Position numbers and translations under genes: made by a program. 48,467 nucleotides of DNA from Candidatus Sericytochromatia bacterium. Lineage in GTDB: Bacteria > Cyanobacteriota > Sericytochromatia > S15B-MN24 > UBA4093. Under the pieces are notes generated by a model. The model did not search any database. It was not told the origin of the DNA and saw only the letters and a program-made list of their open reading frames with translations. Where the stretch lies: the NCBI GenBank assembly GCA_036676985.1, contig JAKFBU010000063.1, positions 1-48,467 of the forward strand, written 5' to 3'. Below are positions 1 to 48,467 of the stretch, piece after piece (the stretch's first letter is position 1; each line of letters opens with the position of its first letter).

Positions 1-153
1 GATGATCTTGGCGTTGGCCCGCGGCCCCAGCTCGCTCAGGGCGATCGAGAGCACCATCATGAGCACGGCGAAGACGGCCGATAGGTGCAGGAGCTTCTCG
101 TTCAGAGCGGCCTGGAAGGAGAGTCGGGCGATCGCGAGTAGCTTGGCGTTCAT
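1..153 (-). CDS. ABC transporter permease (PilI-like), partial; runs off the window start
   Basis: Manual translation MNAKLLAIARLSFQAALNEKLLHLSAVFAVLMMVLSIALSELGPRANAKII resembles an ABC-2 permease N-terminus; starts 3 nt after the upstream lipoprotein stop. Confidence 0.6.
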   Translation of the reverse strand, partial: MNAKLLAIARLSFQAALNEKLLHLSAVFAVLMMVLSIALSELGPRANAKII

Positions 154-156
154 GTC

Positions 157-741
157 CTACTGATAGCTGATGGTGATCGGCACGCTGACGGTGGTCGTGA
201 TCCGAGCCCCGAAGCCGTTGGTCCCCGTCAGCTTGACGGTCGCCACCACCGCCGTCAACTGCTCGAAGCCGTCTTCCGTCTGGTTGGTGCGGTTGACCAG
301 GGCCGCCGGGATGAGGCCCGAGAGCTTGATGGTTTGAACCGTGGGCTCGGTGGAGCGACCAGGAGGCTTCAGCAGCGTCGCGAACGGGAAGTACTGAGTC
401 GAAATATCCATGGGGTTCGTCGCCAGCTTGCCGGCGTCGTTGGTGGTGCCCTCGGTGTAGAAGAAGTCCGCCTGTGCAGTGGTGTAGGTGACGGGCGACG
501 AGTTGGCATCGAGCGTCAAGGTGATCGAGGGATCCGTGAGCGTCGACTTGGCCTCGGTGATATCGCCGAGCTCGTCCCTAGTCACCTGCCACTTGATCTC
601 GCCACGCTCGGCAACATCGGCCCGAACGGTGCTGACGCTTATGGCCTGGGTCCAATAGTCAGCCGAGCACCCGACGGTCCCCATGGAGAAGGCGGCCATG
701 GCGGCGACCATCCAGCTACGCACGAGGGTTGGCATCCGCAT
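157..741 (-). CDS. Hypothetical lipoprotein downstream of pilQ
   Basis: Signal peptide with lipobox TVG-C; GGAGGT RBS upstream; overlaps the secretin 3' end. Confidence 0.75.
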   Translation of the reverse strand: MRMPTLVRSWMVAAMAAFSMGTVGCSADYWTQAISVSTVRADVAERGEIKWQVTRDELGDITEAKSTLTDPSITLTLDANSSPVTYTTAQADFFYTEGTTNDAGKLATNPMDISTQYFPFATLLKPPGRSTEPTVQTIKLSGLIPAALVNRTNQTEDGFEQLTAVVATVKLTGTNGFGARITTTVSVPITISYQ

Positions 742-2365
742 CCTTGATTACCTCCGGGGTCAGAAAGATCTGCACTTCGGTCTGGGTCGTCGTGTCGTTA
801 CGGGTCTGGAACAGGCCTCCCAGGAACGGGAGGTCGCCCAGCAAGGGCAGCTTGGTGACGCCCTGAATCTTGCGATCCTGGATCAGGCCACCGATGACGA
901 TGGTGTTGCCGTCCCGGACGTAGATCTCCTGGGCCTGGTACTCGCGGGTGCTCTTGAGCGTCGCCAGGATGTCGCCGTTGGGCGCCCGAGTCGGAGCCTG
1001 GGCCACCGACACGACCGGGTGCACGTTCATGGTCACGCCGCCCCGCGAGTCGATGCGCGGCGTCAGCTCCAGCGTGATGCCGGCCTCGTCGGGGGTGACG
1101 GTGGTCCGGATGATCTGGCCGCTGGTGCTCTGGCTGATGGTCGTCTCGGTCCTGCCGATGATCTGATCGGTGATCTTGATGATCGAGGTGCGGCCGTCCA
1201 TGGCCAGGAGCTGCGGGCTGGCGAGCAGCTTGGCGCGGTTGGCGGTCACCAGGGCGTTGAGCTTGACCTGCAGGTTCAAGCCGACGTTGCTCAACGTGTC
1301 GAACGTCAGCGTCCCGTCGGCCCGGCCCGTGTTGAGGTCGAACTGCCGCGTGCCGGCCTGATAGGCGAGGCCCAGGTCGCGCGAGTCGCCGACCGACATC
1401 TCCACGATCTGCGCCCGGATGATCACCTGCTGGCGCCGCTTGTCGATGGTGCGCAGCACCTGGTCGACGAGCTGGAGCTCGCTGTTGGATCCCATAACCA
1501 GAAGCGCGTTCTGGTTGGGCATTGGCACGAAGCGCGGCGTCTCCTGCGAGATGTCGATCTTCTCCTTGCGATTGCTGACCCGCGAGCCCGGGGCAGTCGC
1601 GGCAAAATCAGGCACTTCCTTGTCGATGGACATGAGGGCCTTCTGGCCCTCGCTCGACTCGAAGAAGGTGGCCCGCAGGACGTCCACGGCCTCCTTGGCC
1701 GAGACGTAGTTGAGGGCGAAGACGCGGCTCGGCGTGAGCACGTCCAGTCGTCGCACCAGCTCCTCGGCCTGGTTGACCTTGTCCTCGGGCCCCGTCAGGA
1801 CGATCCGGTTGGAGCGCGGGTCCGTCTTGATGGCCAAGCTAAAGAGCTCGCGGATGGCCGTCTGGGCGGTATCCGCCGAAGCCGAGGCCACGAGCGAACC
1901 GCTCGCAACGGCCGTCTGGCTACCGGGCGGCTTGAGATCGAGCAGATCGTAGAGGGTGGGCACGAGGGTGTGGGCGCTCACGAACTTCAAAGGCACGAAG
2001 CGCATGACCGGCTGGCCGTACTGGCCACTGCGGTAGACCACGTAGCTCTTGCCGTAGGCCTGCAGGCGATAGCCGTTCGAGTGCAGCATGGTCTCGAGGA
2101 TCTGGTTGAGGGGCGTCTGAAAGAAGTCCAGCGACACGCTCCCGTCGACCGACTCGTCGAGGATCAGGTTCAGGTTGCCCGACTCGGCAATGAGCTGAAG
2201 GGCCTCGCGCAGGGGCGTCCCGCGCAGCCGGAAGGTCATCTTCGTCAGGCCACCGGGCACGGACACCCGAGCTGCCTGGAATGAAAGGCTATCCGCCGCC
2301 TGGCTTGGGCTGCCGACCAACATGCCGGCCAGGGCCAGCGACAGCAGCACCCGCATCTTTCTCAC
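716..2365 (-). CDS. pilQ: Type IV pilus / T2SS secretin (PilQ/GspD family)
   Basis: Signal peptide, STN-like domain (LREALQLIAESGNLNLILD), N-domains, secretin core (GITLELTPRI, DGNTIVIGGLI, KLPLLGDLPFLGGLF, EVQIFLTP). Confidence 0.93.
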   Translation of the reverse strand: MRKMRVLLSLALAGMLVGSPSQAADSLSFQAARVSVPGGLTKMTFRLRGTPLREALQLIAESGNLNLILDESVDGSVSLDFFQTPLNQILETMLHSNGYRLQAYGKSYVVYRSGQYGQPVMRFVPLKFVSAHTLVPTLYDLLDLKPPGSQTAVASGSLVASASADTAQTAIRELFSLAIKTDPRSNRIVLTGPEDKVNQAEELVRRLDVLTPSRVFALNYVSAKEAVDVLRATFFESSEGQKALMSIDKEVPDFAATAPGSRVSNRKEKIDISQETPRFVPMPNQNALLVMGSNSELQLVDQVLRTIDKRRQQVIIRAQIVEMSVGDSRDLGLAYQAGTRQFDLNTGRADGTLTFDTLSNVGLNLQVKLNALVTANRAKLLASPQLLAMDGRTSIIKITDQIIGRTETTISQSTSGQIIRTTVTPDEAGITLELTPRIDSRGGVTMNVHPVVSVAQAPTRAPNGDILATLKSTREYQAQEIYVRDGNTIVIGGLIQDRKIQGVTKLPLLGDLPFLGGLFQTRNDTTTQTEVQIFLTPEVIKDADANPRA

Positions 2366-2511
2366 TTAGCGATCCTCCCTCCAGCGTCTCGATTGCGATT
2401 GTAGGGCCTGTGCAACGAGATGGCTGTGAGTAGTGCACGGAGCTTGTACCCGGCTGCTAGCCGGCCATAACCGGGGCCTGGCCGACATTTGCGGGCTGCG
2501 GGCGCTCGAAA

Positions 2512-3168
2512 TCAGTAGAGTTTCTGGCCGGGCTTCGCCGAGGAATCGCCCACCACGCCTTCCAGGCTCTCGCCCTCGGTACTGGCGATCGGATTGCTGC
2601 CTCGCACGAAGACGTAGGAGGGGCGCCCATTGGCGTTCAGCTGGGCGTTGTTCGGCACGATCGTCACCAGGTAGTTGCGGAAGTAGGTGGCCGTCGTGTT
2701 GCCGCCCGCTGCGTCGGGGGCTCCGACCACCCCGCCGGAGGCCGGTGCGGTCCAGTAATAGAGCAGGCCGCTGTCGCCCAGGTTGGCATCGGGCACCGTG
2801 TTGTCGGCGTTGCCCGAGTTGGAGCTTCCGCCCAGGACGGCCGCGCCGTCGGTGGCGATGCCCGGCACGCCCCCCCAGGTGCCGGCGGCCATACCGCCCC
2901 ATGGACTCACGTTGAAGTCCGACGGGCGCTTGGCGACCCAGGCCCCCTGGATGTCCGCGAGGGACGGATAGCTGTTGGAGTTGGACACGGCATAGACGGA
3001 CTCGACGGCCGCCTGGAGGGCCACCACCCGCTGCAACCCGGCCGTGTCTCCCACCGACTGGCGATACTGGCGGTAAAGGACCGTGCTCGAGGCGAGCAGG
3101 ATCGAGCCGATGGTGATCACGAGGATGGCCTCCACCAACGTGAAGCCCGGCGAGGATTTCGTGCGCAC
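2512..3168 (-). CDS. Type IV pilin-like protein
   Basis: Class III signal G|FTLVE plus hydrophobic helix; start placed at GTG 3168 after AGGAGG. Confidence 0.88.
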   Translation of the reverse strand: MRTKSSPGFTLVEAILVITIGSILLASSTVLYRQYRQSVGDTAGLQRVVALQAAVESVYAVSNSNSYPSLADIQGAWVAKRPSDFNVSPWGGMAAGTWGGVPGIATDGAAVLGGSSNSGNADNTVPDANLGDSGLLYYWTAPASGGVVGAPDAAGGNTTATYFRNYLVTIVPNNAQLNANGRPSYVFVRGSNPIASTEGESLEGVVGDSSAKPGQKLY

Positions 3169-3178
3169 GATGTGCCTC

Positions 3179-3730
3179 CTAGCGCCCACTGGTCACCATG
3201 AAGTGTCGCCATCCCTTGTGCTTCAGCCCCGCGAGCCCGTAGCCCGTGATGCTGACCGTCGCCCCCTGGGTGACGTCGAACATCATGGCCGAGGAGGCGG
3301 AGTTGGCGATCGTCGTTCCCGGGTTGACGACTCGGCGGTAGTAGAGGGCCCCCACGCCGATGCTGCTCTCCACGGCTCCCGGATCGCCGCCCGCGTCCAG
3401 GTCGCCCCCGGCGATGCCCGCCCGGGTGCCGACCGACGTGTCGTAGATGTCGCCGCCCCAGGGGGATTTGAGGGCGTCCGGGCGCTTGGCGACCCAGGCG
3501 TCCTTGACCGTCGCGATGGGCGGACAGGAGCCCTGGGCGGTGTAGAGGGACTCGACGACGGCCTGGAGGCTGCCGATCTTCTCGCGCATGGCGGCGTCCC
3601 CGGAGCTCTCCTTGACCTGGCCGTACAGCACGATGACCGCGGCCGAGGCCAGCAGGGCGATCGACAGGGCCAATCCGATCTCCAGCAACGTGAATCCCGA
3701 TTCGGGGGTCTTGCGCTTCAAACCGTCCAC
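3179..3730 (-). CDS. Type IV pilin-like protein, paralogue of the downstream pilin
   Basis: G|FTLLE prepilin motif; shares LQAxVESxY, AWVAKRP, SPWGG and LYY with 2512-3168. Confidence 0.88.
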   Translation of the reverse strand: MDGLKRKTPESGFTLLEIGLALSIALLASAAVIVLYGQVKESSGDAAMREKIGSLQAVVESLYTAQGSCPPIATVKDAWVAKRPDALKSPWGGDIYDTSVGTRAGIAGGDLDAGGDPGAVESSIGVGALYYRRVVNPGTTIANSASSAMMFDVTQGATVSITGYGLAGLKHKGWRHFMVTSGR

Positions 3731-3872
3731 CTCTCCTAGGGAAGCCTGCTCCTTCCACTATACCAAGCGCCCGTGACGCCAAAACATGCGCCGGGCATGC
3801 GGGTAGAAAACTATTGAGCGTGGGTAAATAAAGTCCGCCTGGGCCTTTCGGGCCCGACAGCGAGGAACGCGC

Positions 3873-5375
3873 GTGGCCGAACAAACCTTTTACGAATACG
3901 TGGCACAAGCCGGCGACTCCATTCGCAAGGCGACCATTCCCGCTGAGAATGAGCGGATGGTCCGCTCGATCCTGCGCGAGCAAGGCATGATCCCGCTCGA
4001 GATCAAGCGCAGCCGGAAGAACGCCGAGGAAGTCGAGGGCGAGGGGGGAAGCCGCGACAAGAAGCAGACCTTCTTCTACGTCGCCATCCCCACCAGCGGC
4101 GGCGACAACGTCCGGGGCGAGATCATCGCGAGCAGCGAGCGCGAAGCGCGCCAGCAACTGCGCGATCGCGGGCTCGTGCCCTCCAAGGTCGAGCCCAAGC
4201 GCCTGTGGCACGATCTGGCCATGGCGGGCAAGGTCGAGACCGTCCAGAGCCTGCGCGAGAAGGCTCTCGCCGAGACCAAGCCCACCCAGAGCGGCTTGTC
4301 GGCCAGACTCCAGAAGCTCATGCGACGGAAGATCGGCCTCAAGGACATGCTCTTCTACGCGTCGCAGCTCTGCACCATGACCGAGGCGGGGCTCTCCTTC
4401 AGCCAATCCATGGACATCCTGTCCGGCCTCATCACCAACCAGCGCCTCAAGGTCATCCATGAGGTGGTCAAGATGCAGGTGATGGAAGGCGCCTCCCTGT
4501 CGGAGTCCTACCGCCTGTTCGAGAACGAGCTGCCCCCCATCTTCATGGAGCTCATCTCGGTCGGCGAGGTCAGCGGCAACATCGAGCAAACCCTGCAGCG
4601 CCTGGTCCACCACCTGGAGAAGCAGATGGAGCTCGCCGGCAAGATCCGCGGCGCCATGACCTACCCGGTGGTCATGATCTGCCTCATCATCTTGATCGTC
4701 ATCGGGTTGATGATCTTCGTCGTCCCGACCTTCCTGCAGCTGTTCGAGTCCTTCGACGTCAAGCTGCCCTGGACCACCCAGGCCCTGCTCGGCCTGAGCT
4801 GGTTCATCACGCACCAGTGGTTCCTCGTGCCGCTCGTCCCGCTCGGCATCTGGGGCGCCATCAAGGGCTTCATGTCCACCAAGTTCGGCCGCCAGTTCTA
4901 CGATCTCTGGGAGTACAAGATTCCCATCGTCGGCAAGCTGATGCACCGGATCACCGTGTCGCGCATCTTGCACAACCTGGCGCTGTTCCTGAACTGCGGC
5001 ATCACGATCCTGAACGCCATCGAGCTCACGCAGCAGTCGATCCGCAACGCCTACACCTCGCTCAAGCTCGAGAGCATCCGCGTCGGCATCTCCCAGGGGT
5101 CGCGTCTCTCTTCCTTGTTCGAGGGCACGGGCCTCTTCCCGCCGATGGTCAACTACCTGCTGGTCGCGGGCGAGGAGTCGGGGGCCATCGACGAGCTGCT
5201 CGAGAAGGGCGCCAAGTACGTCGATCAGGAGGTCGAGGCCACCATCAAGGCGCTCACCTCGGCGCTCGAGCCCATCTTGACCTTTGTCATCGCGGGCGTG
5301 GTCATGTTCGTGGTCGGCAGTCTCTACATGCCGCTCATGGGCCTCATGAAGGGGGGAAGCCATGGCGTTCAATAA
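3873..5375 (+). CDS. pilC: Type IV pilus platform protein PilC (GspF family)
   Basis: Two GspF domains (QLCTMTEAGL, GEVSGNIE, AMTYP, GEESGAID, LEP), three TM segments. Confidence 0.93.
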   Translation: MAEQTFYEYVAQAGDSIRKATIPAENERMVRSILREQGMIPLEIKRSRKNAEEVEGEGGSRDKKQTFFYVAIPTSGGDNVRGEIIASSEREARQQLRDRGLVPSKVEPKRLWHDLAMAGKVETVQSLREKALAETKPTQSGLSARLQKLMRRKIGLKDMLFYASQLCTMTEAGLSFSQSMDILSGLITNQRLKVIHEVVKMQVMEGASLSESYRLFENELPPIFMELISVGEVSGNIEQTLQRLVHHLEKQMELAGKIRGAMTYPVVMICLIILIVIGLMIFVVPTFLQLFESFDVKLPWTTQALLGLSWFITHQWFLVPLVPLGIWGAIKGFMSTKFGRQFYDLWEYKIPIVGKLMHRITVSRILHNLALFLNCGITILNAIELTQQSIRNAYTSLKLESIRVGISQGSRLSSLFEGTGLFPPMVNYLLVAGEESGAIDELLEKGAKYVDQEVEATIKALTSALEPILTFVIAGVVMFVVGSLYMPLMGLMKGGSHGVQ

Positions 5376-5778
5376 GTCGCGTGAGGCCGGCTTCTCACTC
5401 ATTGAGCTGTCGCTGGCGATCGCCATCGGCCTCGCCATCCTCTCGGCGAGCTTCTGGATGGTTAAGCAGCACAACGCCGAGGCACGCATCCAGCAGAGCA
5501 AGATGATGCTCGCGACGATCCGCACCGGCCTTGCGGCCTCGCGCTACCGATACGGCGTCTATCCGCCCGCGGCGAGCCTCAGTGCCAACGACGCCGGTGG
5601 CGGCCAGCGCCTGGTGTCGGGCGTGGCCTCGATTAGCGAGCCCGTGAGCGGCATGGCGGTCGTGACGGCGCTTCCGACGACCTCCTACGGAGGCTGGATC
5701 TACGACGCCACGACCGGAACCATCCGCGCCAACTTGAATCCCGCCAACTTTCCGGGCGACAGTCCGCTGCTCTGGTAG
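5362..5778 (+). CDS. Type IV pilin / pseudopilin-like protein
   Basis: G|FSLIE motif, GVYP, GWIYD; overlaps the pilC stop. Confidence 0.88.
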   Translation: MAFNKSREAGFSLIELSLAIAIGLAILSASFWMVKQHNAEARIQQSKMMLATIRTGLAASRYRYGVYPPAASLSANDAGGGQRLVSGVASISEPVSGMAVVTALPTTSYGGWIYDATTGTIRANLNPANFPGDSPLLW

Positions 5779-5864
5779 TCGGGATTGTGCACAGCACACT
5801 GTTTCGTAGGGGTTACTGAGTTATAAAAGCCTTGTGAGTTAGGGTTGAGGAGAGCAGAAGCCTG

Positions 5865-7334
5865 GTGAAGACGCCAACCTCGTTTGTCGGCCTGTACATC
5901 GCCGGCGACCGAATCGAAGCGGTCCTGCCCGCCAACGGCGACGGTTCGATCGAAGAAACTTACACCTACCCCCTCCCTCCGGAGATCCTGACGGAGGACG
6001 GCACGGTCGCGGACGTCGCCGAGCTGTCCGCCGTGCTCAAGGAGGCCTGGAAAGCCCTTGGCCTTCGCGAGAAGAAGGTCGTCCTCATCCTGAACTCGCG
6101 CCAGGCCATCGTGCGCCTGGTCCGCCTGCCGCACCTGCCCCTCACGCAGCTTCATCACGCCATCCTCTCCGAGGCCGAGCAGTTCGCGCTCTTCCGCAAC
6201 GACACGCCGCTCGTCGACTACTTCGTCGCCAGCGAGGACGGCGACTTCATCTGGGTGTGCTACGGCGCGGCCGCCGAGACCCTGGTCCAGCCGTTCGATC
6301 AAGCCCTCAAGGCCGCGGGCCTCAAGATGGTGGGCATCGACCTGGTGCAACTCGCCGGTCAACGCGGCATGGCCTACTACCACCCGCCCGAAGAGTACCA
6401 GTGGATCGGCGTCATGCTCTTGCCGCAGCGCCTGATCGTCACCTCGTGGCTCGAAAACCGCCTCACGGCCGTCCGCGAGCTGGTGCTGCCCGAGCGCGAC
6501 AACATCTCCATGGAGCTCGTGGCCCTCAACTACCTGCCCGATGCCGTGCGCTCGGTCGCGGGCAGCAACCCCAACTCCAGCCCGCAGCTCATCATCGGGG
6601 CCCAGCGGATCGAGGACGCCCGCGACCTGGCGGCCCACGCCGAGGCCCACATCAAGCTGCCCATCCGCATCGCCGAGCCCGCGGACGTGGATCCCTCCGT
6701 CGAGTTGCCCTCGTGCGTGGCCCTGGGCGCCGCCCTGTGGAAGCGGTCGGACTCCTTCCCGTCCTTCAACCTCATGCAGGGCAAGGGCAGCACCTTCGAG
6801 CTGCCAACCATCTCCTTTTCGGCCGACGGCCTCAAGGACCTGGCGCGCAGCGCCGCCGTGCCCGCCTTGGCCGGCCTGTTGGTCGTGTCCGTGATGGCCG
6901 GCGCCGGCTTCGTGATGTCGGGGCGCACCAAGGAGTCCGTGGGCTCGCTCAAGATGAAGCTCGCCTCCGCCGAGGCCGAGCGCGACGGCCTGCGTCAGCA
7001 GGTCGACCAGACGCCTCCCGAACAGGAGGTCCTGCACCAGTGGATCCCGCACCATACGGAGACCAAGTTCGCCGCTGACATGGTGTCGCGCATGCGCAAC
7101 ATCGTGCCGGAGGACGCCTGGGTCAGCCGCATCTACTACATCTCCGGCCAGGAGATGCGCCTCCAGGGCGCTGCTCTCAGCCAGACCTCTTGCCTCTACT
7201 TCGCAGACCAACTCGGCGCCGTGGATACCGTTACCCAGGTCCGCATCCTGCGGCTCGAGAAGCAAGGCTCCTCCTACGCCTTCGAGCTCCAGGCCAACCT
7301 GGGCCGAAAACAGAAAACGGAGCTGCTGCCATGA
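5865..7334 (+). CDS. PilM-PilN fusion protein
   Basis: N-terminal PilM-like region (VGLYI, DGTVADVAELSAVLKEAW, AIVRLVRLP), then FNLM, TM helix, coiled coil and a PilN-like domain (IVPEDAWVSRI, LQGAALS). Confidence 0.75.
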   Translation: MKTPTSFVGLYIAGDRIEAVLPANGDGSIEETYTYPLPPEILTEDGTVADVAELSAVLKEAWKALGLREKKVVLILNSRQAIVRLVRLPHLPLTQLHHAILSEAEQFALFRNDTPLVDYFVASEDGDFIWVCYGAAAETLVQPFDQALKAAGLKMVGIDLVQLAGQRGMAYYHPPEEYQWIGVMLLPQRLIVTSWLENRLTAVRELVLPERDNISMELVALNYLPDAVRSVAGSNPNSSPQLIIGAQRIEDARDLAAHAEAHIKLPIRIAEPADVDPSVELPSCVALGAALWKRSDSFPSFNLMQGKGSTFELPTISFSADGLKDLARSAAVPALAGLLVVSVMAGAGFVMSGRTKESVGSLKMKLASAEAERDGLRQQVDQTPPEQEVLHQWIPHHTETKFAADMVSRMRNIVPEDAWVSRIYYISGQEMRLQGAALSQTSCLYFADQLGAVDTVTQVRILRLEKQGSSYAFELQANLGRKQKTELLP

Positions 7335-8617
7335 TGGATCGGGTCGATCCGAAAGTCCTGCTCGCCGGAGGCCTGGGCCTCGTGGTCGTCGCCATGTTGA
7401 GCTACTACCTCATCGCCGTCCGTCCGGTGGACGAGGAGGCCAACCGGCTGCGCACGATGCTCGAGGGCGTCATGCGCGAGCGCGACAGCTACCAGTCCCA
7501 GCTCGCCGACAAGAAGTCGCGCCTCACGGTGGTCTCGGACGAGATCGAGCGCCTCAAGCTGTTCGACCTGCGCGCCGAGCAGTCCTTCGACGCCGCGCTC
7601 GCCAACCGCTCGAACCTGGGCCTGATCGCGCTTTCCGAGATCCTGCAGCGCAACTCCATCACCATCGAGTCGCTCAACCCCGGCCCCATCGACCAGGACC
7701 GCATCACCATCAACCAGCAGCCCAACGGCGGCGTGCTGCACCGACGGTACATGATTCGGGCCCAGGGTCGCTATCAGGACGTCCAGACGGCCTTCAGTGC
7801 CTTCAAGAACCTGCCACCCGCTCTGGACATCGACTACTACGACATCCAGTACATCGGCAACGACGGCAGCCGCGCCCGGGTGTTCTTCGAGATCGGCTTC
7901 GGCTTCAACTTCCTGGTCAGCACCCAGCAGTTCGACCAGTTCGCCGAGATGGCCTCCGCTTCTTTGGCGGCCGCCTCCTCGTCCTTGCCCTTCGGCTTCC
8001 ATGGCGTCGCCTCGGACTCGTTGGCGGCTCCTCCGGCAGCGCCCGCGAGCCCCTCGACCGAGGTCTCGGCCGGCTCGTGGTTGACGGCCCTGGTGGAGTG
8101 GCTCGACCCCGCGGCCGTGGCCGCTCCGGCCGCAAAGCCGACGCCCAAGCCCGGCCAGGCTCTGAGGGCCTACACCTTCAGCGTCGACAAGGGCGTCAAC
8201 CTCGGACGCGCCGAGCCCTTCCTGCCGCTCGGTGCCGCACTCCAGGCGCCGCTCCCGCTGGCCAAGCCGATCACCCCGGTCCGGACGGCCGTCACGCCGC
8301 TGCCCCAGGCTGCCGTACTCGCCGTGTTGCTCTCTAATGACGGACCGGCCACGGCTTTGCTACAATACGGAAACGAACGGATGCGTGTTCGACCGGGCTC
8401 CCTGTTGACCGGTGGCGCCCAGGTGGCGGCCATCGGCCGGGACTTCGTCCTGATCCGCTTCCAGGGCACCCTGCACCGTATTGGCCTTCAGACGGAGTCT
8501 ATGCCGGCGTTCAACGCACCCAACCTGCAATCGCAGCCCTCTCCCGCCAGCCAAACGACTCCGCGGCCGGTTCCGGTCCCGGACATCCCGCGCGTGCCCA
8601 CCGTTCAGGGCCCCTAA
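7331..8617 (+). CDS. PilO-like protein with C-terminal PilP-like domain
   Basis: ATGA overlap with the upstream gene; TM, coiled coil, PilO-like region, Pro/Ala linker, GRAEPF and a PilP/GspC-like beta domain. Confidence 0.65.
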   Translation: MMDRVDPKVLLAGGLGLVVVAMLSYYLIAVRPVDEEANRLRTMLEGVMRERDSYQSQLADKKSRLTVVSDEIERLKLFDLRAEQSFDAALANRSNLGLIALSEILQRNSITIESLNPGPIDQDRITINQQPNGGVLHRRYMIRAQGRYQDVQTAFSAFKNLPPALDIDYYDIQYIGNDGSRARVFFEIGFGFNFLVSTQQFDQFAEMASASLAAASSSLPFGFHGVASDSLAAPPAAPASPSTEVSAGSWLTALVEWLDPAAVAAPAAKPTPKPGQALRAYTFSVDKGVNLGRAEPFLPLGAALQAPLPLAKPITPVRTAVTPLPQAAVLAVLLSNDGPATALLQYGNERMRVRPGSLLTGGAQVAAIGRDFVLIRFQGTLHRIGLQTESMPAFNAPNLQSQPSPASQTTPRPVPVPDIPRVPTVQGP

Positions 8618-8638
8618 TCGCCAGGTGGTAAGGAGAGA

Positions 8639-10375
8639 GTGATGGATCAGCCAACCACGACGGGGGGCTCTGGTCTCAAGCGCAAGATGATCGGCGAGTG
8701 GCTGTGCGGCCTCGGCCTGATCTCGCCGTTTCAGCTATCCGAAGCACTCGCGACCCAGCAGGAAACCGGCCAGCGCATCGGTCAGATCCTGATCCAGAAG
8801 GGCTTCTTGAGCGAGCGCGAGCTATCCGAGATCCTCACGCTGCAAGAGGCGCTCGCGACCAAGACGTCGCTCGCGGAATTCCCCATCGAGCCCGAGACGA
8901 TCGCCCTGGTGCCCGAGGCGTTCGCCAAGCAGAACATCATCGTGCCGCTCATGAAGGTCGGCCGACGCCTGGTCATCGCGACCCGCCGCGCGGACGACAC
9001 CAAGCTGCTCGACCACCTGTCCCTCTTGACCGGCTACATCGTGGTTCCCATCGGCTTCCGCGAGGAGGACGTGAACCCGGCTCTGGCCAAGTTCTACTCG
9101 GGCCCCACCCGCCGGGTGGACGACACCATCGAGCGCGCCGTCCAGCGCAGCGGCAACCGGGAGGACACCCGGCGCCAGCAGGTCCACGAGATCGGAGGGG
9201 CCGCGGATGCCGATGCTCCCATCGTCGAGCTCGTGAACTCCATCCTGACGGACGCGGCCGAGCGCGGCGCGGCCGACATCGCGCTGGATCCGGGCGAGGC
9301 GGGCCTGTCCATCCGCATGCGCTGCGACGGCGTCTTGCAGACCGTCCTGCAGCTGCCCCGGGCCATCGAGGCCGCCGTCATCACCCGTATCAAGGTCATG
9401 GCGGGCATGAACATCACGGAGAAGCGCCGCCCGCAGGACGGCCGCTTCTCGGTCACGGTCAACGGCGAGAAGATCGACTTCCGCTGCTCGTGCATCGCCG
9501 TCCACTGGGGTGAGCGCATCTCCTTGCGTCTGTTGCGATCGCGCTCCATCGTGCTCGGCATGGACAAGCTCGGCTTCTCGGAGCACGACAAGCAGCTCAT
9601 CGACCAGATCCTCCTCAACCCCACGGGCATCATCCTCGTCACCGGGCCCACGGGCAGCGGCAAGACGACCACGCTCTACGCGATGCTGCAGCAGTTCGAC
9701 AGCGTCTCGGACAGCATCATCACCATCGAGGACCCGGTCGAGTACCCGGTGCAGGGCATCGCGCAGATCCAGGTCAACGCCAAGATCGACCTCACGTTCT
9801 CGAGCGCCCTGCGCACGGTGCTGCGCCAGGACCCGGACGTCATCATGGTGGGTGAGATCCGCGACCTGGAGACGCTCGAGACGGCCACCAGCGCCGCCAT
9901 GACGGGCCACCTGGTGCTCTCGACCCTCCACACCAACGACGCCGTCAGCACCGTCACGCGCATGATCGAGATGGGCATCCCGCCCTACGTGGTGGGCGGC
10001 ACGGTCTCGGGCATCATCGCGCAGCGCCTCATCCGCCGCATCTGCAGCGCCTGCAAGACCACGCACGTCGCCACCCCCAAGGAGAAGGCGTTCCTGAACC
10101 TGCCCATGGACCAGGACTACAGCCTGTGGCACGGGGCCGGGTGCGACGTGTGCAACAACTCGGGCTACAAGGGCATGCTAGGCGTCTACGAGATCATCCG
10201 CATGACCCGCTCGATCCAGAACCTCATCAGCCGCGGCGAGCCCGGCACGGTGATCGAGGACGAGGCCGTGAAGTACGGCATGGTCAAGCTCTTGGACGAC
10301 GCCAAGCGCAAGGTCATCCAGGGCTTGGCCACCGTGGACGAGGTAATTCGCTGCCTGGGCACCGGCAACGATTAG
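8639..10375 (+). CDS. pilB: Type IV pilus assembly ATPase PilB (GspE family) with N-terminal MshEN domain
   Basis: Walker A GPTGSGKT, TIEDPVE, LRQDPDVIMVGEIRD, His box TGHLVLSTLHTND, tetra-Cys motif; N-terminal RIGQILIQKGFLSERELSEILTLQ. Confidence 0.95.
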   Translation: MMDQPTTTGGSGLKRKMIGEWLCGLGLISPFQLSEALATQQETGQRIGQILIQKGFLSERELSEILTLQEALATKTSLAEFPIEPETIALVPEAFAKQNIIVPLMKVGRRLVIATRRADDTKLLDHLSLLTGYIVVPIGFREEDVNPALAKFYSGPTRRVDDTIERAVQRSGNREDTRRQQVHEIGGAADADAPIVELVNSILTDAAERGAADIALDPGEAGLSIRMRCDGVLQTVLQLPRAIEAAVITRIKVMAGMNITEKRRPQDGRFSVTVNGEKIDFRCSCIAVHWGERISLRLLRSRSIVLGMDKLGFSEHDKQLIDQILLNPTGIILVTGPTGSGKTTTLYAMLQQFDSVSDSIITIEDPVEYPVQGIAQIQVNAKIDLTFSSALRTVLRQDPDVIMVGEIRDLETLETATSAAMTGHLVLSTLHTNDAVSTVTRMIEMGIPPYVVGGTVSGIIAQRLIRRICSACKTTHVATPKEKAFLNLPMDQDYSLWHGAGCDVCNNSGYKGMLGVYEIIRMTRSIQNLISRGEPGTVIEDEAVKYGMVKLLDDAKRKVIQGLATVDEVIRCLGTGND

Positions 10376-10425
10376 CCCCTCCCAGGCGGATGTTTGCACG
10401 CCCGGGCGGGTATAGTGTGCTCGTG

Positions 10426-10989
10426 ATGACCAGACGATCCGCTTCCACCAACGCTGCGGCCGGCCAGGCTTCGTCTCGTGACGCGCGCGAGGCCGGCAAC
10501 ATCGTCTTGGTCGCCGCGCTCCTCGTGCTGGCGATGGGCGTCACGGCCGTCGTGGTAGCGAAGCTGATCCAGTCGAGACTGACCCTGGATAGCGACTTGC
10601 GCCTCTCGAACTACGCGGGGATGCTCGCGCAGTACACGGCTGAAGGCGGCATCAACAGCCTGCTCTGGTACTGGAACACCCTGCCTGCGGCCAACAAGGT
10701 GTCGCCCCCCAATCGGCCCGCCAGCTATCCCGACTTTCCCCCGGTCGTCTCGACCTACTCCGTGCCTGGTGGCGGCTCCTTCTTCGTGACGTCGACCGCC
10801 ACCTACTCGGTGACGATCACGGAGCTCGTGGCGGACGTACCCAACACGACCCCGGGGCAGTACCGCGTCGTCGCAAACGCCACGGTCAGCAGCCCCGCGG
10901 CGAGCTCCAACTGGCAGACGATCACGCGGCAGGTCACCGCGACGATCGCGAGCGGTTCGCAGTATACGGTCACGGGGTACAGCCGATGA
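10426..10989 (+). CDS. Minor pilin, PilX/GspK-like
   Basis: EAG|NIVLVAALL (no Glu5), AQYTAEGGI motif; start at GTG 10423 or ATG 10426 rather than the ORF-track start. Confidence 0.75.
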   Translation: MTRRSASTNAAAGQASSRDAREAGNIVLVAALLVLAMGVTAVVVAKLIQSRLTLDSDLRLSNYAGMLAQYTAEGGINSLLWYWNTLPAANKVSPPNRPASYPDFPPVVSTYSVPGGGSFFVTSTATYSVTITELVADVPNTTPGQYRVVANATVSSPAASSNWQTITRQVTATIASGSQYTVTGYSR

Positions 10990-11477
10990 ACGCACGTGAC
11001 GGCCACGTGACCGTGCGGATCGGCGGAAAGGCGGGCTTCACCCTGCTCGAGGTGGCCATTGCCGGAGCCATCATGATGGGGGGCCTGGCCGTCATCGCCC
11101 AGCTCGTCCAGACCACGCTCCAAAGCTCGACCCCCGGCTCTACGGACGGCGTCCAGGTGGGCCCCGTGGTCGAGCAGCAGATGCGGCTCTTGGGCGCCTA
11201 CACCAAAGGGTACATCACGGGCCGGACCACGTCCGTCAACCGGGTCCGGGTCGGCCCCGTCAACATTTACTCGAACGGTACCACCCAAGGCTACATCCTC
11301 CCGGTCACGCCAGGCTACGGAGGGCGCTCCTACGGCCTGCTCGTGCAGGATGTCACGGCCCGCATGACCCAGACCTCCGATCCCGCCGTCGACCTGGTCC
11401 TCGATCCGACGGTGGGCTTCACGCGGTTCTGGAAGCTGGAGGTTAGGCCATTTGGCGATGCGCGAACGGGCCTCTAA
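10986..11477 (+). CDS. Minor pilin (PilV-like)
   Basis: G|FTLLEVAIA; ATGA overlap. Confidence 0.82.
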   Translation: MNARDGHVTVRIGGKAGFTLLEVAIAGAIMMGGLAVIAQLVQTTLQSSTPGSTDGVQVGPVVEQQMRLLGAYTKGYITGRTTSVNRVRVGPVNIYSNGTTQGYILPVTPGYGGRSYGLLVQDVTARMTQTSDPAVDLVLDPTVGFTRFWKLEVRPFGDARTGL

Positions 11478-12021
11478 CAAAGGCTTCACCTTGCTGGAGC
11501 TGGCGCTTGCCATAGCGCTCTCCGTTGTCCTGATGACGGCCTTCTTCACGGCGAGCCGAGCCTTGCTGCAGGGGCTCCTCTTGGCTGCGGACGGCATGCG
11601 GGGTCCCGCCGAGACCGCGGAGGCCATGAACCGGATGGCGGAAGACGTCGAACAGGCGACCTCCTTCATCTCGACCTCCAGCTACGCGATCCACTTCAAT
11701 ACGGCCGCCGGGCCCATCGCCTACCGGCTCTACGCGGCGGACAGCGCCTCTCAAGACCTCGTCCTGGAACGCATGTCGGGCGGGGCTTCGCAGTCGATCG
11801 GTCCCCGGCGCATGATCGCGAACTTCAACCCCTACGGTTCCACCTACAACCTGCTCAGCGGGGCCACGTCATCCGATCCCGTGTCGCTGTTCCTCTACCG
11901 AGCCACCTCCTCGAATACCGGCCCCATGCTCGACATCCAGATCCTCCTGCAGCCCAACCAGACGGCTCCGACGACGTTTTTGCGGACCATCGCGTTCATC
12001 TACAGCCGCACGACCTGGTAA
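11458..12021 (+). CDS. Minor pilin (PilW/PulJ-like)
   Basis: G|FTLLELALA, AMNRMAEDV, IAYRL. Confidence 0.82.
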   Translation: MRERASNKGFTLLELALAIALSVVLMTAFFTASRALLQGLLLAADGMRGPAETAEAMNRMAEDVEQATSFISTSSYAIHFNTAAGPIAYRLYAADSASQDLVLERMSGGASQSIGPRRMIANFNPYGSTYNLLSGATSSDPVSLFLYRATSSNTGPMLDIQILLQPNQTAPTTFLRTIAFIYSRTTW

Positions 12022-12072
12022 GGAGTGACGCAAGTCGGCTCCGGGGCTGCGGCGCGCTTCTCTGAGCGGAAC

Positions 12073-12101
12073 TTGCTCCATTCTTAGTCCGATGTTAAGA
12101 T
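12073..12101 (+). promoter_or_regulatory. Sigma70-type promoter
   Basis: TTGCTC-N17-TAAGAT with extended TG. Confidence 0.55.
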
Positions 12102-12116
12102 TTGAACGATCATCCA

Positions 12117-12152
12117 ACGGCGGGTTTTCATAGCCCCGCCGTCTTTTTTTTT
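12117..12152 (+). terminator. Intrinsic terminator
   Basis: ACGGCGGG / CCCGCCGT stem followed by C and T9. Confidence 0.85.
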
Positions 12153-12245
12153 ACCGATAACCGGCTTGACGAACGAATTATTAACCGTTACATATACGTT
12201 TGTTAAGCAATGTAACTACCTTTCTCGGGGACGAGGAGCAGACTG

Positions 12246-13685
12246 GTGACTGGCGAACGGCTGGATATGACGAAGAAGGAATTGACCGCCCTAGCGCGCA
12301 AGCGCGGGCTGAAGGGGTACAGCACGATGACCAAGGCGGAACTCGAATCGGCGCTCGGTCTCGACACCATGGTGTTCCAGGGCGAAGAGGCCCCCGAGAA
12401 GGCCAAGGGCGCGAAGGCCAAGAAGTCGGCCGCGCCGGCCAAGACCGAGGTGCCGGCGGATCCTCAGGAAGGCGAAAAGGCCAAGGCGCCCGAGGCCGCG
12501 CCCAAGCTCGGCAAGGACCAGCCCGTCGCCGAGAAGAAGGTGCCTGCGGCAGCGACCGATGAGCCTGCCGCGGCGGCCGATGAGCCCGCTGAGGCAGAAG
12601 CCGACGACAAGGAGCTCGTCGAGGCCGTCGGCGGCGACGATGTCGAGGCGGTCGATGCGGTCGAAGAGACCGAAGCGGCGGCTGAGTCGGAAGCGCCCCA
12701 GGGTCCTCCCCTCAAGAAGACCTGGACCAACCACGAGCTGTTGATCGACGAGGAGATTCCTCAGGCGCTGCCCGGCGGCTACAACCGCGATCGCGCCGTC
12801 CTCCTGGTCCGCGACCCCTTCTGGGTCTACGGCTACTGGGATCTGACGCAGGAGTCCGTGGCCCGCGCGCAGCAGGAAGGCGGCGTACGCCTGACGCTGC
12901 GGGTGCATGACGTCACGGACGTCATCTTCAACGGCACCAACTCGCACTACAGCTTCGACATCCCCATGCCGTTCGAGGGCCAGCGCGTCTGGTACTTCAA
13001 CGTCCCGACCGACGGCCGCACCTATCTCTACCAGGTGGGCTACCTGCGCGCCGACAAGCGCTTCCTCCCGCTGGTCACCTCGAACGTGGGCGCCACGCCC
13101 CGCTCGCGGATGTCCGACGTCATCGCCGACCGCTTCATGTCCATCGACTACGAGCGTCCGCTCGAGGAGGCCGTCCGCCCGACCGGCGGCGCGCCGACCC
13201 AGGCCCCGACGCCCACTCCCGCGGCTCCCGGCTTCGTCCAGGAGAACGTTCCTGCCGAGCGACCCTCCAACGACATCAGCGTTCAGATGTACCAGGAGTC
13301 GCTGCGCGGCACGCCCTACTGGTCGGCCGACATCCCCAAGTACGGCGACATGCGCGGCATGCGCGGGCTGAGCTCGGCTTCCTTGAGCAGCTGGGCCGTT
13401 CCGTCCTCGGCCGAGTTCGCCCCCAAGCCGGCAGCCGAGGGCAAGACCAAGGACTTCTGGCTCGTGGCCGACTGCGAGCTCATCGTCTACGGCGCCACCG
13501 AGCCGGACGCCAAGGTGACGGTACGCGGCCAGGCCATCCAGCTGCGGCCCGACGGCAGCTTCACGCTGCGCTTTGCTTTGCCCAACGGGATCCACCCCAT
13601 TCCCATCCACGCCGTGAACGCGGATGGCGACATGGAGCGCGGGATCACCATCACCGTCTCGCGCGACACGCAGGTGGACCAGTAG
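12246..13685 (+). CDS. DUF4912 protein with N-terminal Rho_N-like helix pair
   Basis: MTKKELTALARKRGLKGYSTMTKAEL; LLVRDPFWVYGYWD; C-terminal FWLVADCELIVYGATEPDA...DGSF. Confidence 0.88.
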   Translation: MTGERLDMTKKELTALARKRGLKGYSTMTKAELESALGLDTMVFQGEEAPEKAKGAKAKKSAAPAKTEVPADPQEGEKAKAPEAAPKLGKDQPVAEKKVPAAATDEPAAAADEPAEAEADDKELVEAVGGDDVEAVDAVEETEAAAESEAPQGPPLKKTWTNHELLIDEEIPQALPGGYNRDRAVLLVRDPFWVYGYWDLTQESVARAQQEGGVRLTLRVHDVTDVIFNGTNSHYSFDIPMPFEGQRVWYFNVPTDGRTYLYQVGYLRADKRFLPLVTSNVGATPRSRMSDVIADRFMSIDYERPLEEAVRPTGGAPTQAPTPTPAAPGFVQENVPAERPSNDISVQMYQESLRGTPYWSADIPKYGDMRGMRGLSSASLSSWAVPSSAEFAPKPAAEGKTKDFWLVADCELIVYGATEPDAKVTVRGQAIQLRPDGSFTLRFALPNGIHPIPIHAVNADGDMERGITITVSRDTQVDQ

Positions 13686-13713
13686 CCCCGGCGGCGCGAA
13701 AGGAACCAGATCT

Positions 13714-15300
13714 ATGGCCATTGGATACCTCGCGATGGTGCTGCACGCCCACCTTCCGTTCGTGCGCCACCCCGAGTACAGCTACTTCCTCGAGGAGGAT
13801 TGGCTCTACGAAGCCATCACCGAGACCTACGTCCCCCTGATCGAGGTCTACGACGGACTGTTGGCGGACGGCATCGACTTCCGCATGACCATGACGATGA
13901 CGCCTCCGCTCGTCTCGATGCTCGCGGACCCCTTGCTCCAGAGCCGCTACGTCCAGCACATCGACGAGCTCATCGAGCTTGCGGAGAAGGAAGTCGAGCG
14001 CACCCGCTTCGACGGTCACTTCAACTACCTGGCCCGGTGGTACCTGGACCACTTCCGCCGGACGCGCCACGTCTTCGTCGACCGCTACAAGTGCAACCTC
14101 GTCACCGCCTTCAAGAAGTTCCAGGACATGGGCGTGCTCGAGATCGTGACCTGCGGGGCGACCCACGGCTTCCTGCCCCTGATGCAGATCACCCCGCAGG
14201 CGGTCCGCGCCCAGATCCAGGTCGCCGCCAACTCGTACGAGCGCCACTTCGGCCGCAAGCCCCGTGGCATCTGGCTGCCCGAGTGCGGCTACTACCCGGG
14301 TGTCGACCAGTACCTCAAGGAAGCGGGCATCCGCTACTTCTTCACCGACACCCACGGCGTGCTCAACGCGACGCCCCGCCCCCGCTACGGCGGCTTCGCG
14401 CCCATCTACTGCCCCAACACGGGCGTGGCGGCCTTCTCCCGCGACCAGGAGTCGTCCAAGCAGGTTTGGAGTTCCATCGAGGGCTACCCCGGCGACACCA
14501 TCTACCGCGAGTTCTACCGCGACATCGGCTACGACCTGGACCTCGACTACATCGGGCCCTATGTCCAGCCGGACGGCACCCGCAAGAACACGGGCATCAA
14601 GTACTACCGCATCACCGGCAAGACCGATCAGAAGCTGCCCTACGATCCGTACTGGGCGCGCGAGCGCGCGGCCGAGCACGCGGGCAACTTCATGTTCAAC
14701 CGCGAGAAGCAGGTCGAGCACCTGTTCGGCATCATGGGCCGCCCGCCCATCGTGATCTCGCCCTACGACGCCGAGCTGTTCGGTCACTGGTGGTTCGAGG
14801 GCCCCTGGTTCATCGACTACCTCATCCGCAAGTCCGTCCACGACCAGGACGTCTTCAAGATGACGACTCCGGCCGAGTACCTCGAGAACAACCCCACCCA
14901 GCAGATCGCGACGCCCTCCTACTCCAGCTGGGGCGACAAGGGCTACGCCGAATTCTGGCTCAACGAGACCAACGACTGGGTCTATCCCCACCTGCACGTG
15001 GCCGCCGAGCGCATGGTGGAGCTGGCCCGCAGCTACAACGCCAACGGCAACGGTGTGGTTCAGCGGGCCCTCAACCAGTGCGCCCGCGAGCTCCTGCTCG
15101 CGCAGAGCTCGGACTGGGCCTTCATCATGAAGACGGGCACCATGGTCGAGTACGCCGTGAAGCGGACCAAGAGCCACATCAACCGCTTCAACAAGCTCTA
15201 TGACGAGATCAAGGGCGGCAGTGTGGACGAGGACTGGCTGAGCAAGTGCGAGTACCTCGACAACATCTTCCCGGAGATCGACTACCGGGTATACCGGTAA
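13714..15300 (+). CDS. GH57 1,4-alpha-glucan branching enzyme (DUF1957)
   Basis: HAHLP, ETYVP, WLPEC, PYDAELFGHWWFEG and QSSDWAF motifs. Confidence 0.93.
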   Translation: MAIGYLAMVLHAHLPFVRHPEYSYFLEEDWLYEAITETYVPLIEVYDGLLADGIDFRMTMTMTPPLVSMLADPLLQSRYVQHIDELIELAEKEVERTRFDGHFNYLARWYLDHFRRTRHVFVDRYKCNLVTAFKKFQDMGVLEIVTCGATHGFLPLMQITPQAVRAQIQVAANSYERHFGRKPRGIWLPECGYYPGVDQYLKEAGIRYFFTDTHGVLNATPRPRYGGFAPIYCPNTGVAAFSRDQESSKQVWSSIEGYPGDTIYREFYRDIGYDLDLDYIGPYVQPDGTRKNTGIKYYRITGKTDQKLPYDPYWARERAAEHAGNFMFNREKQVEHLFGIMGRPPIVISPYDAELFGHWWFEGPWFIDYLIRKSVHDQDVFKMTTPAEYLENNPTQQIATPSYSSWGDKGYAEFWLNETNDWVYPHLHVAAERMVELARSYNANGNGVVQRALNQCARELLLAQSSDWAFIMKTGTMVEYAVKRTKSHINRFNKLYDEIKGGSVDEDWLSKCEYLDNIFPEIDYRVYR

Positions 15301-15307
15301 ACAGTCT

Positions 15308-15342
15308 GGGCCCAGGAGCGTCGCTCCTGGGCCCTTTGCTTT
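15308..15342 (+). terminator. Intrinsic terminator
   Basis: GGGCCCAGGAGC / GCTCCTGGGCCC hairpin followed by TTTGCTTT. Confidence 0.75.
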
Positions 15343-15526
15343 GGCATGCCTCCCGCAGCACAGCACAGGGCGGCCGTTTGACCGGAAATGACATAACCCC
15401 TTAACCCACGATCAACCAAATACGCCAGATTCGACGGAACATTTTGGCTATGCTAGCTGTCAATAAGGTGTAACCGGCAAGCGCCGGTACCTCGAACGAG
15501 GGGAAGACGAGAGGGAGGGATTGACC

Positions 15527-15799
15527 ATGGCTGGCAAGAAACCGGGCCCGAAGAAGGGCGATCCGCGACAGGTCGAGGCCGGAAGGCGCGGCGGCCTGGC
15601 GGTCAAGGCCGAGCGGGGCAGCGAGTTCTTCGCTCAGATCGGCCGCAAGGGCGGATCGTCGACGTACAAGAAGCACGGGGAGGCCCACTTCGCGGCGATC
15701 GGGCGCAAGGGCGGACAGACCCTGAAGCAGACGCGCGGCATCGACTACTACTCGCAGATCGGCCGCCGGAGCAGGACCCCCAAGGGTGCTGACGAGTAG
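15527..15799 (+). CDS. KGG-repeat general stress protein
   Basis: Repeats AGRRGG, IGRKGG, IGRKGG, IGRR; GGGAGGG RBS. Confidence 0.88.
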   Translation: MAGKKPGPKKGDPRQVEAGRRGGLAVKAERGSEFFAQIGRKGGSSTYKKHGEAHFAAIGRKGGQTLKQTRGIDYYSQIGRRSRTPKGADE

Positions 15800-15813
15800 C
15801 CCCCCTGACGATC

Positions 15814-15846
15814 AAGCCCCCCGGGCTGCGCAGCCCGGGGGGCTTT
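15814..15846. terminator. Terminator hairpin between convergent genes
   Basis: Perfect palindrome AAGCCCCCCGGGCTGCGCAGCCCGGGGGGCTT. Confidence 0.75.
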
Positions 15847-15854
15847 GTGTAAGC

Positions 15855-15924
15855 ACGATGCGCAGATTTCGCAGATGACGCAGATTAGGGACGGATGCCC
15901 CAAGCTGTGAAATCTGCGGATCGT
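15855..15924. repeat. CGCAGAT-type palindromic repeat, copy 1
   Basis: ACGATGCGCAGATTTCGCAG pairs with CTGTGAAATCTGCGGATCGT; homologous to 33496-33548. Confidence 0.8.
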
Positions 15925-17504
15925 CAATTGGCGCCGAGATTCCGGAGGACGCTTTCGACGAGGGGCATGGGGACATCCGAGCGGATGACGACCTTGCCGA
16001 TGGCCTCCGGCAGCACGAAGCGCAGTTGACCGTCCTGGACCTTCTTGTCGTGTCCCATGGCCTCGACGAGGCCCCGGATGGGGAGGCCCTGGATGCCAAC
16101 AGGAAGGCCGGCGGCCTTGAGCCAGGTGACGAGGCGCTCGTGCTCGCCCTGGGACCACATGCCGAGCTCGAGGGCGATCGCCCCCGCCGCCACCATGCCG
16201 ATGGCCACCGCCTCGCCGTGGAGGTAGGTGCGGTAGTGGGTGACGGCTTCGATGGCATGGCCCACGGTGTGGCCGAAGTTGAGGATGGCCCGGAGGCCTC
16301 CCTCGCGCTCGTCGGCCACGACCACCTGGGCCTTGAGCTCGCAGGAGCGGGCGATGGCAGGCACCAGGGCCTCCAGCGTCCGGTCCAGGATGAGCCCGAG
16401 CTCCTGTTCCAGCCGCTCGAAGAGGGCCGCGTCCAGGATGACGCCGTACTTCACCAGCTCCGCGAGGCCGCCCCGGAACTCGCGCACGGGCAGGCTGTGC
16501 AGGGTGAGGGGATCCGCCACCACCAGGGACGGCTGGTGGAAGGCCCCGATGAGGTTCTTGCCGCGCGGATGGTTGACGGCCACCTTGCCGCCCACCGAGG
16601 AGTCGATCTGGGCGAGCAGGGTGGTCGGCACCTGGACGAAGGGCACGCCCCGCTGGTAGGTCGCCGCCACGAAGCCCGCGAGGTCCCCGACCACGCCGCC
16701 CCCGAGGGCCACCACCGGATGCCGCCGCTCCAGGCGCATGTCGATGGCCTGATCGTAGAGGCGCTCGGCCTCCTTCAGGCTCTTGGCGCCCTCCGAGTCG
16801 GGCACCACCGCGAACTGCGGCCGCCAGCCGGCGACCTCGAGGGCCGCCTTCGCACTCTCCCCGTAGAGCTTCTGGACCGTGGGGTTGGTGACGACGAGGC
16901 AGGGGCCCGGCTTGAGGACCCGGGCCATCTCGGTGCCGAGCGAGGCCAGGGCGTTGGGCGCGACGACGATGGGATAGGAGCGATCGCCGAGCTCCACGGG
17001 CACGCGCGCCTCGGTTCCGAAGCAGCGCGAGAGGATGGCGTCCGCCGTGAGGCCGGGCGAGCCGCGGCCCGTCGAGATGCGGATGGGAAAGGCCGCGTAG
17101 TAGGCCTCGCGGTCCCGGTAGCGGCGCAGGAAGCTCTCCCGGTCGGTGGCCAGGGGGCGATCGCTGCCCTCGACCCGGCGCCAGAGCTGCTCGGGCGGCG
17201 CATGCAGCACGACCACCATGCCGGATCGGCGCATGCCCGCCACGTTCTCGGGGTCGAGCACCGCCCCGCCGCCCGGGGCGATGACCTGCTGCGTGCCCGC
17301 GAGGATCCGGGCGAGGGCGGCCTTCTCACGGCTACGGAAGCCGAACTCGCCCTCGGTGTCGAAGAGCTCGGGGATGCTGCGGCCCGCCTCCTCGGCGATG
17401 ACGACGTCCACGTCCACGAAGCTCCAGCCGAGCCTGTCGGCCACGATGCGGCCCACCGTCGACTTGCCGGCGCCCATGAAGCCTAGGAGGATGAGATTCT
17501 GCAT
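15924..17504 (-). CDS. aroKB: Bifunctional shikimate kinase / 3-dehydroquinate synthase (AroK-AroB fusion)
   Basis: GFMGAGKS, GEFGFRSRE and GGG in the N-half; ALGGGVVGDLAGF, PTTLLAQIDSSVGGK, LNFGHTVGHAIE and HGEAV in the C-half. Confidence 0.95.
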   Translation of the reverse strand: MQNLILLGFMGAGKSTVGRIVADRLGWSFVDVDVVIAEEAGRSIPELFDTEGEFGFRSREKAALARILAGTQQVIAPGGGAVLDPENVAGMRRSGMVVVLHAPPEQLWRRVEGSDRPLATDRESFLRRYRDREAYYAAFPIRISTGRGSPGLTADAILSRCFGTEARVPVELGDRSYPIVVAPNALASLGTEMARVLKPGPCLVVTNPTVQKLYGESAKAALEVAGWRPQFAVVPDSEGAKSLKEAERLYDQAIDMRLERRHPVVALGGGVVGDLAGFVAATYQRGVPFVQVPTTLLAQIDSSVGGKVAVNHPRGKNLIGAFHQPSLVVADPLTLHSLPVREFRGGLAELVKYGVILDAALFERLEQELGLILDRTLEALVPAIARSCELKAQVVVADEREGGLRAILNFGHTVGHAIEAVTHYRTYLHGEAVAIGMVAAGAIALELGMWSQGEHERLVTWLKAAGLPVGIQGLPIRGLVEAMGHDKKVQDGQLRFVLPEAIGKVVIRSDVPMPLVESVLRNLGAN

Positions 17505-17563
17505 GTGATCAACCCTGTCTGCTACGGCGATGCGCGCTGCTCATGGGGCCATGGCGATCGCAG

Positions 17564-17680
17564 CCGCTCGCCCTTCGACGGCCTCAGGGTGAGCGGTTGG
17601 AAACTCAGTTACCCAGTGATAGGCGGCTCCCGAGACCCTCGACAAATCCGTTCACCCTGAGGCCCTCGAAGGGCGAACGG
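17564..17680. repeat. Inverted pair of 33-nt REP-like palindromes
   Basis: 17564-17596 CCGCTCGCCCTTCGACGGCCTCAGGGTGAGCGG matches the reverse complement of 17648-17680 with 3 mismatches; each copy is itself a hairpin. Confidence 0.8.
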
Positions 17681-17736
17681 TTCCGCCCGTACATGACCAT
17701 GTCCATGAATCCGCATGGGGGCGCAGGAGTCAAATG

Positions 17737-17768
17737 AAAACCACCCCCGGGCCGAGGCCCGGGGGTGG
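17737..17768 (-). terminator. Intrinsic terminator of tRNA-Gln
   Basis: CCACCCCCGGGC / GCCCGGGGGTGG hairpin followed by TTTT on the minus strand. Confidence 0.8.
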
Positions 17769-17773
17769 CGAGG

Positions 17774-17844
17774 CACCCCGTCATGGATTCGAACCACGAT
17801 AAGCAGAGTCAGAGTCTGCTGTCCTACCATTGAACGAACGGGGT
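17774..17844 (-). tRNA. tRNA-Gln(CTG)
   Basis: Cloverleaf ACCCCGT-TC-GTTC AATGGTA GGAC-A-GCAGA CTCTGAC TCTGC-TTAT-CGTGG TTCGAAT CCATG-ACGGGGT-G; CCA not encoded. Confidence 0.95.
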
Positions 17845-17858
17845 TTGAATATGTGTTT

Positions 17859-17887
17859 AATATATCACCCGTAACAGCGGGTGTCAA
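17859..17887 (-). promoter_or_regulatory. Sigma70 promoter of tRNA-Gln
   Basis: TTGACA-N17-TATATT. Confidence 0.8.
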
Positions 17888-18015
17888 CTCCCCCCAGGGG
17901 GCCCCCAGCAGCATTCAGCCCGCCTTACGCCCGAAGGCCGCCCAGCCGCGCCATTCGGACCCCTGACCCGGTCGCCGAGTGCGACCCCATCCCGTTCGTG
18001 AGGAGTACCCGCCCA

Positions 18016-18024
18016 TGATATAAT
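18016..18024 (+). promoter_or_regulatory. Extended -10 promoter of gyrA
   Basis: TGaTATAAT about 60 nt upstream of the start. Confidence 0.6.
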
Positions 18025-18083
18025 GAAGGCACCTCTCCCGCGTTTTGGGGGAGTTTCCCACACGTCCCTGGATGGAGGCCCTC

Positions 18084-20564
<2,481 letters not shown>

Positions 20565-20566
20565 TC

Positions 20567-20845
20567 GTGGACAACAGCTACAACGCGTTCAACTTCGATC
20601 CGTTCCAGACCAGCTACGGGTTCGAACTGCCCCAAGACTTTGCTCAGCCGCAAGCGGTTAGCAACCGCCCGACCCTGGGCATGATTCTCGTGGAAGCAGG
20701 GGTCCTCTCGGACGAGCAACTCGGACAGATCGTCCAGACCCAGTACGAGCAGCAGGTGCCGCTCGTGCAGGTGTTGCTCGAGGGGGGCTTCGCGACCCAG
20801 GAGCAGGTGCTCGAAGCCCTGCGCGCCCGTCCCCAGTACGGCTAA
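20567..20845 (+). CDS. Small stand-alone MshEN-like protein
   Basis: TLGMILVEAGVLSDEQLGQIVQTQ-x5-PLVQVLLEGGFATQEQVLEAL tandem motif. Confidence 0.75.
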   Translation: MDNSYNAFNFDPFQTSYGFELPQDFAQPQAVSNRPTLGMILVEAGVLSDEQLGQIVQTQYEQQVPLVQVLLEGGFATQEQVLEALRARPQYG

Positions 20846-20856
20846 AGGCGAGATTT

Positions 20857-21657
20857 GTGACGACGACGAACGAAGAAACCATGGCCTCCCAGGAACCGGG
20901 TTCTCCCACCATCAAGCGGGCGGTCGGCCTCAAGGTCGGTAGCCTCACCGACGTGGGCCGCGTCCGCGAGATCAACCAGGACAGCCTGACGGCGGATCCC
21001 GAGCGCGGGCTCTTCATCGTCGCCGACGGGATGGGCGGCCACTTGGCGGGCGAAAAGGCCTCCATGAGCGCCGTCGAGACCATCGGCGGCTGCCTGACGT
21101 GCGAGGCCATGGACCAGGCCCCCGACGGCGACCTCCTGGCCGTCATCCAGGACGCCATCCAGGCGGCCAACCGCATCATCGTCCAGGCCTCCCTGCAGGA
21201 CGCGTCCATGCGCGGGATGGGCACCACCGCCACGGTGGCCGTCACCACCGAGACGAGCGTGTACCTGGGCCACATCGGCGACAGCCGAGCCTACCTCATG
21301 AGCGCGGACGCCATCGAGCAGGTGACCGAGGACCACTCGGTCGTCGCCCAGCTTCTGCGCGCCCGGGCCATCACCCCGCAGGAGGCGCAGCGCCACCCCT
21401 ACCGCAACGTCATCACCAAGTGCCTCGGCATGCAGATGGAAGTCGAGGCCGACACCCGGCTGGTCGCCTGGAACCCGGGCGATCGCCTCTTGCTCTGCAG
21501 CGACGGCCTCTCGGGGCTGGTGGCGGACGAGGAGATGCTCGCGGTGGTCAACGAGATCGCCGAGCCGCAAGCGGCCTGCGAGCGCCTGGTGGCCATGGCC
21601 AACGAGCGGGGCGGATACGACAACATCACCGTCATCCTCCTCCAGAACGTCGTCTAG
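20857..21657 (+). CDS. PP2C-family Ser/Thr phosphatase (Stp1/PrpC-like)
   Basis: TDVGRVREINQD, VADGMGGH, GMGTT, HIGDSRAY, LLCSDGL, GGYDNIT; start may be ATG 20881. Confidence 0.95.
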   Translation: MTTTNEETMASQEPGSPTIKRAVGLKVGSLTDVGRVREINQDSLTADPERGLFIVADGMGGHLAGEKASMSAVETIGGCLTCEAMDQAPDGDLLAVIQDAIQAANRIIVQASLQDASMRGMGTTATVAVTTETSVYLGHIGDSRAYLMSADAIEQVTEDHSVVAQLLRARAITPQEAQRHPYRNVITKCLGMQMEVEADTRLVAWNPGDRLLLCSDGLSGLVADEEMLAVVNEIAEPQAACERLVAMANERGGYDNITVILLQNVV

Positions 21658-21682
21658 CCGCGGCTAGGCGCGGACTCCTCCG

Positions 21683-23875
<2,193 letters not shown>

Positions 23876-23895
23876 ACGCTTCGCAGCGACTGGCC

Positions 23896-23921
23896 GGCCC
23901 GCCTCGTAGGCGGGCCTTTTT
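23896..23921 (+). terminator. Intrinsic terminator
   Basis: GGCCCGCCT-CGT-AGGCGGGCC followed by TTTTT. Confidence 0.85.
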
Positions 23922-24047
23922 GATGATCCATGAAACGATGCATCGCTCCATTAACATTGATTGCGTAAATCTCTCGCTTCTGGGAATAAGACAAGCGGAC
24001 GGATAGCTCGATAGGGTGTTTCGATGGTCGAGCGAAGAGGAGGTCCC

Positions 24048-27000
24048 GTGACTCGCCCGTTTGCTCGTTTTGGCTTGGCCTGGTTTGCAGTCGTACTGCT
24101 ACTGTCGGGCTGTCTGAAACCCCTCGTGACGGGGAGTCCCACGACTCCAGCGCTGACTTCCGGGCGCCATGTCGCCGACCTCGCGGCTCCGCCGCCCATC
24201 GTCGGTCAGGTGGAAAGTGTCCGATACCGGACCCAGGCGTCGGAGATCAAGGACATCGCGGCGGGCTCGACCGTCTCCTTGATCGACACCGCGACCAACC
24301 ACACGCTCTACACGACCGTCACCAACGAAACGGGCGGCTTCAAGATCGCGTTCACGCGGGACTTCGTCCCGGATCCCTCCAAGGTCTTCTATCTCGAGGC
24401 CTACAAGGGCCTGCCCCAGAACGGCACGCCCAATCGTGCCGGCGTTAGCATGGCGCGCGTCCGGACGCTCATCCACTTCGACGGCAGCGTCTGGAAGCAC
24501 CTGTATCCTACCGACAGCATCCGGATCAGCCTCTCGAGCACCGCCCTCTCGATCATCACGAGCCTGCGAGCCGCGGCTCCCGAGACCCGAGTCGATCCCA
24601 TGACCCTCATGGGGTCGGTCGACTTGCTCGAGGCCTTCGCTCCCGGCTCGAGCGGCGTGACGAATGACGAGTTCGTGACGGTTCGCAACCAGGTGAGCCA
24701 GAGCTTGCAGGGCGATCAGGACCCGCTCTACCGCATCACCTACGACCTGGCGTCGCGCAACTACTTCCTCGTCGAGCGGGGCATCGAGATCTCGAGCGTG
24801 CAGCCCCTGTCGGGTCCCATCGGCACGACCGTGACGATCCAGGGCTCGAACCTGGGCACCGACCCCATCGTGCGCTTCAACGGCGCGGTCGCCACGTCGT
24901 CGGTCAACGGCGTCTCCTCGGTCATCACGACGACGGTTCCCCGCGGCTCGTCCAGCGGCCCGGTGACGGTCCAGGTGGGCGACATCGTGTTCAACGGCGC
25001 CAACTTCGCCGTCAGCCCCTGGGACGGCCACAACGTCTGGGACTCGTCCAACAACATGTACGTCTCGAGCTCGCGGGACCATCGCATCTACCGCTTCGAC
25101 CCGAGCGGCAACGCGACGGTGTTCGCCACTGGCGGCCTGCTCAACTATCCGCGGGGCCTGGTGGTGGATGCCCAGAACAACGTCTACGTGGCCAACTGGG
25201 ACGGCAACAACATCCTCAAGATCGATCCGAGCGGCAGCGTCTCGGTCTATGCGACCGGCGGCGGCTTGAACAGGCCGATCGCCCTGGCCTTGAATGGGCA
25301 AGGCGACCTGTTCATCGCCAACCACAACTCCCACAACATCCTCAAGGTCGCGAGCGGCAGCGCCACGCCCACCACGTTCGCCACCAGCGCCAACTTCTCG
25401 AGTCCGTGGGGCCTCGCCTTCGACTCGAAGGGCGACCTCTACTCCTCTCAGCGCTACAACGGCACCATCCAGAAGATCGCCCCCGACGGCACCGTCACCC
25501 AGTTCGCGGCGGGACTCTCCGAGCCGGGGACCCTCGCGTTCGACAGCTCCGACAACCTCTACATCCCGTGCTACGCCACGCACAACGTCTTCAAGATCAC
25601 TCCCCAGGGCGGCTACAGCGTCTTCACGTCCATGCCCAACTACCCGGGCTGGGCCGCCATGAACCCCGACGGCACCCTGTACGTGGGCTCGTATCTCTAC
25701 AACTACATCGCCAAGGTCAGTCGCGACGCCCGGGTCACCGACTACTACTCGAGCGGGCACCTGACCTGGTCCATCAAGTCCAATCCCGCCAACCAGGACC
25801 TCTACGTCGCGAGCGGCTGGGGTTGGGGCTACCGGACCAAGGCCGTCTACCACATGGCCCGCAACGCGGGCGCCACGGACACGGACGGCTACAACCCGCC
25901 GGTGCCCGTGATCAAGGACCTCCCCAACCCGAGCGCCATCGACTACGTCGACCCGACGACCATGTTCGTCGGCGACTGGGGGGGCTTCATCTTCCGGGCC
26001 AACCCCACGACGGGCGCCTACAGCACCTACGCCGCCAACCTCGGCGCCATCGGCGACATCACCCACGACTCGTCCGGCAACGTGTACGCCGCGGGCTGGG
26101 GCAACCACAATATCTACCACTTCTCCGGAAACTCGCTGTCCAGGCGCCTCGGCAACTTCTGGTACCTGAACAACGCGACCTTCGGGCCGGACGGCTACAT
26201 GTACGTCCCGGACTACTGGCAGGGCAAGGTCCTCCGGGTCTCGCCCCAGGGAGTCGTGACCACCTACTCCGACAACGGCGGGTCGGGCTTCAGCAACCCG
26301 CACGGCGTCACGTTCGACACCGCGGGCAACCTCTACGTCTCCTCGTGGGGGGGTGACCGGATCTACAAGGTCGCCACGGGCAGCATGGCCGTCAGCACCT
26401 ACGCCACGGGCATGCGCGACCCCAACGGCCTCGCGTTCGATACCGCGGGCAACCTCTTTGTCTCCAACTACGACGACTCGACCATCAAGAAGATCCCGCC
26501 CGGAGGCGGGTCGTCCACCAACCTGGCCACGGGCCTGAACAACCCGCGCGGCCTCGCCATCAACCCGGCGGACGGCACGCTGTACGCCCCGGCGTGGAAC
26601 GGGACCGTCTACAAGGTCACGAGCGCCGGCGCCGTCTCGACCTACGCCACGGGACTCGGCAACTGCATGCAGGCGTTCCTGGACACGGACGGCAACCTTT
26701 TGGTCGCAAGCTACGGCGATCGCGCCATCTACGTCATCCCGCCCGGCGGCGGTACGCCCAGCGAGTCCTTCACCTTACCCATCCGCATCGGCGGGGCGTT
26801 GAAGGATGCGGCCGGCAACCTCTACGCCCTCACCTGGGATGCCCCGAACATCTACCGGATCGACAACGGCAGCAGCCGCTACCGCCTCTGGGCCTCCGGC
26901 CTGCGGACGCCTGGCGGACTGGCGCTCGATCCTGGCGAGACGACCCTTTACGTGGCGGACTTCGACAACTACGTCGTCAACAAGGTGGATCTGACCACCG

Positions 27001-27350
27001 GGGCCATCTCGATCGCCTCGCAGACCGAAGACTGGGGCATCGGTCGCGAGGAGCTCAAGGGCATCACCTTCGGCTCGGACGGCAAGCTCTACGTCTCGGC
27101 ATGGGGAGGCGGCATCTTCCAGCTCGATACCAGCCTCATCAACCCGAACAACGGCGCAGGCGCCGTCCGCTACGGCAACAACACCTCCGGCAACGGCATC
27201 CTGGGCGGCATCGCCTTCGGCGCCAACGGCAACCTCTACGGCACCACCTGGGACTGGACCAACAACGGGTCGGCCGCCGTCACCACGATCCCCGCGGGCG
27301 GACTGAACGGAACCCCCCTGCGGAATTTCCCCAACCGGATTGGATTCTAA
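24048..27350 (+). CDS. Large lipoprotein with IPT/TIG domain and many NHL/SMP-30-like beta-propeller repeats
   Basis: Lipobox LSG-C; IPT (PLSGPIGTTVTIQGSNL...SSGPVTV); repeated PxGLAFDxxGNLYV; GTG after AGGAGG. Confidence 0.9.
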   Translation: MTRPFARFGLAWFAVVLLLSGCLKPLVTGSPTTPALTSGRHVADLAAPPPIVGQVESVRYRTQASEIKDIAAGSTVSLIDTATNHTLYTTVTNETGGFKIAFTRDFVPDPSKVFYLEAYKGLPQNGTPNRAGVSMARVRTLIHFDGSVWKHLYPTDSIRISLSSTALSIITSLRAAAPETRVDPMTLMGSVDLLEAFAPGSSGVTNDEFVTVRNQVSQSLQGDQDPLYRITYDLASRNYFLVERGIEISSVQPLSGPIGTTVTIQGSNLGTDPIVRFNGAVATSSVNGVSSVITTTVPRGSSSGPVTVQVGDIVFNGANFAVSPWDGHNVWDSSNNMYVSSSRDHRIYRFDPSGNATVFATGGLLNYPRGLVVDAQNNVYVANWDGNNILKIDPSGSVSVYATGGGLNRPIALALNGQGDLFIANHNSHNILKVASGSATPTTFATSANFSSPWGLAFDSKGDLYSSQRYNGTIQKIAPDGTVTQFAAGLSEPGTLAFDSSDNLYIPCYATHNVFKITPQGGYSVFTSMPNYPGWAAMNPDGTLYVGSYLYNYIAKVSRDARVTDYYSSGHLTWSIKSNPANQDLYVASGWGWGYRTKAVYHMARNAGATDTDGYNPPVPVIKDLPNPSAIDYVDPTTMFVGDWGGFIFRANPTTGAYSTYAANLGAIGDITHDSSGNVYAAGWGNHNIYHFSGNSLSRRLGNFWYLNNATFGPDGYMYVPDYWQGKVLRVSPQGVVTTYSDNGGSGFSNPHGVTFDTAGNLYVSSWGGDRIYKVATGSMAVSTYATGMRDPNGLAFDTAGNLFVSNYDDSTIKKIPPGGGSSTNLATGLNNPRGLAINPADGTLYAPAWNGTVYKVTSAGAVSTYATGLGNCMQAFLDTDGNLLVASYGDRAIYVIPPGGGTPSESFTLPIRIGGALKDAAGNLYALTWDAPNIYRIDNGSSRYRLWASGLRTPGGLALDPGETTLYVADFDNYVVNKVDLTTGAISIASQTEDWGIGREELKGITFGSDGKLYVSAWGGGIFQLDTSLINPNNGAGAVRYGNNTSGNGILGGIAFGANGNLYGTTWDWTNNGSAAVTTIPAGGLNGTPLRNFPNRIGF

Positions 27351-27351
27351 G

Positions 27352-27729
27352 ATGGCTCAGCGCTCTCTCTCGCTCCTCACTTCCGGTCTCACCCTGGGCC
27401 TGACCCTCCTGTTGGGCTGCGCGCCCGAGGAGGAGGGCACGCCCGTGGTCGGGCGTCCCAAGAACGCGACCCCCACCCCCGTGGCGGTCCAGAAGAACGA
27501 CGAACAGCTGAAGGGCGGCATCAAGGACAACGCCGATACGAACGGCATTGCCGGCACGCCGACCAATCCGCCGGACCCCGAGCCTGAGGCACTTCCGACG
27601 TGGAAGCCGTCGCCGCCGCCCTCCTTGGCCCCCGTCATCGTGGCGCCAAGCCAGGATCCGACCGGCGAGCAGACGGAGGGCACCACCGATCCGTCCGCGG
27701 ACCCGGGCGACGTTGAGGAGGCTGTGTAG
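27352..27729 (+). CDS. Small Pro/acidic-rich lipoprotein
   Basis: Lipobox LLG-C; fits tightly between the two large paralogues. Confidence 0.75.
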   Translation: MAQRSLSLLTSGLTLGLTLLLGCAPEEEGTPVVGRPKNATPTPVAVQKNDEQLKGGIKDNADTNGIAGTPTNPPDPEPEALPTWKPSPPPSLAPVIVAPSQDPTGEQTEGTTDPSADPGDVEEAV

Positions 27730-30700
27730 ATGAGCCTGTCCATCACTCGAACTCTGGTGCTCCTCGCAACCGCATGCCTTATGCTCAGCGGCTGCATCAA
27801 GCCCCTCGTCGGAACGCCCCTCGGCAACACGGGCGCGGGCCAGCTCCCGTGGGCAGACGCCGCGAGCATTCCCGCCTTGAAGGGACGCATCAAACCCCTG
27901 CAGTACCGGACGCAGGCCACGTTCACGGAGATCGGCGTGGGCGCCACTGTCTCCTTGATCGACACCGTCACCAACATCACCAACGCGAGCACCATCTCGG
28001 ACGAGAACGGCTCCTTTCAGCTCGGCAACCTCAAGATCACGCCGGGGCGCACCTACTACCTTGAAGCCACCAAGGGCCTGCCCGTGGGGGGGGATCCCAA
28101 CCGTGCCGGCAACCCCGCGGCCCGCATCCGCACCATCGTCCAGTTCGTCACGGGCTCCGGTTGGACCAGCCTGAGCGGCCCGGCGGTGACCATCGACGAG
28201 GGCACCACGGCCCTGTCGGTCATCCTGAGCCTGCGATCGGCGACCGTTCCCCGGCCCGACGAGGCCCAACTGCTGGGATCCCTGACCATCGGGACCCCGG
28301 ACGTCTTCACGCCCAGCGGCAACGTCTCGCTGGCCGAGTACGACCAGGTGGAGGACTTCGTCCTCGCGGCCATCGGCACGGACAACGATCCCCTGGCCGT
28401 CATCACCTACGACACGGCCTCCCAGAACTACTACCTGGCCCAGAAGGGCATCCAGGTCACGGGCGTCAGCCCCGTCCGCGGCACCATCGGATCCACGGTC
28501 CGCATCGAGGGCTCCAGCCTCAGCAACACCCCGGTGGTGCGCTTCAACGGCACGGTGGCCGCTGCCATCTCGGTCAACAGCATCCAGACCGTGGTCCTGG
28601 CCCAGGTCCCGGCCGGCGCCACCAGCGGGCCCTTGACGGTTCAGGTGGGGACCCTCGTTTACAACGGCGCCAACTTTGCCGTCGAGAACTGGGACGGTCA
28701 CAACGTCTTCGATCGCGCGGGCAACCTCTACGTGGCGAGTTACCGCGACAACGCCATCTGGCGCTTCGCCCCGGACGGCACCGCCACCATCGCGGCCTCG
28801 AGCTCGGTGTTCAACAACCCCCGCGGCATCGTGATCGACGCCTGGGACAACCTCTACGTCACGAGCTACAACGGCCACAAGATCTTCCAGGTCCGTCCCA
28901 ACGGCGAGATCGCGGAGTACGCCTCGGGCGGCCTGAACCGTCCCTGGGGTCTGGCCATCAACCCGGCGGGCGACCTGTTCGTGGCCTCGTACAGCGGTGA
29001 CCAGATCTTCCGCATCGCGACGGGCAGCGCCCTGCCCATCACGCCGACCGTGTATCCCACCACGGGACTCTCCGGTCCCTCGCGCCTGGCCTTCGACATG
29101 GCGGGCTACCTGTACGTCTCCAACTGGGACAATGGCACCATCGCCCGCGTGGCGCCCGACGGAACCACCGAGACGCTGGCCGCGGGCCTTAGCAATCCCG
29201 GCGGCGTGGCCCTCGACAGCTTCGGCAACGTCTACGTGGGGGCCCACGGCAACCATCGCGTCTACAAGATCTCGCCGAGCGGCCAGATGGCGGTGCTGGG
29301 CAACACCTCCGACTACGAGGACTCGGTGGCCTTCCATCCGGACGGCACGCTCTACGTCGCGGGCTACGGATATCCCTACATCGCCCGGATGGATCTCACC
29401 GGCCGCGTCCTCGGCTACCACTCGCCGGGTCACCTGCCCTACTCGCTGGCGTCGGACAACACGGGCAACCTGTACGTGACGAGCGGCCAAGGCTGGGGCA
29501 GCCGGGCGGGGATCGTCACCAAGGCCACCTGGAACGCGGCCTCGGGATCCTACGACCCGCTCCGGAACCTCGTGACCGGGCTGCCCAACCCGAGTGCCCT
29601 GGCGTTCGATAACAACGGCGACCTGCTGATCGGCGACTGGACCGGCCTGCTCTTCCGCGCCAACCCGAACACGGGCGCCTACTCCACCTACGCCGCGGGC
29701 CTCGGGGCCATCGGCGACCTATCGGTTGCCTCCGACGGCACGGTCTACGTCGCGAGCTGGGGCGATCACCGGGTCCACCAGGTCCAGGGCGGTACCCGGA
29801 CCAAAAGCTGGGCGACCTACTACAACTGGGGCACCATCGTGAAGGGGCCGGACGGCGCCTACTACATCTCGGACCACAGCTACAACCAGATCCTCCGCCT
29901 GGCGAACGGGACCATGTCCATCTACAAGTCGGGCTTCGACTTCGGCAACCCCATGGGCATCGCCTTCGACTCGGCCGGCCACATGTACGTGGCGGGCTGG
30001 AACAACGACCGCATCTACAAGGTCGAGGCCGGCACCAAGAACGTGACGACCTACAAGTCCGGCATCGACGCGCCGGGGGCCATGGCGTTCGACGCCAGCG
30101 ACAACCTGTACGTCGCCGAGAACAACGCCAACCGCGTCCGCATGGTCGCGACGAGCAGCCTGGCCCTCACCACCTACGTGGACATGCCCACCAGCGTGCG
30201 CGCCCTGGTGCGGGACGACGTGACGGGCGACCTCTACGTGGGCGGCTACGGCGACCAGACCCTCTACAAGGTCGACGGCACCACCCAGGCGATCACGGCC
30301 CTCGAGTCGCTGGGCGGCAGCATCTGGAACCTGAGCCGCGACACGACCACGGGCGACCTGTACGCCGCCTGTTACAGCAACGACAGCGTCGTGAAGGTCC
30401 CGGCCGGCGGCGGCAGCAGCTCGCTTGTCACGACGTCGCTCGGGTCGCCGACCGGCGTCCTCCGGGACGGCAACAAGACCATCGTCTGCCGCTGGAACGG
30501 CATCGGCGTCTACGAGTTCACGGACGGCTCGCCCACCTCGCGCATCATCGGGTCGGGCTTCTGGAACCCGTCGGGCATCATCGTGGACAAGACGGACGAG
30601 CGCTACGTGTACGTGGCCGACTGGAACACGGGCTCCCTGGTCAAGCTCGACACCGTGGGCGACACCTGGGCCGTGGTGGCCGACTCCGTGGACTGGCTGC

Positions 30701-31023
30701 GGGGCCGCAACGTCTCGAAGGGCATGACATGGGGGTCCGACAACCGCCTCTACGTCCAGAATTGGGGGGGCGGCACCTACAAGCTCGACATGAGCCAGGT
30801 GAATCGCCTGAACGGCAACGGCGTCACCTTCTACGGCGGCAACACCTCGACCATGGGCATCCTGGGGGGCATCGCCTTCGGCCCCAACGGCGTCCTCTAT
30901 GGCACCAGCTGGGACTGGATGCGCGGCAGCTCCACGGTCATTGTCGGCCTGCCCCCGGGCGGCCTTGGCAGCGGGGTCGCCGGCATCCCGGTCAACGTCT
31001 GGCCGAACTGGGTGTCCTTCTAG
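27730..31023 (+). CDS. Large IPT/NHL lipoprotein, paralogue of 24048-27350
   Basis: Lipobox LSG-C; colinear similarity over the whole length. Confidence 0.9.
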   Translation: MSLSITRTLVLLATACLMLSGCIKPLVGTPLGNTGAGQLPWADAASIPALKGRIKPLQYRTQATFTEIGVGATVSLIDTVTNITNASTISDENGSFQLGNLKITPGRTYYLEATKGLPVGGDPNRAGNPAARIRTIVQFVTGSGWTSLSGPAVTIDEGTTALSVILSLRSATVPRPDEAQLLGSLTIGTPDVFTPSGNVSLAEYDQVEDFVLAAIGTDNDPLAVITYDTASQNYYLAQKGIQVTGVSPVRGTIGSTVRIEGSSLSNTPVVRFNGTVAAAISVNSIQTVVLAQVPAGATSGPLTVQVGTLVYNGANFAVENWDGHNVFDRAGNLYVASYRDNAIWRFAPDGTATIAASSSVFNNPRGIVIDAWDNLYVTSYNGHKIFQVRPNGEIAEYASGGLNRPWGLAINPAGDLFVASYSGDQIFRIATGSALPITPTVYPTTGLSGPSRLAFDMAGYLYVSNWDNGTIARVAPDGTTETLAAGLSNPGGVALDSFGNVYVGAHGNHRVYKISPSGQMAVLGNTSDYEDSVAFHPDGTLYVAGYGYPYIARMDLTGRVLGYHSPGHLPYSLASDNTGNLYVTSGQGWGSRAGIVTKATWNAASGSYDPLRNLVTGLPNPSALAFDNNGDLLIGDWTGLLFRANPNTGAYSTYAAGLGAIGDLSVASDGTVYVASWGDHRVHQVQGGTRTKSWATYYNWGTIVKGPDGAYYISDHSYNQILRLANGTMSIYKSGFDFGNPMGIAFDSAGHMYVAGWNNDRIYKVEAGTKNVTTYKSGIDAPGAMAFDASDNLYVAENNANRVRMVATSSLALTTYVDMPTSVRALVRDDVTGDLYVGGYGDQTLYKVDGTTQAITALESLGGSIWNLSRDTTTGDLYAACYSNDSVVKVPAGGGSSSLVTTSLGSPTGVLRDGNKTIVCRWNGIGVYEFTDGSPTSRIIGSGFWNPSGIIVDKTDERYVYVADWNTGSLVKLDTVGDTWAVVADSVDWLRGRNVSKGMTWGSDNRLYVQNWGGGTYKLDMSQVNRLNGNGVTFYGGNTSTMGILGGIAFGPNGVLYGTSWDWMRGSSTVIVGLPPGGLGSGVAGIPVNVWPNWVSF

Positions 31024-31144
31024 CCGATGCGGGGCCGCTTCGGCGGTCCCGCATCGCCGCTTCGGCGCGCCGTCCGGGCCCGGGCGATCGTGGTAACATG
31101 GCGAACGCCCCGATCGGCCGTTGCCACGGGGAAGGAGGCCACCC

Positions 31145-31999
31145 GTGCTGATCAAACGCCACACCCTCACGAGCCTGCGCCAGAAGAAGGAGCGCCGCGA
31201 GCCCATCGTCGCCTTGACGGCGTACGACTACGCCACGGCGATCGCCGTCGACCAGTCCGGCGTGGACCTCATCCTGGTCGGAGACAGCCTCGGGCCGGTG
31301 GTCCTCGGCTACCCCACCACCCTGCCCGTGACCATGGACGACATGCTCCACCACGCCCGGGCCGTGGCCCGCGGCACCCACCGCTGCTTCGTCGTCGCGG
31401 ACATGCCCTTCATGGCGGACGCCACCCGCGAGGAGGCGCTCAAGAACGCCGGGCGCTTCCTCAAGGAGGCGGGCGTCCAGGCCGTCAAGCTCGAGGGCGG
31501 CCACGATCCGCAGCTGGAAGCAATCCGCGACCTGGTGGCCCACGGCATTCCCGTGGTGGCGCATCTCGGCTTCACGCCCCAGCACGTGCACCAGCTGGGC
31601 GGCTTCAAGATCCAGGGCAAGACCGCGGAGGCCGCCGACGAGCTCATGCGCCAGGCGCTGGCCGTCGAGGCGGCCGGAGCCAGCCTCCTGGTCCTCGAGC
31701 TCGTGCCCGGGGAGGTGGCCGGACGGATCACGCGCGCGCTCTCGATCCCGACCATCGGCATCGGCGCGGGCGAGGAGTGCGACGGCCAGATCCAGGTCTT
31801 CCACGATCTGGTGGGCCTGCACGTGGATCACCTGCCCAAGCACGCCCGACGCTACGCCAACGTCCACGACGTCCTGAGCCGGGCGATCGCGTCCTACGCC
31901 AAGGACGTGAGGACCGGTCGGTTCTTCTCGGAGGGCCCCTCCTACGCGTCCGAAAGGCCCGCCAACACGGGAATTGACAGTCAAGGGGCCATTGATTAG
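31145..31999 (+). CDS. panB: 3-methyl-2-oxobutanoate hydroxymethyltransferase
   Basis: LTAYD, ILVGDSLG, VADMPF, VKLEGG, PTIGIGAG, DGQIQV; AAGGAGG RBS before GTG. Confidence 0.96.
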   Translation: MLIKRHTLTSLRQKKERREPIVALTAYDYATAIAVDQSGVDLILVGDSLGPVVLGYPTTLPVTMDDMLHHARAVARGTHRCFVVADMPFMADATREEALKNAGRFLKEAGVQAVKLEGGHDPQLEAIRDLVAHGIPVVAHLGFTPQHVHQLGGFKIQGKTAEAADELMRQALAVEAAGASLLVLELVPGEVAGRITRALSIPTIGIGAGEECDGQIQVFHDLVGLHVDHLPKHARRYANVHDVLSRAIASYAKDVRTGRFFSEGPSYASERPANTGIDSQGAID

Positions 32000-32002
32000 A
32001 AT
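31974..32002 (+). promoter_or_regulatory. Sigma70 promoter of gdhA
   Basis: TTGACA-N17-TAGAAT. Confidence 0.8.
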
Positions 32003-32175
32003 TGGCTCGACGCAGGCGTTACAACGGCGTGACGCCCCCGGCTTCAACGAGGAGGTAGCCGCCAAGCGAAATCGAACGGATCCGCCCCTTGGATCGTTCG
32101 TTCACGCGGGTCAACGACCCGCCCTCCCCGTGCAACCGCCCCCTGTCGGGTACCCCCGAATATATAGGACGTTCA

Positions 32176-33441
32176 ATGATGATCGCGACTGAACCCAAGC
32201 ACACGTCGCCGCTGACCTCCGCGCGTCAGCAGCTCGCCAAGTGCATCGACATCCTCGCCATCGACCCCGGCCTGCACGAGCGCCTCGCCTATCCGGATCG
32301 CGTCGTCCAGACCAACAGCCCCGTTCGCATGGACGACGGCTCCATCAAGATGTTCTCGGGCTACCGCGTCCAGCACAACAACGCGCTTGGCCCCTACAAG
32401 GGCGGTCTGCGCTTCCACCCCTCGGTCGACATCGACGAGGTGACGGCGCTGGCCATGCTCATGACCTGGAAGTGCTCGCTGGTCGGCCTGCCCTACGGCG
32501 GCGCCAAGGGCGGCATCACGGTCGATCCCAAGAAGCTCTCCCTGGCCGAGCTCGAGCGTCTGACCCGCCGCTTCGCGGCCGACATGGTGCTCGTCTTCGA
32601 TCCGCACAAGGACATCCCCGCGCCGGACGTGAACACCAGCCCGCGCGAGATGGCCTGGATCATGGACACCTGGAGCGTCAACAAGGGCTACGCCGCCCCC
32701 GGCGTCGTCACGGGTAAGCCCATCGCCATCGGCGGCTCCCTGGGCCGCTTCGAGGCGACCGGTCGCGGCGTCATCACCATCACCGAGGAGCTCTTGACCT
32801 TCAAGGGCCGCAAGATGGCCGGCACCACCATGGCCGTGCAGGGCTTCGGCAACGTCGGCTCCATCGCCGCCATGCTCGGCGCTCAGAAGGGCGCCAAGAT
32901 CCTCGCGGTCTCGGACGTCACCGGCGGCTACTACAACGAGGCCGGTCTCGACATCCCGGCGATGATTCGCTACGTCCAGGCCAACGGCAACCTCGGCGGC
33001 TACCCGGACGCGCAGCCCATCAGCAATGACGACCTCCTGCTCCTGCCGGTGGACGTGCTCATCCCCGCCGCGCTCGAGGCCGTCATCACCGAGAAGAACG
33101 CGGACAAGGTCCAGGCCGAGTTCATCATCGAGGCCGCCAACGGCCCCATCACCCCCGCGGCAGATGCCATCCTCGAGAAGAAGGGCATCACGGTCGTTCC
33201 CGACATCCTCGCCAATGCGGGCGGCGTCGTCGTCAGCTACTTCGAGTGGGTCCAGGGCATGAACATGCTCTTCTGGACCGAGGACGAGGTCAACGAGCGC
33301 CTCAACCGGATCATGGTCCGCTCCTTCTCGCAGGTCTCGAACCTCGTGACCACCCGCGAGCTGACCTTCCGGATGGCCGCCTACTCCATCGGCGTGGGCC
33401 GCGTCGCCGAAGCCCACAAGCTGCGGGGCCTCTTCCCCTAA
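32176..33441 (+). CDS. gdhA: Glutamate dehydrogenase (Glu/Leu/Phe/Val family)
   Basis: GPYKGGLRFHP, MTWK, PYGGAKGG, DIPAPDV, VTGKP, QGFGNVG, PDILANAGGV. Confidence 0.95.
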   Translation: MMIATEPKHTSPLTSARQQLAKCIDILAIDPGLHERLAYPDRVVQTNSPVRMDDGSIKMFSGYRVQHNNALGPYKGGLRFHPSVDIDEVTALAMLMTWKCSLVGLPYGGAKGGITVDPKKLSLAELERLTRRFAADMVLVFDPHKDIPAPDVNTSPREMAWIMDTWSVNKGYAAPGVVTGKPIAIGGSLGRFEATGRGVITITEELLTFKGRKMAGTTMAVQGFGNVGSIAAMLGAQKGAKILAVSDVTGGYYNEAGLDIPAMIRYVQANGNLGGYPDAQPISNDDLLLLPVDVLIPAALEAVITEKNADKVQAEFIIEAANGPITPAADAILEKKGITVVPDILANAGGVVVSYFEWVQGMNMLFWTEDEVNERLNRIMVRSFSQVSNLVTTRELTFRMAAYSIGVGRVAEAHKLRGLFP

Positions 33442-33462
33442 GCTGCGGATACGCACGACTCG

Positions 33463-33495
33463 AGCCGCCCGGGGAAGTCCCCGGGCGGCTTTTTT
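33463..33495 (+). terminator. Intrinsic terminator of gdhA
   Basis: AGCCGCCCGGGG / CCCCGGGCGGCT followed by TTTTT. Confidence 0.88.
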
Positions 33496-33548
33496 GGACG
33501 ATCCGCAGATTTCGCAGATTTGTCATCTGCGAAATCTGCGGATCGTCC
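33496..33548. repeat. CGCAGAT-type palindromic repeat, copy 2
   Basis: Perfect 24-bp inverted repeat GGACGATCCGCAGATTTCGCAGAT-ttgtc-ATCTGCGAAATCTGCGGATCGTCC. Confidence 0.85.
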
Positions 33549-33563
33549 ACCCCATAGGGGGAG

Positions 33564-33595
33564 AAAAAAACGAAGGGGCCCGCTCCGCGGACCCC
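33564..33595 (-). terminator. Intrinsic terminator
   Basis: GGGGTCCGC-GGA-GCGGGCCCC followed by TTCGTTTTTTT on the minus strand. Confidence 0.8.
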
Positions 33596-33613
33596 ACAGT
33601 GGGACGACACCAG

Positions 33614-33646
33614 CTAGAAGAACCCGGTCACATAGAGTTGAGGCAT
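33614..33646 (-). CDS. Candidate 10-aa peptide MPQLYVTGFF
   Basis: TAAGGAGGTGGACCCA immediately before ATG; TAG followed by a terminator. Confidence 0.5.
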   Translation of the reverse strand: MPQLYVTGFF

Positions 33647-33998
33647 TGGGTCCACCTCCTTACTCGCGACTTAGCCCTCGGTGAGTCCGTGCCACTCGTG
33701 CCCGTGCCGTCACGCGGCGTGGGGAGGGTTCCCCGTCTGGTGGGCATCGCCGGTTGGCTAGGCGACTCTGAGTCGCGGGGCTCCCCTCGTCCGGGCCACT
33801 CGACAGGCCACCCTTGGGACGTGGGGCGCGTTCCGCGCTCCCGATGTCCTTACAATAGCCCCTCCGTGTGAAGGAACAAGCAAGAAATTGTTGTCAATGG
33901 ATAAGATCACCAATAAAGCTTGCTTTTCTCTCGGAGGGCCCTTTCCTGTACAATGGCAGGGTTGCGCCCACCGTATGAGGCCTTAGAGGACGGATTCC

Positions 33999-35045
33999 GT
34001 GAAGACCATCCACTGGAACGACGGCGTCGTCGAACTGCTCGACCAGACGCGCCTGCCCCACGTGACCGAGACCGTGACCTGTCGGACCTATCAGGACATC
34101 GGTCGCGCCATCACCACCATGCAGGTGCGCGGCGCCCCCGCCATCGGCGTGGCGGCCGCCATGGGCCTGGCCCTCGCCGCCCAGGCGAGCACGGCCGCCG
34201 AGACCGCGCAGCTGATCGCCGAGCTCAAGGTCGCCGCCGACGAGCTGCGCGCGACGCGTCCCACGGCCGTCAACCTGGCATGGGCGCTGCAGCGCATGCT
34301 GACGGTCGCCGAGGAGAAGGCCCACATCGGCGCCGACGACCTCAAGCGCTACCTCGTACTCGAGGCCCAGGTCATCGCCCGCGAGGACGTCGAGATCAAC
34401 CAGGCCATCGGCCGCCACGGCGCCGCCCTCATCCAGGACGGCATGAACATCCTGACGCACTGCTCCACCGGTGCCTTGGCCACCGTCGACTACGGCACGG
34501 CGCTCGGCGTCATCCGCACGGCCCACGAGCAGGGCAAGAAGATCCACGTCTGGGTGGACGAAACGCGGCCCCGGCTGCAAGGTGCTCGTCTCAACGCCTG
34601 GGAGCTCAAACAGCTGGGCATCCCCTTCACGCTCATCTCGGACAACATGGCCGCCCACTTCATGCAGCGTGGCCAGGTGGACCTCGTCATCACCGGCGCG
34701 GACCGCATCGCCGCCAACGGCGACACCGCCAACAAGATCGGCACCTACGGCCTCTCGGTCCTGGCCCATGCCCACGGCATCCCCTTCTACATCGCGGCCC
34801 CGCTCTCGACGGTGGACCCCGAGATGCCCACCGGGGACCTCATCCCCATCGAGGACCGGGATCCGCGCGAGGTGACCGAGATCGACGGCCACCGGGTGGC
34901 CCCGGCCGAGGTGATGGTCGCCAACCCCTGCTTTGACGTGACGCCCGCCAAGTACATCCACGGCATCGTCACCGAGCGCGGCGTGCTGCGGGCCCCCTTC
35001 GACAAGGCCATCGACCAGGTGGTCGGGATCTTCCAGCGCGCCTAA
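33999..35045 (+). CDS. mtnA: S-methyl-5-thioribose-1-phosphate isomerase
   Basis: LLDQTRLP, VRGAPAIG, RPTAVNL, LTHC, DETRPRLQG, GADRIAANGDTANKIGTY, FDVTP. Confidence 0.96.
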   Translation: MKTIHWNDGVVELLDQTRLPHVTETVTCRTYQDIGRAITTMQVRGAPAIGVAAAMGLALAAQASTAAETAQLIAELKVAADELRATRPTAVNLAWALQRMLTVAEEKAHIGADDLKRYLVLEAQVIAREDVEINQAIGRHGAALIQDGMNILTHCSTGALATVDYGTALGVIRTAHEQGKKIHVWVDETRPRLQGARLNAWELKQLGIPFTLISDNMAAHFMQRGQVDLVITGADRIAANGDTANKIGTYGLSVLAHAHGIPFYIAAPLSTVDPEMPTGDLIPIEDRDPREVTEIDGHRVAPAEVMVANPCFDVTPAKYIHGIVTERGVLRAPFDKAIDQVVGIFQRA

Positions 35046-35060
35046 GCCTTCCCCTCCATG

Positions 35061-35088
35061 GGAGCGTCGGCGTTCACGCCGGCGCTCC
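35061..35088 (+). terminator. GC-rich hairpin after mtnA, possible terminator
   Basis: GGAGCGTCGGCG / CGCCGGCGCTCC stem; no clear U-tract. Confidence 0.45.
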
Positions 35089-35169
35089 TCGGCGTTTGGG
35101 CGACCTCCGACCGCGCCTTGCCCCGGGTCTTGCGGCCGCCTATAACAAGAGCACGGAAAGGAGGCCCCC

Positions 35170-35433
35170 ATGAACCTCTGGATCGAAGGCGTCGAAAAGG
35201 CCGTTCCCCTGCCGGAGACTCCGGCGGCACGGTTCGCCCTCTTGAAGGCGACGGTCCCCATGTTCCCCTGGATCCCGCTGGTGCCGGCCGCCCTCGTGAT
35301 CGGCACCTCGCTCGCGGCCCTGACGGTGGCCGTCCGCGCCAACCGGCGCGTGAAGGCCTTGGAGGCCGAGCTGTTCGAGGAAGAGACCCACGAGGCCCTT
35401 CACCAGCAGCCCCTGGAGACGATTAGCCCCTGA
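35170..35433 (+). CDS. Small single-pass membrane protein, hypothetical
   Basis: AAAGGAGG RBS; one hydrophobic helix then a short acidic coiled coil. Confidence 0.7.
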   Translation: MNLWIEGVEKAVPLPETPAARFALLKATVPMFPWIPLVPAALVIGTSLAALTVAVRANRRVKALEAELFEEETHEALHQQPLETISP

Positions 35434-35498
35434 TAACGGGTCGCGGGGCGGCGTGTTACAATGATCGACTGTGCGCGACTAGAAGAGGTACCTGCCGC

Positions 35499-36866
35499 AT
35501 GACCCCGAGCGACGCCGCCCTCAAGCGGCTCTACATCAAGACCCATGGCTGCCAGATGAACATGTCCGACTCCGAGAAGGTGGTCGGCATGCTCGCGCAG
35601 CAGGGCTACGCCCTCACCGACCAGGAAGACGACGCCGACGTGCTCATCGTCAACACCTGCTCGATCCGCGAGAAGGCGGAAGACAAGCTCTTCAGCCTCT
35701 TGGGCGAGTGGCGCGAGCTCAAGAAGCAGAAGCCGGACCTGCTCATCGGCGTGATGGGCTGCGTCGCCCAGCAGGAGAAGGACAAGATCCGCAAGCGGGT
35801 CCGCGACGTCGACGTGGTGGTCGGCACCCACAACTTCCACGAGCTGCCCGAGCTCATCGACGAGGTGGCGCGCACCAAGGCCCCCATCACCCGGATCGGC
35901 AACCTCAAGGCGCCCATCCCGGACGACCTGCCCACCACGCGCGAGGGCAAGTTCCACGCCTGGGTGCCCATCATCTACGGCTGCAGCTACTTCTGCACCT
36001 ACTGCATCGTCCCCTACACCCGCGGGCCCTACCAGAGCCGCAAGCCGGAGGCGATCGCCAAGGAGATCCGCGAGCTGGTCGCCGAGGGCTTCAAGGAGTT
36101 CACGCTCCTGGGCCAGACGGTCGATCGCTACGGCCAGGACCTGCCGGGCGACGAGCGGACGACGCTGGCGGCCCTCATGCGCCTCCTGTCGCCGATCCCG
36201 GGCGTCGAGCGGATCCGCTTCCTCACCTCGCACCCGCTCGACATGAGCGAAGAGCTGGTTGCTACCGTCGCCGAGCTCCCCAACGTCATGGAGTACTTCC
36301 ACTTCCCGATCCAGGCCGGCAGCGACAAGGTGCTCACGGAGATGAAGCGCCTCTACACCGTCGACCAGTACCGCGAGAAGGTCGCCATGATCCGGCGCCA
36401 CATCCCCGACGCGACCATCTCGGGCGACCTCATCGTCGGCTTCCCCGGCGAGACCGAGGAGGACTTCGTCGCGACGCTCCGGATCGTCGAGGAGATCGAG
36501 TTCGACTCGAACAACACGGCCTCCTACTCGATCCGCCCCTGGACGCCCGCGGGCAAGCGTGAGGACCAGCTGGACGAGGAGGTAAAGGCTGATCGCCTGA
36601 AGCGCCTCAACGAGGTGGTGGCGGAGACCGCCTTCCGCCGCAACCGGCGGCTGGTGGGCACCATCCAGGAGGTCCTGGTCGAGGGGCCGAGCTCCAAGAA
36701 CCCGGAGATCTTCCAGGGTCGGACCCGCGGCAACAAGATCTGCTACTTCCCGGGAAGTGCCGCTCTCGAGGGCCAGATCGTCAAGGTGGAGATCAACGAG
36801 GCGCGGCCCTTCACCCTGCGGGGCGAGATCGTGAAAGCGGTCGTGCCGCTGCAGATGGCGCTCTAG
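35499..36866 (+). CDS. miaB: tRNA-2-methylthio-N6-dimethylallyladenosine synthase
   Basis: THGCQMN, NTCSIREKAE, GCVAQ, CSYFCTYC, IVGFPGETEEDF, C-terminal TRAM domain. Confidence 0.96.
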   Translation: MTPSDAALKRLYIKTHGCQMNMSDSEKVVGMLAQQGYALTDQEDDADVLIVNTCSIREKAEDKLFSLLGEWRELKKQKPDLLIGVMGCVAQQEKDKIRKRVRDVDVVVGTHNFHELPELIDEVARTKAPITRIGNLKAPIPDDLPTTREGKFHAWVPIIYGCSYFCTYCIVPYTRGPYQSRKPEAIAKEIRELVAEGFKEFTLLGQTVDRYGQDLPGDERTTLAALMRLLSPIPGVERIRFLTSHPLDMSEELVATVAELPNVMEYFHFPIQAGSDKVLTEMKRLYTVDQYREKVAMIRRHIPDATISGDLIVGFPGETEEDFVATLRIVEEIEFDSNNTASYSIRPWTPAGKREDQLDEEVKADRLKRLNEVVAETAFRRNRRLVGTIQEVLVEGPSSKNPEIFQGRTRGNKICYFPGSAALEGQIVKVEINEARPFTLRGEIVKAVVPLQMAL

Positions 36867-37717
36867 ACCACCGGCAAATCCACATCCTCGGGGCGTCGCA
36901 TGCTGATCAGGGCAAGCGGCGCCCCGATGGCTTGGCCGACCCATGCGACGGGCATCCCGGCCAGCTGCAGGCCCCAGCCCAGGGCCGAGGGCAACAGGGC
37001 GATCGCCCACATGACGGGGTTTCGGGCCTGCTTGCGCCGCTTTGAGCCGATGCCCGCCAGGGCGCTGCCGAGGGCACCCGGCAGGCTCGCGGCGGCTTCC
37101 AGGAGCCCTGCCATCATGCGCGCGGGATCCCGGCGCTTGAGGCCGATGGCCACGTCCTTGACGGCCAGGGTGGCGAGCAGGACGGCGCCTGCGCTCTGCA
37201 GGGGGCGGATGGGCAGCAGGTCGTCGAAGCTCGGCCCCTCGGGGGGCGAGAGGACGATGAGCACGCGGCTCACGCAGGTCGGCAGGCCCCGGAGGTGCAG
37301 ATCGGCCCAGATGGCCTCCACCTCGTCACCCGAAAGCCCGACGAACCGGCCGCCCGCCGGATCGGCGAAGAGTACGCTTCCTGCCTCCTGGCCGACGGCC
37401 AGCATGTAGTGCAGGGCGTCTCCTCGGGCGGCGGAGCGATCGCACAGGATCACGGTCGGCAGCCCCCGCTCCAGGAGGCGCATGAGGTCGTCGAGGGTCG
37501 CGTCGACGAGCATGGCCGCCCGGTAGCCGTGGAAGCGCGCGTAGCGGAGCACATCCCCCGGAGCCGTGAACATGTCGAACGGCCGGACCGCCCCGTCGAT
37601 CGTCCGGCGATCGTTCTCGGGGCGGCCCGGCCGCCAGTACTCCATGACCATGCTGAGGCAGGTGGTGCCGCAGCCGTTGGTGACTCCTTGATCCTGGGGG
37701 GTGACGAGGATCCGCAC
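36863..37717 (-). CDS. C39-like cysteine peptidase with hydrophobic C-terminus
   Basis: QGVTNGCGTTCLSMVMEYW, GLPTVI, LHY and FADPA give a Q/C/H/D set. Confidence 0.75.
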   Translation of the reverse strand: MRILVTPQDQGVTNGCGTTCLSMVMEYWRPGRPENDRRTIDGAVRPFDMFTAPGDVLRYARFHGYRAAMLVDATLDDLMRLLERGLPTVILCDRSAARGDALHYMLAVGQEAGSVLFADPAGGRFVGLSGDEVEAIWADLHLRGLPTCVSRVLIVLSPPEGPSFDDLLPIRPLQSAGAVLLATLAVKDVAIGLKRRDPARMMAGLLEAAASLPGALGSALAGIGSKRRKQARNPVMWAIALLPSALGWGLQLAGMPVAWVGQAIGAPLALISMRRPEDVDLPVV

Positions 37718-38763
37718 TACGCCAGGACGGCTCGCTTCCGCCGGATGAGCTCCTGGGCCGCGGGCACGTCCGCCTGGCTCTTCACCGGGATGAAGCGCTC
37801 GTCGCGGTCCACCTCGAGGAAGCCCGTCGTCAGAAGGCAGCTGAGGTCACCGGCCAGGTGCTCGAACTGGATGACGGTCTGGCCGTCCACCTTCTTCTCG
37901 ACCACGTACCAGGGCAGCTCGATCGGGCGCGCCAGGGCCTCGGCCGAGAAGACGTAGGTGGCCGTGTTGAAGACCCGGATCCGGTCCTGGTCGAAGTCCG
38001 CCGGGAAGGCGAAGCCCTCGACCAGCTGCATGCGGCCGTCGACCCGCGCCGGAGCCCCGCCCTTGTCTCCAGGGGCCTTCGCCGCCACCTCAACCGTCAT
38101 CTCCAGGCCCTGGCGGAGGTGCCAACCCACGATGGCGAGGTCCACCGTGGCCCCCAGGTTGTCCACGTTGGAGAACAGCAGGTACTTGCCGCCCTCGTCG
38201 AGGAACCGACGCAAGGCGCCGCTCTCGTTGAGGGCCTGGACGAAGTCTCCGTGTCCTGGAGCCGCGAAGTCCTCGCTGCCGTCCGGAGACTGGAAGCGCG
38301 AGCCGTCCGGCTGGAGGCGCGGGAACTTGTACTGCTGGAACAGAACGATGCGACTCGGATCGGAGCCGAAGTAACCGTGCTCCTCGAGGTGGGCCCGCAC
38401 CTCGGCGTCCGTGTGGAAGCTCGTCATGATGAAGATCGGCATGGTCGGCGAGATCTCGCGGATCCAGCGGATCTTGAGCTCCAGGAAGCTGGCGCCGTCC
38501 AGGATGGGGTAGAGGCCCTTGGGGTGATCGTAGTTGAAGCGGGTGGCCATCCCGCCCGAGAGGATGAGGGCTCCGACCTCGCCCGCCTCCACGGCCCTCC
38601 GGCCCAGGGCCTCCAGGTCGCGGTACTCGGCAGTGCCCCGCTCGGGGAGGCGCGCGATGTCCTCGGCGGCGGGCGCCTCGACCGTACCTGTCAGGCAGTT
38701 GCTCTGGGCCGTCCATTCGCCCGCCCGATAGCGAGCGGCCAGGTTTTCGAAGATATGCTCCAT
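37717..38763 (-). CDS. UDPGP-family (eukaryote-type) UTP-sugar-1-phosphate uridylyltransferase
   Basis: LSGGMATRF..PKG, IMTS, PGHGDF, SNVDNLGA, DKGG, FNT, QFE. Confidence 0.85.
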   Translation of the reverse strand: MEHIFENLAARYRAGEWTAQSNCLTGTVEAPAAEDIARLPERGTAEYRDLEALGRRAVEAGEVGALILSGGMATRFNYDHPKGLYPILDGASFLELKIRWIREISPTMPIFIMTSFHTDAEVRAHLEEHGYFGSDPSRIVLFQQYKFPRLQPDGSRFQSPDGSEDFAAPGHGDFVQALNESGALRRFLDEGGKYLLFSNVDNLGATVDLAIVGWHLRQGLEMTVEVAAKAPGDKGGAPARVDGRMQLVEGFAFPADFDQDRIRVFNTATYVFSAEALARPIELPWYVVEKKVDGQTVIQFEHLAGDLSCLLTTGFLEVDRDERFIPVKSQADVPAAQELIRRKRAVLA

Positions 38764-38872
38764 GCGTCCTCCAGGCAGTCACCACATCGTGACCGAAGGC
38801 CCGGAGTCCGCCGCTGGCGGACGTCCGGGCCAACGCCCACGGCATGATACCACAGGCGAAACAGGGCGAGCG

Positions 38873-39763
38873 TTACTCCTCCTCGTCCGGCACCTGCGGC
38901 GGAGGAGTCGCCGGACGCGGGGTCGGGCCCGTCGGACGGGGCGTCGGGGCGAGCGTCGGCGCCGGAGTGGGCGTCGTGGTGCCGCCCGCCAGGCGGTAGA
39001 GCTTGAAGCCGGTGAACTTGACCTGCGCGCCGTTGGAGGCGAGCGCCACCGTGCCGGCTCCGCTGATCAGGGGGTTGGTCACCGTGCCCTTGCGCTGGCC
39101 GTTGACATAGAGGGTCATGGTGTTGGCCGCGGTGTCCACGTCTGCGGTCCAGGTGATGGCCTGGCCCACGCCGCGGGGCGGATCGACGGTCTCGCCCCAC
39201 AGGCGGTTGGCGGTCGGCCAGGAGCCGCCCGGCAGCTGGCCGTTGCACACCCAGGCCTCCTGGAGTCTGGGGCCCGCCGAGGCGATGACGTAGTGGGTCG
39301 AGTCCTTGTAGAAGGGCATCAGGATCACCACCCCCGGATCCCGGGCCGGATCCGAGGCCATGATGCGGTAGGTCCAGCCCGTCACCTGGACCCGGTAGCG
39401 GGTTCCCGGGTTGCCCGTGTAGGCGCGGATCGACAGGCGGGTGCTCGAGCCCGGCTCCTCCTGGACGTAGGCGCCGCTCCCCGAGGTCCACTTGCCCGTC
39501 GCGAAGCTGCCGGTGGCGATGTCCGACTGGGAGACCGCGTCCCGGAAGGGCACCTCGGGCGTCGAGAAGTCGACGTCGGCAAGCTCCGTGCCCTCGGCCG
39601 CGGGGCCTGCCGGCAGCTCGGACGGCTCGCCCGTGTACTCCTTGGGAGGTGGCTCGGACGGCAGCCGGTTCTGGTAGGGGCCGCCCCCGCCCCCGCCCGG
39701 CGTACAACCGATGGCCAAGGCGGCGGTCACCGAGAGCGTCGCCCAAGTCATGCGACCCTTCAT
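38873..39763 (-). CDS. Hypothetical lipoprotein, predicted beta-sandwich (ConA-like)
   Basis: Lipobox AIG-C; MTLYVNG; Pro/Thr-rich tail. Confidence 0.75.
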   Translation of the reverse strand: MKGRMTWATLSVTAALAIGCTPGGGGGGPYQNRLPSEPPPKEYTGEPSELPAGPAAEGTELADVDFSTPEVPFRDAVSQSDIATGSFATGKWTSGSGAYVQEEPGSSTRLSIRAYTGNPGTRYRVQVTGWTYRIMASDPARDPGVVILMPFYKDSTHYVIASAGPRLQEAWVCNGQLPGGSWPTANRLWGETVDPPRGVGQAITWTADVDTAANTMTLYVNGQRKGTVTNPLISGAGTVALASNGAQVKFTGFKLYRLAGGTTTPTPAPTLAPTPRPTGPTPRPATPPPQVPDEEE

Positions 39764-39773
39764 GAGGCTCCTC

Positions 39774-40529
39774 CTACTTCTTCCAGACGATCTTGAAGTT
39801 GTCGAACTGGGCGTAGTTGCCGTTCGCGCCCAGGGCCACCCAGTGCGGATCGTGGTTGATCATGGGGATCTTCTTGGTGAGCTTCTTCTGGTCGTTGACG
39901 TAGACGGTGATCTCGTTGCTCTCGGTGTTGATGTCGGCCTTCCAGTTGAGGCTCCCGCTCGCCGTCAGGGGCGTGTCGAGGTACTGGTCGAAGAACTTGT
40001 TGTCCTGGCTCCATTCGGCGCCCGCGGGCGTCTGGCCGCTGACGACCCAGCCCTGGAGGCTGTTGGCCGTGGCCGAGAGCAGGATGTAGTTCTTGGGGTC
40101 CTTGTAGTAGGGCATAAGCGCCATGACACCCGTCGGATAGCCGTGGACCGCGGGGCTCTCGGCGTCCTTGGCCACCGAGGCGTCGACCGAGACGGTGTAG
40201 ACCTTGCCCGCCCGGCCGTCCTTGGTGCTGAAGGCGTCCCCGGTGTACTTCATGTGGTTGGCGAGGTTGTCCGTCGCCCCCATGGTCTGCTGAAGCTTGC
40301 CGTCCGCCACGGTCCAGGTCCCGGCCGCGAAGCCAGCGGCTTCACCCTTGGCGGCGTTCTCGAAGGGCATGGACGGGGTCTCGAAGGTCAAGAGGGTGGT
40401 CTTGCCGCCCGACGGCGCGGTCACGTACGAGCTCATGCCGGGAATGAACTCGGCTACGCCGCAGCCGCTCAGAAGCACACAAGCAAGAGCTAGCGCCACC
40501 CGGTTTCCGGGGCGTCCAGTAAGCAACAT
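39774..40529 (-). CDS. Hypothetical lipoprotein, paralogue of 38873-39763
   Basis: Lipobox LSG-C; shares GVxxLMPxYKD..Y...SA, W.AD..T..N...YVN and VAL..NG..A. Confidence 0.75.
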   Translation of the reverse strand: MLLTGRPGNRVALALACVLLSGCGVAEFIPGMSSYVTAPSGGKTTLLTFETPSMPFENAAKGEAAGFAAGTWTVADGKLQQTMGATDNLANHMKYTGDAFSTKDGRAGKVYTVSVDASVAKDAESPAVHGYPTGVMALMPYYKDPKNYILLSATANSLQGWVVSGQTPAGAEWSQDNKFFDQYLDTPLTASGSLNWKADINTESNEITVYVNDQKKLTKKIPMINHDPHWVALGANGNYAQFDNFKIVWKK

Positions 40530-40660
40530 GTAGGTCCTCCGTTAGGCGAAGGGGTAGGGGTTCGTTGACCCCACAGTAACGGAGGCATTCAGGGGATAAC
40601 ACGGCCAATTGGACGAGGAATGGGCGCCGAAGCTGCCAACCGTCCTATGTCATAAGCGAG

Positions 40661-41035
40661 CTAGGGAGCGTCTTGCGGCCGGGAGCGATCGCGCATCAGC
40701 ACGCTCCTCTCGACGTTGCTGGCACCCAGGCGCTGGACCACGAAGCGCTCGGCCGTTTCCGTGTCGAAGGGAGCCTGGCAAAAGAGGTCCAGGCTCAAGA
40801 AGGACTTCTCGGGGAAGGAATGGATGGAGAGGCGCCCGCCTTCGAGGAGCACCAGGCCGGAGATGCCCCAGTCCTCGGCGGTCTTGCCCGCGTAGCGAAA
40901 GACGTAAGGGGGCTTGAGGGGCGAGAGCCCGAGCGCGGCGGCAAGGTCTGTGAGCAGAGCCTTCAGGTGCTCGAAGTCCTCGAGCTTGGCGCGATCGCAG
41001 CCGTACCCGTCCAGCATGAGATGGGGGCTGTACAT
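40661..41035 (-). CDS. SpeD/AdoMetDC-like protein lacking the pyruvoyl-forming Ser (predicted inactive)
   Basis: PHLMLDGYGC, GISGLVLLEGGRLSIHSFPE, DLFC; AGGAGG RBS before ATG 41035. Confidence 0.8.
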   Translation of the reverse strand: MYSPHLMLDGYGCDRAKLEDFEHLKALLTDLAAALGLSPLKPPYVFRYAGKTAEDWGISGLVLLEGGRLSIHSFPEKSFLSLDLFCQAPFDTETAERFVVQRLGASNVERSVLMRDRSRPQDAP

Positions 41036-41160
41036 CGGAGCGCCTCCTGGTCGCAACGGGCTCGCCTTCCACGATTATACAGGGGCGGCCCGGCCGGCAA
41101 CCGCGCCCCGCGATGAGCCTACCGTGAGGAAGTCCCCGCCGGACCCGCCGCGAGAACGAC

Positions 41161-41188
41161 GACAGGCCCCGCCGGAGCGGGGCCTGTC
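41161..41188. terminator. Strong hairpin between the two speD-like genes
   Basis: GACAGGCCCCGC-CGGA-GCGGGGCCTGTC. Confidence 0.55.
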
Positions 41189-41205
41189 GGTGGACTGTCC
41201 GTGAA

Positions 41206-41670
41206 CTAGACGAGGGCGGCTTCCCGGACGGGAGGCACCATCGCCGTGTGCTCGCGGTGGATCGGGAACCGATCTCCCCGCTCGACGACCGTCACGCGGA
41301 GATCTTCTCCGCCGAAGGTGGCCTTGAAGTCTTCGACGACGAGTTCCGTGTCGAAGGGCAGGCAACTGAACACATCCACGAATGCGATGCCGACCGTGTT
41401 CGGATCATCCTGGCAGTGCATGTAAGGATACGTGTGGATACTGGCGTGGCTGGTAGTCAGCCCCACGATCCCCGTCACGCCGCTCTCGAGCGGATTGACG
41501 TTCACGAAATCGTGGCAGTAAGGGGGAAACAGCACGTCCATACCGAGCTTAGCAGGGAGCTCCTTGAGCCAGTTGTAAACCAACCGGAAGTCCGAGAGCT
41601 TCTCCGGGTCGCATCCGTAGGCGTCGATCGTCAGGTGCGGGCCATAGACCCCGCGAGCAAGGCGTTCCAA
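41206..41670 (-). CDS. speD: S-adenosylmethionine decarboxylase-family proenzyme (pyruvoyl-dependent)
   Basis: YGPHLTIDAYGC, GVTGIVGLTTSHASIHTYP, FVDVFSC; TTG start 10 nt after TAGGAGG. Confidence 0.82.
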   Translation of the reverse strand: MERLARGVYGPHLTIDAYGCDPEKLSDFRLVYNWLKELPAKLGMDVLFPPYCHDFVNVNPLESGVTGIVGLTTSHASIHTYPYMHCQDDPNTVGIAFVDVFSCLPFDTELVVEDFKATFGGEDLRVTVVERGDRFPIHREHTAMVPPVREAALV

Positions 41671-41851
41671 TTCAAGCAGCCCTCCTAAATCAGGGTGGTC
41701 GGCGAACCTACCGCGGGGTCCGTGACCTGGGTCATCAAAAGAGACGGCAACCGTCCTCCCGTGAGGGGTCGTCGTCGCGGTGGCGTAACAATACGCTGGG
41801 GGCATCGGCATCGTTGCCGAGGGGACGGCTCGAAAACTCGAGCAGAGCGCT

Positions 41852-41881
41852 ATTAAATCAACGTCCGGTCCCCGATGTCAA
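41852..41881 (-). promoter_or_regulatory. Sigma70 promoter of speD
   Basis: TTGACA-N18-TTTAAT with extended TG. Confidence 0.6.
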
Positions 41882-42125
41882 TCCCGTGCCGAGCCGCACC
41901 CGGCGCGGAGTTGAGCGCGCAATGACGCCCATCACGCCGCTTTCGGCGATCGCTCACCGCAGCGACGCTGGTCCAAGTTAGCGTAAAGAATTGTCAATGA
42001 CGTTGAACCGCGGCTCCTGCCACGGCGCACAGCCGTTCCTCAGCGGATTGTCAAGGTAGCGTGCCGCCCGGCGGGACGACCCTCCATCTATCGAGCCCGA
42101 CGACGCGATCTTGCGCCCGGAAGCG

Positions 42126-43073
42126 TTAAGGATTGTTGCCGGCGGCCAGGCGCTGGGCCCGGCGGGCCCGCTTCAGCTCGACCAGGTTGTACTGGTTGAG
42201 GACGATCTGGGCCCACTGGGCCGCGAAGCCATGCCAGCCCAAGCGCTCGACGAGGGCGAGCGCGGGTCTCAGCGTGCGCTCGTTCCAGACCCCGCCCCAG
42301 GTGGCGATGAAGTTGAGCACGTCGTGCAGGGGCGTCTCCTGGGTCATGAGCCGGACGTCCAGGGTCGGGTGCATCTGCAGGAAGCGCGCGGCCATGCGCC
42401 CTCGCTCCTCCTCGATCCGGCGCAGCCGGGGCAGGTCCGCCACCGTGAAGCGCGGATGGTAGTGGAAGCCCAGAGCCTCCTTGGAACGCACGATGCCCAC
42501 GCCCAGGGCCTTGAGGCGGGTGCCGAGCTCGAGATCCTCCCAGCCGTACTCCACGAAGCCCAGATCGAAGCCCCCCACCTGTTCCAGGATCGAGCGGCGG
42601 ATGGAGACGTTCTTCGTGTCGAAGAAGGCCCGCGACGGATCGAAGGGCGGGACCTTGGCCTCGGTGAGGCGCTCGAAGTCGTCCACGTTGACCGATAGCC
42701 CCTGCACGAAGACCTCGCGCGCGGGGCTCACGCGGCGGGCGGCCCGGTGGGCCTCCAGGTGCGCCCGGACGAAGCCCGGCACCACCACCACGTCCGAGTC
42801 CACGTAGCACAGGAACTCGCCGCGGGCCTCGCGGATGCCCGTGTTGCGCGCGACCGCCCGGCCCTGGTTCGGCTGGGCGACATGGCGCAGCTGCGCATGC
42901 GCCGCCTCGAGCCGTGCGAGCAGCTCGGGCGTCTCGTCGGTGGAGCCGTCGTCGATGACCAGGATCTCGTGGGGCTCCGGGGTGTCCTGGTTCAAGAGAG
43001 CGACGAGGGCCTTCTCGAGGATGGCCGCGCGGTTGTAGGTCGTGACCACGACCGAAAGGGTGGGAGCGCTCAT
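42126..43073 (-). CDS. Glycosyltransferase family 2
   Basis: SVVVTTYNR, IDDGSTD, ARNTG, VDSD, GGFD, YGWEDLELG. Confidence 0.93.
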   Translation of the reverse strand: MSAPTLSVVVTTYNRAAILEKALVALLNQDTPEPHEILVIDDGSTDETPELLARLEAAHAQLRHVAQPNQGRAVARNTGIREARGEFLCYVDSDVVVVPGFVRAHLEAHRAARRVSPAREVFVQGLSVNVDDFERLTEAKVPPFDPSRAFFDTKNVSIRRSILEQVGGFDLGFVEYGWEDLELGTRLKALGVGIVRSKEALGFHYHPRFTVADLPRLRRIEEERGRMAARFLQMHPTLDVRLMTQETPLHDVLNFIATWGGVWNERTLRPALALVERLGWHGFAAQWAQIVLNQYNLVELKRARRAQRLAAGNNP

Positions 43074-43143
43074 AAACCGGCCTTTCTGGACCGCCCCATC
43101 CTACCGCGGAGCCGCCCTGGCGCACAAGCGAGAGCCATAAAGG

Positions 43144-43230
43144 TTGGCTGCTTGCCGGAATCCTGCTACAATAGCTCTCACGGTGGCGACGGAAGTTCCG
43201 TTTGACACGGACCCTCCGGTGTGATACCGT
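43144..43230 (+). promoter_or_regulatory. Tandem sigma70 promoters of the rpmG-secE-nusG operon
   Basis: TTGGCT-N17-TACAAT (43144-43172) and TTGACA-N17-TACCGT (43202-43230), both with extended TG. Confidence 0.55.
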
Positions 43231-43334
43231 TTTTATTTGCATACGATTTCCATTCGATTAAAACTTCCTTAAGTCGCCTTCGGGTCGGGGTTTTGGTCGA
43301 GTGAATCCACGAAGTCCGGGAGTAATCTGCTACA

Positions 43335-43484
43335 ATGCGCGTTATCATTACGTTGGCCTGCACCGAGTGCAAAGAGCGTAACTACACCACGATGAAGAAC
43401 AAGAAGAACGATCCGGACCGGGTCGAGCTCAAGAAGTTCTGCAAGCGCTGCCGCGTGGTGCGTGCTCATCGGGAGACGAAGTAG
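43335..43484 (+). CDS. rpmG: 50S ribosomal protein L33 (Zn-binding form)
   Basis: [49 protein letters not shown]; below the ORF-track length cutoff. Confidence 0.97.
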
Positions 43485-43498
43485 TCCGCTGGCCCCGT

Positions 43499-43571
43499 GC
43501 GACCTTAGTTCAGTTGGTAGAACGGCGGTCTCCAAAACCGCATGTCGTGGGTTCGAGTCCTACAGGTCGCG
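43499..43571 (+). tRNA. tRNA-Trp(CCA)
   Basis: GCGACCT / AGGTCGC acceptor stem, anticodon arm GCGGT-CTCCAAA-ACCGC, T-loop TTCGAGT; canonical position before secE. Confidence 0.97.
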
Positions 43572-43698
43572 CCTCCTTCTGATACCAGTGACCGCACGGT
43601 CCACGCCTGGCAGGCCCCCAGGGGAACCTGGGAAGCTCCAGAGTGGACCGTCCGGTTTCTGGGACCAGAGGCCAGATTTCCGAGGAAGAGAGCACTCC

Positions 43699-43995
43699 GT
43701 GTCCGATCCGAACAAGACCTCCATCGAGGGACAAGAGAACCCGACCGTCGAAGATGAGCAGGACTCCAGCCTTTCGCTGAAGGGCGGCATGGCCATGCCC
43801 AGCATCGGCTGGGCCAAAGGCACCCAGAGCTTTCTGAGCGAGGTTCGCGCCGAGTTCAAGAAGATCTCCTGGCCGACCCGTCAGATGGTCATCACCGAGA
43901 CGGGCGTCGTGATCCTGGTGGTCACGTTCCTGACCCTCCTGATCGTCGCCTTAGACTGGATCTTCTCTATCCTTTCCAACCGGTTCCTGGTCTAA
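43699..43995 (+). CDS. secE: Preprotein translocase subunit SecE
   Basis: FLSEVRAEFKKISWPTR plus TM helix and LDWIF; start uncertain (GTG 43699). Confidence 0.92.
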   Translation: MSDPNKTSIEGQENPTVEDEQDSSLSLKGGMAMPSIGWAKGTQSFLSEVRAEFKKISWPTRQMVITETGVVILVVTFLTLLIVALDWIFSILSNRFLV

Positions 43996-44036
43996 GGACC
44001 GGTCCCTCTGCACGAATGAAGCATTAACGAGGACCC

Positions 44037-44558
44037 ATGAGCAGAAAGTGGTACGTCGTCAACACCTACTCCGGCTACGAGGACAAGGTTCGTGAGAACC
44101 TCCTGCGCCGGGCGGAGTCGATGGGCATGACCGACCGGATCTTCCACGTGGAAGTCCCCGAGGAGACGGTCGTCGAAATCAAGGAAGGCAAGCGCGTCGA
44201 GAAGCCACGCAAGGTCTTCCCCGGTTACGTGCTCGTCGAGATGGACATGGACGAGGCCTCCTGGCACGTGGTCCGCAACACCCCGGGCGTCACCTCGTTC
44301 GTCGGTTCGACGACCAAGCCCACGCCCCTGTCGGACCGCGAGGTCCGCAAGATCTTCAAGCGCGCCGCCACCAAGGCCAAGATCCAGATCGACCTGCACG
44401 TCGGCGAGCACGTCAAGGTCATCGGCGGCCCGTTCGCCGACTTCTCGGGCGACATCATCGAGATCAACCCCGAGAAGGGCAAGCTCAAGGTTTCCGTGTC
44501 GATCTTCGGTCGCGCCACCCCGGTGGAGCTCGAGTTCGGCCAGGTTCAAAAGGTCTAA
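44037..44558 (+). CDS. nusG: Transcription termination/antitermination factor NusG
   Basis: [48 protein letters not shown]. Confidence 0.98.
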
Positions 44559-44612
44559 ACGGACTAATCAGGCAGCCAGGGACCTGGCTGTATTCAAGGA
44601 GGTGAAACCCCA

Positions 44613-45038
44613 ATGGCGAAGAAGGTAACCGCCATGATCAAGCTGGCCCTGCCCGCAGGCAAGGCCAACCCGGCGCCCCCCGTGGGTCCCGCGCTCGGTC
44701 AGCACGGCGTCAACATCATGGAGTTCTGCAAGGCCTACAACGCGCAGACCGCGGACAAGGTCGGACAGGTCATCCCCGTCGAGATCACCGTCTACGAGGA
44801 TCGTTCGTTCACGTTCATCCTCAAGACCCCTCCGACCTCGGAGCTGATCAAGAAGGCGATCGGCGCTGAAAAGGGCTCCGGTACCCCCAACAAGGCGAAG
44901 ATCGGCACGATCACCATGGACCAGATCCGTGAGATCGCCCAGATCAAGATGCCCGACCTCAACTGCACCTCGGTGGAGTCGGCCATGAACATGGTCGCCG
45001 GCACCGCGGCGTCGATGGGCGTCACCGTCCAGCAGTAA
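44613..45038 (+). CDS. rplK: 50S ribosomal protein L11
   Basis: [26 protein letters not shown]. Confidence 0.98.
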
Positions 45039-45051
45039 CCCTAACGATTGC

Positions 45052-45084
45052 GTGGGAGGGGCCCTGCGGCCCCGTTCGCACCAC
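45052..45084 (+). promoter_or_regulatory. L1 autoregulatory binding site
   Basis: GTGGGAG...hairpin...ACCAC directly before the rplA SD. Confidence 0.7.
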
Positions 45085-45095
45085 AGGAGGAATCA

Positions 45096-45806
45096 ATGGC
45101 TAAGCTCAGCAAGCGCCAGAAGGCGATCTACGCCGAGGTCGACCTCGCCAAGGCCTACGGCCCGGCGGACGCCCTCAGCCTCTCGAAGAAGCTCGCGACC
45201 GCGAAGTTCGACGAGACCGTCGAGGCCCACTTCCGCCTCGGCATCAACGTCAAGCACGCCGACCAGCAGGTCCGCTCGACGGTCGTCCTGCCCGCCGGCA
45301 CCGGTAAGACGGTCCGCGTGGCGGTCATCGCCAAGGGCGACAAGCAGAAGGAAGCGGAAGCGGCCGGCGCCGACGTCGTCGGCGGCGAGGAGCTCATCCC
45401 CCGCATCCAGGAAGGCTGGATGGAGTTCGACATCCTGGTCGCCACCCCGGACATCATGGGTGCCCTGGGTCGCGTCGGTAAGGTGCTCGGCCCCCGCGGC
45501 CTGATGCCCTCGCCGAAGGCCGGCACGGTCACCTTCGAGATCGGCAAGGCCGTCAAGGAGTTCAAGGCCGGTAAGGTCGAGTTCCGCGCCGACAAGCAGG
45601 GCATCGTCCACGTGCCCATCGGCAAGGCCTCGTTCGCGCCCGAGGATCTCGGCCGCAACTTCGGCGCCCTCATGGACGCCATCAACAAGGCCAAGCCCGC
45701 CGCCGCCAAGGGCACCTACGTCAAGAGCGTCTACGTGACCTCGACCATGGGCCCCGGCATCAAGCTCGACACCGCGCGTGTCAACGAGGCGATCGCCCAG
45801 GCCTAA
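45096..45806 (+). CDS. rplA: 50S ribosomal protein L1
   Basis: [29 protein letters not shown]; ATG after AGGAGG. Confidence 0.98.
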
Positions 45807-45849
45807 GGCCAATTTGGGAAGCAGGGACCAAAATTCCTGCTTCCTAACC

Positions 45850-45878
45850 TTGCCTTAACCGGCCAAGTGCCGTATAAT
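45850..45878 (+). promoter_or_regulatory. Sigma70 promoter of rplJL
   Basis: TTGCCT-N17-TATAAT. Confidence 0.75.
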
Positions 45879-45911
45879 AGGCAGACAATTGAATCGAAAC
45901 GTGTCTCCCAC

Positions 45912-46052
45912 GCCCAAGACAGCAGGGATCCCCCCGGGGATTTAATGGTCTACCCCCTGCCGAGGTAGCGGATGAGCTTCGACCCAGAGTTTCCCTTCAG
46001 TGGGACCCTTTCGGACCGGGCTCCTGCCTCCTCAGGCGGGAGCCCGGTTCGC
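45912..46052 (+). ncRNA. Ribosomal protein L10 leader
   Basis: CCAAGACAGCAGG...TTAA...CCTGCCGAGG core followed by a GC-rich hairpin upstream of rplJ. Confidence 0.8.
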
Positions 46053-46087
46053 TTCTCGAAGCTCACCCGAAGGAGGTGAATACAACA

Positions 46088-46621
46088 ATGCCGACAAAAG
46101 AGAAAAAGCAGCAGACCGTCGCCGAGCTGCGGGACATCTTCGACCGCGCCCAGGTGGCGATCGTCACGGATTACCGCGGTCTGACCGTCAAGGAGATCAC
46201 CGACCTCCGCCGCCGCCTGCAGAAGGTGGGTGGTGAACTGACCGTCTCCAAGAACACGCTCATCGAGCTCGTGACGCGCGACAACGATCAGTGGAAGGCC
46301 ATGGCGCCTTTCCTGGCCGGCCCCACCGCGCTCGCGATCGGGTTCGACGATCCCGTCGCGGCCGCCAAGGCCGTCGCGGACTTCGCCAAGGAGAAGCGCA
46401 AGGTCGAGATCAAGGTCCGCGGTGGCGTGCTCGAGGGTAAGGCCCTCAGCGCCGATGCCGTCAAGGATCTGGCCAGCATGCCGAGCAAGGAGGTCCTCCT
46501 GGGCCGCATGCTCGGAAGCCTGCAGAGCCCCGCTCAGAACTTCGCTTCGGTGCTCTCGGCCGTCTCGCGCAACCTCGTCTACGCCGTGGACGCGGTCCGT
46601 CGCCAGAAGGAAGGCGCGTAA
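46088..46621 (+). CDS. rplJ: 50S ribosomal protein L10
   Basis: DYRGLTVKEITDLRR, KNTL, GPTALA, LASMPSKE. Confidence 0.97.
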   Translation: MPTKEKKQQTVAELRDIFDRAQVAIVTDYRGLTVKEITDLRRRLQKVGGELTVSKNTLIELVTRDNDQWKAMAPFLAGPTALAIGFDDPVAAAKAVADFAKEKRKVEIKVRGGVLEGKALSADAVKDLASMPSKEVLLGRMLGSLQSPAQNFASVLSAVSRNLVYAVDAVRRQKEGA

Positions 46622-46688
46622 GCGCTGCTTCCCCCAACCAAGTTGTATCAGCCGGAGAACCGGCCCACTTTATAAGGAGAACACGTAA

Positions 46689-47075
<387 letters not shown>

Positions 47076-47097
47076 TCCGAACCCGCCCAACGGCTTG

Positions 47098-47127
47098 CGA
47101 CACCCCCGGCTCCGGCCGGGGGTGTCG
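47098..47127 (+). terminator. Hairpin after rplL
   Basis: CGACACCCCCGGC-TCCG-GCCGGGGGTGTCG; weak U-tract. Confidence 0.6.
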
Positions 47128-47212
47128 TCCGTTCGGAAAGCGCCTCGGCAGCAGGTTCGACCAGGCCCGAGACGGCTTTCGACGCGCGGCGGGCTTTGTT
47201 AGAATGGATCGC

Positions 47213-48298
47213 ATGATGCGCGCACCGTGGCAAACCTGGCTGGATCAGAAGGCGGAGCTCTCGGGCTACGCCGATTGGGACGCGCTGTGCGCCGCGGCCG
47301 GCCTCAAGCCGGGCTGCGGCCGGGCGTTGTACCGGGAGGTGACGGCCGGCGCCCTCGCGGATTTCACCGCCTCCGCCACGCTCAGCCCCGACCAGGCCGC
47401 CGCCCTCTCGGAGCGCGGCTTCAGGCTCCAGCACCTCGAGCCCACGGTCCTCCAGACCTCGGAGGACGGCCAGACCACCAAGGGGCTCTTCAAGCTGCGG
47501 GACGGCCTCGAGATCGAGTCGGTGTTGATGCGTCACCTCGGGCGCCGGTTCACCGTCTGCGTCTCGAGCCAGGCCGGGTGCGCCTACCGGTGTGCCTTCT
47601 GCGCGACGGGACAGGCCGGCTTCAACCGCCACCTCAAGGCGGCCGAGATCCTAGACCAGGTGCTGTTCTTCAACCGGCAGCTCGCCGCCGAAGGCGCGCG
47701 CGTCACCAACATCGTGTTCATGGGCATGGGCGAGCCCTTCCACAACTACGAGGCGGTGCTGCAGGCGGTGCGCCTCCTGTGTGACGAGGCGGGTCTCTCC
47801 CTGGGCCGCCGGCAGGTGACCATCTCGACGGTGGGCCTCGTCCCCGAGATCCGGGCCTTCGCGCGCGAGGAGATCGCCGTCAGCCTGGCCATCTCGCTGC
47901 ATGCCCCCACCGACGAGCAGCGCAGCCGCCTGATGCCCGTCAACGATCGGTATCCCCTCGCGGAGCTGATGGCCGCATGCCACGACTACGCGACCGCCAC
48001 GGGCCGCCGCATCTTCTTCGAGTACCTGATGCTCGCGGGCGTCAACGACCGGGACGAGGACGCCCAGGCACTCGCGGGGCTCATGACCCAGGGCGATTAC
48101 CACCTGAACCTCATCCCGTACAACGCGACCGGCGCCGAGCTCTCCGGCTCGGCCGACGAGCGGGTCCGCGCCTTCCAGGCCATCCTCAAGGCGCACGGGG
48201 TGCCGACCACGGTGCGCACCCCCATGGGGCGCGACATCACGGCGGCATGCGGCCAGCTCCAGGCCGAGACCCAGCCCCGGGCAAAGTCCCTCCGATGA
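47213..48298 (+). CDS. rlmN: RlmN/Cfr-family radical SAM RNA methyltransferase
   Basis: CVSSQAGCAYRCAFCATG, MGMGEP, ISLHA, EYLML, AACGQL; start 47204 or 47213. Confidence 0.9.
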   Translation: MMRAPWQTWLDQKAELSGYADWDALCAAAGLKPGCGRALYREVTAGALADFTASATLSPDQAAALSERGFRLQHLEPTVLQTSEDGQTTKGLFKLRDGLEIESVLMRHLGRRFTVCVSSQAGCAYRCAFCATGQAGFNRHLKAAEILDQVLFFNRQLAAEGARVTNIVFMGMGEPFHNYEAVLQAVRLLCDEAGLSLGRRQVTISTVGLVPEIRAFAREEIAVSLAISLHAPTDEQRSRLMPVNDRYPLAELMAACHDYATATGRRIFFEYLMLAGVNDRDEDAQALAGLMTQGDYHLNLIPYNATGAELSGSADERVRAFQAILKAHGVPTTVRTPMGRDITAACGQLQAETQPRAKSLR

Positions 48299-48467
48299 GT
48301 GACGCCCATTCCGGGCCGATCCTCGTCAGCGCCTGCCTGGTGGGAGAGCGCTGCCGTTACGACGGCGGCGGTTTCGACGGTTACCCGGACCTGCGCCGCA
48401 TGGTGGCGGAGGGGCGGGCGATCGCCGTCTGCCCCGAAGAGCTGGGTGGCCTTCCGACCCCGCGCCC
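48295..48467 (+). CDS. DUF523 / 2-thiouracil desulfurase family protein, partial
   Basis: ILVSACLVGERCRYDG...VCPEELGGLPTPR; ATGA overlap with rlmN. Confidence 0.9.
   Translation, partial: MSDAHSGPILVSACLVGERCRYDGGGFDGYPDLRRMVAEGRAIAVCPEELGGLPTPR

Follow-up and report, generated by a model that had tools for sequence, protein, structure and literature searches.

In the window, a 48,467-nt stretch of DNA from a Candidatus Sericytochromatia bacterium, the 557-base spacer separating a gdhA-like from an mtnA-like gene carries a minus-strand unit of about 280 nt (approximately 33845 to 33565), in which a 171-nt fold is followed by the Shine-Dalgarno sequence GGAGG, an open reading frame (ORF) of 10 codons, and an intrinsic terminator. 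The unit is very probably a real, selected, structured RNA gene. We lean toward reading it as a stand-alone dual-function RNA, restricted to its lineage, in which a new structured RNA is joined to a micropeptide gene. A first-pass annotation, made from the letters alone, had proposed a stand-alone structured and peptide-coding RNA or a new class of noncoding RNA. All of the elements that it listed are present on the minus strand where it had placed them, and the proposal is supported by the conservation of the fold, the maintenance of the ORF, and the confinement of RNA-library contigs to the unit. Its further suggestion of a ribosome-sequestering RNA gained no specific support.

The unit is single copy in the window's genome (G000). 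The gdhA-like gene is convergent with it and the mtnA-like gene divergent from it, and the unit therefore has no same-strand downstream gene (Table 1). The RNA would begin at 33845 with AUCGGGAG, a start that we infer from a -10-like hexamer lying 6 nt upstream of this conserved 5' end in all five homologous sequences, and about 170 nt of G+C-rich sequence come next. A strict sigma-70 consensus scan gave no promoter at the unit, so that the hexamer is assigned by its position and conservation only. Further upstream, the unit shares a block at 33871 to 33900 with the promoter region of the divergent mtnA, and this block might serve as an operator or contain a -35 region. It is not kept in genus g3, whose promoter region has a direct repeat of GTTTAACAT in its place. 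The two copies of GTTTAACAT are 16 nt apart and end 6 nt before the RNA start (L013:2575-2605, with the same placement in L016 and L014), and the g3 promoter region is unlike that of g1. Over the wider region 33850-33965, shared with the divergent mtnA, conservation between the window and its sister species exceeds that of the RNA itself. The TTGACA lies in this region, as does the imperfect inverted repeat, ACAACAA...TTGCTTGTT, and the two genes may have an operator in common here.

At the other end of the unit, a G+C-rich hairpin and a T run occupy the place of the terminator in all homologs, and the terminator looks constitutive and would make the 3' end of the RNA. Just before it, a hairpin over codons 7 and 8 that encloses the stop codon seems, read by eye, to recur among the homologs, with ACCGGA/UCCGGU in G009, ACGGG/CUCCGU in G003, and one compensatory change (C-G to G-C). 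Between the terminators of the unit and of gdhA lies a perfect 25-bp palindrome (33497-33549), which is absent at the corresponding place in the sister species. It belongs to a dispersed repeat family, parts of it recurring elsewhere in the genome at no fewer than seven sites or contigs (e.g., C26, C73, C66, C25, C7, and window positions 15855-15925), and it looks like a REP-type extragenic palindrome.

Table 1. Features of the unit and its surroundings, in window coordinates; g1 and g3 are the two genera that carry the unit, and G001 is the sister species of the window's genome
Feature	Position	Strand	Remarks
gdhA-like gene (Glu/Leu/Phe/Val dehydrogenase)	32089-33441	plus	converges on the unit
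mtnA-like gene (IF-2B/MtnA family)	33999-35045	plus	diverges from the unit
Upstream block	33871..33900	minus	TTGACA at 33897-33892 and imperfect inverted repeat; near-invariant between window and G001
-10-like hexamer TATTGT (putative)	33852..33857	minus	TATTCT in G001, TAACAT in g3
5' domain, 171 nt, predicted three-way junction	33675..33845	minus	full-length match of model R2
P0 (CGG/CCG), closes the junction	33844-33841 with 33681-33678	minus	window MFE fold
P1	33840-33833 with 33778-33770	minus	window MFE fold
P2a	33826-33817 with 33792-33783	minus	window MFE fold
P2b	33809-33794	minus	conserved 8-nt loop UGUNGAGU at 33805-33798
P3, long stem	33768-33742 with 33703-33683	minus	window MFE fold
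P4	33734-33721	minus	window MFE fold
P5	33718-33706	minus	window MFE fold
Variable linker, fold to Shine-Dalgarno sequence	33660..33674	minus	differs between window and G001; unalignable with g3
Shine-Dalgarno core GGAGG	33655..33659	minus	8 nt before ATG; GGAGG in g1, GGAG in g3, spacing 7-8 nt
ORF ATG...TAG, MPQLYVTGFF	33614..33646	minus	ATG at 33646, TAG at 33616-33614
Stop-codon hairpin (putative)	33609..33628	minus	ACCGG (33628-33624, codons 7-8) with CUGGU (33613-33609); encloses the stop; read by eye
Intrinsic terminator	33564..33595	minus	9-bp stem 33595-33575 with 8 G-C pairs, 3-nt loop, T run to 33564
RNA-library contigs	33640-33834; 33603-33834; 33565-33830; 33623-33805		no loose ends listed there

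A BLAST-level DNA search of about 60 relatives gave the sister species G001 as the sole match (82% identity); the two genomes make up genus g1. A profile was then made from the two g1 sequences and run against the mtnA neighborhood of each of the 10 family genomes, which revealed diverged copies in three genomes of genus g3, G003 and G009 among them, with E values of 4.9e-4, 1.9e-3, and 0.04. All five homologous units are located between mtnA and gdhA. In genus g4, these two genes stand about 100 nt apart without the unit, and genus g2 has other neighbors. An ORF-based pattern with one mismatch allowed picked out 5 of the 27 genomes of the order, and these were the same five; the same five were also the only ones accepted with the covariance model R2, both among 47 genomes representing the class and among 151 sampled from the phylum. 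There were three weak R2 matches at the class level (E of 0.1 to 0.7), those in G010 and G008 being rejected as coding sequence and the third, a partial match of 37 nt in G005, not being accepted. A looser ORF pattern gave no match in the five g2 and g4 genomes. Domain and ORF thus co-occur in 5 of the 10 family genomes, while the other 5 gave neither an accepted domain match nor the ORF.

Scanning a species-representative genome collection with the peptide pattern returned G001 and two chance matches (L004:2001-2027 and L005:2001-2027), in which MPQIYVTGF lies inside long ORFs of two homologous CPR proteins (Parcubacteria, Paceibacterota) and which we took to be unrelated. The corresponding scan of JGI metagenomes returned two contigs 1 nt off G003 and one chance match in low-GC DNA. 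In this sampling, the unit is confined to two genera of one family; the sampling is thin, with five genomic sequences that amount to about two independent lineages. The window's genome, rated 100% complete, gave no match to PsaA or PsaB.

The best supported feature of the unit is the fold of its 5' domain, which is conserved across the two genera with compensatory changes. In the predicted structure, two arms extend from a three-way junction closed by P0. The first is a long hairpin (P1-P2a-P2b) with the conserved 8-nt loop UGUAGAGU (UGUCGAGU in the window) at its tip, and the second is the long irregular stem P3 ending in the hairpins P4 and P5. A covariance model built from genus g3 only (R1; 168 positions, 54 pairs) recovered the g1 relative G001 over its full length with an E value of 1.4e-5. 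A second model, R2, trained on g3 and G001 with the window excluded, recovered the 171 nt of the window in full at 44.7 bits (E of 6.4e-8), a match that is not independent of the R1 result because G001, which is in the training set, is a close relative, about 88% identical to the window. In the alignment of the five sequences, 93.7% of the pair cells are standard, compared with 32.7 to 41.6% when the partners are slid by 1 to 3 columns. Changes on both sides were found in 22 of the 54 pairs, a number matched by 0 of 500 column shuffles; the alignment was fitted to the model, which biases the count in favor of the structure, and most of the compensatory changes trace to the single split between g1 and g3. 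The two genera differ at 46 to 50 of the 108 paired positions and at 44 to 51 of the 69 to 70 unpaired ones.

As an alignment-free check, each sequence was folded on its own. All five minimum free energy (MFE) folds share the shape [[][[][]]], which occurs in only 7 to 11 of 300 dinucleotide shuffles per sequence, and their helices fall at matching places across the homologs. MFE stability itself was not above that of the shuffles, with z at -0.85 when the complete unit was folded and between -1.44 and +0.8 when the 5' domain was. The helices of the first-pass annotation fared differently. Its inner pairings GAGTC/GACTC, GCCA/TGGC, TGCCC/GGGCA, GGGGA/TCCCC, and GCCG/CGGC are kept or covary, and they correspond to P3, P4, and P5. 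Its closing helix, CGCGACT/AGTCGCG, is broken in G001 and also by a G>T change at 33666 in three of the RNA-library contigs, and its 5' hairpin GCGCG-GAA-CGCGC has no counterpart in g3, the bases of that hairpin forming P1 with 33778-33770 instead. P0 and P1 take the place of both. Two further contacts are conceivable from the sequences: the P2 loop (AGUG) might form a kissing contact with a conserved CCCACU block, and the 5' GGGA might pair with UCCC before the terminator.

The 171-nt domain matches no known Rfam family. With Rfam 15, where membership was taken as a covariance-model match at or near the gathering score, the scan of the whole window at gathering scores gave two tRNAs elsewhere and nothing on the unit. 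A permissive E-value scan of 33400-34050 gave 25 weak matches, none near its cutoff and most of them on the downstream palindrome and the terminators. Two of them fell within the domain, namely, Guanidine-III on the strand of the element (16.4 bits against a cutoff of 36; E of 0.63) and, on the other strand, the frameshift-element model ovine_lenti_FSE (21.6 bits, cutoff 45); CC2171 matched across the ORF and the terminators (22.1 against 75 bits). In the homologs L002, L013, and L014, no Rfam model matched the 5' domain at an E value of 5 or lower. ARAGORN found neither a tRNA nor a tmRNA in 33300-34100, and a tmRNA identity was rejected on this result. The unit resembles 6S RNA (RF00013), a family named in the first-pass annotation, in its size, in being a stand-alone gene, and in its apparent presence in RNA libraries, but 6S RNA is a rod with a central bubble whereas the fold of the unit is a branched three-way junction. 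A canonical 6S RNA is encoded on another contig of the same genome (G000:C19:85569-85751, 62.3 bits), and a 6S identity was likewise rejected.

Downstream of the fold, the ORF encodes MPQLYVTGFF in the window, MPQIYVTGFI in G001, and MPRIEITGFT in the three g3 genomes, so that the motif MP-x-(L/I)-x-(V/I)-TGF-x is found in all five. The ATG, the TAG, the length of 10 codons, and residues P2, T7, G8, and F9 are invariant, and the Shine-Dalgarno spacing stays at 7 to 8 nt. The Thr and Gly codons vary at the third position only, and positions 4 and 6 show the conservative swaps L/I and V/I. The linker before the ORF and the region after the stop are unalignable between the genera, with different lengths and many indels. 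Within the genera, 4 of 6 changes are synonymous, for which the chance fraction is 0.235 (P of about 0.03); this result weakens over all lineages, where about 6 of 13 changes are synonymous (P of 0.06). Variable sites fall 4/2/5 on the three codon positions. Some degenerate bases, such as those of the Pro codon CCU, are invariant, and constraint at the RNA level is therefore suggested as well. This coding evidence is modest, suggestive but not conclusive, and it points to an ORF that is probably translated and selected as a peptide. Literature searches with the three peptide strings, the RNA itself being nameless, did not find them. The first-pass annotation had also remarked on a nearly full complement to the 16S 3' end upstream of the ORF. 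The long match is present in the window, but only GGAGG(T) is conserved, and only GGAG in g3; the window's genome has no 16S rRNA assembled, so its own anti-Shine-Dalgarno 3' end could not be read.

Parts of the stretch are found in 13 public sequencing runs, seven of them recorded as RNA. We examined four metatranscriptome runs from three studies (labeled rhizosphere and mine drainage), and each holds one short contig of 183 to 266 nt lying wholly inside 33565-33834; one of these ends at 33565, in the terminator. The flanks 33311-33532 and 33866-34087 are uncovered in the four runs, an absence of cover that proves nothing, and the small pieces over gdhA and mtnA in the same runs have loose ends or many differences. 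As the contigs show neither strand, ends, nor abundance, they are a hint of a discrete RNA and not proof of one. They are sequence variants of the window, differing from it at 15 places in all. Six of these places are in the linker (four) or in the spacer from the Shine-Dalgarno sequence to the ATG, five are in the loops of P4 and P5 or in a junction, one is at an internal A-A mismatch, and one is in P1, with the partner base outside the contigs. The remaining two are in the ORF, CAA>CAG and TAT>TAC, both synonymous and both with the states seen in G001. None of the 15 breaks P0, P2, P3, P4, or P5, and none alters the peptide.

As the main alternative, the unit could be a purely noncoding small RNA with no functional peptide. 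Its Shine-Dalgarno-like site and 33-nt frame would then be kept for what they do as RNA, for example, as a seed for base pairing, as a site bound by ribosomes or a protein, or as part of the 3' hairpins. Such an RNA would fit with the fold being the best supported feature, with the invariance of several four-fold degenerate positions of the ORF, with variable sites that are not strongly periodic, and with third-position changes in codon 7 that, read by eye, are matched in the downstream pairing partner. We nevertheless hold it to be doubtful, since the start, stop, length, and ribosome binding site spacing of the ORF are kept between flanks that cannot be aligned, its replacements are conservative, and its changes are largely synonymous within the genera and entirely so in the RNA libraries.

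A small ORF directly before hairpins and a terminator also has the look of a ribosome-dependent attenuator or leader, which here would regulate gdhA by reading through antisense into it or would be the remnant of a leader whose downstream gene was lost. In both genera the neighbor of the unit on that side is the gdhA 3' end, and a small hairpin CCCA/UGGG of the window, noted by eye, overlaps the 5' arm of the terminator. The genomic setting argues against this: in all five genomes gdhA is convergent with the unit, as the first-pass annotation had observed for the window, and a same-strand downstream gene is present in none. The ORF moreover has no run of regulatory codons, the hairpins after the stop are not kept between genera, and no conserved antiterminator/terminator alternative was found in them; the gdhA terminator, and in the window the 25-bp palindrome, stand between the unit and gdhA; genus g4 has adjacent mtnA and gdhA with no unit; and a conserved upstream fold of 170 nt is foreign to classical attenuators. 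Attenuation is thus quite improbable. We give practically no credence to a protein-coding gene on the opposite strand, although an open frame of 125 aa (33494-33871, plus strand) crosses the whole unit and G001 and G003 have similar ones of 117 and 124 aa, respectively. Over 83 aa, the predicted proteins of the two g1 genomes share only 42% identity, although their DNA is about 88% identical. Indels of 1 and 2 nt interrupt the frame in the DNA alignment, and the longest antisense frame across the unit in G009 has 53 aa. At a G+C content of about 70%, long frames are expected to arise spuriously; the 125-aa frame is spurious, not being conserved as protein, and is a likely false call in automatic annotation.

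Our preferred reading remains an independent small gene, whose RNA product, about 280 nt long, would have two selected parts. One would be the 171-nt domain of a new family, a three-way junction closed by P0. The other, about 15 nt downstream of the domain, would comprise the Shine-Dalgarno sequence and the 10-codon ORF, followed by the stop-codon hairpin and the constitutive terminator, and translation of the ORF would yield the micropeptide. The folded domain might sense a signal and tune the translation of the ORF in the manner of a riboswitch, or it might bind a protein or another RNA on its own. The most likely mode is a dual-function RNA or a structured micro-mRNA; a functional link between the domain and the ORF is something we infer from their arrangement. 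That the domain directly gates translation of the ORF is a tentative idea that we would rather doubt, and it is unlikely that the domain is a new riboswitch-like sensor class with a 10-residue peptide, acting as a regulator or signal, as its sole output. A covarying aptamer-like fold (22 of 54 pairs, as counted on the model-fitted alignment) does end about 15 nt before the GGAGG. The 3' tails of the homologs each fold differently, with probabilities between 0.16 and 0.75 that the Shine-Dalgarno sequence is unpaired, and no conserved switch between domain and Shine-Dalgarno sequence, nor an antiterminator, was found among them; the alternative pairing CGCGACT/AGTCGCG occurs in the window only. 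As analyzed here, the unit shows only the structural half of what defines a riboswitch.

Riboswitches ahead of small ORFs are known, for example, the Downstream-peptide/glutamine-II motif. The unit resembles such elements in having a covarying fold whose terminal helix lies directly upstream of a ribosome binding site, and in having a terminator that ends the transcript. It differs from them in matching no Rfam model, in that no conserved alternative pairing of the Shine-Dalgarno sequence was found among its homologs, and in being present in two genera only. Riboswitch RNAs that act in trans, such as SreA and SreB, have also been described (PMC12612679).

The closest known kind is the dual-function small RNA (PMC12612679, PMC12310071), represented by SR1/SR1P, SgrS/SgrT, RNAIII/hld, and VcdRP (PMC12612679, PMC12310071; for SR1, PMC3526287). 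Like the unit, these are small stand-alone transcripts that end at a terminator and combine a conserved RNA structure with a short, likewise conserved ORF preceded by a Shine-Dalgarno sequence of its own. The unit would likewise have its own transcription unit, with a -10-like hexamer, a terminator, neighbors on the other strand, and contigs confined to it, the start and strand of the RNA being putative, and its ORF is conserved at the amino acid level in all five genomes. Published sizes for the peptides of dual-function small RNAs are 29 aa in the case of VcdP and, as a general figure, "usually less than 50 aa" (PMC12310071, PMC3526287). The ORF of the unit has 10 codons, and the structured part upstream of it is a 171-nt three-way-junction domain in place of a short seed. 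The unit is related to these RNAs neither in sequence nor through Rfam.

Nearest in ORF size is rnTrpL/peTrpL from Sinorhizobium meliloti, where the attenuator RNA of trp doubles as a small RNA and its 14-aa leader peptide acts in trans (PMC7968998, PMC7298713, PMC12612679). There, too, a very short ORF (14 aa, compared with 10 aa here) is followed by a terminator on a small RNA, and the RNA and the peptide have functions of their own. In rnTrpL, however, Trp codons and the trpE(G) downstream make for genuine attenuation, whereas the unit has neither regulatory codons nor a downstream gene and has a large 5' domain in addition.

The distribution over two genera limits the general reach of the finding, and the neighboring genes give no clue to function. 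The unit is nevertheless of real interest to specialists in RNA and in small proteins. If our reading is true, a lineage for which metagenome-assembled genomes are the sole source would contribute a new family of structured RNA, and bacterial ORFs that are conserved and expressed independently would extend down to a size of 10 codons. To our knowledge, gene callers never report ORFs of this length. A complex fold and a micro-ORF on one transcript would make a compact test case for the cooperation of RNA structure and micropeptide. Alternatively, the unit could show a riboswitch-like domain controlling a peptide rather than an enzyme or transporter; if the sensor reading were true, the ORF would be among the smallest conserved chromosomal genes known and would be under direct RNA control.

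Follow-up and report, generated by a model that had tools for sequence, protein, structure and literature searches.

P0001, a protein encoded in the analyzed window (the whole stretch of 48,467 nucleotides presented above), very probably represents a conserved pseudoenzyme with the class 1b SpeD (AdoMetDC) fold that does not undergo processing. Loss of its catalytic residues, its conservation and the purifying selection acting on it are established. P0001 descends from an intact 'AESH' gene of clade I that resides at the same locus in sister families, it is co-inherited with a neighbor of the P0002 type, and it possesses separate regulatory signals. Furthermore, P0001 is proposed to form the inactive half of a heterodimer with P0002 that has a single active site. 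The statement as a whole, i.e., a conserved pseudoenzyme of clade I origin that also serves as such a half, is advanced tentatively, its chances being judged a little short of even. If the two proteins do not bind each other, the P0001 clade still represents a conserved pseudoenzyme.

Organization of the P0001/P0002 Locus

The two co-oriented AdoMetDC-fold genes that a previous sequence-only reading had noticed at 40661-41670 correspond exactly to two minus-strand coding sequences of family PF02675 (Table 1). They represent separate coding sequences with 170 nt between them, and a hairpin is located in the spacer. The length listed for P0002 follows public gene calls; a longer open reading frame extends to position 41811. 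The host of the gene pair is a soil bacterium.

Table 1. Positions of P0001, P0002 and associated DNA elements within the window.
Feature	Position	Strand	Description
P0001 CDS	40661-41035	minus	124 aa, SpeD-fold, no processing Ser or catalytic Cys
P0002 CDS	41206-41670	minus	154 aa, SpeD-fold 'T clade' protein
GC-rich hairpin	41160..41189	minus	13-bp stem, 4-nt loop, 17 nt past the P0002 stop
TATAAT -10-like box	41074..41079	minus	upstream of P0001
AGGAGG ribosome-binding site	41043..41048	minus	7 nt ahead of the P0001 ATG at 41035

As read from the sequence, the hairpin resembles a terminator, but its tail is U-poor; it is also present in the computed fold. It matches the terminator end of the RsmY model below threshold, and a terminator scan made no call on it. 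In an Rfam search, tRNA-Trp alone scored over threshold and no riboswitch was found. In comparison with the sister species (G001), the hairpin, the TATAAT box and the AGGAGG motif represent conserved islands, the rest of the P0002-P0001 spacer having diverged. The hairpin is kept within diverged flanking intergenic DNA, the TATAAT region (CCTGTATAATCGT) is identical although a 63-nt indel sits just upstream, and the AGGAGG precedes a gene whose start codon is GTG in the sister species. The good ribosome-binding site and the separate TATAAT box that had been ascribed to the Ser-less copy are real elements conserved in the sister species. The separate regulation deduced from them is supported by the position of the -10 box and the ribosome-binding site behind the hairpin. 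A consensus promoter scan returned 0 promoter-like sites, the TATAAT of P0001 included, and the candidate -35 element is poor (TTGCCG, 15-nt spacer). With a hairpin and a separate promoter between the genes, P0001 and P0002 would not be expected to be co-expressed in stoichiometric amounts. Contigs assembled from RNA runs (four runs, three studies) cover only 41227-41738, corresponding to P0002; since such contigs cannot show absence, no inference on P0001 expression is drawn from them.

Residues Retained and Lost in the Two Proteins

Both proteins match PF02675 well above the curated cut-off of 25, with 74.3 bits for P0001 and 72.1 bits for P0002, and share 32% identity with each other (40/124 residues, E 4e-21). 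P0002 keeps the self-cleavage site attributed to it earlier: its processing region, GLTTSHASIHTYP, contains TTSH, and the catalytic Cys is found in the motif FSC. Moreover, Ser, His and Cys are invariant in the alignment used for P0002 (A2). The protein also features an RGxRFP motif, and nine residues are inserted after YPYM. P0002 is probably a self-processing pyruvoyl decarboxylase.

In P0001, the processing region reads LLEGGRLSIHSFP and the former Cys site FCQ. Glu62, Ser63, His64 and Cys83 (T. maritima numbering) are lost, the corresponding alignment columns being occupied by Gly at Glu62, Gly67 at the pyruvoyl Ser63, Arg at His64 and Gln87 at Cys83. The alignments thus bear out the absence of the pyruvoyl-forming Ser and the following His that had been read from the motif LLEGGRLSIH; loss of the catalytic Cys had been missed. 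The RGxxFP motif and its tail are absent from P0001 as well. Equivalents of Ser55 and His68 are retained as Ser59 and His72.

The structure model of P0001 (pLDDT 91.3, pTM 0.81) is closest to the T. maritima AdoMetDC structures 1vr7, 1tmi and 1tlu, with TM values of 0.80-0.85 and rmsd values of 1.8-2.1 A. In the model, Gly66-Gly67 is located at the turn joining strands 57-64 and 67-74. Profile score and alpha-beta protomer fold place P0001 in PF02675 and among class 1b SpeD proteins. Regarding the features of a functional AdoMetDC, it possesses the His68 equivalent and lacks the processing Ser63 and the catalytic Cys83. For the NCBIfam equivalog TIGR03330 (cut-off 75.65), P0001 scored 51.6 and P0002 48.5 to 49.7 bits, both under the cut-off.

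Conservation and Purifying Selection in the P0001 Clade

The nine closest cluster representatives (61-100% identity) uniformly read L[E/K]GGRLS[I/V/L]H and none of them has the Cys; eight are 124 aa and one is 128 aa long. After addition of cluster members, with the closest relatives being 61-89% identical, GGR was observed in 18/18 sequences of the P0001 clade. All frames are intact, seventeen being 124 aa and one 128 aa long, with identical termini, all 18 sequences end in DAP, and Ser59 and His72 do not vary. Invariant features of the clade are GGR, the ETAERF helix and the C-terminal DAP. Two residues of the former pocket, at Trp56 and at the Cys83 position, are variable, the latter being Q, K, A, R, H or G among the 18 sequences.

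In order to quantify selection, the gene was compared between the genome studied here (G000) and the sister species G001. An omega (dN/dS) of 0.18 was obtained for P0001 (bootstrap 0.09-0.32, Fisher p 7e-10), based on 35.5 synonymous changes in 92.5 sites and 25.5 non-synonymous changes in 279.5 sites. For comparison, omega amounted to 0.14 for GT2 and 0.10 for P0002, and wrong reading frames, used as a control, gave values >1. At the protein level, P0001 evolves 3.7 times faster than P0002. The purifying selection suspected for the Ser-less copy was thus found; none of its 18 closest relatives retains E-S-H, and dN/dS is far from 1. Recent decay of P0001 is ruled out by GGR in every clade member and by the omega value. 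Scanning of metagenome contigs yielded 80 loci, all of the intact type at <=49% identity, and no further dead-clade locus; in the genome-contig scan, the P0001 locus was found in the sister species alone.

Origin of the Pair and Co-Inheritance

The dead gene had been regarded as a paralogue of its neighbor. In the tree, the dead clade including P0001 is placed with clade I, the T clade including P0002 elsewhere; a tree with P0001 and P0002 as a single clade is rejected by the AU test (p=0.0009), which rules out a tandem duplication of P0002. The stem of the P0001 clade is long (1.56 changes per site). In sister families, the same locus, flanked by a GT2 glycosyltransferase gene and the secE-nusG-rplKAJL cluster, carries the intact SpeD-like gene of clade I. 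A quick tree groups all dead lineages weakly (SH-aLRT 81) and was not relied on.

The conserved synteny anticipated for the Ser-less copy was recovered: P0001-like and P0002-like proteins are paired on 11 contigs by equal contig size, a criterion that for nine further contigs stands in place of DNA sequence. Over the 11 contigs, pairwise distances of the two protein groups correlate (Mantel r 0.86, p 0.0005). In 5/5 genomes of two sister genera, a P0002 orthologue (about 78-82% identity) is present but P0001 is not; speE is likewise missing there, and tblastn at the loci of G003, G004 and G007 returned no P0001 remnants beside the lone T-clade genes. T-clade proteins with and without a dead neighbor differ consistently at four peripheral positions only. 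Since T-clade orthologues stand alone with almost no change, P0002 does not look dependent on P0001, and with no compensating change in the lone orthologues an obligate dependence of the prozyme type is unlikely.

Moreover, P0002, previously taken for SpeD, is not the canonical SpeD of the organism. Canonical SpeD (TIGR03330 score 154.1) is encoded on contig C37, where its gene adjoins a PF01564 gene (speE). Considering this speD-speE pair and the TIGR03330 score of P0002, a function of P0002 as housekeeping AdoMetDC is ruled out. The rule of Li et al. (2023, PMC10407285), in which the substrate is deduced from an anomalous speD in a genome with no canonical ADC/ODC, is not applicable to P0002, because a PF01276 decarboxylase is present in 5/5 genomes tested. 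Two to three arginase-family genes were found in the five genomes tested; PF04371 and PF01862 gave no match in the genomes searched, and the sole PF02784 match of G007 is LysA.

A Possible Heterodimer of P0001 and P0002

Class 1b enzymes assemble face to face as dimers whose active sites lie at the interface. In the P0001 model, the strands separate Ser59 and His72 by about 7 residues from the turn of the chain to which they belong, so they can reach only the turn of a partner and would act across the dimer interface. In the human enzyme, Ser68 is served by His243 and by Ser229, to which T. maritima Ser55 corresponds, as stated in the available text of PMC3975893.

A survey of 164 SpeD-fold domains from 147 representative proteins provided a reference for this residue pattern. 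In the 15 dead domains of two-domain fusions, Ser/Thr55 and His68 are kept in 15/15, Ser63 is replaced by Gly in 15/15, and Cys83 occurs in 0/15. The P0001/P0002 pair fits this dead/live pattern, the live unit having Ser, His and Cys and the dead unit Gly67, Gln87, Ser59 and His72. Ser59 and His72 may also have been kept for structural reasons. Single-domain Ser-less SpeD-fold proteins numbered 17 among the 147 representatives, 16 of them under 200 aa. Searching for longer forms yielded neither a fused T-dead protein nor a longer fused relative of P0001, which is a result of little weight.

Complex prediction for P0001 and P0002 gave an ipSAE of 0.55 (runs 0.60, 0.55 and 0.55; best control 0.01), with runs agreeing in at least 86% of contacts and a partner pLDDT of at least 80. 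The mark set for the complex score was reached by 116/157 solved complexes and by 2/215 mismatched pairs; at scores of <=0.60, it was reached by only 18/157 solved complexes but by both passing mismatches. Since solved AdoMetDC homodimers exist, the P0001-P0002 score may reflect likeness to them. The heterodimer suggested earlier receives slight support from the prediction, and its score does not separate it from the homodimers. Moreover, the two proteins belong to different subfamilies (32% identity), so compatibility of their interfaces is not a given, and their adjacency could simply reflect history, P0001 occupying the ancestral locus of clade I.

In the genus of P0001, a second pyruvoyl enzyme of another SpeD subfamily, P0002 of the T clade, is located immediately upstream of the resident clade I copy. 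The resident copy, P0001, has lost Glu62, Ser63, His64 and Cys83, the residues acting on their own chain, while keeping its fold, and would pair face to face with P0002. One complete site would result, with pyruvoyl and Cys from P0002 and Ser and His from P0001; the other site would be dead and plugged by the invariant Gly-Gly-Arg turn of P0001. P0001 would then correspond to the dead half of eukaryotic class 2 AdoMetDC and of bacterial dead/live SpeD fusions, but unfused and transcribed separately, and the level of P0001 would tune the activity or the pocket of P0002. Formation of the heterodimer, the action of Ser59 and His72 across the interface and any effect of P0001 on activity are inferred. 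A free-standing live/dead SpeD heterodimer with a dead subunit from another subfamily is considered possible, if somewhat doubtful; it would be a hybrid enzyme with a single site, and the separately controlled amount of dead subunit would determine its activity or substrate range. To this hybrid enzyme, P0001 would contribute part of the pocket as well as the Ser and His that act across the interface. Given the 17 single-domain Ser-less proteins, free-standing live/dead pairing could be a recurrent bacterial strategy.

Alternative Explanations

P0001 may instead act alone and without catalysis, probably as a homodimer, in a new role such as ligand binding, scaffolding or regulation, and be a neighbor of P0002 only via the ancestral locus. 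Its clade I position, the hairpin that sets its promoter-like box and ribosome-binding site apart from P0002, the lack of P0001 beside P0002 orthologues in sister genera and the number of single-domain Ser-less SpeD-fold proteins are in line with this explanation; the invariant GGR, ETAERF helix and DAP look like new constraint and not like loss alone. It is nevertheless rather unlikely: P0001 co-diverges with its T-clade neighbor over the 11 contigs, and retention of cross-interface residues together with loss of same-chain residues is the pattern of dead domains tied to a live domain. Furthermore, variation of Trp56 and the Cys83 position speaks against a sensor using the old pocket.

Canonical SpeD on the other contig, and not P0002, could also be the partner, with P0001 modulating true AdoMetDC activity. 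Among ten genomes of the family, a canonical speD-speE pair and the T clade occur together only in the P0001 genus (G000 and G001), and the T-clade-only genera are devoid of speE, canonical speD and P0001. However, this association originates from a single genus, P0001 is unlinked to speD-speE, and it is only distantly related to canonical SpeD (E 1.7e-8, 32% identity), so that such a partnership appears improbable.

A functionless, decaying relic of a displaced resident enzyme would explain the loss of four catalytic or processing residues and of the RGxxFP motif with its tail, the long clade stem, the evolution 3.7 times faster than that of P0002 and the absence of P0001 from sister genera. 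It is very improbable in view of the low omega with its Fisher p value, the 18/18 intact frames with identical termini, GGR being invariant down to 61% identity, the conserved ribosome-binding site and -10 box, and the confidently predicted fold. An enzyme with other chemistry, e.g., processing at Ser70 or a cofactor-independent activity, is suggested by the invariant Ser70 and His72 and by the migrated catalytic residues that the available part of PMC10211241 describes for some pseudoenzymes, but it is highly unlikely: intact relatives conserve Ser70 to the same degree although processing does not take place there, Ser70 lies mid-strand and not at the turn in the model, and Cys and pocket Trp have been released in the P0001 clade.

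Comparison with Known Systems

Dead AdoMetDC-fold partners are known in two forms, namely as the separately encoded prozyme of trypanosomatids and as a fused domain in the eukaryotic enzyme and in fusions of the Victivallis vadensis type. In a search of the full-text literature, no description of a bacterial, separately encoded and separately regulated dead SpeD-fold subunit was found. The human spermine synthase (3c6k) contains an N-terminal AdoMetDC-like domain and thus a SpeD-fold unit within a protein of different activity. This domain is non-catalytic and mediates dimerization. It differs from P0001 in being fused to an aminopropyltransferase, and the P0001 model matched 3c6k (Foldseek E 1.3e-3, TM 0.45-0.49) far more weakly than T. 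maritima AdoMetDC.

The prozyme had been cited as the model for the dead gene. According to the available text of Volkov et al. (eLife 2016, PMC5201418), it is a recent duplicate of its partner and forms an edge-to-edge dimer with a full two-half enzyme that is autoinhibited alone. P0001 resembles it in being a dead relative with its own gene, possibly separate expression control and a proposed pairing with an active enzyme of the same fold. It differs in that it is no duplicate of P0002, whose orthologues stand alone elsewhere. Set against this edge-to-edge pairing, the inactive half of the eukaryotic AdoMetDC or of a fused one is the fitting analogy; on the best reading, P0001 resembles this half more than the prozyme.

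Eukaryotic class 2 AdoMetDC is described in the accessible portions of PMC3975893 and PMC5201418 as a beta-sandwich in which two SpeD-like halves meet face to face and share one pyruvoyl site; Ser68 of the live half is served by Ser229 and His243 of the dead one (PMC3975893). P0001 likewise retains the Ser55 and His68 equivalents and lacks Ser63 and Cys83. The eukaryotic enzyme differs in being one polypeptide, and sequence kinship with P0001 is undetectable beyond the fold. Its dead half also harbors the putrescine site.

The SpeD-SpeDC fusion with a degraded second domain, of the V. vadensis type (Li, Liang, Phillips and Michael, JBC 2023, PMC10407285), is bacterial, as is the P0001/P0002 pair. 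Compared with the fusion as portrayed in the available text, the pair consists of two genes with a hairpin, a separate -10 box and a ribosome-binding site between them, its live unit P0002 is not a bona fide AdoMetDC beside speE, and its dead unit originates from a different subfamily, the one resident at the locus. If the heterodimer is true, a pseudoenzyme has been recruited from another subfamily and not from a duplicate of the partner; it would also be a warning that many metagenome genes annotated as 'S-adenosylmethionine decarboxylase' encode neither AdoMetDC nor enzymes. In the part of their publication available, Li et al. (2023, PMC10407285) derive eukaryotic class 2 AdoMetDC from a fused dead/live SpeD unit, and a P0001/P0002 heterodimer would provide an experimentally tractable two-gene form of the dead/live unit on this proposed route to the eukaryotic enzyme.

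An adjacent pair of SpeD-fold genes, one lacking the processing residues

Both genes of the pair match the SpeD family PF02675 above the Pfam cut-off of 25 (P0002, the live member, 72.1 bits; P0001, the dead member, 74.3 bits), score below the NCBIfam AdoMetDC equivalog cut-off of 75.65 (48.5 and 51.6, respectively) and share 32% identity. The sequence-only reading had claimed a co-oriented live/dead SpeD-fold pair, and coordinates, minus strand, PF02675 matches and alignment bear this out. The processing-site region of P0002 reads GLTTSHASIHTYP...FSC, and the corresponding region of P0001 is LLEGGRLSIHSFP...FCQ. In an alignment with T. maritima AdoMetDC, P0001 carries Gly in place of Glu62 and of the pyruvoyl-forming Ser63, Arg for His64 and Gln for Cys83, and retains His68. 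The loss of the pyruvoyl Ser and the His claimed for the second copy was thus correct, and that of Glu62 and Cys83 goes beyond it.

Features of the SpeD region and its surroundings
Feature	Position	Strand	Remarks
P0002	41206-41670	minus	154 aa by the start in public gene calls; longer ORF up to 41811
GC hairpin, 13-bp	17 nt after P0002 stop	minus	sequence and fold
TATAAT	41079-41074	minus	sequence
AGGAGG	7 nt before P0001 ATG	minus	sequence
P0001	40661-41035	minus	124 aa counted from the ATG behind AGGAGG
Two adjacent genes, 251 and 296 aa	38873-40529	minus	directly downstream of P0001; no Pfam match
IF-2B-family gene and MiaB-like radical SAM gene	33999-36866		4-6 kb from the SpeD pair
tRNA-Trp, secE, nusG, rplK, rplA, rplJ, rplL cluster	43499-47075	divergent from GT2-SpeD genes	junction conserved across the order

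The hairpin, TATAAT and AGGAGG are all kept in the sister species, where the spacer DNA between them differs, including a 63-nt indel, and the P0001 start is GTG. Generic scans of the window called none of the three. Judged from these motifs, separate control of P0001 is plausible.

Conservation of the Ser-less copy

The closest cluster representatives of P0001 (n = 9, 61-100% identity) comprise eight proteins of 124 aa and one of 128 aa; L[E/K]GGRLS[I/V/L]H was found in all nine and the Cys in none. After addition of cluster members, GGR and the DAP terminus occurred in 18/18 sequences of this dead clade, so that E-S-H in orthologues, which would mean recent decay, is absent. The next matches (<=49% to P0001) are intact proteins, termed clade I, featuring AESHISIH, FSC and RGxEFP. 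Among 160 loci fetched with the P0001 query, 159 hold one intact gene each (158 AESH, 1 TESH); an EGGR gene was present in the sister species only, again directly downstream of a TTSH gene. Purifying selection on the Ser-less copy, likewise raised by the earlier reading, was recovered: omega versus the sister species is 0.18 (bootstrap 0.09-0.32; Fisher p 7e-10) and hence not near 1, the values between the two species being 0.14 for the upstream glycosyltransferase gene GT2 and 0.10 for P0002. Moreover, the predicted P0001 model (pLDDT 91.3) superposes on T. maritima AdoMetDC with a TM of 0.80-0.85; Gly66-Gly67 fall at the hairpin turn, the point of cleavage in live enzymes. P0001 is very probably a conserved pseudoenzyme.

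One clade I protein, P0014 (49% identical to P0001), reads TTEGHVTIH and has no Cys; since the tree places it within intact clade I, this looks like an independent Ser loss. Records of the nearest intact clade I proteins are named Candidatus Eisenbacteria.

Origin of the dead gene and genomic context

Throughout the order, gene arrangement at this locus is conserved: rplL-J-A-K, nusG, secE, then divergent GT2 and a SpeD homologue. The SpeD position is filled by an intact clade I gene in three sister-family genomes (G012, G016, G018) and by a gene of P0002's subfamily, the T clade, in the sister-genus genomes G003, G004 and G007, whose loci gave no P0001 remnant by tblastn. In the tree, the dead clade forms a single group (100/100) with a stem of 1.56 in a polytomy with clade I, and the T clade (100/100) joins further live clades (97/95). 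This placement, together with the rejection of a constrained topology uniting T and dead clades (AU p 0.0009), rules out P0001 as a duplicate of P0002. By shared locus, tree and AU rejection, P0001 is the clade I gene native to this locus, which has become a pseudoenzyme.

In G004 and G007, the 252-aa, about 320-aa and UDPGP genes also present in the window come directly after the T-clade gene; in both, genes close in size to the window's 251- and 296-aa pair thus follow a lone T-clade gene. From its Pfam match, the IF-2B-family gene is a candidate methylthioribose-1-phosphate isomerase, an enzyme of methionine salvage, the pathway recycling the by-product of aminopropyl transfer. In G007, ORFs comparable in size and order to the IF-2B/MiaB-like genes adjoin the T-clade gene. 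Public records of sister-genus MAGs bear cyanobacterial names (Stenomitos sp., Pantanalinema sp.).

P0002 and the housekeeping SpeD

Neither P0001 nor P0002 is the housekeeping SpeD, as a third PF02675 gene of the source genome on a separate contig (149.5 bits; AESHLTIHTWPE) exceeds the equivalog cut-off with 154.1 bits; the gene after it encodes a spermidine synthase (PF01564, 208.9 bits). Elsewhere in this genome, there is a second PF01564 match (contig C56, 232522-233058), in a frame of 503 aa, as well as a LysA-like match to PF02784 (contig C27, 28661-29392) that stays under the lysA cut-off, in a frame of 1024 aa. Both may represent further polyamine-related enzymes.

The T clade, including P0002, is a tight group marked by its TTSH site and by an insert of 9 residues: 23 homologues share 67-98% identity with P0002, and the next matches <=47%. 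A Thr-Ser processing site is common among the related live clades. In G003, G004, G006, G007 and G009 (two sister genera, 81-100% completeness), the T-clade gene is the sole PF02675 gene and no PF01564 was found, indicating that this SpeD homologue is uncoupled from spermidine synthase. For the substrate of P0002, the Li et al. (2023) rule is inapplicable, because all five genomes tested contain a PF01276 decarboxylase. Between the two species, P0002 shows 93.7% DNA identity and a dS of 0.21 versus 83-84% and 0.54-0.57 for GT2 and P0001; its GC3 (0.76) is lower than that of flanking genes (0.85-0.95).

Co-inheritance of the pair

P0001-like and P0002-like proteins come from contigs of identical length in 11 cases, including the window and the sister species, which points to co-location; for two of the 11 this was established from DNA. 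Pairwise distances in one set correlate with those in the other (Mantel r 0.86, p 0.0005), and the rate of change is 3.7 times higher in the dead copy. The T partner of the most divergent dead copy, P0011 (61%), has its nearest tree neighbour in G004, which has no dead gene; the pairing is therefore old, and loss of the dead gene has occurred more than once. Consistent differences between T proteins that have a dead neighbour and those that do not are confined to four peripheral positions.

Fused SpeD-fold proteins and a putative heterodimer

A profile built from the dead clade was searched against 1.84 billion representatives; of 150 proteins listed, 147 were read, yielding 164 SpeD-fold domains in a list biased towards dead-clade-like sequences. 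Two-domain SpeD-SpeD proteins numbered 17 (245-278 aa; P0223-P0330), 14 of them with a dead N-terminal domain (mostly 'xGGH', no Cys) and a live C-terminal domain (AESH or AQSH, FSC). P0266 has the reverse order, and two of the 17 retain Ser in both halves. All 15 dead domains of fusions keep Ser/Thr55 and His68, carry Gly at Ser63 and lack Cys83. P0001 shares this signature with dead units that are joined to a live one in a single chain; P0001 also scores the dead half above the live half in 14/15 fusions, within this biased list. Furthermore, 17 single-domain proteins lack the processing Ser (P0197-P0339; G, A, V or T instead), 16 of them under 200 aa and one of 217 aa, with the His68 equivalent kept in 16/17 and Cys in 3/17. 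In a quick tree, one such protein, P0198 (HGRLSLH, ETAERLIKERLGA), falls together with the dead clade of the window (SH-aLRT 100).

Ser59 and His72 of P0001, the equivalents of T. maritima Ser55 and His68, are invariant in 18/18 dead-clade sequences, and the residues acting on the own chain are lost. In the model both lie ~7 residues along the strands from their own turn and would therefore be able to serve only that of a partner. T. maritima His68 reportedly corresponds to human His243, a match said to go back to Toms et al. 2004. As passages of PMC3975893 describe, Ser68 of human AdoMetDC is served by Ser229 and His243, Ser229 being equivalent to T. maritima Ser55; bacterial half-enzymes pair sheet faces into a sandwich of the alpha-beta-beta-alpha type, according to the Fig. 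7 legend of PMC5201418.

The P0001-P0002 complex prediction gave an ipSAE of 0.55 versus 0.01 for the best control, a score that is blind to hetero- versus homodimer and may stem from resemblance to homodimers of solved structure; the runs share at least 86% of contacts, with a partner pLDDT of at least 80. The ipSAE mark was reached by 116/157 solved complexes and 2/215 mismatches, and at <=0.60 by 18/157 solved complexes and both passing mismatches. The prediction thus lends weak support to the pairing. Based on residue pattern, fused dead-domain signature and complex prediction, P0001 may tentatively be viewed, with slightly less than even confidence, as the silent half of a putative one-site heterodimer, in which it would pair with P0002, and its Ser59 and His72 would act across the interface on P0002's turn.

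Comparison with known systems

Full-text searches of the literature turned up no published bacterial case of a dead SpeD-fold protein encoded by a gene of its own; the supplements of PMC10407285 may list cases. The closest described case, from that paper, is the SpeD fusion of V. vadensis type, whose second domain is degraded. There, the dead domain is described at the C-terminus, and the fusion is taken to support a model for the eukaryotic enzyme (PMC10407285). The trypanosomatid prozyme is a looser analogy: as described in PMC5201418, prozyme is a duplicated copy of its partner, pairs edge-to-edge and has a partner inactive alone, whereas P0001 is not a duplicate of P0002.
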